Positions 1-32,000 of a stretch of 32,000 bases of DNA are shown in pieces. The notes under the pieces are model-generated. The model was not told the DNA's origin, searched no databases, and saw only the letters and a list, made by a program, of their open reading frames with translations. Source of the stretch: Desulfocapsa sulfexigens DSM 10523 (lineage in GTDB: Bacteria; Desulfobacterota; Desulfobulbia; Desulfobulbales; Desulfocapsaceae); NCBI RefSeq assembly GCF_000341395.1, contig NC_020304.1, positions 3,060,001 through 3,092,000 on the forward strand, given 5' to 3'. Position 1 is the first letter of the stretch; every line of letters begins with the position of its first letter. Both the position numbers and the translations under genes were made by a program.

Positions 1-97
1 ATTCACCTTATATGCAAATGGCACCATGAAATTTGCTGTTGCTCTGTCTAGGTTCTTGATAAAAGATTTTATCCCCATTCACAACTAGGAATGTGTT

Positions 98-2818
98 ATG
101 ACAAATCCTGTTTTTATGGAAATCAATACTCGTAAGTGTTTTCATGCGAATGGTAAGGAGTATAGCTTCTATTCACTTCCTGCGTTGCAAAAAGTCGGCT
201 TTGAAAACATAGATCGTTTGCCCTTCTCCATTCGCATACTTCTTGAAAATCAGTTGCGTCACCTCAGCAAGGGGATGGTAACCGAAGAAAATATTATTAA
301 CCTGGCATCCTGGCGTCCAGAGACACGGGAATTGCAGTCCATTCCATTTATGCCAGGGCGCGTTGTTTTGCAGGATTTTACCGGCGTTCCAGCAGTTGTT
401 GACTTGGCAGCTCTTCGATCTGCCTTTGCCAGGCAGGGGAGAGATCCAGAAAAGATGAATCCTTTTATTCCAGCCGATCTCATAATTGACCACTCCATTC
501 AAGTTGATCGCTCTGGTGATAAAAATGCTCTCTCCTATAATGTACACCAGGAATTTGCACGAAACCGTGAACGCTATACTATGCTTCGTTGGGGGCAGAA
601 GGCTTTCTCAAATTTCCATGTCATACCACCGGGCACAGGAATTGTGCATCAGGTCAACCTTGAGTATCTTGCTTCCGTAGTCCGGGTTCAAGGGAAGGGC
701 AGAGAGGCAATGGCTTATTCAGATACTGTCATCGGGACAGACTCACATACAACAATGATTAACGGTCTTGGGGTTCTTGGGTGGGGAGTTGGAGGTATTG
801 AGGCAGAGGCTGTACTCCTGGGACAACCATATTCCATGCAGATTCCGGAAGTTGTTGGGGTGAAATTGATAGGCAGGTTGAAGGAAGGAATAACAGCAAC
901 TGATCTTGTACTTACTATTACCGAGTTTTTACGTAGTAAGGGAGTTGTTGGCAGGTTTGTCGAATTTGTTGGTTCTGGTGCAGAACAGCTTAGCCTCTCG
1001 GATAGGGCAACTATCGCGAATATGGCTCCGGAATACGGAGCAACGATGGGCTTTTTCCCTGTTGACCAGGAAACACTTCGATATCTCTCTGCAAGCGGCA
1101 GGAGCTCAAGGCTGGTTACCCTTGTGGAGAGATATAATAAGGAGCAGGGTCTTTTTCTCTCCCAGACCACTCCGGAGCCAGAGTACAGTGTTGTGTATGA
1201 GATCCAGCTCGATCGAGTTGGAACAAGTCTCGCAGGCCCGCGTAAACCTCAGGAACGGATACCATTGTCAGCCATGAGTGAATCCTTTAAGGCTCTGTTG
1301 ACAGATAGAGTTACAGAGGATGATGGAGTGAAAGCTGGCAGTTGTGACCACGATGCTGAAGGTCGCTTTGAAAAAAATGGTGACCAGCTACCTATCAAAG
1401 ATGGTTCTGTGGTAATTGCAGCGATCACCAGTTGTACCAATACATCAAATCCTGCAGTTATGATTGGAGCAGGACTTCTTGCTCAAAAGGCTGCAGAACA
1501 AGGATTGCAGACAAAGCCATGGGTGAAAACCAGCATGGCACCTGGCTCCATGGTTGTCAGTCATTACCTTGAAAAAAGCGGACTTTTGAGTCCATTGGAA
1601 CATTTTGGGTTTCATGTTGTCGGTTACGGATGCACTACCTGTATTGGTAACAGCGGTCCACTTGATACTAAAATGTCTGATGTTATAAAGGATAAAGAGT
1701 TGCTGGTTGCTGCGGTCTTAAGTGGCAACCGGAATTTCGAAGCCCGTATCCATCCCCTGGTTCATGCTAATTATCTTTGTTCACCACAGCTCGTTGTTGC
1801 TTATGCAATTGCGGGCACGGTTATGATCGATTTTGACAGTCAACCTCTTGGAAGAAAACCGGATGGAACTCCTGTGTATCTTCGTGATATCTGGCCAAGC
1901 AATAAAGAAATCGAGACATTGGTGGCTGAGGTAGTCACACCCGCCTTGTTTACAGCAGGTTACGAAAATGTTTTCTCTGGTAACGAAACATGGAATGATC
2001 TGAAAGTGAAAGACAGCAGCCTGTATCAATGGGACAGTGATTCCTCTTATATACAGGAACCTCCATTTTTTAAGAATGTATCTCCGGAACCGCCGCCACT
2101 GTGTAATATTGAAAAGGCCAGAATTTTAGCCATTTTCGGTGATACGATCACCACCGATCATATCTCTCCAGCGGGTACGATTCCTATGGACAGTCCGGCC
2201 GGAAAATATCTCCAGGAACTAGGAATAGCTCCCCATGAATTTAACAGCTATGGCTCAAGGCGAGGAAATCATCAGGTCATGATGCGAGGTACCTTCGGTA
2301 ACATACGAATCAAGAACCGTATGGTGGGTAGAGAGGGCGGGTATACTCTTTTAATGCCTGATAGAATTGAAATGAGTATCTATGATGCAGCTATGGCTTA
2401 TAAGGAGTTGACAACACCGCTGGTGATTATCGGTGGTAAGGACTACGGAACCGGCAGTTCGCGTGATTGGGCGGCAAAAGGGACATTACTTCTCGGTGTG
2501 AAAGCGGTCATTGCTAAATCTTTTGAACGCATCCATCGCAGTAATCTTGTTGGCATGGGGGTCCTGCCACTTCAATTTGTCGACGGTGCAGATTGTACTA
2601 CACTAGACCTTGATGGCAGTGAAGAGCTTACAATTAAAGGAATTGCAACGGATCTTACCCCTGGCGCACAGATCACGGTAACGGTTGACCGTGGTGATAA
2701 TAAAGGTCTGACCGAATTCCTGACAACCGTTCGTCTTGACAATCCAGTGGAGCTTGAATACTACCGACATGGTGGTATCCTCCAGAAAGTCCTGCGACAG
2801 ATGCTTGCCCAGAAGTAA
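98..2818 (+). CDS. acnA: aconitate hydratase (monomeric AcnA/IRP type)
   Basis: 906-aa ORF with aconitase hallmarks in the translation: IIDHSIQVD, GTDSHTTM, the Fe-S ligand contexts ITSCTNTSNP and GCTTCIGNSG, and the C-terminal swivel domain DYGTGSSRDWAAKG. Confidence 0.95.
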   Translation: MTNPVFMEINTRKCFHANGKEYSFYSLPALQKVGFENIDRLPFSIRILLENQLRHLSKGMVTEENIINLASWRPETRELQSIPFMPGRVVLQDFTGVPAVVDLAALRSAFARQGRDPEKMNPFIPADLIIDHSIQVDRSGDKNALSYNVHQEFARNRERYTMLRWGQKAFSNFHVIPPGTGIVHQVNLEYLASVVRVQGKGREAMAYSDTVIGTDSHTTMINGLGVLGWGVGGIEAEAVLLGQPYSMQIPEVVGVKLIGRLKEGITATDLVLTITEFLRSKGVVGRFVEFVGSGAEQLSLSDRATIANMAPEYGATMGFFPVDQETLRYLSASGRSSRLVTLVERYNKEQGLFLSQTTPEPEYSVVYEIQLDRVGTSLAGPRKPQERIPLSAMSESFKALLTDRVTEDDGVKAGSCDHDAEGRFEKNGDQLPIKDGSVVIAAITSCTNTSNPAVMIGAGLLAQKAAEQGLQTKPWVKTSMAPGSMVVSHYLEKSGLLSPLEHFGFHVVGYGCTTCIGNSGPLDTKMSDVIKDKELLVAAVLSGNRNFEARIHPLVHANYLCSPQLVVAYAIAGTVMIDFDSQPLGRKPDGTPVYLRDIWPSNKEIETLVAEVVTPALFTAGYENVFSGNETWNDLKVKDSSLYQWDSDSSYIQEPPFFKNVSPEPPPLCNIEKARILAIFGDTITTDHISPAGTIPMDSPAGKYLQELGIAPHEFNSYGSRRGNHQVMMRGTFGNIRIKNRMVGREGGYTLLMPDRIEMSIYDAAMAYKELTTPLVIIGGKDYGTGSSRDWAAKGTLLLGVKAVIAKSFERIHRSNLVGMGVLPLQFVDGADCTTLDLDGSEELTIKGIATDLTPGAQITVTVDRGDNKGLTEFLTTVRLDNPVELEYYRHGGILQKVLRQMLAQK

Positions 2819-3035
2819 CGGTATTTCACTGGTCGTTTCCAGACTAAAAGCTGCTGCCGTGAGCATTTATTTCCAAGAGTGTTTTGAGAACAGTGCGCTT
2901 CAAAATTTGCCCCCCTTTGCACCAGCATTCATGTGTTCAGGAGCTCCTCCTCTGCTGTCCCTCTCTTTCAGTTTGTAATGATTTTATCATAATACAGGGT
3001 GAGGCACACGAATTCAAATAATGTGTTACTTTTTC

Positions 3036-3064
3036 TTGACCTGTTCTCTACGAACTGTTAATCA
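3036..3064 (+). promoter_or_regulatory. candidate sigma70-type promoter for the ABC importer operon
   Basis: TTGACC, a 17-nt spacer, then TAATCA, about 60 nt upstream of the 3124 start codon. Motif match only. Confidence 0.3.
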
Positions 3065-3123
3065 GGTGTGAACGTAACACGAAACGTGTATTCTTCATAC
3101 TGTGTATTCTGTAGAGGTTCAAA

Positions 3124-4218
3124 ATGGTTACCCGATTTGTTTTTGTTTTTTTTATCAATATATTGCTCTGTGGTGGAGTAACAGCGAAAACTGTAACAGA
3201 TGTCACCGGGAAAACAGTGCAGCTTCCCGATTCCATAGATCATGTTATCTGTTCAGGCTCAGGATGTCTCCGGTTACTCACCTATCTTCAGGCTCAGGAC
3301 AGGATTGTCGGTGTCGACAGCATTGAAACCAGGCAAGGTCAGTTTGATGCTCGGCCGTATGCTCTTGCCAATCCACAGTTTAAGAAGATGCCGATTTTCG
3401 GGGAGTTTAGGGGGCGTGACAATCCAGAACATATTTTGACTCTTACCCCCCAACCCCAGGTGATTTTCAAAACCTATTCTCAAATGGGCTATAATCCATC
3501 AGAACTTCAAGAGAAAACCGGTATCCCGGTGCTTGTTCTTAACTATGGGAACCTTGATTATCTTCGTCCAGAATTGTTTAAATCTCTTCGTCTTATGGGC
3601 TCTGTTCTTGGAAGGGAAGAACGTGCAGAACAGGTTATCTCCTTTTTTGAAGAGACCATTTCAGATCTTGAACAACGAAGCAAAGATATTCCGGCCGAAA
3701 AACGTCCGAAAGTATACCTTGGAGGCGTGGCTTTCAAAGGGCCACATGGATTTCAGTCAACCGAGCCTACCTATCCCCCATTTAAATTCGTTCAAGCCCA
3801 CAATCTTGCCTATGATCCCGCAATGACCAAAAAGGAGTTGAGCAACTCCAACATTGCCAAGGAAAAGATTGTTGCCTGGAATCCCGAGTACCTTTTTCTT
3901 GACCTGTCAACCCTGCAGTTAGGAGATAAGGTTGGCGGTTTGCATGAGCTGAAAACTGATCCGTCGTATCGGTCACTGAGTTCGGTGAAAAGTAACCGGG
4001 TTTATGGCTTACTTCCCTATAACGGGTATACGAAAAATTACGGTTCTATTCTAGCTAACGCCTACTACATTGGTAAATTGCTCTATCCCGAGCGATTTGC
4101 CGATATCGAACCAGACGAGAAAGCTGATGAAATATATAGATTTCTGGTAGGTAAACCGGTCTTTGCCACTATGGACGGACTTTTTAAGAATCTTGTATTC
4201 AAAAATGTCCCACTTTAA
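3124..4218 (+). CDS. ABC transporter periplasmic substrate-binding protein (Fe-siderophore/haem/corrinoid class, FecB/BtuF-like)
   Basis: 364-aa ORF with an N-terminal signal peptide (MVTRFVFVFFINILLCGGVTA) and a GAGG RBS. It is the first gene of a tight operon with a FecCD permease and its ATPase. The family assignment rests mainly on this context and overall layout. Confidence 0.8.
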   Translation: MVTRFVFVFFINILLCGGVTAKTVTDVTGKTVQLPDSIDHVICSGSGCLRLLTYLQAQDRIVGVDSIETRQGQFDARPYALANPQFKKMPIFGEFRGRDNPEHILTLTPQPQVIFKTYSQMGYNPSELQEKTGIPVLVLNYGNLDYLRPELFKSLRLMGSVLGREERAEQVISFFEETISDLEQRSKDIPAEKRPKVYLGGVAFKGPHGFQSTEPTYPPFKFVQAHNLAYDPAMTKKELSNSNIAKEKIVAWNPEYLFLDLSTLQLGDKVGGLHELKTDPSYRSLSSVKSNRVYGLLPYNGYTKNYGSILANAYYIGKLLYPERFADIEPDEKADEIYRFLVGKPVFATMDGLFKNLVFKNVPL

Positions 4219-4223
4219 TAGCC

Positions 4224-5294
4224 ATGCATTTTGATCATGGCCAGGTGCCGGAGGAATACCAACAATACACTGGTAGAAAAAAACTGTTTATTTTGATTGT
4301 AGCTTTTGGCCTTGCTGCTATCCTGGTTGTAGCCATCTCCCTTGGATCTGCAAATATACCAACGTCCTCGGTTGCCAAAAGTCTGATGGGGATGGCAACT
4401 TCTGCACAAACCAAGATGATTGTCTGGAATATCCGGTTGCCCCAGGCATTAGCCGCTACTGTCGCCGGGGCTGGTCTGGCTGTTGCTGGTGCAGTTATGC
4501 AATCGATATTACGCAATCCGCTAGGATCGCCATTTACCCTTGGAATCTCCCACGCTGCCGCCTTTGGTGCAGCGTTATCTGTCATGGTACTGGGAGGCGG
4601 TGTTATGACCTCCAGCAATGTAGGCGCTATCTCAATTACCAATCCATATATTACCACCGCATCGGCGTTTCTTTTCAGTATCGGTACTTCTTTCTTGATT
4701 ATAGGTGTGACACGAACGCGCGGTGCCACACCGGAAGTAATGGTGCTCACCGGTGTGGCCCTGGGAGCATTTTTCACAGCAGGAACCATGTTTTTACAAT
4801 TCTTTGCTGATGATATGCAACTGGCGGCCATGGTATTCTGGACCTTTGGTGATACTGCAAGAGCAACTTGGACAGAGTTGGGGGTTATTTCTTCAATAAC
4901 TGCTGTCTGTGTGCTCTACTTTTTTGGAAATAGTTGGAACTATAATGCTATTGATGCGGGTGATGAGACCGCCAAGAGCCTTGGGGTTCGGGTCGGTCGT
5001 GTCCGGATGATGGGGATGCTGTTCGCTTCGATGTTGACTGCGGTTATAATTGCATTTCTGGGAATCATCGGTTTTGTCGGGCTGGTAGTGCCGCACATGG
5101 TTCGACGAATTATTGGTTCAGATCACAGGTTCTTGCTGCCGGCATGTTTTCTGGTCGGAGCAGTTTTGCTGCTCGTGTCCGACACTGTTGCAAGGTTGAT
5201 ATTGGCTCCTAACGTTTTGCCGGTGTCAGTTCTGACGGCATTCCTTGGAGCACCGGCATTTTTCTGGTTAATTATACGAGGAGGACGCCGATGA
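4224..5294 (+). CDS. FecCD/BtuC-family ABC transporter permease
   Basis: 356-aa polytopic membrane protein with FecCD-family signatures (RNPLGSPFTLGISHAAAFGA, GIIGFVGLVVPHMVRRI, LTAFLGAPAFFWLI). It starts 6 nt after the binding-protein gene and overlaps the ATPase gene by 4 nt. Confidence 0.92.
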   Translation: MHFDHGQVPEEYQQYTGRKKLFILIVAFGLAAILVVAISLGSANIPTSSVAKSLMGMATSAQTKMIVWNIRLPQALAATVAGAGLAVAGAVMQSILRNPLGSPFTLGISHAAAFGAALSVMVLGGGVMTSSNVGAISITNPYITTASAFLFSIGTSFLIIGVTRTRGATPEVMVLTGVALGAFFTAGTMFLQFFADDMQLAAMVFWTFGDTARATWTELGVISSITAVCVLYFFGNSWNYNAIDAGDETAKSLGVRVGRVRMMGMLFASMLTAVIIAFLGIIGFVGLVVPHMVRRIIGSDHRFLLPACFLVGAVLLLVSDTVARLILAPNVLPVSVLTAFLGAPAFFWLIIRGGRR

Positions 5295-6055
5295 TTCTAG
5301 CCATCAAGCGACTCGCTTTCGGTTACAATGGTCATCGTACCCTTTCCGACATCAACCTTAATGTGGAACCTGGAGAATTGTTGGCCATACTTGGACCAAA
5401 TGGTGTTGGCAAAACGACCCTGCTCAAATGTATTAATGGTATACAGATTCCTTCTGCAGGAACTGTTCTGGTCGAGGATCGCAATGTCCTGAAAATGACC
5501 CCTGACGAGATTGCCCTCGGTATCGGCTATGTTGCACAGCGTAGCGAGACGAGTCGGTTGACTGTTTTTGATGCGGTGCTGATGGGAAGAAAACCACATA
5601 TCAGATGGCGGGTCGCCGAACGGGACATGAAGGTTGTAGATTCAGCGCTGCAGCAACTCGATCTCACTCGGCTTTCTTTGCGCTATATAGATGAACTGAG
5701 CGGAGGCGAATTGCAAAAAGTAGCTATTGCTCGTGCGCTCGTTCAGGAACCACGACTGCTACTGCTTGACGAACCAACCAGTTCGCTCGATTTGCGAAAC
5801 CAGATAAATATATTATCGATCATCAGAAAAATTGTGAAAAGCCACCGCATTGCATCTGTGATAACCATGCACGATCTCAACAGTGCCCTACGGTACGCCG
5901 ATCGGTATTGCTTTTTGAAAGATGGTTATGTTCATGCGACATGTGACCGCTCCACCATATCACCAGATATAATTGAGAAGGTATATGGGCTTCCAGTCAC
6001 AATTCATCATATTGACAATTGTCCGGTCATCGTCCCGGAAGATCATTTTAATTGA
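5291..6055 (+). CDS. ABC transporter ATP-binding protein (FepC/BtuD-like)
   Basis: Walker A GPNGVGKTT, ABC signature LSGGELQ, Walker B LLLLDEPTS and an H-loop (TMHD). ATGA overlap with the permease gene. Confidence 0.92.
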   Translation: MILAIKRLAFGYNGHRTLSDINLNVEPGELLAILGPNGVGKTTLLKCINGIQIPSAGTVLVEDRNVLKMTPDEIALGIGYVAQRSETSRLTVFDAVLMGRKPHIRWRVAERDMKVVDSALQQLDLTRLSLRYIDELSGGELQKVAIARALVQEPRLLLLDEPTSSLDLRNQINILSIIRKIVKSHRIASVITMHDLNSALRYADRYCFLKDGYVHATCDRSTISPDIIEKVYGLPVTIHHIDNCPVIVPEDHFN

Positions 6056-6067
6056 AAGGAGCTGAAA

Positions 6068-6679
6068 ATGACATGTACTTACCCAAAACAGACAATTGAA
6101 GATACAATTGCATTCCATGGGCATAACTGCCCAGGACTTGCAATCGGTATTCGGGTGGCTGAGTATGTCAAAAAAGAATTTCCAGACACCCCATCGGCAG
6201 CCCTTGTTTGTATTACTGAAACAGATATGTGCGCTGTGGATGCCATCCAGTATCTAATCGGCTGCACCTATGGCAAAGGCAATCTGATTCATAAAGATTA
6301 CGGCAAGACAGCCTTTTCTTTTTATGATAGAGAAAACAACAAGGGTATTCGATTCCTGTTGAGACCGGATTGCCGTGGTGAGAATTATTGGATGCTGGCT
6401 GATATGATGGCAGAAAAAAGTGCTGGAATCCTTTCAAAAGAGGATGATCAGAAGCTGGCCGAGCAGAGAATCCTACTTGAAAAGAGGTTTATGTCACTGT
6501 CGCTCGAAGATATGTTTTCTATTGAAAAGCTGCAGACCAGACCACCTCGGCCGCCGCGTGTATTGCATTCCATGACGTGTGAGGATTGTGGTGAACAAAC
6601 CATGGAGTCAAGGACTAGACGTTTTGATAAAAAGACGCTGTGTATACCTTGCTATCAGAAAGTCGAACAGAAAATATAA
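6068..6679 (+). CDS. FmdE/FwdE-family protein with C-terminal zinc ribbon
   Basis: N-terminal FHGHNCPGLAIG motif typical of the FmdE domain. C-terminal CxxC...CxxC (CEDCGE...CIPC). AGGAG RBS, 12 nt after the ATPase gene. Confidence 0.8.
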   Translation: MTCTYPKQTIEDTIAFHGHNCPGLAIGIRVAEYVKKEFPDTPSAALVCITETDMCAVDAIQYLIGCTYGKGNLIHKDYGKTAFSFYDRENNKGIRFLLRPDCRGENYWMLADMMAEKSAGILSKEDDQKLAEQRILLEKRFMSLSLEDMFSIEKLQTRPPRPPRVLHSMTCEDCGEQTMESRTRRFDKKTLCIPCYQKVEQKI

Positions 6680-6834
6680 GTAGAATAGGTGCCCGACCGT
6701 TCTAATGGTATTTCCACAATTCAGAAGATTGCCAAAGAAAGTGCAAAATAGGCATTTTACTTATTTATATTCTATCTGAAATATGTTTAGTATGACTTTA
6801 TAGTCAGCATAGATATAAATAAAGGAGAAAGACG

Positions 6835-7503
6835 ATGAGAAAGTTATTGATTTGTGGAATATGTTTGTTGGTACTGCTTCCGGCAATGGCAAGCGCCACA
6901 ACCTATACAGGTTCACTGGTTGTTGGTGGTGATCCTTTGGCTTATTCAACAATTTGGTTCGACAAGACCGGAACTGATACTTATGAACAAGCTGGTGGAG
7001 GGTCTATAGATACTTCCTACCTTGACGGGGATGAGTTGGCGTGGCTTTACTGTGTCGATCTTTTCACCTCGGTGTCTGTTGCAACGTATCCATCTACCTT
7101 GGTCTCTGATAGCGGAGATATTTACGGCGGTACGTATAGTGCAATAGCAGACGTCGCTTGGTTGCTGGACAACTATGCTACTGGTGGCCAGGGTGATGAT
7201 GCAAAAGCACTCCAGGCGGCTATATGGACTACGGTTCACGGAACCGACTACGACTTGAGCCCAAGCAGTTCAGCGTTTAATAAATACACGGATATGTTGG
7301 CAGCACTCGACCTTACCACTGAAACCGGTAATGTCGGTAACTACTTGTGGATCAGCCCGCGACTTGAAGCAGGTGGTGCCTTCTCACAGGGTTTGGTTGG
7401 TGTTAAGGTGTCTGCGCCCGTTCCTGAACCAGCAACAATGCTTCTCTTCGGCACAGGTTTAATTGGTCTTGTTGGTACAAGACTTCGTAGAAAGAGAAAA
7501 TAA
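6835..7503 (+). CDS. PEP-CTERM sorting-domain protein (secreted, exosortase substrate)
   Basis: Signal peptide (MRKLLICGICLLVLLPAMASA). Canonical C-terminal PEP-CTERM tail: VPEPATMLLFGTGLIGLVGTRLRRKRK. AGGAG RBS. Confidence 0.88.
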   Translation: MRKLLICGICLLVLLPAMASATTYTGSLVVGGDPLAYSTIWFDKTGTDTYEQAGGGSIDTSYLDGDELAWLYCVDLFTSVSVATYPSTLVSDSGDIYGGTYSAIADVAWLLDNYATGGQGDDAKALQAAIWTTVHGTDYDLSPSSSAFNKYTDMLAALDLTTETGNVGNYLWISPRLEAGGAFSQGLVGVKVSAPVPEPATMLLFGTGLIGLVGTRLRRKRK

Positions 7504-7527
7504 TACATTTTGATATAAAGTATCTTT

Positions 7528-7566
7528 AAAAGGCAGAGTCATTCACTTGATTCTGCCTTTTTTTTG
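7528..7566 (+). terminator. rho-independent terminator of the PEP-CTERM gene
   Basis: 10-bp stem ggcagagtca/tgattctgcc (one G-U pair), a 6-nt loop, then T8. Confidence 0.85.
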
Positions 7567-7963
7567 TTTCAATCTTTCGTAGTTTGTTGCCAAAACTAAG
7601 CTCTACAACTTCACATAATTCTAAAATGTTATACTGCTACTGCTTAGCCTATAATCGGGGACAAGCAGTCTCTGAGCAGTAATAACCACCTGAAACCGTC
7701 GTTATTGAACTTTTCTCACAAGTGCTGCTACCCTTGTGATTTTCCTGCCTTCTTTTTTTACACTTTTCCCCTTTTAATCATTCCGAGACTGCCTAATTAT
7801 TTTACACCATCTCCATTTTATTAATTAACCCTCGGCGAACAAACCAGAAATATCATGCAATATCGGTATGTTTTGGGATTTTTTACCCCAGTAGCCCATC
7901 TGGTGCGATTCCTGCTAACTCTTTTGTAAGTATTTGAAAATATTCCAACGAGGAGGATTATCA

Positions 7964-8215
7964 ATGTTCGGACACAATAGTGTTTCTACAGATTGGTGGT
8001 GTGGAATGGGAACATTCTTTCCAGGCCCTTTGGGGATGGTCGTCACCTTTCTTTTTTGGGGGTTTGTCATCTACCTTATCATTTTCCTTTTTCAGGCTCT
8101 GTTTTCAAGGGGGAAAAGAGCCTCTTCAGCACATCTTGATGCCCTGAAGGAAAGGTATGCCCGCGGTGAAATCAACGAAGATGAATATCATCGTATAAAG
8201 AGAGAAATTAGCTAA
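7964..8215 (+). CDS. SHOCT-domain small membrane protein
   Basis: The ATG at 7964 is preceded by AGGAGG; the track ORF from 7934 uses an upstream TTG. One hydrophobic TM segment, then a C-terminal SHOCT-like motif LDALKERYARGEINEDEYHRIKREI. Confidence 0.7.
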   Translation: MFGHNSVSTDWWCGMGTFFPGPLGMVVTFLFWGFVIYLIIFLFQALFSRGKRASSAHLDALKERYARGEINEDEYHRIKREIS

Positions 8216-8245
8216 GACATGATGTTTTGACACAGGAGGGCGATC

Positions 8246-8901
8246 ATGAAACGATGTACTGTATTAAAAGGTGGTTTGGCCGCCATTTCCCTCGTGGGAG
8301 CTGCCGGATCTACTACTTTGTTACAGAAAGTCTTTGCGGGCAGATTTTCTCTACCCCTTTTGATTCAACCTGTAATCGCTGCCAATGCATCGCGCTCCCG
8401 TATCGGAGAATGCTTTTCAACACCTCTGCCTATTCCTCCATTACTGAAGTATTTGGACAATACGCTGTACAGTACCCGCTTCAGCATGAACATGCAGCAG
8501 GAGAAAGTGAAGTTTTTTCGGGATAAGCCGACTGACACCATGGGGTATAATGGTAATTAGTCTGCTGGTGGATCAGAGGCAGGGGAGCCAATTTGAGTCC
8601 ATGCGGATCAAAGTGGATCGTCTTGCGGAGAACAAAATTTCTCTACCCGGAGAGCTGCGTCCCCTTGAGAGGATACCTGAAGCGGAGGCTTCTGTTGTCC
8701 GCGGATTTACCATGGAGACCATGTCCAAGGGGGGGAGGTGGAATGGGTATGGGGATGATGGAAAGACGACTCACCATTAATGGGAAGCAGATGGATATTA
8801 ACCGGATTGATGAACAGGTACAGTTGGGTTCCACGGAGACCTGGGAGATAACAAATCGTGCCGCCATGATGATTCGCTATCAGTCAAAAAACTCCTTTTA
8901 G
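8246..8901 (+). pseudogene. decayed multicopper oxidase (CueO/SufI-like) remnant
   Basis: Three consecutive ORF fragments in three frames. Fragment 1 carries a signal-like N-terminus plus LPIPPLL...TMGYNGN, matching the start of CueO domain 1. Fragment 2 (ISLPGELRPLERIPEAEASVVRGFTME) matches the linker before domain 3. Fragment 3 has a Met/Gly-rich GGGGMGMGMM stretch followed by INGKQMDINR...TWEITN. Total length is about 0.65 kb against about 1.5 kb expected, and the HxH and HCHxxxH copper-ligand motifs are absent. Confidence 0.75.
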
Positions 8902-9129
8902 ATACAAGCATGTTCATGATTCTGCTCTTTGTCTTTGTTTTTGTGCGTCTGATAAAATAGGAAAAGGCCTTGGGGAGAAAGGAGTTCAGTGAGATCTGCG
9001 ATTAGTATTTACAGGATATTCCAATATTTCTGCCTTGATTAAAGAAGAGAAGTCTGCTACTGGACACCACAGTTAAATGATTAAAGCGAAGTTTATGGGT
9101 TGGTTAACCTAACATTGGGATGGAAGGCT

Positions 9130-10143
9130 ATGCGCCACATTTTGAACACAGGACAGACCCATTGTTACAGCGACGTGGGAGAGCAAATCAATTGCCATTT
9201 CAGCGGACAAGATGCTGATTTGCGGATCGGTGTGTCTTGGCCGACTGTTCGTTATAAACTGCAAAAAGAGGTCGTAATTGACCGTCTCACCGGTCTTGCC
9301 TGGACCAGAAATGCCAATATCGGCACCTTTCCCTGCACCTGGCAAGAGTCGTTTGAAAAGATAAGAAAATTAAACCAAGAATATTACGGAGGCTACAGTG
9401 ACTGGCGACTGCCAAATCGCAATGAGCTGCGCAGCCTGGTGAGCTACCAAACTAAAAAACCGTCCTTGCCAGACGGGAACCCCTTTCTCAATGTTTTTCT
9501 GGGGTGGTACTGGTCCTCGACCACGGCAGTGATTAACCCGGCCTATGCCTGGTCCCTCCACCTCGAAGGAGCGCGTATGTTTTATGGCCGGAAAAACCAG
9601 TATCAGCTTTTTTGGCCTGTGCGTGGGCAATCTGCAGTTTTACCTGCGACAGGCCAGAAGAAATGCTATGATGAATCAGGACATACAATAGACTGCCTGG
9701 ATACCGGCCAGGATGGAGAACTGCTGCTGGGAAACGACTGGCCACGACCCCGGTTTACAGTAGAATCCGGAGTGATCCATGATCGGTTGACCGGGCTGGG
9801 TTGGGCTGCTCATAGTGATATGACTGGTGGCTCTGTCAGCTGGCCTGAGGCCTTTGATGCCGTTCAACAGGCGAACAGGGAAAAGCTGGACGGCTTGTCT
9901 TCCTGGCGCCTGCCGAATATCAATGAACTGACTTCACTTGTTGACTGCAGTCGCCATACTCCTGCATTACCGAAAGGCCATCCTGTTCAGGGGATGAAGG
10001 ATGGTTACTGGTCCTCAACCACCAGTTTTTTTGAGACCGACTGGGCATGGGTCCTGTACTTGAACAAAGGAGCCTGCGGGGTTGGCCATAAACCGGGGAA
10101 CCACTTTCACGTCTTACCTGTGACAACACTCGCATTCACCTGA
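9130..10143 (+). CDS. DUF1566 (Lcl C-terminal domain) protein, two tandem repeats
   Basis: Two ~165-aa repeats, each with TGQxxCY...TGQD, DRLTGL(A/G)W, (D/S)WRLPNxNEL(R/T)SL and YWSSTT. The ATG at 9130 follows GGAAGG. Confidence 0.75.
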   Translation: MRHILNTGQTHCYSDVGEQINCHFSGQDADLRIGVSWPTVRYKLQKEVVIDRLTGLAWTRNANIGTFPCTWQESFEKIRKLNQEYYGGYSDWRLPNRNELRSLVSYQTKKPSLPDGNPFLNVFLGWYWSSTTAVINPAYAWSLHLEGARMFYGRKNQYQLFWPVRGQSAVLPATGQKKCYDESGHTIDCLDTGQDGELLLGNDWPRPRFTVESGVIHDRLTGLGWAAHSDMTGGSVSWPEAFDAVQQANREKLDGLSSWRLPNINELTSLVDCSRHTPALPKGHPVQGMKDGYWSSTTSFFETDWAWVLYLNKGACGVGHKPGNHFHVLPVTTLAFT

Positions 10144-10620
10144 CATCGTAACAGGCAAACAAAAATTCAAGAGTATTATAACGGAAACCTGTATTCCTGA
10201 CATACGCTACCCCTTCAGGCTGTCCAAGCCTGTCCTAACCCTGATTCGCGCCTTGGAGGTAGGGGCAGGAACATCCATCATACACCAGATGACAGGCAAT
10301 GATCCTCTCAGTACCCTGGTGACGGAAGTCGCAGTAGAAGAGTCCATTGCTTACACATTTACTCCCCTTCCTCCGATTATGCCGCCAAACCCGATGATGG
10401 CCAGAAGGTGGAATAATATGGCCAAAGAACCAACACGAGCATGGAGAGATGCTCGTCTTTATCGGCCTGTTGACCCATGAGTTTGATTTACTCCGACCCT
10501 ATTTGCCAGGAAACCAGCCATAAATCGGTTTATGTTGAGTTTAATGAGCAATTAGCTCCATATGTATGAAACGGGAAATTACGCAGAATTATTTACAGGC
10601 TAGCAGGGAGTTACCTTTAT

Positions 10621-11712
10621 CTATGAATCTTTCTTCTCGTCGATTCTCTGAAGCCCCTCCATCATCATCCCCATGAATCCACCGATGGGTTGGGCTTTGT
10701 CAAGTACGTCGGGAACCCCCCTAGTGTAACTGAAATGACCACTCCTCATCCCAAGAAGTTCATAAATCACATGCTTACCGCGAAACTCCAGGTAACGGGC
10801 GTAGACGATTTCTCCCTCTTTAAAAAAAACCATTCCCCGTCCTTTGTCCAGGGCAAGATCCAGGGTTCCTGTTTTCCTGGAAGAGTTAATCAGCTGTAGA
10901 AGATCAACCGGTGATACCTCGGAAAGTTCTCCGGTCATTCCCGAGCTAATCTCGCCTGACTTAAGCGCAACTTTCTGTGCCTGGTCCACCAGCAATTTAA
11001 ATAAGAACATCTGAAGCACAGGGAATTTTTTCAGTATTGCTTTGAAATTCTTAATACTGAGCACTGCCATTTGTGTTGTTTTAACAGAAAAAATAGAGTG
11101 CACAAACGGCTCTGTTGAAAGCAGGCTCATTTCACCAAACATTTCCCCTTCTCCAATTTCAGCCAGCTGACTACCATCGTCAGCTTTTCTTTCTACCAGA
11201 CCCCTTAATATTATGAAAAAATTGGTACCAGGAGTTCCTTTTTTCACGACCACCTTGCCAAAGGGAATACTTTTGAATTCAAGGAGCATTATGAGATCTC
11301 TCAGGGAATCATCTTCAAGAGATTTAAATAAATTAAGCGCACGCATAACTCCAAAGTACCTTTCAAGATGCTTTTTTCGACGAATTTCTTCGGCCTCTTC
11401 GAGTAATTTCATCTGCAATGTGGCAAAATCCTTATCTCTCTTGTGCTCAAAAAATATTTTTCCAACACAGCCACCGCAATCATATCTGGATTTCTGGACG
11501 GATACTTTTGAAAATGCACCGAAATTTTCCTTTTTTGAGGCGACAATGGATGCAATTTTCCCGGCAAGATACAGGCAACCCGGTTTATAGGCTGACATCG
11601 TCAAGCCAGAGCTTTCAACTTTGATTTCATCACCCACACTGTAAAATGGGCATGACTCTTCGGCGACTATGATGAATATCGCATCAGAAAATGTATCTTC
11701 TTTTTTATCCAT
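10621..11712 (-). CDS. cyclic-nucleotide-binding domain protein with C-terminal DUF4388 (PatA-N-like) domain and Cys-containing N-terminal domain
   Basis: Central cNMP-binding fold (GTPGTNFFIILRGLV...GEGEMFGEMSLLS). C-terminal DUF4388-like segment (VSPVDLLQLINSSRKTGTLDL...GMVFFKEGEIVYA). N-terminal ~95 aa carries CPFYSVGDE, PGC and CGGC. GAGG RBS. Confidence 0.8.
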   Translation of the reverse strand: MDKKEDTFSDAIFIIVAEESCPFYSVGDEIKVESSGLTMSAYKPGCLYLAGKIASIVASKKENFGAFSKVSVQKSRYDCGGCVGKIFFEHKRDKDFATLQMKLLEEAEEIRRKKHLERYFGVMRALNLFKSLEDDSLRDLIMLLEFKSIPFGKVVVKKGTPGTNFFIILRGLVERKADDGSQLAEIGEGEMFGEMSLLSTEPFVHSIFSVKTTQMAVLSIKNFKAILKKFPVLQMFLFKLLVDQAQKVALKSGEISSGMTGELSEVSPVDLLQLINSSRKTGTLDLALDKGRGMVFFKEGEIVYARYLEFRGKHVIYELLGMRSGHFSYTRGVPDVLDKAQPIGGFMGMMMEGLQRIDEKKDS

Positions 11713-11865
11713 TAATTACCTCATTACTTAATGTCTGTCTGGTAATAGCGTTGTACGCCAGATCGTTAAAACGATACAGTATTTAGGGGGGGCAAAAAAA
11801 ATGTAACAGAAGTAGTTTTTTTGTCCGGTCATTAATAACAATCTGCTGGTTTTAAATAGTTGGTA

Positions 11866-11899
11866 TAAAAAAAGGCAGAATCAAATGAATGACTCTGCC
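11866..11899 (-). terminator. rho-independent terminator of the second PEP-CTERM gene
   Basis: On the minus strand, the hairpin ggcagagtcattcatttgattctgcc is followed by U7. It matches the hairpin at 7532-7557 at 25 of 26 positions. Confidence 0.85.
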
Positions 11900-11933
11900 T
11901 TAGAAAAAGATGGAATTGTATGTGAGGAACGTA

Positions 11934-12656
11934 TCACTTTTTCTTCTTACGAAGTCTAAAACCTATAAGACCAGCAAAACCTGTTCCCAAAAGAAGCATA
12001 GTTGCAGGTTCTGGAACCGGGGCAATGTCATTTTCATACATCAAGTTATCTGTATCTGCTCGAAAGGTCAAATAGTCCCCTACGCCAAAATAGCCCTGAT
12101 AATTAGCAGCTGTGCTGGTAAAATCAATATTAAGATATCGATACAAATCTCCTACTGGCGCAGCGCCGCCTATTTGTACAGCTCCACTATAAGTAGCGGT
12201 AATATCAAAATTTCCAGTAGAGTTCGTTACCGTGAATGGGTAACCTGCCCCTGAATTAGCAGTACCTTCTGTCTCTTTCAAGACGTCAAATACTGCATTG
12301 CCTGTTCCGGCATCAATGAAGATACTTTGTATTGTCTTACTAGTATATGGTTCCAGGATACCTAGCACCCAGGATTGAGAATATGAATCCCCTATAGAAC
12401 CAAGTGTGAAGCCACCTAAATCAGACACTCCTCCAGCCAGGCCACCAGGACTGGACCATGTGAAGTCGGATATGCTATCGTCTCCCCAGGTAACTTTTAC
12501 GGACATTCCTGCCATCATGTCAAAAGTTGTTGCGTAGGCGTAAACTCCAGCAGTCGTCTGTGCAGGGGAGGGAAGGTAATTAACAGTAAGAGCATTTGCA
12601 TTACTGCCCCATACCAATAAAAACATTACTGAAAAAACGATTAAAATGTTTTTCAT
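11934..12656 (-). CDS. PEP-CTERM sorting-domain protein
   Basis: Signal peptide (MKNILIVFSVMFLLVWGSNANA). C-terminal tail VPEPATMLLLGTGFAGLIGFRLRKKKK. GGAGGG RBS. Confidence 0.88.
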   Translation of the reverse strand: MKNILIVFSVMFLLVWGSNANALTVNYLPSPAQTTAGVYAYATTFDMMAGMSVKVTWGDDSISDFTWSSPGGLAGGVSDLGGFTLGSIGDSYSQSWVLGILEPYTSKTIQSIFIDAGTGNAVFDVLKETEGTANSGAGYPFTVTNSTGNFDITATYSGAVQIGGAAPVGDLYRYLNIDFTSTAANYQGYFGVGDYLTFRADTDNLMYENDIAPVPEPATMLLLGTGFAGLIGFRLRKKKK

Positions 12657-12981
12657 TTAAGACCCTCCATACTGTCCAAGATGAACGACAGTCTGTCAAT
12701 GACACATCTTTGGTATTCGTTCCTGCGTTTCAATAGGTTCGGCATTTTCTTTTAATGGATACTAATAATATATCATATGATAAACCTATTTGCATAGGTA
12801 TAAATGCCTATTTTATCGTAAAAGTTTAATTTTACCACTTTGTGGCAGTTTGGTGGTGTGTGTTATGCTAACTGTCAGGGATACGTCCTGGATCTGTCAG
12901 TTTTTATCAATCTTCAGTGCAAAAGTGTCTTTAAAGGTTCCTCAAAAAAAAAGAGATATGAGAGAGAAATTGGTTGAGTAA

Positions 12982-13839
12982 TTACATTTTTCCAAAAAGA
13001 ATTCTTTCTTCTTTGAAACGAATGGTACCTCCTTCCAGAAAAATACGAACTATATGAATACTCATATCGTTGCTGCCAAAATTTTCATAATAGAGAAACA
13101 TGTTATCGTCGTTGGAATGATTGCAAGAGGACAGGCTACCGCACATAAAATGGAAAAAGGTGTGTCCATGATAGAGATCGGTTGTCCGCATCAATTCAAG
13201 TTCGTGGGTATGACCACAAAAGACATATTCAATTTTATGCTTTTGAACAAAGTCAATCAGGACGGAGGAGTTTTTCAGAGGGCACTCATCGGTACCCAAA
13301 ATGGAATGATGGGTCAAAAGCAGTGGCAGGTCATATTCCAACCGGTTGATTCTCTCTGAAACTACATCCAGAACCTCTTTTTCCACAAAGCCATCATCGC
13401 TGTAGAGTTCATTGGAATCAATGTTGATGATCAATACAGACTTTCCATTAATTGAAATGGATTTAATAAAATTTATATCGGTAAAGTTTTCACGAACCTT
13501 AGTTATTTCCCGGTTCAAAAAAAGGTGTTTCTTTTGGGTTTGTACTGATTCAGGGATGTGGATGATTTCGGTATTATAAATGTATTTTTGAAAGAGTTCA
13601 TGGGAACGCATATTTCTTTTGTCATGATTACCGATGGTGGATAAGACGTCTTTGCATTTGATACCAGCCAGGAAAAGCCCTGCTGCAATATATTCATCCT
13701 CCAGGCCATCTGTTGTGCTATCTCCAGTGTTGATAACGATATCGGCATTAAAGGAATTTAACTTTTCCAGTAGAATCTGATCATCTCCCTCCCAGTGTCG
13801 GGGGCCGAAATGCAGATCAGAAATGTGTAAAATATTCAT
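12982..13839 (-). CDS. metallophosphoesterase (calcineurin-like)
   Basis: Motifs in order: ISDLHFG, GDSTTDG, GNHD, HH, GHTH. AAGGAA RBS. Confidence 0.85.
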   Translation of the reverse strand: MNILHISDLHFGPRHWEGDDQILLEKLNSFNADIVINTGDSTTDGLEDEYIAAGLFLAGIKCKDVLSTIGNHDKRNMRSHELFQKYIYNTEIIHIPESVQTQKKHLFLNREITKVRENFTDINFIKSISINGKSVLIINIDSNELYSDDGFVEKEVLDVVSERINRLEYDLPLLLTHHSILGTDECPLKNSSVLIDFVQKHKIEYVFCGHTHELELMRTTDLYHGHTFFHFMCGSLSSCNHSNDDNMFLYYENFGSNDMSIHIVRIFLEGGTIRFKEERILFGKM

Positions 13840-14078
13840 GTATAATTCCTTTTGGAACTAGAGATTTGCAAAGCATTAGTTGAGTACACGAAACAGGTAA
13901 ATACAGACTTAGGTACGCTTCGTCGATTCTATCCAAGAAGGAGTCCTCATTCTAAATGAAATATCTGCCAATTAAAAAAAACAATATCAGAAAACTCATA
14001 TCAAAAATATGTTACCTCTAGCAGTATAAAAAGCTGCAACTGAATACAACTTTCATTGGTCGTTGTGTTATAAAATAC

Positions 14079-14112
14079 AAAAAAAGGCAGGGCCAAATTA
14101 ATGGCACTGCCT
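14079..14112 (-). terminator. rho-independent terminator ending the 18.5-14.2 kb operon
   Basis: Stem aggcagggcc/ggcactgcct (one mismatch), with an A7 run on the plus strand, which is U7 after the hairpin on the minus strand. Confidence 0.7.
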
Positions 14113-14213
14113 TTGTTTCAATACGAATTTACAAGTATACCTATCTTGTTTTGATATGCTAATTCTTTAAAATTACAATCATTTGATCTAAATAGACAGC
14201 CAAGTTAACATGT

Positions 14214-14333
14214 CTAGTTATTATTCAAAAGCCCTTTGGATTCTTTCTTGGCTTTCTTTGCAGCTTTTTTTTCTTTTGGAGTCATTGCCGGTTTTTTCTT
14301 ACCTGCTTTAATGCTTTTTTGTTCTTTACTCAT
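14214..14333 (-). CDS. 39-aa lysine-rich small protein/peptide (MSKEQKSIKAGKKKPAMTPKEKKAAKKAKKESKGLLNNN)
   Basis: The internal ATG of the 91-aa track ORF is preceded by a strong AAGGAG RBS about 9 nt upstream. It lies between the ATP-grasp gene and the operon terminator. I recognise no homology, and low-complexity composition lowers confidence. Confidence 0.45.
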   Translation of the reverse strand: MSKEQKSIKAGKKKPAMTPKEKKAAKKAKKESKGLLNNN

Positions 14334-14491
14334 GTTTTTTTTACTCCTTAATAATTGAAGGTTGATAATCAAGTCAACCATTACAGTGCTGTCTATCTGC
14401 GCTTGGTTGAGGGGTGTTGTTTGTAACTGTATGACACGAAACCTGTGGACTTTTGTAGGTAACCTTATCCTGCCAGGCAACGCATACATGC

Positions 14492-15766
14492 TTATGATCT
14501 TTTTACTCCATCCTCTACCAGCGACTGCTCAATGTCGTTGATCAAATGCATATTTTCGGCCATGATCACAACATTAAAACCGCCAGTAACAGACAACTCC
14601 TTGCAGTTAAGGGGGAGTACAGAATTTAATGTACTGCCGTCATAGAGATGGGGTGCAAGACGATCGGCAAGTTCTGGAAATGAACAGGGCGAGGTTGCTG
14701 TTTTGATGAACTTCCAGAAAGGAACAGGCGTTGCGCTCAACTGCTCTATGTTGTTCACAACCATACTCACATAAGATGACCCATTAAACCGGGCATTGTT
14801 TTCCACTGGAAACACACCGTCTTCACAGACGATATAATCAATTCCTATTACTCCACAATACCCGGATTTAGCCATATCTGTGACGATAAGGTGTGAGGTG
14901 TTATGGATATAGTCATAGATATTTGGGTCTAGTTGTTGACCTTTTATATTGCCAACCCAGACTAATCCCTGTTCGCATACCTGATCCAATATGCCAAAGT
15001 GATCGATAGATCCATCCCGACCAATCGCCCATTGATCATTAGGAGTTGAAGTGACGTCAAGAAAGGGCTCAATAAGTACCTGGTTTTCACCACTATCGGC
15101 AATCTCATGATACAAATCCTCTAAATCCACACCAGTTGTTTTGTATAGGGAATAGGCAGATTCAGCAAGAGTCCCACGAATGATCACGCTTTTGTTGCTC
15201 ACGAGGTGACGCCTTATAATAGCGATCATTTCGTGGCTGTTTTCTTTGTCTTCTGGATGGAGAGTAAATGTGTCTCCAGCAACAACGGGGATTTCCAGCT
15301 GTTGGCATATGGCTTTAAACTTACCTTTGTCGTTGTATTTCTGAGCAACCGCCTGAGAAGTGCCAAAGTGTTCGGCACCAAGGATTTTGGCAGCCTTTTC
15401 TTCCAAATATCCACTGAACCATGGTGTGTAGACAGGTTTCTGACCCAAGTGTTCGATAACTTTCAATACTGGTCCGGGATCTTCAATAATAAGCTCAGTG
15501 AGGCTTGTATCCGTGGACAAAGCATTATATTCTATGACATGGTTGCTTCCCAGACTACATGAGCGTAACCAGTCATAGTAATCGTGGTCCAAGGAAGTAC
15601 GCAAAATCACCAAGTCATCTGGACCAGCTGCCGCAACTGCCCTGTCACATTTTGAATGTACTGAAGCATCACGTCTAGGAAACTGAGAGAAACTATCAGC
15701 CCCATAGATCACAAGTTCATTGGTATTATCGGAAATGCATTTTCTAAGAGATTTAGAGGCTGTCAT
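14492..15766 (-). CDS. ATP-grasp superfamily carboxylate-amine/peptide ligase
   Basis: 424 aa with ATP-grasp C-terminal half motifs: VLIEPFLD and GVIGIDYIVCEDGVFPVENNARFNGSS (Mg/ATP site). A long N-terminal pre-ATP-grasp-like region precedes them. Starts 10 nt after the upstream gene. Confidence 0.8.
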   Translation of the reverse strand: MTASKSLRKCISDNTNELVIYGADSFSQFPRRDASVHSKCDRAVAAAGPDDLVILRTSLDHDYYDWLRSCSLGSNHVIEYNALSTDTSLTELIIEDPGPVLKVIEHLGQKPVYTPWFSGYLEEKAAKILGAEHFGTSQAVAQKYNDKGKFKAICQQLEIPVVAGDTFTLHPEDKENSHEMIAIIRRHLVSNKSVIIRGTLAESAYSLYKTTGVDLEDLYHEIADSGENQVLIEPFLDVTSTPNDQWAIGRDGSIDHFGILDQVCEQGLVWVGNIKGQQLDPNIYDYIHNTSHLIVTDMAKSGYCGVIGIDYIVCEDGVFPVENNARFNGSSYVSMVVNNIEQLSATPVPFWKFIKTATSPCSFPELADRLAPHLYDGSTLNSVLPLNCKELSVTGGFNVVIMAENMHLINDIEQSLVEDGVKRS

Positions 15767-15776
15767 CCTGTATTTT

Positions 15777-16436
15777 TCAGCTGGCCTGGCTAATCAATAA
15801 TTTCCAGCCATAAATAAATGTTATGAGCAAAGAGTAAATCATGAGAACGTAATACCAACGACCCGACAACTTAGGGGTTTTGATTGGGGCCACGTTCATG
15901 GCAGCAAATACAATAAGGATGATATAGAGAGTGATAGAGGCAAAAGGTTGGTCAAGCATACCGATAAATAGAAAGACAAAGGGCAAAATAATCGCATTGT
16001 TGTCCATTGCCAGCCCCATGTAGGTTGACTCACCAACCAGGCCAAATACATTGAAATAACTAAGTCGGAGTACCCCGGCTGCTACGATAAGAAAAGCTCC
16101 AGGCAGGAACCAGGGGCTGAAGTTCCCGTAACTGAGCAATATAACCGCCGGGCAGATGCCAAAACTGATAATATCAATCAATGAATCGAGTTGTCCCCCG
16201 AAATTCCGTTGGTTTTCGTTCCGACCGTTCATGTTACGGGCGATAATGCCATCAGTCCAGTCAAAGAATACTGCCCAGATCAGGCCAATCATAGCGGCAG
16301 AAAAGACACCTAGAATCGCATAATACATAGACAGAACTGCGCATAAAAGTCCCACCAAAGAACATATATTTGGAAGATCTTGAGCAAAAGAGAGTATGGA
16401 AGGGGAGGGTTCCGATAAATTTGTACCTGACATCAT
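15777..16436 (-). CDS. CDP-alcohol phosphatidyltransferase family protein (PssA-like by motif)
   Basis: 219-aa multi-TM protein with the complete family motif DWTDGIIAR-x12-GGQLDSLIDIISFG (DxxDGxxAR...GxxxDxxxD). 4-nt overlap with the upstream PLP-enzyme gene. Confidence 0.88.
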   Translation of the reverse strand: MMSGTNLSEPSPSILSFAQDLPNICSLVGLLCAVLSMYYAILGVFSAAMIGLIWAVFFDWTDGIIARNMNGRNENQRNFGGQLDSLIDIISFGICPAVILLSYGNFSPWFLPGAFLIVAAGVLRLSYFNVFGLVGESTYMGLAMDNNAIILPFVFLFIGMLDQPFASITLYIILIVFAAMNVAPIKTPKLSGRWYYVLMIYSLLITFIYGWKLLISQAS

Positions 16437-17536
16437 TCTATCTCCAAACCAATAACAGCTTGCAATGCTTCGACCAAACGCAGATTCTCAGGTTGGGTAC
16501 GGCTCGCTATCCGGAGATATCGCTCAGATTCCGGCATTGTCTTACCCTGACAGTGCTTTATATAAATAGTATGTTCTAGAAAAAGTTTTTTAGTTATTTC
16601 TGGACCGGATGCCGCATGGTCAGGTAATCGACAAAAAATATAATTGGCATCAGGATGATAAACTGTCATTCCGGGAATTGCCTTGAGTTGTTTATAAAAG
16701 AGGTCGCGATCTGCTTTGACCTTGTTGCAGCTTTCAGTAAATTTCTGTCGATACTGTGGAGCAAGACGGAGGAATTCCTCAGCGAAACCATTAATATTCC
16801 AAATGTGAATTTCCTGACGAATTTTTGACGCAAAATCCTGGTTCGCTGTTAGCATGTACCCTATTCTGATGCCGCAGATACCATAGGCCTTACTCATGCT
16901 TTTGAAAATTGTTAGATTTGGATATTTCTCAATGTCCTGCTCAAGAGTTTCCTGGTCACCATTTCCTGCAAAATCAATGAAAGATTCATCAACGATGAGC
17001 ATGCAGTCGTAGGCTGCTAATTTCTCAAGCAAACGGATAATCTCTTTTTTGGGAATCAGCAATGAAGTGGGGTTGTTGGGGCTGACTACCACTGCCAATC
17101 CTGCCTTGCACCGGATTGCCTCTGCTGCGAATTTATCAACATCCAGCTGAAAGGAAGGCGCCTCAAGCGGAAACTCAACTACGTTTCCAGCTGGCATGGC
17201 ATTGGCGTATTCATTGAACGACGGCACCGGTACAATTAATTTACGATTCATCCCAGCTATAATTTTAATAAGCTCTGCAGCTCCGTTGCCAACCACAATA
17301 CACTCAGGCGGCTGGCCAATCAGGTCGCCTATCAGGCAGGCCAAATCGTGCTGCCCCATTGGGTAGTTTAAAACCAATTGATGTATGTGACTGGTAATAT
17401 GTGTGAAAAAAGATTCTGGCGGGAAGTAAAGGTTGTATAGGTAGTTGTGATCGATAAAATCATGCCGCCAAAAGCCGCCATGCTGGCTGGTGATATATTC
17501 GTAGCGTTCTTTATTTGTCGAGTATTTTTTTGTCAT
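16433..17536 (-). CDS. class I/II-fold PLP-dependent enzyme, CobD (phospho-amino-acid decarboxylase)/HisC-like
   Basis: 367 aa. N-terminal HGG...DF motif as in CobD-type enzymes. SPNNPT, IVDESF and the PLP-lysine context SMSKAYGICGIRIGY are all present. Confidence 0.85.
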   Translation of the reverse strand: MTKKYSTNKERYEYITSQHGGFWRHDFIDHNYLYNLYFPPESFFTHITSHIHQLVLNYPMGQHDLACLIGDLIGQPPECIVVGNGAAELIKIIAGMNRKLIVPVPSFNEYANAMPAGNVVEFPLEAPSFQLDVDKFAAEAIRCKAGLAVVVSPNNPTSLLIPKKEIIRLLEKLAAYDCMLIVDESFIDFAGNGDQETLEQDIEKYPNLTIFKSMSKAYGICGIRIGYMLTANQDFASKIRQEIHIWNINGFAEEFLRLAPQYRQKFTESCNKVKADRDLFYKQLKAIPGMTVYHPDANYIFCRLPDHAASGPEITKKLFLEHTIYIKHCQGKTMPESERYLRIASRTQPENLRLVEALQAVIGLEIE

Positions 17537-17558
17537 TAATCTCTTTATTGGTGATGGA

Positions 17559-18491
17559 TTACTGAGGTAACGTTGAAACTGAAGTCATTGTTGCGGACAT
17601 CTCTAAAACCTGATGGTGACGTGGAATTCTTTTGGTTCGAGGAATGGCTGTCCTAAGTTTAAACGCTGAAGAATTAACCGTATCGCTTTGATTGGTTAAT
17701 GCGTGGCCATTCATAATAGTAGCTGGATGGTGATAGAGGTCACATACTTTTTCAGCTGCTCGTAAATCAGCTATGGTGTCAATTTCATACCAGCGGCTGG
17801 CATCAAAGAAAACAGGCGTAAAAGAAAGGCAGCCCTCGTTGACCATATCAGCAAATACGGTCTCATAGTAGCCATTCACCATATTTTGTGAAATTTGGTG
17901 ATCCAGTCTTTCCTTAACAAGTTGCCAGGTCTCAAATGAAAGGCTGTAAATGTTGACGGTTTTATACTGGTTTTCATTGTGTTTATGGGAACCGCAATAA
18001 AATTTTTCAATTTTCCGCTGGTTATTGATTGCTACTGTCGTACCACTCATCCAGGGATGCAAACTCGCGACCGCAATTCGGTCAGGATAAAGCATCCCTT
18101 CAAGCATTTTTGGCTCGAAAACAAGATCACTTTCTATAAGTAGGAAGGGTTCATCTATCATTTTCCGTGCAAGCCATAATGAGTAAATGTTGTTGGTTGA
18201 GTTGTAGAGGGGGCTGGTAATATAATTAATTTCCATACCTCCGGCATGGGTTCCAAGAAAATCACGGATGCAGTCAGCTTGATGGCCAACAACTATAACC
18301 AGACGTTTGAAATTGTGTAGTTGGAGGGAGTGAATCAGCCTCTCAAGAATGGATATTTCATTTACAGAAACAAGGCATTTAGGTGACGTATCGGTCAGAG
18401 GAGAAAGGCGACTACCCGTTCCCGCAGCCAATAAAAGCGCAGTACGGACTTGTTCATTCTTGAGACCGGGATTAATAGTCCTGTCCTTCAT
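17559..18491 (-). CDS. LicC-family nucleotidyl(cytidylyl)transferase with ~55-aa C-terminal extension
   Basis: LLLAAGTGSRLSPLTDTSPKCLV nucleotide-binding loop. YNSTNNIYSLW and WYEIDTIADL align by eye with S. pneumoniae LicC. The ATG at 18491 has a GAAGG RBS; the track ORF starts at an upstream TTG at 18506. Confidence 0.85.
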   Translation of the reverse strand: MKDRTINPGLKNEQVRTALLLAAGTGSRLSPLTDTSPKCLVSVNEISILERLIHSLQLHNFKRLVIVVGHQADCIRDFLGTHAGGMEINYITSPLYNSTNNIYSLWLARKMIDEPFLLIESDLVFEPKMLEGMLYPDRIAVASLHPWMSGTTVAINNQRKIEKFYCGSHKHNENQYKTVNIYSLSFETWQLVKERLDHQISQNMVNGYYETVFADMVNEGCLSFTPVFFDASRWYEIDTIADLRAAEKVCDLYHHPATIMNGHALTNQSDTVNSSAFKLRTAIPRTKRIPRHHQVLEMSATMTSVSTLPQ

Positions 18492-18926
18492 ATATATTAC
18501 CTTCAATTTTATAACCAGACCATGGCAGTGACAACAACTGACAAAAACACGATGCAGTTTAGGGGATGGAAAACTCTTATTATTTTCTGCCGAATACCTG
18601 AAATGAAAAAGTTAAAAGGCACAAAGAACTGGTAGAAAGTGAAACTGGAACAAAGAACAGGTGAAAAGAAATCTTAGAAATGAGGACTGAAAATGGGAGG
18701 TATACGAAAAAAGGGATTCAATTAGCGGAAAACTGTATGCCCAATTCGGGAAAATCAGGACCTACAATAGAGCGATAGCGCAGGTAAGTCAAGGATATTC
18801 TGTTATTTCTGAAATTTCGAAGCTGCAATATTCGGCTAACTTGCCTAATTTGTGGACATTAAAGGACAAATAAAACCTGTGCTGATTAACGTAACTGACA
18901 AAGTACTCCGTATGGAGAAATGGGTT

Positions 18927-18962
18927 GTAAAAACAAGTCATTGAGAAGATATCAATGACTTG
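18927..18962 (-). terminator. rho-independent terminator of the M15 peptidase gene
   Basis: Perfect 11-bp stem caagtcattga/tcaatgacttg with a 7-nt loop. An A5 run on the plus strand gives a U-tract on the minus strand. Confidence 0.7.
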
Positions 18963-19007
18963 AGCGATTTTCTCGGTCAAATTTCAGGAATAATAGCAAA
19001 TAGTAGT

Positions 19008-20237
19008 TCAGGTAATTTGAGACTCTCGGTTAGGAATCCACATTTGACTGGGATCGGTTTGAATATCGCTAGTAAGATTGCCAGGATCACCTACACGAAT
19101 ATGCCAGGGTTCGAAACGAACTCCAAGTTCGTTTTCCTGTCGATAGCGAAGATCTCGAAGATGGATAAAGCCTTGGGAAAAAAGGGTAACAAAAAGGGGT
19201 GTTGTTATAAACTCTTTGCGAAAATTGTAGGGTTTGAGTTTGCCATTTTTTAAGCCAATATCAAAATCATGTTGAGCGTGCCATGAATAACCTGGAGGGG
19301 CGAGTGACCTGGATGCGGCCGAGAGATTTATAAGATGGAAGCCCTTGTCGAGGACAAATTCTTTTCGTTCATTTCTCTTTAGGATTTCTGGGAGAGATTG
19401 ATTCTTGAGCATGGCAACATCAGCTTCAATTCTATTCCAGTCTTTTTTTAAATCATAGACATGGGCAAGCTGGGGTGTACCACTTTTAAGATCAAGGATC
19501 TTTACTTCACTTTGTCGTGGGACCTGAGTCAACCGGACTGCCTTCCTGAAAAAGAGACGCATCTGTTTTGGTATATTACGGATCCCGGAAGTTACCTGCA
19601 TGTCTGATTGGGAGATTGAATTGTTACCACTACTCAAGTTGTCACTGACCTGTTTTTTGATCCTGAAATATTTTTCCTGGGCCTCTCCTTTTCGAAGAAA
19701 ATTACCGTCTGTTAAGATCAGGTTTTTCGGGTTTATCCGGTAATTCTTGTCGTAAATAACTCGTTCACCATAAAAACCATACGCTTTAGCATCGATCGCA
19801 AATATCTGATCCATGAACTGTTCTTCAAGTTTTGTGAATGGCAGGGTTCTTTCTGGTTTTCCTCCTAAATGTCTTCCTGTATTTCGCTGTTGTCGTGCTG
19901 CATAGGCGACTGTGGGCAAATCAATAAAATTGAAATTGGAGTACCCAACTAGATTCTGTACTTTGCTTAATTTGTTGTAACAAGAATAAATAAGAACCAT
20001 CTGCTCCGGAGTTGCCCAGACATCACCAGGATAGTTTGTGTCCGGATCTTTAATTTTTCTCAACCCGGACAACATTTTTTTATAAATGGCAGCCCGTTGC
20101 TCATCTTCTGATTGACCAAAACAATGTTTGGAATCCAGGAAAAGAGAACTGACCGTTGCCAGGCAGGAAAGTGAAAGAAAGGTTCTTCTATTGAAAGGTT
20201 CTGAAGATGTGTGAGAGAGAAATGATAGAATATCCAT
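19008..20237 (-). CDS. Tat-signal peptidase M15 (VanY-like D,D- or L,D-carboxypeptidase) family protein
   Basis: Twin-arginine motif NRRTFLSL followed by a hydrophobic stretch. VanY-like motifs in order: SGIRN...Q, PGYSWHAQHDFDIG (SxH...D) and FEPWHIRVG. Confidence 0.7.
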   Translation of the reverse strand: MDILSFLSHTSSEPFNRRTFLSLSCLATVSSLFLDSKHCFGQSEDEQRAAIYKKMLSGLRKIKDPDTNYPGDVWATPEQMVLIYSCYNKLSKVQNLVGYSNFNFIDLPTVAYAARQQRNTGRHLGGKPERTLPFTKLEEQFMDQIFAIDAKAYGFYGERVIYDKNYRINPKNLILTDGNFLRKGEAQEKYFRIKKQVSDNLSSGNNSISQSDMQVTSGIRNIPKQMRLFFRKAVRLTQVPRQSEVKILDLKSGTPQLAHVYDLKKDWNRIEADVAMLKNQSLPEILKRNERKEFVLDKGFHLINLSAASRSLAPPGYSWHAQHDFDIGLKNGKLKPYNFRKEFITTPLFVTLFSQGFIHLRDLRYRQENELGVRFEPWHIRVGDPGNLTSDIQTDPSQMWIPNRESQIT

Positions 20238-20570
20238 GATCTATTCTTTTAAGTTCTGTTCGATGCTGACACGTTTTAATAATATATATTATCATTATTG
20301 TGGGGTGACGTCAATTTATTGCAATCCTATGAACTGTTTCATAGTATCGGTAATCTCATGGGAAATGTTAATAGAAAGAATTGGGATTTTTTTAACGGAT
20401 TAAGATTTTAAGAGTAGGAAGGACACTTGTTAACTGGTTGATTAGGGCAGTAAATTTTACAGAGATTGTTATACTGCACTGTTCAACCAATTGAAGACGC
20501 GGCAACAGTAAACTGAGCCCCTCTTTTTTTGAACTTTTTTGGAAGGGGTATGTAAGGGGGGCTGGGAAAT

Positions 20571-20607
20571 GAAAAAGGCTTTCAAAGTCCAGTAACCTTG
20601 AAAGCCT
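20571..20607 (-). terminator. rho-independent terminator after tRNA-Leu(UAA)
   Basis: Perfect 10-bp stem aggctttcaa/ttgaaagcct with a 12-nt loop. The A5 run on the plus strand gives a U-tract on the minus strand. Confidence 0.7.
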
Positions 20608-20617
20608 TTGATATCAA

Positions 20618-20705
20618 TGGTGCCCGAAGCGAGAATCGAACTCGCACAGCTGCAAGAGCCGAGGGATTTTAAGTCCCTTGCGTCTACCAGTTCCGCCATT
20701 CGGGC
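20618..20705 (-). tRNA. tRNA-Leu (anticodon UAA), CCA encoded
   Basis: The minus-strand sequence gcccgaatggcggaactggtagacgcaagggacttaaaatccct... folds as a cloverleaf with a 7-bp acceptor stem, anticodon loop cuUAAaa, a long variable arm and GTTCGAATC in the T-loop. Confidence 0.92.
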
Positions 20706-20715
20706 ACGTGGTTGT

Positions 20716-20744
20716 TTGTAACATAGAGCCGATTTGTTTGTCAA
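20716..20744 (-). promoter_or_regulatory. candidate promoter for tRNA-Leu(UAA)
   Basis: On the minus strand: a perfect TTGACA, a 17-nt spacer, then a weak -10 (TTACAA) ending 8 nt before the mature tRNA 5' end. Motif match only. Confidence 0.3.
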
Positions 20745-20759
20745 TTATCAAAAGGTTTG

Positions 20760-21962
20760 CTAATAGATCATTGATGCATCGTGAACGATTTGTTTCATTT
20801 CCCTTACCGCTTGGTCAAGCCCCACAAAAACAGCACGTGCAATAATAGCATGGCCTATGGAGAGTTCCTCGATGGTGTCAAGTGCAGCTATTCGAGCCGT
20901 GGTCTGGTAATCGAGCCCGTGTCCCGCATTCACTCTTAGTCCCATCTGGTAGGCTTCTTCAGCTGCAGTTGCGATAAGCTGGTATTCTTTTTCCCGATCG
21001 GTTTCGGTGGTGGCATCGCAGTAACGTCCTGTGTGAATTTCCACGTAAGTGGCCCCGATTGAATGGGCTGCTTTTACCTGCTTAACATCAGGATCTATAA
21101 AAAGTGAAACCGGAATTCCAGCATTATCCATACGTTTTATTGTTTTGGCCAATTTCTTTTTTTGACCGACAACATCCAAACCGCCTTCAGTCGTGAGTTC
21201 TTGACGTTTTTCAGGAACCAGGGTTACCATGTCAGGTTTGAGGGAAATGGCTATCTCAATAATTTCTTTATTTGCGCCCATTTCCAGATTCATTCGGGTT
21301 TTTATGGTCTCCCGAAGCAGGCGAACATCACGATCATTGATGTGGCGTCTGTCTTCACGCAAATGAACCACGATTCCGGCTGCACCTGCAAGTTCACATA
21401 TGGCGGCAGCTGCAACAGGATCCGGCTCTGTTATACCACGAGCATTACGAACGGTTGCAACATGATCGACATTGATTGCTAAATTGGTCATTTGACTACT
21501 CCTGGAATTATGTAATTGGGAAATAAGTTTTTTTTCAAGTTCCCACATGGCAAAGGCCTCGTCTTCAGAACGCTCATGGTCGTATCCGAGAAGGTGGAGG
21601 AGACCATGTGTGAGAAGCCATGTAAGGCGGTCATGAAGGGAGACATCAAGCTCAACTGCTTCCCTCTGGGCAGTTTCGACTGAGATAATAATGTCGCCAA
21701 GTTCTTTTACGGAGGCGACATAGGGGATATCAATTTGATCATTTCCGGAGGAGAAGGGAAAGGAAAGAACATTGGTTGGCCCCTGTTTGTCACGATAATT
21801 GCTGTTCAGCCAGCTGATTTCTTCATCATCGACAAACAGAACAGAAACATCATAATCGGAAACACGATTTTGGCGCATAAGCCATGATGCGCGTCGTTGC
21901 AGGAGTTTTTCGTTTATCCGAAAAAGTGAGGTGTCATAATTAAAAGTAAAATGGGCGCCCAT
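20760..21962 (-). CDS. ybeY-pdxJ: in-frame YbeY (rRNA maturation endoribonuclease) - PdxJ (pyridoxine 5'-phosphate synthase) fusion ORF
   Basis: Residues 1 to ~150 carry the YbeY zinc motif HGLLHLLGYDH. Residues 158-400 are a full-length PdxJ (MTNLAINVDHVATVRNARG, HLREDRRHI, EIHTG, NAGHGL). No stop codon separates the two parts. The internal ATG at 21489-21491 is preceded by AGGAG. Confidence 0.85.
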   Translation of the reverse strand: MGAHFTFNYDTSLFRINEKLLQRRASWLMRQNRVSDYDVSVLFVDDEEISWLNSNYRDKQGPTNVLSFPFSSGNDQIDIPYVASVKELGDIIISVETAQREAVELDVSLHDRLTWLLTHGLLHLLGYDHERSEDEAFAMWELEKKLISQLHNSRSSQMTNLAINVDHVATVRNARGITEPDPVAAAAICELAGAAGIVVHLREDRRHINDRDVRLLRETIKTRMNLEMGANKEIIEIAISLKPDMVTLVPEKRQELTTEGGLDVVGQKKKLAKTIKRMDNAGIPVSLFIDPDVKQVKAAHSIGATYVEIHTGRYCDATTETDREKEYQLIATAAEEAYQMGLRVNAGHGLDYQTTARIAALDTIEELSIGHAIIARAVFVGLDQAVREMKQIVHDASMIY

Positions 21963-21972
21963 GATTTACTGT

Positions 21973-22941
21973 TTATTTGTTTTTTGAATGGGTTTCATAG
22001 GCACCAATAATTTTCTGAACAAGAGGGTGCCGTACCACATCCTGTTTTGAGAAATTGCAGAACTGAATCCCTTCAATGTTTTTAAGAATACCCTTGGCAT
22101 GGATCAATCCGGATTGCTCAGAGCGTGGTAGGTCAACCTGAGTAACATCGCCGGTGATAACGGCTGCTGAGTCAAAACCTATCCGAGTGAGAAACATCTT
22201 CATCTGTTCCCGGGTGGTGTTTTGCGCTTCATCGAGAATAATAAAAGCGTCGTTCAAGGTTCTGCCACGCATAAATGCAAGTGGTGCAATCTCAATAATT
22301 CCCTGCTCAATGTAATCGGCACTTTTGTCAGGGCCAAGCATATCGCTTAGGGCGTCATAAAGAGGACGTAGATAAGGGTTTACCTTCTGGGCAAGGTCAC
22401 CAGGAAGAAAACCGAGTTTTTCTCCAGCTTCAACTGCCGGGCGTGTCAGGATGATTGATCGAACCTGTCCCGTGGTCAGTGCTGAGACTGCCATTGCAAC
22501 AGCAAGATAGGTCTTGCCTGTTCCAGCAGGGCCAATCCCGAAAACAACGTCGTTGTGGCGGATGGCGTCTATGTAATTTTTCTGGTTCTGGGTTTTGGGC
22601 GAAATAATACGGTTCTGAGCAGTAATATATACCTTGTCTAAAAATATTTTAGCAAGTTTTGCCTTTGGGCTTGCTTCGAGAACACGCAGGCCAAAGGCAA
22701 AGTCGGAAGAATATATTTTGAAATCTTTTTTGAGAAGATCGTAGAACTGTTCGAGGAGGTCGGCTGTAAGGTCAACCTCATGTCCGAGGCCGGTGATATG
22801 AACACCATTCCCCCGGACATGAATTTTGACACCGATGTTTTGTTCAACTAACTGGAGATTTTTATTTAATTCTCCATACAGGATGACAGCCAGACTGTTA
22901 TCCGGAAAGGTGAGATCCCTGCTGGTTTTTTTTTCTGCCAT
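21973..22941 (-). CDS. phoH: PhoH-family ATPase (YbeZ-like)
   Basis: Walker A GPAGTGKTYLAVAMAV and Walker B FIILDEAQN. The conserved phoH-ybeY gene order supports the call. Confidence 0.92.
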   Translation of the reverse strand: MAEKKTSRDLTFPDNSLAVILYGELNKNLQLVEQNIGVKIHVRGNGVHITGLGHEVDLTADLLEQFYDLLKKDFKIYSSDFAFGLRVLEASPKAKLAKIFLDKVYITAQNRIISPKTQNQKNYIDAIRHNDVVFGIGPAGTGKTYLAVAMAVSALTTGQVRSIILTRPAVEAGEKLGFLPGDLAQKVNPYLRPLYDALSDMLGPDKSADYIEQGIIEIAPLAFMRGRTLNDAFIILDEAQNTTREQMKMFLTRIGFDSAAVITGDVTQVDLPRSEQSGLIHAKGILKNIEGIQFCNFSKQDVVRHPLVQKIIGAYETHSKNK

Positions 22942-22944
22942 CTT

Positions 22945-23829
22945 TCAGTCGGCCTTCTGGGCAAGTTCCTCATCGATAAGTTTCTGGAGTTGTTGTATTA
23001 CGGCTGGTTCTTCCTTACGCTTAAACTTTACACCATTGACAAAAATCGTGGGTGTTCCAGTGACACCAAGTTCCTGAGCGTCCACGAGATCCTCGTTAAC
23101 CTTCTGTTCAATTGCTTCAGATGCCATATCTTTTTTGAATTTGTCTATATCCAGTTCGAGTTTTTTGGCTATCTGGAGGATAGTCGCCGGGTCAAGCTTT
23201 GGGGCGTTATCAAAAAGTTCATCATGAAACTCCCAGAACTTTCCCTGTTCTCCTGCAGCCAGAGCGGCGTAAGCTGCTGGTTTGGCAAATTTATGCATCC
23301 TGAGAGGCATGTTCTTCAGTACTATTTTTACTGTGTCCGGGTTATGCTCAAGCACCTGCTCGAGTAGCGGCGCTATCTGGCCGCAATAGGGGCACTCGAA
23401 ATCAGTAAAAAGAGCAATTGTTACCGGTGCGTTTTCTTTTCCAAGGTAGGGGGATCCAGTGGTATTAACTTTTACCACAAAATCAACTGAAAGATCGGTA
23501 AAGCTGTTGTCTTTTTCGTTAACAAGGTAAAGCTTTTCGCCACGTGGTGCTATGTCGATGGCAGAAACACCTTTTTTAACATTGATTATTCCAAGAAGTT
23601 CACCTGCTACGGCATAGACTAAAACCTGGTTCTGGTTGGTAAGTATAAAAACTTTCCGACCATCGAGTGAGTACACAATGTCAAGTGGTTTACTCGGGAG
23701 TTTCCATGTGTTTTCGACCTCTAGCAGAACCTTTGAGGTTCGCCCGGTTTCAGTAGTAGCAAACACCGGAGAGGTGGAAAGGGAAATCATCAACATGGTA
23801 CAGGCTGCAATACACTGTTTATAATTCAT
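22945..23829 (-). CDS. secreted DsbA-family thiol:disulfide oxidoreductase with N-terminal beta-propeller-repeat-like region
   Basis: Signal peptide (MISLSTSPVFA). CPYC active site in the context FTDFECPYCGQ. C-terminal GVTGTPTIFVNG, the cis-Pro loop region typical of the DsbA/thioredoxin fold. Confidence 0.85.
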   Translation of the reverse strand: MNYKQCIAACTMLMISLSTSPVFATTETGRTSKVLLEVENTWKLPSKPLDIVYSLDGRKVFILTNQNQVLVYAVAGELLGIINVKKGVSAIDIAPRGEKLYLVNEKDNSFTDLSVDFVVKVNTTGSPYLGKENAPVTIALFTDFECPYCGQIAPLLEQVLEHNPDTVKIVLKNMPLRMHKFAKPAAYAALAAGEQGKFWEFHDELFDNAPKLDPATILQIAKKLELDIDKFKKDMASEAIEQKVNEDLVDAQELGVTGTPTIFVNGVKFKRKEEPAVIQQLQKLIDEELAQKAD

Positions 23830-24159
23830 TCTTTCCTCAAGTTAAGGGTAATTGAAAAGGTCAACTTCAGTAGCCAGTATCTATGGTGCCACATTTGAAG
23901 CCGGCTGTCAGATAAAGGGTTGCAAGGGAAAAAACAAAAAGTTTTTCCCAACGCACAAAGATAATAGCCTCTGATAGTTTGTTTGGCAAGCTTCAGGTAA
24001 GGCCTTAGTGAACCATTTACTAAAAAAAACACTAAGAAAAGCTGATTTTTTGTTTTATAGTGCGTATCGGTCTTGACTGTATGCTGGATGTGAATTAATT
24101 ACTAACGGATTGTCAAATTCTTCTTTGATGAATTTTATCAGACCATTCAGTATTGAAAT

Positions 24160-24243
24160 GCGAGGGTGGCGGAATTGGTAGACGCACTGGTCTTAGGAAC
24201 CAGCGCCTTTGGCATGGGGGTTCGAGTCCCCCCTCTCGCACCA
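24160..24243 (+). tRNA. tRNA-Leu (anticodon UAG), CCA encoded
   Basis: gcgagggtggcggaattggtagacgc...ctTAGga... with a long variable arm, GGTTCGAGTCC T-arm and a 7-bp acceptor stem (one G-U pair). Confidence 0.92.
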
Positions 24244-24348
24244 TTTCATGTTGAACCGAATCTTGTGATTCAAAACATACTAAAAATACAAAAAGTGTTC
24301 TGACTGTAAAATCATAGTCAGGCTAAAATCTTATAAAGGACGGACAGA

Positions 24349-25686
24349 ATGGATGTAGTTGTAGAAGATGTCAGTGCGCTTACAAAGAAAATCACCATTA
24401 CTCTCCCAAAAGACGGGGTGCAGAAAAAACTTGAAAAAGCCTATGGTAAATTGCAGCGCGAAACGAAAATGAAAGGGTTTCGTCGCGGCAAGGTTCCCCG
24501 TACTGTTATAGTTAAACACTATCAGGGGCAGGTACAGGCAGAAGTTGGAGAGAAGCTTGTTCAGGATAGTTATTTTGATGCTATTGAAAAAGAGAAAATT
24601 GATCCTGTTGTACATCCCGAAATTACCGATCCTGTTTTTAATGAGGATGGAACATTCACATTTGTTGCAAGTATAGATATCAGGCCGGACTTCGAGCTTG
24701 GCGAATATAAGGGAATAGAGGTAGAAAAAGTCTCCAATGTGGTAAGTGATGCTGCAGTTGAGATTGAACTCGAAGAGCTTCGCCGTGATATGGCGCCACT
24801 TAAGAGCGTTGAAGACCGTGCCATCGAGAATGGTGATGTTATCGTTGTTGATTTCGAAGGATTCAACAACGGTAAGGCTATGAAAGAGGTCAAAAACGAA
24901 AATTATTCAGTTGATGTCGGAGCAGGAAAGTTAAGTCCCGAATTTGAAGAGAAACTTCTCGGCATGAAAAAGGGCGAAGAAGCCAGTCACGAAGTTGAAT
25001 TTCCTGCTGAATATGTAAATCCTGTGCTGGCTGGGAAAAAGGTTGAGTTTCGGGTCAAGGTTAAAGATGTCAAAGAGCGTGTGCTCCCTGAGTTGGATGA
25101 TAATTTTGCCAAGGATGTAGATGAAAAGTTCACAAGTCTTGCTGAACTGCAGAGTGATATCCGTGCTAAACTCCAGGCTGAAAAAGACAAGCGTGCAGAG
25201 GGTGATACTACTGATAGGGTAATGCTGAAGTTACTCGAAGGCCATGTCTTTGAAGTTCCTGAGCGACTCGTTCGTTTTGAAGTTGAAGAAATGATAAAAA
25301 ATACCGAAAAGACTCTTGAACAACAGGGTATGAATCTTGAGTCTGCGGGGATTAATCGTGAGGAGCTTGCTGCACAAAGCAAAGAAACGGCTGAGAAGCG
25401 TGTGCGCGGCGATTTTATCCTGAAGAAGATCGCAGAAACTGAAGACATCAAAGTAAAAGATGAGGATTTGAACAGGGCTTTTCAACGTATCGGCGATCAA
25501 TACAATATGGCGGTTGCTCAGGTTAAGGAGTTTTTTCAGAGTCGCGACGATTTGCTCCCTTTCATGAATGAAATTCTCAATGAGAAGATTCTTACTTTTT
25601 TGCGTGAGAATGCAAATTTTGTTGATGCGGCACCTGCAGCTAAGGAAGTAGCTGTGGAAGAGGTCAAAACAGAAAGTGCCGACTGA
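24349..25686 (+). CDS. tig: trigger factor
   Basis: 445 aa with the ribosome-binding signature GFRRGKVP near the N-terminus and a central FKBP-type PPIase region. Lies in the conserved tig-clpP-clpX-lon order. Confidence 0.95.
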   Translation: MDVVVEDVSALTKKITITLPKDGVQKKLEKAYGKLQRETKMKGFRRGKVPRTVIVKHYQGQVQAEVGEKLVQDSYFDAIEKEKIDPVVHPEITDPVFNEDGTFTFVASIDIRPDFELGEYKGIEVEKVSNVVSDAAVEIELEELRRDMAPLKSVEDRAIENGDVIVVDFEGFNNGKAMKEVKNENYSVDVGAGKLSPEFEEKLLGMKKGEEASHEVEFPAEYVNPVLAGKKVEFRVKVKDVKERVLPELDDNFAKDVDEKFTSLAELQSDIRAKLQAEKDKRAEGDTTDRVMLKLLEGHVFEVPERLVRFEVEEMIKNTEKTLEQQGMNLESAGINREELAAQSKETAEKRVRGDFILKKIAETEDIKVKDEDLNRAFQRIGDQYNMAVAQVKEFFQSRDDLLPFMNEILNEKILTFLRENANFVDAAPAAKEVAVEEVKTESAD

Positions 25687-25730
25687 TAGCTCAGGAGAAA
25701 AAACTGTTTGTGACACGTTTTAATTTATGC

Positions 25731-25770
25731 GACTGCATCTGCCTCTGAGGCATTTGCAGTCTCTTTTTTT
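25731..25770 (+). terminator. rho-independent terminator after tig
   Basis: Stem gactgca/tgcagtc with an inner gcctc/gaggc pairing, followed by T8. Confidence 0.7.
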
Positions 25771-25784
25771 TGAAGGAGAGTAAT

Positions 25785-26387
25785 ATGAATCTTGTACCTA
25801 TGGTTGTTGAGCAGAGTCCTCGTGGTGAGCGTTCCTTTGATATTTATTCAAGGTTACTGAGAGAGCGGATTGTTTTCCTTGGAACTTCTGTCGGAGATGA
25901 CGTTACCAGCTCCATTGTTGCCCAGCTGCTCTTCCTTGAAGCCGAGGATCCCGATAAAGATATCACCTTTTATATCAATTCACCTGGCGGATCTGTTACT
26001 GCAGGACTGGCTATCTATGATACCATGCAATACGTTAAATGTGATATTGCAACCCTCTGTATGGGACAGGCCGCCTCTATGGGGGCGTTGCTCCTTGCTG
26101 CAGGTACCGCTGGGAAACGTTATGCCCTCCCAAATTCAAGGATTATGATTCACCAGCCAATGGGCGGGTATCAGGGGCAGGCAAGTGAAATTGATATTCA
26201 CGCTCAGGAAATTCTCCGGATGCGTGACGACCTGAATAAAATCTTAGCTTATCATACTGGGCATACAGTCAAAAAACTCCAAAAGGACACAGATCGTGAT
26301 AATTTCATGAGCCCGCTGGAAGCCCAAAAATATGGTATAATTGACGAAGTACTTAGCAAACGAAAGGACAAACCCGAGGACGAGTAA
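25785..26387 (+). CDS. clpP: ATP-dependent Clp protease proteolytic subunit
   Basis: ATG at 25785 after a GGAGAG RBS. Catalytic Ser context GQAASMGA, His context MIHQP, and Asp in DTDRD. Confidence 0.95.
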
Positions 26388-26388
26388 T

Positions 26389-27663
26389 ATGGACGATATC
26401 GAGAATAAAGAACATCAATGTAACTGTTCCTTCTGTGGAAAAGATCAGGGTGAAGTGGCAAAACTTATCGCCGGTCCTGATGTTTTTATTTGTGACGAGT
26501 GTATTGAACTCTGTAATGAAATCGTTCGTGATGAAGAGGCTGCAGAAATATCTGACAATCAGAATGATCTGGTAAAACAGCTGAAGCCCATGGAAATGAA
26601 GAAACATCTTGATGACTATGTGATTGGGCAGGATTTTGCAAAGAAAGTTCTCTCTGTTGCGGTACACAACCATTACAAGCGCATAGATGCTCCTGTTTCA
26701 GATGATGCGGTAGAACTACAGAAATCTAACATTATTCTTATTGGCCCTACTGGCAGCGGGAAAACACTTGTGGCCCAGACTCTTGCCAGAGTACTGAATG
26801 TTCCTTTTTGCATTGCCGATGCAACGACTCTTACTGAAGCTGGTTACGTTGGTGATGATGTTGAAAACATTCTTGTTAATCTTCTTCAGTCTGCTGATCA
26901 TGATATTGAACGTGCCGAACGTGGTATTATCTATATCGATGAGATTGATAAGATTGCCAGGAAATCAGATAGTGCATCTCTTACCCGTGATGTGTCCGGA
27001 GAGGGCGTTCAGCAGGCTCTGCTGAAAATCATTGAAGGTACCGTCGCGTCCATTCCTCCCAAGGGCGGTCGCAAACACCCACAGCAGGAACTTGTGAAGA
27101 TTGACACCACCAATATACTTTTTATCTGTGGCGGAGCTTTTGTCGGTCTTGATGCCGTTGTCAAAAGAAGAGGTGGTAGGAAGTCCATAGGCTTTGGTGC
27201 CAAAGTTGCTAATGATAAGGATCAGAAGATTGGAGAGATTCTTGAGTTGGTGCAACCTGAGGATCTGTTAAAGTTTGGTCTTATTCCAGAATTGGTAGGT
27301 CGTTTGCCCGTAATTGCAACCATGCGTGAACTTGAGGAAGAAGATCTTATTCGTATCCTGAAGGAGCCTCGAAATGCTCTTACCAAACAGTATCAACGCC
27401 TCTTTGAGCTTGAGAACATCCGTCTTCGTTTCACAGAGGGCGCGCTCTCTGCCATCGCTCAAAAGGCACTGAAACGTAAGTCTGGTGCTCGTGGATTACG
27501 TTCTGTGATGGAAGCGGCAATGCTTGATGTTATGTATGATTTGCCATCAAAAGAAAATGTTCAGGAATGCGTTATCAGTGAACAGGTTATCAATGATGGT
27601 GACTATCCGGTTATCCTGTATGCAAACCCTTCCGAGGATAAACGCCTTGAAAGTGCAGGTTAA
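26389..27663 (+). CDS. clpX: ATP-dependent Clp protease ATP-binding subunit ClpX
   Basis: The ATG at 26389 lies 1 nt after the clpP stop. N-terminal zinc finger CSFCGK...CDEC. Walker A GPTGSGKT, Walker [10 protein letters not shown]. Confidence 0.95.
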
Positions 27664-27696
27664 GTGTTTATTTTGTAATATGTGTCGATTGCAGAA

Positions 27697-27719
27697 GCCG
27701 ACTCGTGTCGGCGATTTTT
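27697..27719 (+). terminator. rho-independent terminator/attenuator after clpX
   Basis: gccgac-tcgt-gtcggc hairpin followed by gattttt. Confidence 0.6.
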
Positions 27720-27743
27720 AACAGAATGTGAGAAATATCCATA

Positions 27744-30140
27744 ATGGAAACCAGTCTATATCCCCTTATGTCGCTTCGTGACATTGTTATCTTCCCGCAC
27801 ATGGTAGCTCCTTTGGTTGTTGGGAGAAGTAAATCTATCCATGCGCTCGAAGACGCCATGGAAAAAAGAACCGAAATTCTCCTTGTTGCTCAGGAAGATT
27901 CAAAGGTTGACGATCCTGAAGAGGGTGAAATATACAGGGTTGGTACTCTTGCAGTTGTTATGCAGCTTCTTCGACTGCCCGATGGGACCATTAAGGCTTT
28001 AATTGAAGGAAAAAGAAGGGCAGAAATCGTCTCTTTTCTTCCCCATGAAGAATTCATGCAGGCCGAGGTGCGTTTGCGTGAAGATACTGATGCAGATGGT
28101 CAGGAAGCCGAAGTCTTTGGCCGCAGACTTCGCACGGTCTTCGAGAATTTTGCTGAAATTAACCGTAAAATACCACGAGAGGTATTGAAGTCAGTCCAGA
28201 AAATCGAAACAAACAGTAAGCTGGTTGATGTTGTCAGCGCTCATTTACCACTGAAGTCAAATGAGAAGCAGGCTATTCTTGAGATTGATTCCGTCCCGAA
28301 AAGAATAGAAAAGGTTCTTGAGTGTATTAATCGTGAAATTGAACTTGCCGAACTTGAAAAGGATATAAACGCCAGGGTAAAAAAACGTATGGGGAAAACC
28401 CAGCGTAACTATTTTCTTGGTGAAAAGGTAAAGGTTATCCAAAACGAAATCGGTCAGAACGAGGATGGTGTAGATGAAATAGGTGAGCTGGAACAGTCAC
28501 TGGAAAAGAAAAATCTTCCCAAAATCGTTCGGGATAAGGCGGTAAAAGAGTTAAAAAAACTTCGTAATATGCCACCAATGTCGGCTGAAACTACTGTCGT
28601 AAGAAATTATATCGATTGTATACTGACCCTTCCATGGAGCAAAAAAACACGCGCTAGACTCGATATTAATAAGGCCGAAAAAATCCTCGATGAAGATCAT
28701 TATGGACTTGAGAAGCCAAAGGAAAGAATCCTTGAGTATCTTGCCGTTCAAGCCCAGGTTAAAAAACTTCAGGGGCCTATAATTTGTCTTGTGGGTCCCC
28801 CTGGTGTCGGAAAGACTTCCATCACCAAATCCATTGCCCGCGCTATGGGACGGAAATTTACCCGTATTTCACTGGGAGGTGTCCGTGATGAAGCAGAGAT
28901 TAGAGGGCACCGAAGGACTTATGTTGGTGCAATGCCTGGTAAAATTATTCAAATGATGCAGAAAGTTGGTGTTGCAAATCCCGTTTTTTGTCTTGATGAA
29001 GTTGATAAAATGAGTACTGATTTTCGTGGTGATCCTTCTTCTGCTCTTCTTGAAGTCCTTGATCCAGAACAGAACAATGCTTTCAATGATCACTATCTTG
29101 ATCTTGATTATGATTTATCTGAAATCTTTTTTATTACCACTGCCAATAACCTTGAAGGGATCCCTTTACCCCTTCAGGACAGGATGGAAATTATCCGCTT
29201 AAATGGATACACAGAAGAAGAAAAACAAAAAATTGCAGAGGGCTACCTGATCCCAAAACAGTTGAAATTAAATGGGTTTAAACCCGATGATATCACTTTG
29301 ACGAGCGGGGGAATTCTTGAAATTATCAGGCGTTATACCCGAGAGGCAGGGGTAAGGAATTTCGAACGTACCATCGCCTCTGTGTTTAGGAAAATTGCCA
29401 GAGAGCGCCTTAAGTCAAAAACGAAATCTAAGAAGTACAAGGTTTCGGTAAATGGCATAAATAAATATCTTGGCACGCCCAAGTTTCGCTTTGGTCTTGC
29501 TGAAGAACGAAATGAGGTTGGCCTGGTAACAGGGCTTGCCTGGACTTCAGTTGGTGGAGAATTACTGCAGATTGAGGCAACCCTTATGCCTGGTACCGGG
29601 AAAATGATGGTAACCGGTAAGCTGGGGGAAGTTATGCAGGAATCTGCTCAGGCAGCACTGAGCTATGTGCGTTCACGAGCAATGCGATTAGGGCTTGCAC
29701 CTGATTTCTATCAGAAACTTGACATCCATATTCATGTACCAGAGGGTGCTGTGCCAAAGGATGGACCATCGGCTGGTGTAACCATGGCAACAGCATTGGT
29801 TTCTGCCATCTTAAAGATTCCCGTCGACCATGAAGTGGCGATGACTGGTGAGATAACACTGCGTGGCAGAGTTCTTCCAATCGGTGGCCTTACTGAAAAG
29901 TTACTGGCCGCCAAACGAGGGAATGTGAAAACCGTCTTGATTCCAAAAGAAAATGAACGCAATCTTGCAGATGTTCCAGCAACCATTCGCAAAAGTTTAG
30001 AGGTTCATTGTCTGGACAATGTTGACCAAGTGTTGGAAAAATCGCTTGTATTAAAAGATGGTGAAACTCTGTTTAAGGATGTGCCGCATTCCTCTGTATA
30101 TAGTGACTTTACACTGTCTTCACATAATAGTCCTCATTGA
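27744..30140 (+). CDS. lon: ATP-dependent Lon protease (LonA)
   Basis: 798 aa with an N-terminal LON domain. Walker A GPPGVGKTS, Walker B FCLDEVDK. Catalytic Ser context PKDGPSAGV and Lys in the ExxxAAxR region (EKLLAAKR). Confidence 0.95.
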   Translation: METSLYPLMSLRDIVIFPHMVAPLVVGRSKSIHALEDAMEKRTEILLVAQEDSKVDDPEEGEIYRVGTLAVVMQLLRLPDGTIKALIEGKRRAEIVSFLPHEEFMQAEVRLREDTDADGQEAEVFGRRLRTVFENFAEINRKIPREVLKSVQKIETNSKLVDVVSAHLPLKSNEKQAILEIDSVPKRIEKVLECINREIELAELEKDINARVKKRMGKTQRNYFLGEKVKVIQNEIGQNEDGVDEIGELEQSLEKKNLPKIVRDKAVKELKKLRNMPPMSAETTVVRNYIDCILTLPWSKKTRARLDINKAEKILDEDHYGLEKPKERILEYLAVQAQVKKLQGPIICLVGPPGVGKTSITKSIARAMGRKFTRISLGGVRDEAEIRGHRRTYVGAMPGKIIQMMQKVGVANPVFCLDEVDKMSTDFRGDPSSALLEVLDPEQNNAFNDHYLDLDYDLSEIFFITTANNLEGIPLPLQDRMEIIRLNGYTEEEKQKIAEGYLIPKQLKLNGFKPDDITLTSGGILEIIRRYTREAGVRNFERTIASVFRKIARERLKSKTKSKKYKVSVNGINKYLGTPKFRFGLAEERNEVGLVTGLAWTSVGGELLQIEATLMPGTGKMMVTGKLGEVMQESAQAALSYVRSRAMRLGLAPDFYQKLDIHIHVPEGAVPKDGPSAGVTMATALVSAILKIPVDHEVAMTGEITLRGRVLPIGGLTEKLLAAKRGNVKTVLIPKENERNLADVPATIRKSLEVHCLDNVDQVLEKSLVLKDGETLFKDVPHSSVYSDFTLSSHNSPH

Positions 30141-30150
30141 TCTTTTTTGC

Positions 30151-30179
30151 TTGACGCCTTTGGGCCTTATTGGTAAATA
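30151..30179 (+). promoter_or_regulatory. candidate sigma70 promoter for the tRNA-Val/tRNA-Asp pair
   Basis: TTGACG, a 17-nt spacer, then TAAATA ending about 20 nt before the tRNA-Val 5' end. Confidence 0.4.
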
Positions 30180-30199
30180 GATGTGCACGATGATTGAGG

Positions 30200-30275
30200 G
30201 GGCGGTTAGCTCAGCTGGGAGAGCATCGGCCTTACAAGCCGAGGGTCACAGGTTCGATCCCTGTACCGCCCACCA
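30200..30275 (+). tRNA. tRNA-Val (anticodon UAC), CCA encoded
   Basis: gggcggttagctcagctgggagagc...cuUACaa...ggttcgatcc...accgcccacca. Canonical 76-nt cloverleaf. Confidence 0.92.
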
Positions 30276-30302
30276 CTCAATATTGTAGACTATGTCTAAT
30301 CT

Positions 30303-30379
30303 GGAGCGGTAGTTCAGTTGGTTAGAATACCGGCCTGTCACGCCGGGGGTCGCGGGTTCGAGCCCCGTCCGCTCCGCCA
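30303..30379 (+). tRNA. tRNA-Asp (anticodon GUC), CCA encoded
   Basis: ggagcggtagttcagttggttagaatac...cuGUCac...gggttcgagcccc...ccgctccgcca. 77-nt cloverleaf. Confidence 0.92.
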
Positions 30380-30387
30380 GATATATT

Positions 30388-30425
30388 AAGGGTTTCAGCC
30401 GAATTGGTTGAAACCCTTTTTTTGT
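30388..30425 (+). terminator. rho-independent terminator after the tRNA pair
   Basis: 10-bp stem aagggtttca/tgaaaccctt with an 11-nt loop, followed by a T-run. Confidence 0.8.
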
Positions 30426-30503
30426 TTTGAGCCTTTTCCTATTCATTTCTTCAAGGAATGCCGGCTATCTCTGATGTCTGGTAGAAAAAACTAGAAAGGT
30501 GGT

Positions 30504-30812
30504 TTAGCCGCGGTGGATTGCGTATATTTTTGAATGCGAGAATTCTACTAATTCTCCAATGTCGACAATCAATTCCATTTGACCTGGGGGACCTTTGTAG
30601 ACATGGTGGGTTGCCGCACCATGGCAGGTGTTCCCAAAATCCGTACTGGAATGAACTTCTATTGTTAGATATTCTGAAAAATCAGTCTCAACACCAACTA
30701 TTTCACCATCATCGGGTAGTCTGGACATATTAACTGTGCCGCTTGCTGAACCTGTGATCATTACACGTGCCTTACGTTCTCTAAGAATTAGATTAATATT
30801 TCTGTATGGCAT
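30504..30812 (-). CDS. hypothetical protein (102 aa)
   Basis: ORF with an AGGAGA RBS 8 nt upstream of the ATG. I recognise no family. Confidence 0.5.
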   Translation of the reverse strand: MPYRNINLILRERKARVMITGSASGTVNMSRLPDDGEIVGVETDFSEYLTIEVHSSTDFGNTCHGAATHHVYKGPPGQMELIVDIGELVEFSHSKIYAIHRG

Positions 30813-31077
30813 TCCGGGGTTCTCCTAAGTTAAAAAATTATTTTTTTCATCTTCAAAAAAAAGGCTGCAAGGCGAGATAGCAGAGTACATTGGTACTAGA
30901 TACTTACAACACCTATTCTGTTACCATGGCTGCTCCATTATTTGTATAGGCGGAATGCTTATTATGCTTTTTATTATACGTTGTCTTGTGAAAATAATTT
31001 GTTGAAACAGTCCGCTTAAAGTGGAGATAATTTTACTTTTGTTCGGCTGACTGTTTAGTTTGATACAACTAACAGGT

Positions 31078-32000
31078 CTACTCCTTCTCGCTGAACTGCA
31101 GAACAAGATCCTGAAAACTTTCTGGTGATGAGAGGCAGGTCCGTCCTTCACTGCATCTACTGAGGAGAAAGCAAAAATCGAGAAATTCATCAATTAATCG
31201 AGTCTTTGCTTTATTCTTATGCTGAATAACATAGAGTTGTCGCAGCATATCCACTCCATCGAGATGGATTTTCTGGAGCCAGCCACGATTGATTGCCCTG
31301 CATACGGTCAGACTTGAAAGGCAGCCAACCCCTGCACCAGCTTCAACAGCCTTTTTAATAGCCTCAGTATGACCTAACTCCATCACCACGTTGAGGTCTG
31401 TTACATACTTACCAAGTTTGCTTTTGAATATTTGGGCTGTTCCTGATCCCGCTTCACGCATTACCCATTTGAATTTTTTTATGTCGGTTGTGACATCACA
31501 GACTTCTTCTGGTTCTGTGTTTTTGGTACAGCGAGTGATAAGAACAAGTTCGTCTTGAAACCAGGGGGTTACGGCAACCTGTTCGTTGTTCACCTCACCT
31601 TCTACAAAGCCCAGGTCAACTGCACGGTCAATAATTAGTTTTTCTGCTGTTTTGGTATTATAAACCAGCATATTGAAATGAACATCGGGATGCATACTTT
31701 TAAAAGCTGTTATCAGATAGGGTAAGACGTAGTTACCTATAGTAGAACTGGCCACCAGATTCAGAGAACCTGCAAACTGACCATCCTTCTCATTCATCAA
31801 GCTGTCGAGGTCTTCTAATTTGTCGAGTATTTCTCGGCTGAGGGGAAGAAAGTACCGGCCTCTGTCGTTTAGTTCCAGGCTTCTTCCAGAACGATCAAAC
31901 AGTGACCCACCAAGCTGATTTTCCATTTCATTCAAGGCAAGGCTCACAGCCGATTGAGTAATAAAAAGGCTCTGAGCAGCTCTCGTGACTTGACCTGTTT
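31078..32000 (-). CDS. LysR-family transcriptional regulator (5' end beyond window)
   Basis: The reading frame stays open past the track start at 31947 to the window edge, where it encodes the LysR HTH (…AAQSLFITQSAVSLALNEMENQLG). The remainder is a typical LysR substrate-binding domain. Confidence 0.85.
   Translation of the reverse strand, partial: TGQVTRAAQSLFITQSAVSLALNEMENQLGGSLFDRSGRSLELNDRGRYFLPLSREILDKLEDLDSLMNEKDGQFAGSLNLVASSTIGNYVLPYLITAFKSMHPDVHFNMLVYNTKTAEKLIIDRAVDLGFVEGEVNNEQVAVTPWFQDELVLITRCTKNTEPEEVCDVTTDIKKFKWVMREAGSGTAQIFKSKLGKYVTDLNVVMELGHTEAIKKAVEAGAGVGCLSSLTVCRAINRGWLQKIHLDGVDMLRQLYVIQHKNKAKTRLIDEFLDFCFLLSRCSEGRTCLSSPESFQDLVLQFSEKE

What the first reader, a model, noticed from the sequence alone, without database searches (positions are those of the whole stretch)
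14214..18506. Compact operon combining LicC-like cytidylyltransferase, CobD-like PLP enzyme, CDP-alcohol phosphatidyltransferase and ATP-grasp ligase: candidate undescribed phospho-aminoalcohol conjugate pathway
Seen in sequence: the four enzyme genes on the minus strand are packed with a 22-nt gap, a 4-nt overlap and a 10-nt gap. The small ORF follows 158 nt later. The unit is bounded upstream by about 420 nt of non-coding DNA and downstream by an intrinsic terminator (14079-14112). All catalytic motifs are intact (see features). Established knowledge: CobD-type enzymes decarboxylate O-phospho-L-Thr or O-phospho-L-Ser to amino-alcohol phosphates. LicC-type enzymes convert phospho-alcohols to CDP-alcohols. 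CDP-alcohol phosphatidyltransferases form phosphodiesters from either CDP-DAG (PssA, PgsA) or CDP-alcohol donors (DIPP synthase, choline/ethanolamine phosphotransferases). ATP-grasp amidoligases join carboxylates to amines; the Campylobacter capsule genes Cj1436-1438, as I recall them, ligate ethanolamine-P or serinol-P this way. Inference: together these could build an N-acylated or N-aminoacylated amino-alcohol phosphodiester. The product could be a new lipid head group, a decoration of an exosortase-associated polysaccharide, or a soluble phosphodiester solute. I do not recognise this four-enzyme arrangement as a characterised pathway. No kinase for the phospho-amino-acid substrate is encoded here. 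The metallophosphoesterase at 12982-13839 may or may not belong to the pathway.
Basis: partly seen in the sequence, partly recalled or inferred. Interest (0 to 1): 0.78.

Follow-up and report, generated by a model that had tools for sequence, protein, structure and literature searches.

The report
Mobile phosphoserine-to-CDP-ethanolamine gene cassette
This Desulfocapsa operon is one version of an uncharacterised gene cassette, shared by marine sulfate reducers, Bacteroidota and methanogenic archaea, that most likely turns phosphoserine into CDP-ethanolamine, attaches phosphoethanolamine to an unknown acceptor and then adds an amide-linked group.

Summary
Window 14492-18506 (minus strand; Desulfocapsa sulfexigens, UWK_02760 region) carries four tightly packed genes: a LicC-like nucleotidyltransferase, a CobD-like PLP enzyme, a PssA-like CDP-alcohol phosphatidyltransferase and an ATP-grasp ligase. 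A verified terminator closes the unit.

The same order recurs in nearly all of 80 genomes that carry the ATP-grasp. These include Desulfobacterota, Bacteroidota, Chloroflexota and Methanosarcinales/ANME-2 archaea, all from marine or saline sites. Archaeal and bacterial copies are as alike as bacterial copies are to each other.

The four-gene set is not the basic unit. The core is the trio nucleotidyltransferase, PLP enzyme and transferase. The fourth gene varies: the ATP-grasp, a very conserved metallophosphoesterase (the window's 12982-13839), a phosphoethanolamine-N-methyltransferase-like gene, or nothing.

In rare variants an aminoethylphosphonate-transaminase-like gene replaces the CobD-like gene. 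These lines point to phosphoserine → phosphoethanolamine → CDP-ethanolamine → transfer, with late, optional ATP-grasp amidation.

The acceptor, and whether the product is a solute or a lipid, is unresolved. No curated family or accessible paper describes the cassette. The small ORF and the exosortase link are not supported.

The parts
18764..18792 (-). Promoter-like site (TTGACT, 17-nt spacer, TATTGT) upstream of the operon
   Evidence: Consensus scan, 9 of 12 matches. The TTGACTTAC block is conserved in the upstream regions of Desulfobulbales relatives. It is a consensus match only and has not been shown to work.
18492..18755 (-). Conserved 5' leader of about 260 nt between the promoter-like site and the first gene
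   Evidence: nhmmer finds homologous leaders in six Desulfobulbales-type loci (L005 at E 1e-26, L006, L069, L011, L077, L007). The conserved blocks are TGCCYTTCAGC...CCAATCGGCAG and AACTGCATCGTGT...CCATGGTCTGGTT. There is no Rfam family match, and only weak structure and covariation support.
17559..18491 (-). LicC-like nucleotidyltransferase; presumed CTP:phosphoethanolamine cytidylyltransferase (ORF extends to a TTG at 18506)
   Evidence: Pfam NTP_transferase and NTP_transf_3. Best solved relatives are LicC 1JYK (50.9 bits), the PntC-AEPT fusion 6PD1 (42.7) and IPCT 2XME. It aligns to the full cytidylyltransferase domain of IPCT/DIPPS NF041135 at 60 bits, below the cut-off. The TNNIYSLW, YYE and YEID motifs are shared with LicC. 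It is the first gene of the cassette in almost all loci.
16433..17536 (-). CobD-like PLP enzyme; presumed O-phospho-L-serine decarboxylase that makes phosphoethanolamine
   Evidence: Aminotran_1_2 at E 2e-34. TIGR01140 CobD scores 177.9 bits and TIGR01141 HisC 148.7, both below their cut-offs. Best PDB matches are 6OUX 'threonine phosphate decarboxylase-like enzyme' (137 bits), 3FTB and S. enterica CobD 1LC5. H19-G20-G21, K216, the PNNPT motif and the C-terminal Arg are invariant. Its stop overlaps the transferase start by 4 nt.
15777..16436 (-). PssA-like CDP-alcohol phosphatidyltransferase; integral membrane protein of about 8 TM helices (by length and alignment span against MjPSS); presumed phosphoethanolamine transferase
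   Evidence: CDP-OH_P_transf. NF038087 archaetidylserine synthase scores 98.6 bits (cut-off 240) and TIGR00473 PssA 76.6 (cut-off 107). The best PDB match is M. jannaschii PS synthase 7POW/7B1K. The CDP-alcohol motif is intact but has a 12-residue spacer instead of 8, with an extra invariant R72. The PS-synthase motif GxLRLARF reads GVLRLSYF here.
14492..15766 (-). ATP-grasp ligase of the L-amino-acid/peptide-ligase type; presumed late amide-forming tailoring enzyme
   Evidence: No Pfam hit. Weak NCBIfam and PDB sequence hits to BesA and LdmS. The AlphaFold model has pLDDT 76.6 and pTM 0.78. Foldseek gives BesA 8YI6 at E 6e-18, the Streptomyces peptide ligase 8YND at TM 0.72, then LdmS and PGM1. 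The family is small: 59 representatives at E<=1e-30 among 1.84 billion. It is present in only about a third of transferase-anchored loci.
14214..14333 (-). Small Lys-rich ORF (39 aa, MSKEQKSIKAGKKKP...) with an AAGGAG site; not part of the conserved cassette
   Evidence: Read directly from the sequence. tblastn finds it only in L005 (87%) and L089 (95%), the closest relatives. No family hit.
14079..14114 (-). Intrinsic terminator that closes the operon
   Evidence: Hairpin at -19.4 kcal/mol, z = -4.39, none of 200 shuffles as stable, followed by U7.
12982..13839 (-). Metallophosphoesterase (calcineurin-like); a facultative partner of the cassette on its own transcription unit
   Evidence: Pfam Metallophos at E 1e-16. 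Homologues at 69-89% identity lie next to the cassette in 10 genome loci, including Methanolobus, and in 6 of 44 metagenome loci. In five loci the gene follows the transferase directly, with no ATP-grasp (L088, L100, L137, L140, L157). It also follows a different cassette of PhnW-like gene, DIPPS-like transferase and cytidylyltransferase (L085). The family is larger than the cassette (1156 hits) and occurs alone in M. burtonii. The fold hint to the glycerophosphodiesterase GpdQ comes from a poor model (pLDDT 55).

Best explanation
The operon is one variant of a horizontally mobile CDP-amino-alcohol pathway.

Step 1 (inferred): the CobD-like PLP enzyme decarboxylates O-phospho-L-serine, a universal intermediate, to phosphoethanolamine. 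This explains why no kinase is needed.

Step 2 (inferred): the LicC-like enzyme makes CDP-ethanolamine from CTP.

Step 3 (inferred): the PssA-like membrane transferase passes phosphoethanolamine to a hydroxyl acceptor and releases CMP. This is the logic of the Kennedy pathway and of the inositol-phosphate cytidylyltransferase/DIPP synthase pair.

Step 4 (inferred): the ATP-grasp ligase forms an acyl-phosphate on a carboxylate, most likely an amino acid, and joins it to an amine. It acts as an optional late tailoring step on the phosphodiester product.

The neighbouring metallophosphoesterase is a facultative helper. It either removes a phosphate left by a phosphorylated acceptor, as in the PGP and DIPP routes, or acts as a diesterase for turnover.

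What is shown: gene content, motifs, fold classes, conserved order, cross-domain spread and the modular fourth gene.

What is not settled: the acceptor and the final product. I slightly favour a small soluble zwitterionic phosphodiester, that is a compatible-solute-like molecule (about 0.45), over a new polar-lipid head group (about 0.35) or a decoration of a lipid-linked glycan (about 0.15).
For: Conserved order NTP-PLP-CDPOH-GRASP in almost every one of 80 ATP-grasp-anchored genome loci with enough flank. Identities to the window are 50-75%, 57-81%, 44-73% and 47-77%. The order also holds in Methanococcoides and a Desulfuromonadales MAG.

The core trio is conserved in 80 transferase-anchored metagenome loci. 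The fourth gene is variable.

Four lines point to phosphoethanolamine:
- (a) The PLP enzyme ranks with Thr-P/Ser-P decarboxylases and keeps the HGG motif also seen in a genuine cobD next to cbiB.
- (b) The cytidylyltransferase is closest to LicC (phosphocholine) and PntC (2-aminoethylphosphonate).
- (c) In L055 an AEP-transaminase-like gene replaces the CobD-like gene (TIGR03301, 298.7 bits). AEP is the C-P isostere of phosphoethanolamine.
- (d) In about 8-10 loci the accessory gene is a methyltransferase whose best solved relatives are phosphoethanolamine N-methyltransferases (5WP4, 60.6 bits).

The cassette also occurs in Flavobacteriales and Bacteroidales, which from general knowledge seldom make cobamides. 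This favours phosphoserine over phosphothreonine as the substrate (inference).

The ATP-grasp acts late and is optional. Loci without it interleave with loci that have it at 85-92% transferase identity, and five loci keep only short ATP-grasp-like fragments.

Coupling of an NTP_transferase with a CDP-OH transferase has the IPCT/DIPPS fusion as precedent.

All four proteins are as similar between archaea and bacteria as among bacteria (0.59/0.63/0.69/0.56 against 0.58/0.64/0.68/0.54). This fits substrates that do not depend on the type of membrane lipid.
Against: Every assignment is below the curated family cut-offs.

Decarboxylase and aminotransferase chemistry cannot be told apart from sequence in this family.

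No PEP mutase or phosphonopyruvate decarboxylase lies near the PhnW-like variants. That enzyme may therefore aminate another phospho-carbonyl, which would favour serinol phosphate.

The transferase keeps the 8-TM PS-synthase architecture. In M. jannaschii PSS, helices 7 and 8 enclose lipid tails (PMC8633023), which argues for a lipid substrate.

Two loci carry both the methyltransferase and the ATP-grasp (L087, L161). That is awkward if both act on the same amine.

The match to phosphoethanolamine methyltransferases covers mainly the SAM-binding region.

Loci that lack the ATP-grasp could encode it elsewhere in the genome.
Confidence: 0.5

Rival explanations
1. The amino-alcohol phosphate is (S)-serinol phosphate. 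The PLP enzyme would be a dihydroxyacetone-phosphate aminotransferase like C. jejuni Cj1437, giving CDP-serinol and serinol-phosphate diesters. These would be amino analogues of diglycerol phosphate or phosphatidylglycerol. Serinol phosphate could also serve as a phosphorylated acceptor, followed by the metallophosphoesterase.
For: The CobD/HisC-type fold supports both reaction types. In variants L055 and L085 the PLP enzyme is a class-V aminotransferase, which cannot decarboxylate, and no PEP mutase or Ppd lies nearby. If the variants make the same product, transamination of a universal phospho-ketone is the common reaction. Cj1437 is precedent for DHAP transamination to serinol phosphate (PMC11800397, read). 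A phosphatase partner fits a phosphorylated intermediate.
Against: The CobD model beats the HisC model by about 30 bits in both cassette PLP types. The HGG motif is shared with a genuine cobD. The accessory methyltransferase resembles phosphoethanolamine N-methyltransferases. The cytidylyltransferase is closest to LicC and PntC, whose substrates carry a two-carbon amino head.
Confidence: 0.15
2. The pathway is as in the best explanation, but the ATP-grasp acts early. It would acylate phosphoethanolamine, as Cj1438 does and as CbiB does with aminopropanol phosphate. The N-acyl-phosphoethanolamine would then be cytidylylated and transferred, in the order used for the cobamide nucleotide loop.
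For: Cj1438C uses ethanolamine phosphate or serinol phosphate as the amine nucleophile (PMC11800397). The order CobD, CbiB, CobU/Y, CobS is an exact precedent (established knowledge). A conserved Arg/Lys-rich flexible loop in the ATP-grasp (R32, K39, R42; residues 25-38 have low pLDDT) could bind a phosphate.
Against: The transferase is 85-92% identical between loci with and without the ATP-grasp, and the cytidylyltransferase and PLP enzyme are about equally close to the window's copies in one such pair (L088 against L005). The downstream enzymes therefore appear to handle the same substrate either way. The cytidylyltransferase keeps the LicC-like aromatic/acidic motifs (YYE, YEID) that suit a free cationic amine. 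The ATP-grasp is the last gene of the cassette.
Confidence: 0.15
3. The transferase is still a lipid synthase that uses CDP-diacylglycerol or CDP-archaeol as donor. It would attach a new soluble alcohol, or it would work as a Kennedy-type phosphotransferase onto diacylglycerol/archaeol. The cassette would then make a membrane lipid: a PE/PC-type head group, N-aminoacylated in the window's variant.
For: The closest families and structures are PS synthases. The length and alignment span suggest the 8-TM architecture, and the ELDSLxDxxSFG-type motif, R124 and the P188-K189 motif are kept. In MjPSS, helices 7 and 8 form the cavity for lipid tails (PMC8633023). A methyltransferase-like gene plus a LicC-like gene plus a transferase mirrors the plant/Plasmodium route to phosphatidylcholine. 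Treponema has a LicCA-CPT route (my own knowledge).
Against: With CDP-diacylglycerol as donor the conserved cytidylyltransferase has no role. The hosts are expected to make PE by PssA/Psd already (general knowledge, not checked in these genomes), so plain PE would be redundant. The transferase shows no extra divergence between archaea and bacteria despite opposite glycerol stereochemistry and ether versus ester lipids. The Arg implicated in serine binding is an invariant Tyr. No lipid-synthesis neighbours are conserved.
Confidence: 0.3
4. The PLP enzyme is a true threonine-phosphate decarboxylase. The pathway would then build (R)-1-aminopropan-2-ol phosphate diesters through CDP-aminopropanol.
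For: The best curated match is CobD TIGR01140, and S. enterica CobD 1LC5 is among the top structures.
Against: The score is well below the CobD cut-off (177.9 against 290.55). A separate cobD sits next to cbiB in L002. The cassette has no threonine kinase and no conserved kinase neighbour. It occurs in Bacteroidota lineages that are unlikely to supply threonine phosphate (inference). The methyltransferase and AEP variants point to a two-carbon head.
Confidence: 0.07
5. The ATP-grasp is the missing kinase, for example of serine, and not a ligase.
For: Some ATP-grasp proteins phosphorylate rather than ligate, for example inositol phosphate kinases and the glutamine kinase Cj1418 (my own knowledge). 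This would explain the absence of a kinase.
Against: The closest folds are amino-acid and peptide ligases. About half of the cassettes have no ATP-grasp at all, so it cannot supply the first substrate. Phosphoserine is available in all cells.
Confidence: 0.05

Closest known systems
Kennedy CDP-ethanolamine/CDP-choline pathway (eukaryotes; Treponema LicCA-CPT; plant and Plasmodium phosphoethanolamine N-methyltransferase route)
   Same: The phospho-amino-alcohol is activated with CTP and passed on by a CDP-alcohol phosphotransferase-family membrane enzyme. Some cassette variants add a phosphoethanolamine-methyltransferase-like gene.
   Different: Phosphoethanolamine would come from decarboxylation of phosphoserine by a CobD-like enzyme, not from ethanolamine kinase. 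The cytidylyltransferase has the LicC fold, not the Pcyt fold. The transferase is PS-synthase-like, not CPT/EPT-like. The acceptor is unknown. An ATP-grasp tailoring step is added. The hosts are prokaryotes, including archaea.
Di-myo-inositol-phosphate synthesis (IPCT/DIPPS plus phosphatase)
   Same: A LicC-fold cytidylyltransferase is coupled to a membrane CDP-OH transferase that acts on soluble substrates, with a phosphorylated intermediate removed by a phosphatase. The product is a compatible solute of marine organisms. The window's cytidylyltransferase aligns to the whole IPCT domain of NF041135.
   Different: The genes are separate, not fused. The scores are far below the cut-off (60 against 580 bits). 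The transferase is PssA-like, not DIPPS-like. The substrate is an amino alcohol, not inositol. No inositol-phosphate synthase is nearby.
Campylobacter jejuni Cj1435-Cj1438 glucuronamide decoration
   Same: A CobD/HisC-family PLP enzyme makes ethanolamine phosphate from serine phosphate (Cj1436) or serinol phosphate from DHAP (Cj1437). An ATP-dependent amidoligase joins a carboxylate to that amine, and a phosphatase follows (PMC11800397).
   Different: The Campylobacter system has no cytidylyltransferase and no CDP-alcohol transferase, so no phosphodiester is formed. Its acyl group is a capsule glucuronate and it lies in a capsule locus with glycosyltransferases. The cassette here stands alone in varied contexts.
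Cobamide nucleotide-loop assembly (CobD, CbiB, CobU/CobY, CobS)
   Same: The chemical logic is the same: a PLP decarboxylase makes an amino-alcohol phosphate, an amide bond is formed to a carboxylate, the phosphate is activated with a nucleotide, and a membrane transferase makes the phosphodiester.
   Different: Only the CobD-like enzyme is homologous. The ligase, the nucleotidyltransferase and the transferase belong to other families. A genuine cobD-cbiB pair exists separately in L002.
Phosphatidylserine / archaetidylserine synthase (PssA type II, M. jannaschii PSS)
   Same: These are the best-scoring families and structures. The CDP-alcohol motif, the LDSLxDxxSFG motif, R124 (MjPSS R101), the PK motif and the length of about 8 TM helices are shared.
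   Different: Scores are below the cut-offs. The motif spacer is 12 residues instead of 8, with an added invariant Arg. The Arg linked to serine binding (Cho1 R189, MjPSS R104) is an invariant Tyr. The gene is always paired with a cytidylyltransferase, which a CDP-diacylglycerol-dependent enzyme would not need.
Phosphonate tailoring (PntC cytidylyltransferase with AEP transaminase)
   Same: The cytidylyltransferase is related to PntC (6PD1). Variant cassettes carry a PhnW/AepZ-like transaminase.
   Different: The main cassette has a decarboxylase-like enzyme and no PEP mutase or Ppd. The transfer enzyme is a CDP-OH transferase, whereas the known phosphonate-decoration systems use other transferases (my own knowledge, not tested here).

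Membership tests
CobD, L-threonine-O-3-phosphate decarboxylase (TIGR01140) | Score at or above the curated equivalog cut-off (290.55 bits) | tested here: not met
   177.9 bits.
CobD, L-threonine-O-3-phosphate decarboxylase (TIGR01140) | Fold-type I PLP motifs plus the N-terminal HGG motif | tested here: met
   K216, PNNPT, DESF and H19-G20-G21 are invariant in the family. HGG is also present in the genuine cobD of L002. The role of this His in phosphate binding is from my memory of the CobD structure papers.
CobD, L-threonine-O-3-phosphate decarboxylase (TIGR01140) | Cobamide-biosynthesis context (next to cbiB and other cob genes) | tested here: not met
   No cob genes flank the cassette. L002 has a separate cobD-cbiB pair 4 kb away.
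CobD, L-threonine-O-3-phosphate decarboxylase (TIGR01140) | Decarboxylates a phospho-amino acid | not testable with these tools
   Needs an enzyme assay.
HisC, histidinol-phosphate aminotransferase (TIGR01141) | Score at or above the cut-off (276.55 bits) and a histidine-operon context | tested here: not met
   148.7 bits, lower than the CobD model. No his genes are nearby.
LicC-type CTP:phospho-amino-alcohol cytidylyltransferase | NTP_transferase fold with the GxGxR(L) signature and closest similarity to LicC/PntC | tested here: met
   LLAAGTGSRL is present. 1JYK at 50.9 bits and 6PD1 at 42.7 bits are the top solved relatives. The NNxYSL and YEID motifs are shared.
LicC-type CTP:phospho-amino-alcohol cytidylyltransferase | lic-locus context (licA choline kinase, licB transporter, licD transferase) | tested here: not met
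   None of these occurs in any locus.
LicC-type CTP:phospho-amino-alcohol cytidylyltransferase | Specificity for CTP and for phosphocholine or phosphoethanolamine | not testable with these tools
   Use of CTP is inferred only from the partner CDP-OH transferase.
PssA / archaetidylserine synthase | Score at or above the cut-off (TIGR00473 107 bits; NF038087 240 bits) | tested here: not met
   76.6 and 98.6 bits.
PssA / archaetidylserine synthase | CDP-alcohol motif DGx2ARx8Gx3Dx3D | tested here: inconclusive
   All catalytic Asp, Gly, Ala and Arg residues are present and invariant, but the spacer is 12 residues, not 8, with an extra invariant R72.
PssA / archaetidylserine synthase | PS-synthase-specific motif GxLRLARF, including the Arg that affects the Km for serine (Cho1 R189; MjPSS R104) | tested here: not met
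   The family reads G-V-L-R-L-S-Y-F, and Tyr127 is invariant. The role of the motif is from PMC8727905.
IPCT/DIPPS (di-myo-inositol phosphate synthesis) | Fused cytidylyltransferase and transferase; NF041135 at or above 580 bits | tested here: not met
   The genes are separate, with the PLP gene between them. The score is 60 bits, on the cytidylyltransferase domain only.
ATP-grasp L-amino-acid/peptide ligases (BesA, LdmS, PGM1) | ATP-grasp fold with the Mg/ATP-binding E-x-N motif | tested here: met
   Foldseek E 6e-18 to 2e-15, TM 0.64-0.73, to 8YI6, 8YND, 7R8Q and 3WVQ. E322-N323-N324 is invariant.
ATP-grasp L-amino-acid/peptide ligases (BesA, LdmS, PGM1) | Equivalog-level sequence membership (BesA NF042917 750 bits; LdmS NF047900 475 bits) | tested here: not met
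   38.5 and 31.6 bits. No Pfam ATP-grasp model is hit.
C. jejuni Cj1436-1438 amidation system | A PLP enzyme, an ATP-dependent amidoligase and a phosphatase inside a capsule locus, acting on glucuronate | tested here: not met
   No glycosyltransferase or capsule genes lie near any cassette. The extra cytidylyltransferase and transferase have no counterpart there.
Metallophosphoesterase, GpdQ/CpdA-type phosphodiesterase | Calcineurin-like metal-binding motifs (DxH, GDxxD, GNH, GH) | tested here: met
   Pfam Metallophos at E 1e-16. D8-x-H10, G39-D40, G70-N71-H72 and G209-H210-x-H212 are invariant.
Metallophosphoesterase, GpdQ/CpdA-type phosphodiesterase | Specific similarity to GpdQ/CpdA | tested here: inconclusive
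   CpdA PRK11148 scores 27.5 bits against a cut-off of 225. There is no PDB sequence hit. GpdQ is the top Foldseek hit, but from a model with pLDDT 55 and at TM 0.36-0.40.

The most novel reading that the evidence does not exclude
A horizontally mobile cassette, shared by marine methanogens and ANME-2 archaea, sulfate reducers, Bacteroidota and others, encodes the first prokaryotic de novo route from phosphoserine to CDP-ethanolamine (CDP-choline in the methyltransferase variant). It would make a so far undescribed class of phosphoethanolamine diesters. In Desulfocapsa the product would be an N-aminoacylated form that serves as a compatible solute or as a new polar head group. The same enzymes would work unchanged in both domains of life.
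Probability: 0.4. Interest if true: 0.8.

Novelty: new variant of a known kind. Interest (0 to 1): 0.66.

Why it matters
If the model holds, many marine anaerobes own a self-contained way to make CDP-ethanolamine or CDP-choline from a central metabolite. As far as I know, that chemistry has been documented in prokaryotes only as choline salvage. These organisms drive the sulfur and methane cycles in sediments and cold seeps.

The product would be an unrecognised phosphorus- and nitrogen-containing solute or lipid. That is relevant to osmotic, cold or pressure adaptation, to the interpretation of intact polar lipid and 31P-NMR signals in sediments, and to biomarker work.

The near-equal conservation of a membrane CDP-alcohol transferase in archaea and bacteria offers a natural test of how far such enzymes depend on lipid type.

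The modular fourth gene (ATP-grasp, methyltransferase or phosphoesterase) gives a ready set of comparisons. Each step is directly testable with four small soluble or membrane proteins and cheap substrates.

Tried and rejected
- **Literature.** Ten full-text searches were run. Six were aimed at the cassette itself: enzyme combinations, Methanococcoides, UWK locus tags, serine phosphoethanolamine, CDP-serinol/CDP-aminopropanol/bacterial Kennedy pathway, and phosphoserine decarboxylase. None found a paper on it. The other four looked up comparison systems. Three Raushel-lab papers on Cj1435-1438 were not held. I therefore could not establish what organism or enzyme PDB entry 6OUX is.
- **Regulatory RNA.** An Rfam scan of the whole window found only tRNAs. 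A sigma-54-type pattern was at chance level and absent from the upstream region.
- **Leader structure.** The consensus structure of the conserved leader has almost no covariation, so I make no structural claim.
- **Metallophosphoesterase model.** The structure model was poor (pLDDT 55) because the alignment lacked diversity. Its GpdQ hit is only a hint.
- **Osmoprotectant-transporter link.** An OpuA-type betaine transporter flanks the cassette in only one lineage (L086 and L109, 90% identical) and flanks the lone phosphoesterase of M. burtonii. This is too weak to use as evidence.
- **Exosortase or polysaccharide link.** Rejected. Neither the PEP-CTERM neighbour nor any glycosyltransferase recurs.
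- **Small Lys-rich ORF as an ATP-grasp substrate or carrier.** Rejected as a general feature. It occurs only in L005 and L089.
- **The 355-aa protein of L085 as a divergent ATP-grasp.** No profile match.
- **'Unknown' proteins u150 and u268 in L086.** They turned out to be a split ATP-grasp gene.
- **PEP mutase or Ppd near the PhnW-like variants.** None found.

Full report
**1. What is in the window**

The window comes from Desulfocapsa sulfexigens DSM 10523. The ATP-grasp protein is 100% identical to UWK_02760.

Four ORFs lie head to tail on the minus strand, at 17559-18506, 16433-17536, 15777-16436 and 14492-15766. The spacings are a 22-nt gap, a 4-nt overlap and a 10-nt gap. The first gene more likely starts at the ATG at 18491.

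A 39-codon Lys-rich ORF (14214-14333) with an AAGGAG site follows 158 nt later. A hairpin with a U-run at 14079-14114 is a convincing terminator: -19.4 kcal/mol, z = -4.4. Upstream lie about 500 nt of non-coding DNA with a promoter-like TTGACT-17-TATTGT site at 18764-18792.

Pfam and NCBIfam give the following:
- NTP_transferase for the first gene.
- Aminotran_1_2 for the second (CobD model 177.9 bits, HisC 148.7).
- CDP-OH_P_transf for the third (archaetidylserine synthase 98.6 bits, PssA 76.6).
- For the fourth, only weak hits to the ATP-grasp ligases BesA and LdmS.

Every hit is below its curated cut-off. The proteins therefore belong to these superfamilies but to none of the named families.

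**2. Closest solved relatives**

- The PLP enzyme is closest to 6OUX ('threonine phosphate decarboxylase-like enzyme', 137 bits), 3FTB and Salmonella CobD 1LC5.
- The nucleotidyltransferase is closest to pneumococcal LicC (50.9 bits) and the Treponema PntC-AEP transaminase fusion (42.7 bits). The inositol-phosphate cytidylyltransferase ranks lower.
- The transferase is closest to M. jannaschii phosphatidylserine synthase.
- An AlphaFold model of the fourth protein (pLDDT 76.6, pTM 0.78) matches BesA, a Streptomyces ATP-grasp peptide ligase, LdmS and PGM1 at TM about 0.64-0.73. Biotin carboxylases and PurK rank lower. It is therefore an ATP-grasp of the amino-acid/peptide-ligase type.

**3. The arrangement is conserved, also in archaea**

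A profile of the ATP-grasp found 88 relatives among one genome each of 185,579 species, and 80 were kept. They include:
- many Desulfobacterota;
- Methanococcoides, Methanolobus and ANME-2;
- Flavobacteriales, Bacteroidales and Crocinitomicaceae;
- Chloroflexota, Kiritimatiellales, Chlorobiota and Nannocystaceae;
- Alpha- and Gammaproteobacteria.

As far as the record titles show, all come from marine sediment, seep, vent, crustal-fluid or brine samples.

tblastn with the window's proteins shows the order nucleotidyltransferase, PLP enzyme, transferase, ATP-grasp in almost every locus with enough flank. Annotated contigs of Methanococcoides methylutens and a Desulfuromonadales MAG show the same order. 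The latter also has an ordinary cobD next to cbiB 4 kb away, so the cassette's PLP gene is a paralogue with another role.

Clustering all flanking ORFs found no other recurrent neighbour except a metallophosphoesterase. There is no kinase, transporter, regulator or glycosyltransferase, and the window's PEP-CTERM gene does not recur.

Mean pairwise identities between archaeal and bacterial copies are 0.59, 0.63, 0.69 and 0.56 for the ATP-grasp, the transferase, the PLP enzyme and the cytidylyltransferase. Bacterial pairs at matched ATP-grasp distance give 0.58, 0.64, 0.68 and 0.54. Archaeal copies form one tight group at 0.81-0.87. The cassette has therefore moved between domains, and the membrane enzyme did not diverge more than the soluble ones.

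**4. The four-gene set is not the basic unit**

The transferase family is about ten times larger than the ATP-grasp family: 3507 against 371 hits. The ATP-grasp family has only 59 representatives at E<=1e-30 among 1.84 billion.

I sampled 80 metagenome loci through the transferase and typed them by tblastn. Of these, 44 have at least 1.5 kb downstream of the transferase:
- 15 have a full ATP-grasp;
- 5 have only short ATP-grasp-like fragments;
- 6 have the metallophosphoesterase (3 of them together with the ATP-grasp);
- 2 have a 365-aa methyltransferase;
- 20 have none of these, and in several of those inspected the next gene is convergent.

Across all loci the methyltransferase recurs in about 8-10. 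Contigs L086-L088 show the same three patterns.

Loci without the ATP-grasp interleave with loci that have it at 85-92% transferase identity. The ATP-grasp is therefore gained and lost among close relatives while the other enzymes stay the same. The simplest reading is that it tailors the product late and does not supply the donor.

**5. What the amino-alcohol phosphate is**

Four lines converge on phosphoethanolamine.

(a) The PLP enzyme scores about 30 bits higher on the CobD model than on HisC, in both cassette subtypes. It keeps an N-terminal H-G-G, as does the genuine cobD of L002. It has no cobamide context.

(b) The cytidylyltransferase is most like enzymes that activate phosphocholine and 2-aminoethylphosphonate. 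It shares their NNxYSL, aromatic-acidic and YEID motifs.

(c) In an alphaproteobacterial MAG (L055), a class-V aminotransferase replaces the CobD-like gene. Its best match is the 2-aminoethylphosphonate transaminase model (298.7 bits, cut-off 360.8). The PssA-like transferase (66% identical to the window's), the ATP-grasp and a LicC-like gene are still present. Aminoethylphosphonate is the C-P isostere of phosphoethanolamine.

(d) The best solved relatives of the accessory methyltransferase are plant and nematode phosphoethanolamine N-methyltransferases (60.6, 55.5 and 41.4 bits).

O-phosphoserine is a universal intermediate. This explains why a cassette that moves between methanogens, sulfate reducers and Flavobacteriia needs no kinase. 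Threonine phosphate would not be available in many of these hosts (inference).

Two caveats apply. No PEP mutase or Ppd lies near the PhnW-like variants. The methyltransferase match is mostly over the SAM-binding domain. Serinol phosphate, made by DHAP transamination as by Cj1437 (PMC11800397), therefore remains a real alternative.

**6. The transfer step**

A LicC-fold cytidylyltransferase paired with a CDP-OH transferase has a direct precedent in the fused IPCT/DIPPS enzyme of di-myo-inositol-phosphate synthesis. The window's cytidylyltransferase aligns to that whole domain.

The transferase keeps all catalytic residues: D59, D62, G63, A66, R67, G80, D84 and D88. The spacer is 12 residues rather than 8, and it has an added invariant R72.

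It also keeps PS-synthase features: LDSLIDxxSFG, R124 (MjPSS R101), P188-K189 and a length compatible with 8 TM helices. However, the PS-synthase-specific motif GxLRLARF reads GVLRLSYF. The Arg whose mutation raises the Km for serine in Candida Cho1 (PMC8727905), which aligns with MjPSS R104, is an invariant Tyr.

It is therefore not an ordinary PS synthase, and the acceptor is probably not free serine. In MjPSS, helices 7 and 8 enclose the lipid tails (PMC8633023). Their retention here argues for some hydrophobic ligand. The lack of extra divergence between archaea and bacteria, and the expected redundancy of plain PE in hosts assumed to make it already (not checked here), argue for an acceptor that does not depend on the domain's lipid type. 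I cannot resolve this from sequence.

**7. The metallophosphoesterase**

The window's 12982-13839 gene has homologues at 69-89% identity beside the cassette in 10 genome loci, in different relative positions, including Methanolobus.
- It lies right after the transferase in five loci that lack the ATP-grasp.
- It also ends a different cassette: PhnW-like gene, DIPPS/AIPS-like transferase, an unknown gene and a LicC-like gene (L085).
- Its family is larger than the cassette (1156 hits) and occurs alone in M. burtonii.

It is a recurrent but facultative partner of CDP-amino-alcohol systems. Its role could be a phosphatase of a phosphorylated intermediate, as in the PGP, PIP and DIPP routes. It could also be a diesterase or a CDP-alcohol hydrolase. 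The GpdQ fold hint rests on a poor model.

**8. Comparison with known systems**

The cassette works like a Kennedy- or DIP-type CDP-alcohol pathway fed by a CobD-type decarboxylase. Its amide-forming step recalls Cj1438 and CbiB.

It fails the membership tests for CobD, HisC, PssA, IPCT/DIPPS and BesA/LdmS on score cut-offs, context or motif. It has no lic, cob, his or capsule context.

NCBIfam release 20 (June 2026) has no model that claims any of the four proteins. The ten literature searches, six of them aimed at the cassette itself, found nothing on it. Papers in subscription journals were not searchable, so prior description cannot be fully excluded.

**9. Verdict**

It needs these refinements:
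- a three-gene core with a modular fourth gene;
- phosphoethanolamine as the likely intermediate;
- the ATP-grasp as a late, optional tailoring step;
- the phosphoesterase as a facultative partner;
- no support for the small ORF or the exosortase link;
- wide, cross-domain and apparently marine-only distribution.

I rate it a new variant of a known kind. It has a fair chance of leading to a new class of solute or head group.

Noticed in passing
window 18492-18755 (minus strand); L005 2832-3116, L006 3-231, L069 4712-4922, L011 5145-5273, L077, L007: The long 5' leader of the operon is conserved in sequence among Desulfobulbales-type cassettes. Near-identical blocks include CCAATCGGCAG (present twice in L007 and L077) and AACTGCATCGTGT...CCATGGTCTGGTT. 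There is no Rfam match and almost no covariation. It could be a regulator-binding region or an undescribed cis-regulatory RNA.
   Followed up: partly
window 14214-14333 (minus strand): A 39-aa, very Lys-rich small ORF (MSKEQKSIKAGKKKPAMTPKEKKAAKKAKKESKGLLNNN) with a strong Shine-Dalgarno site lies between the ATP-grasp gene and the terminator. It is conserved only in the two closest relatives (L005 at 87%, L089 at 95%).
   Followed up: partly
L085 2845-7846 (Gammaproteobacteria MAG JAPHSW010000158.1): A different cassette: a PhnW/AepZ-like aminotransferase, a DIPPS/AIPS-like CDP-OH transferase, a 355-aa protein with no family, a LicC-like nucleotidyltransferase and the same metallophosphoesterase (79% identical to the window's). 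This looks like a second uncharacterised CDP/CMP-amino-alkyl-phosph(on)ate pathway.
   Followed up: partly
L154 5126-7203 and L165 6001-8057: Here the PssA-like transferase (about 65-67% identical to the window's) is followed by an octopine/nopaline-dehydrogenase-family protein. The usual PLP and nucleotidyltransferase genes are missing (L165 has only a 25% nucleotidyltransferase hit upstream). This is another variant context.
   Followed up: no
L093, L094, L098, L103, L112 (directly after the transferase gene): Only short ATP-grasp-like fragments remain where the full gene sits in relatives. This suggests in-place decay of the ATP-grasp module.
   Followed up: no
L084 7001-11335 (Methanococcoides burtonii CP000300); L109 6606-9958; L086 1-1227: An OpuA-type glycine-betaine ABC transporter lies next to the lone metallophosphoesterase in M. 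burtonii. It also lies next to the core cassette in one metagenomic lineage. The link to osmoprotection is suggestive but too sparse to count as evidence.
   Followed up: partly
L036 7011-7541: A transposase-like ORF (my reading of the sequence as Y1/REP-associated; not checked against any family library) sits just upstream of a lone ATP-grasp gene that has no cassette partners within 8 kb. This would fit rearrangement or mobility of the module.
   Followed up: no
L088 (assembly GCA_013166765.1, labelled Methanococcoides sp. SA1, contig JABKBV010000020.1): This contig carries cassette genes 71-82% identical to Desulfocapsa's, together with bacterial-type neighbours (a HAMP-guanylate cyclase protein, BatD and VWA proteins). 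It may be a bacterial contig inside an archaeal assembly.
   Followed up: no
window 20760-21962 (minus strand): A 400-aa ORF appears to be a fusion. The N-terminal part has a YbeY-like motif (HGLLHLLGYDHE) and the C-terminal part looks like PdxJ (pyridoxine 5'-phosphate synthase). This is read from the translation only.
   Followed up: no
window 10621-11712 and 11934-12656 (minus strand): A protein with cNMP-binding and DUF4388 domains and a PEP-CTERM protein lie downstream of the metallophosphoesterase. Neither recurs next to the cassette in other genomes.
   Followed up: yes
window 19008-20237 (minus strand): The upstream neighbour is a 409-aa VanY-like D-Ala-D-Ala carboxypeptidase-domain protein with a twin-arginine-like N-terminus (NRRTFLSL). 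It is not conserved next to the cassette.
   Followed up: partly
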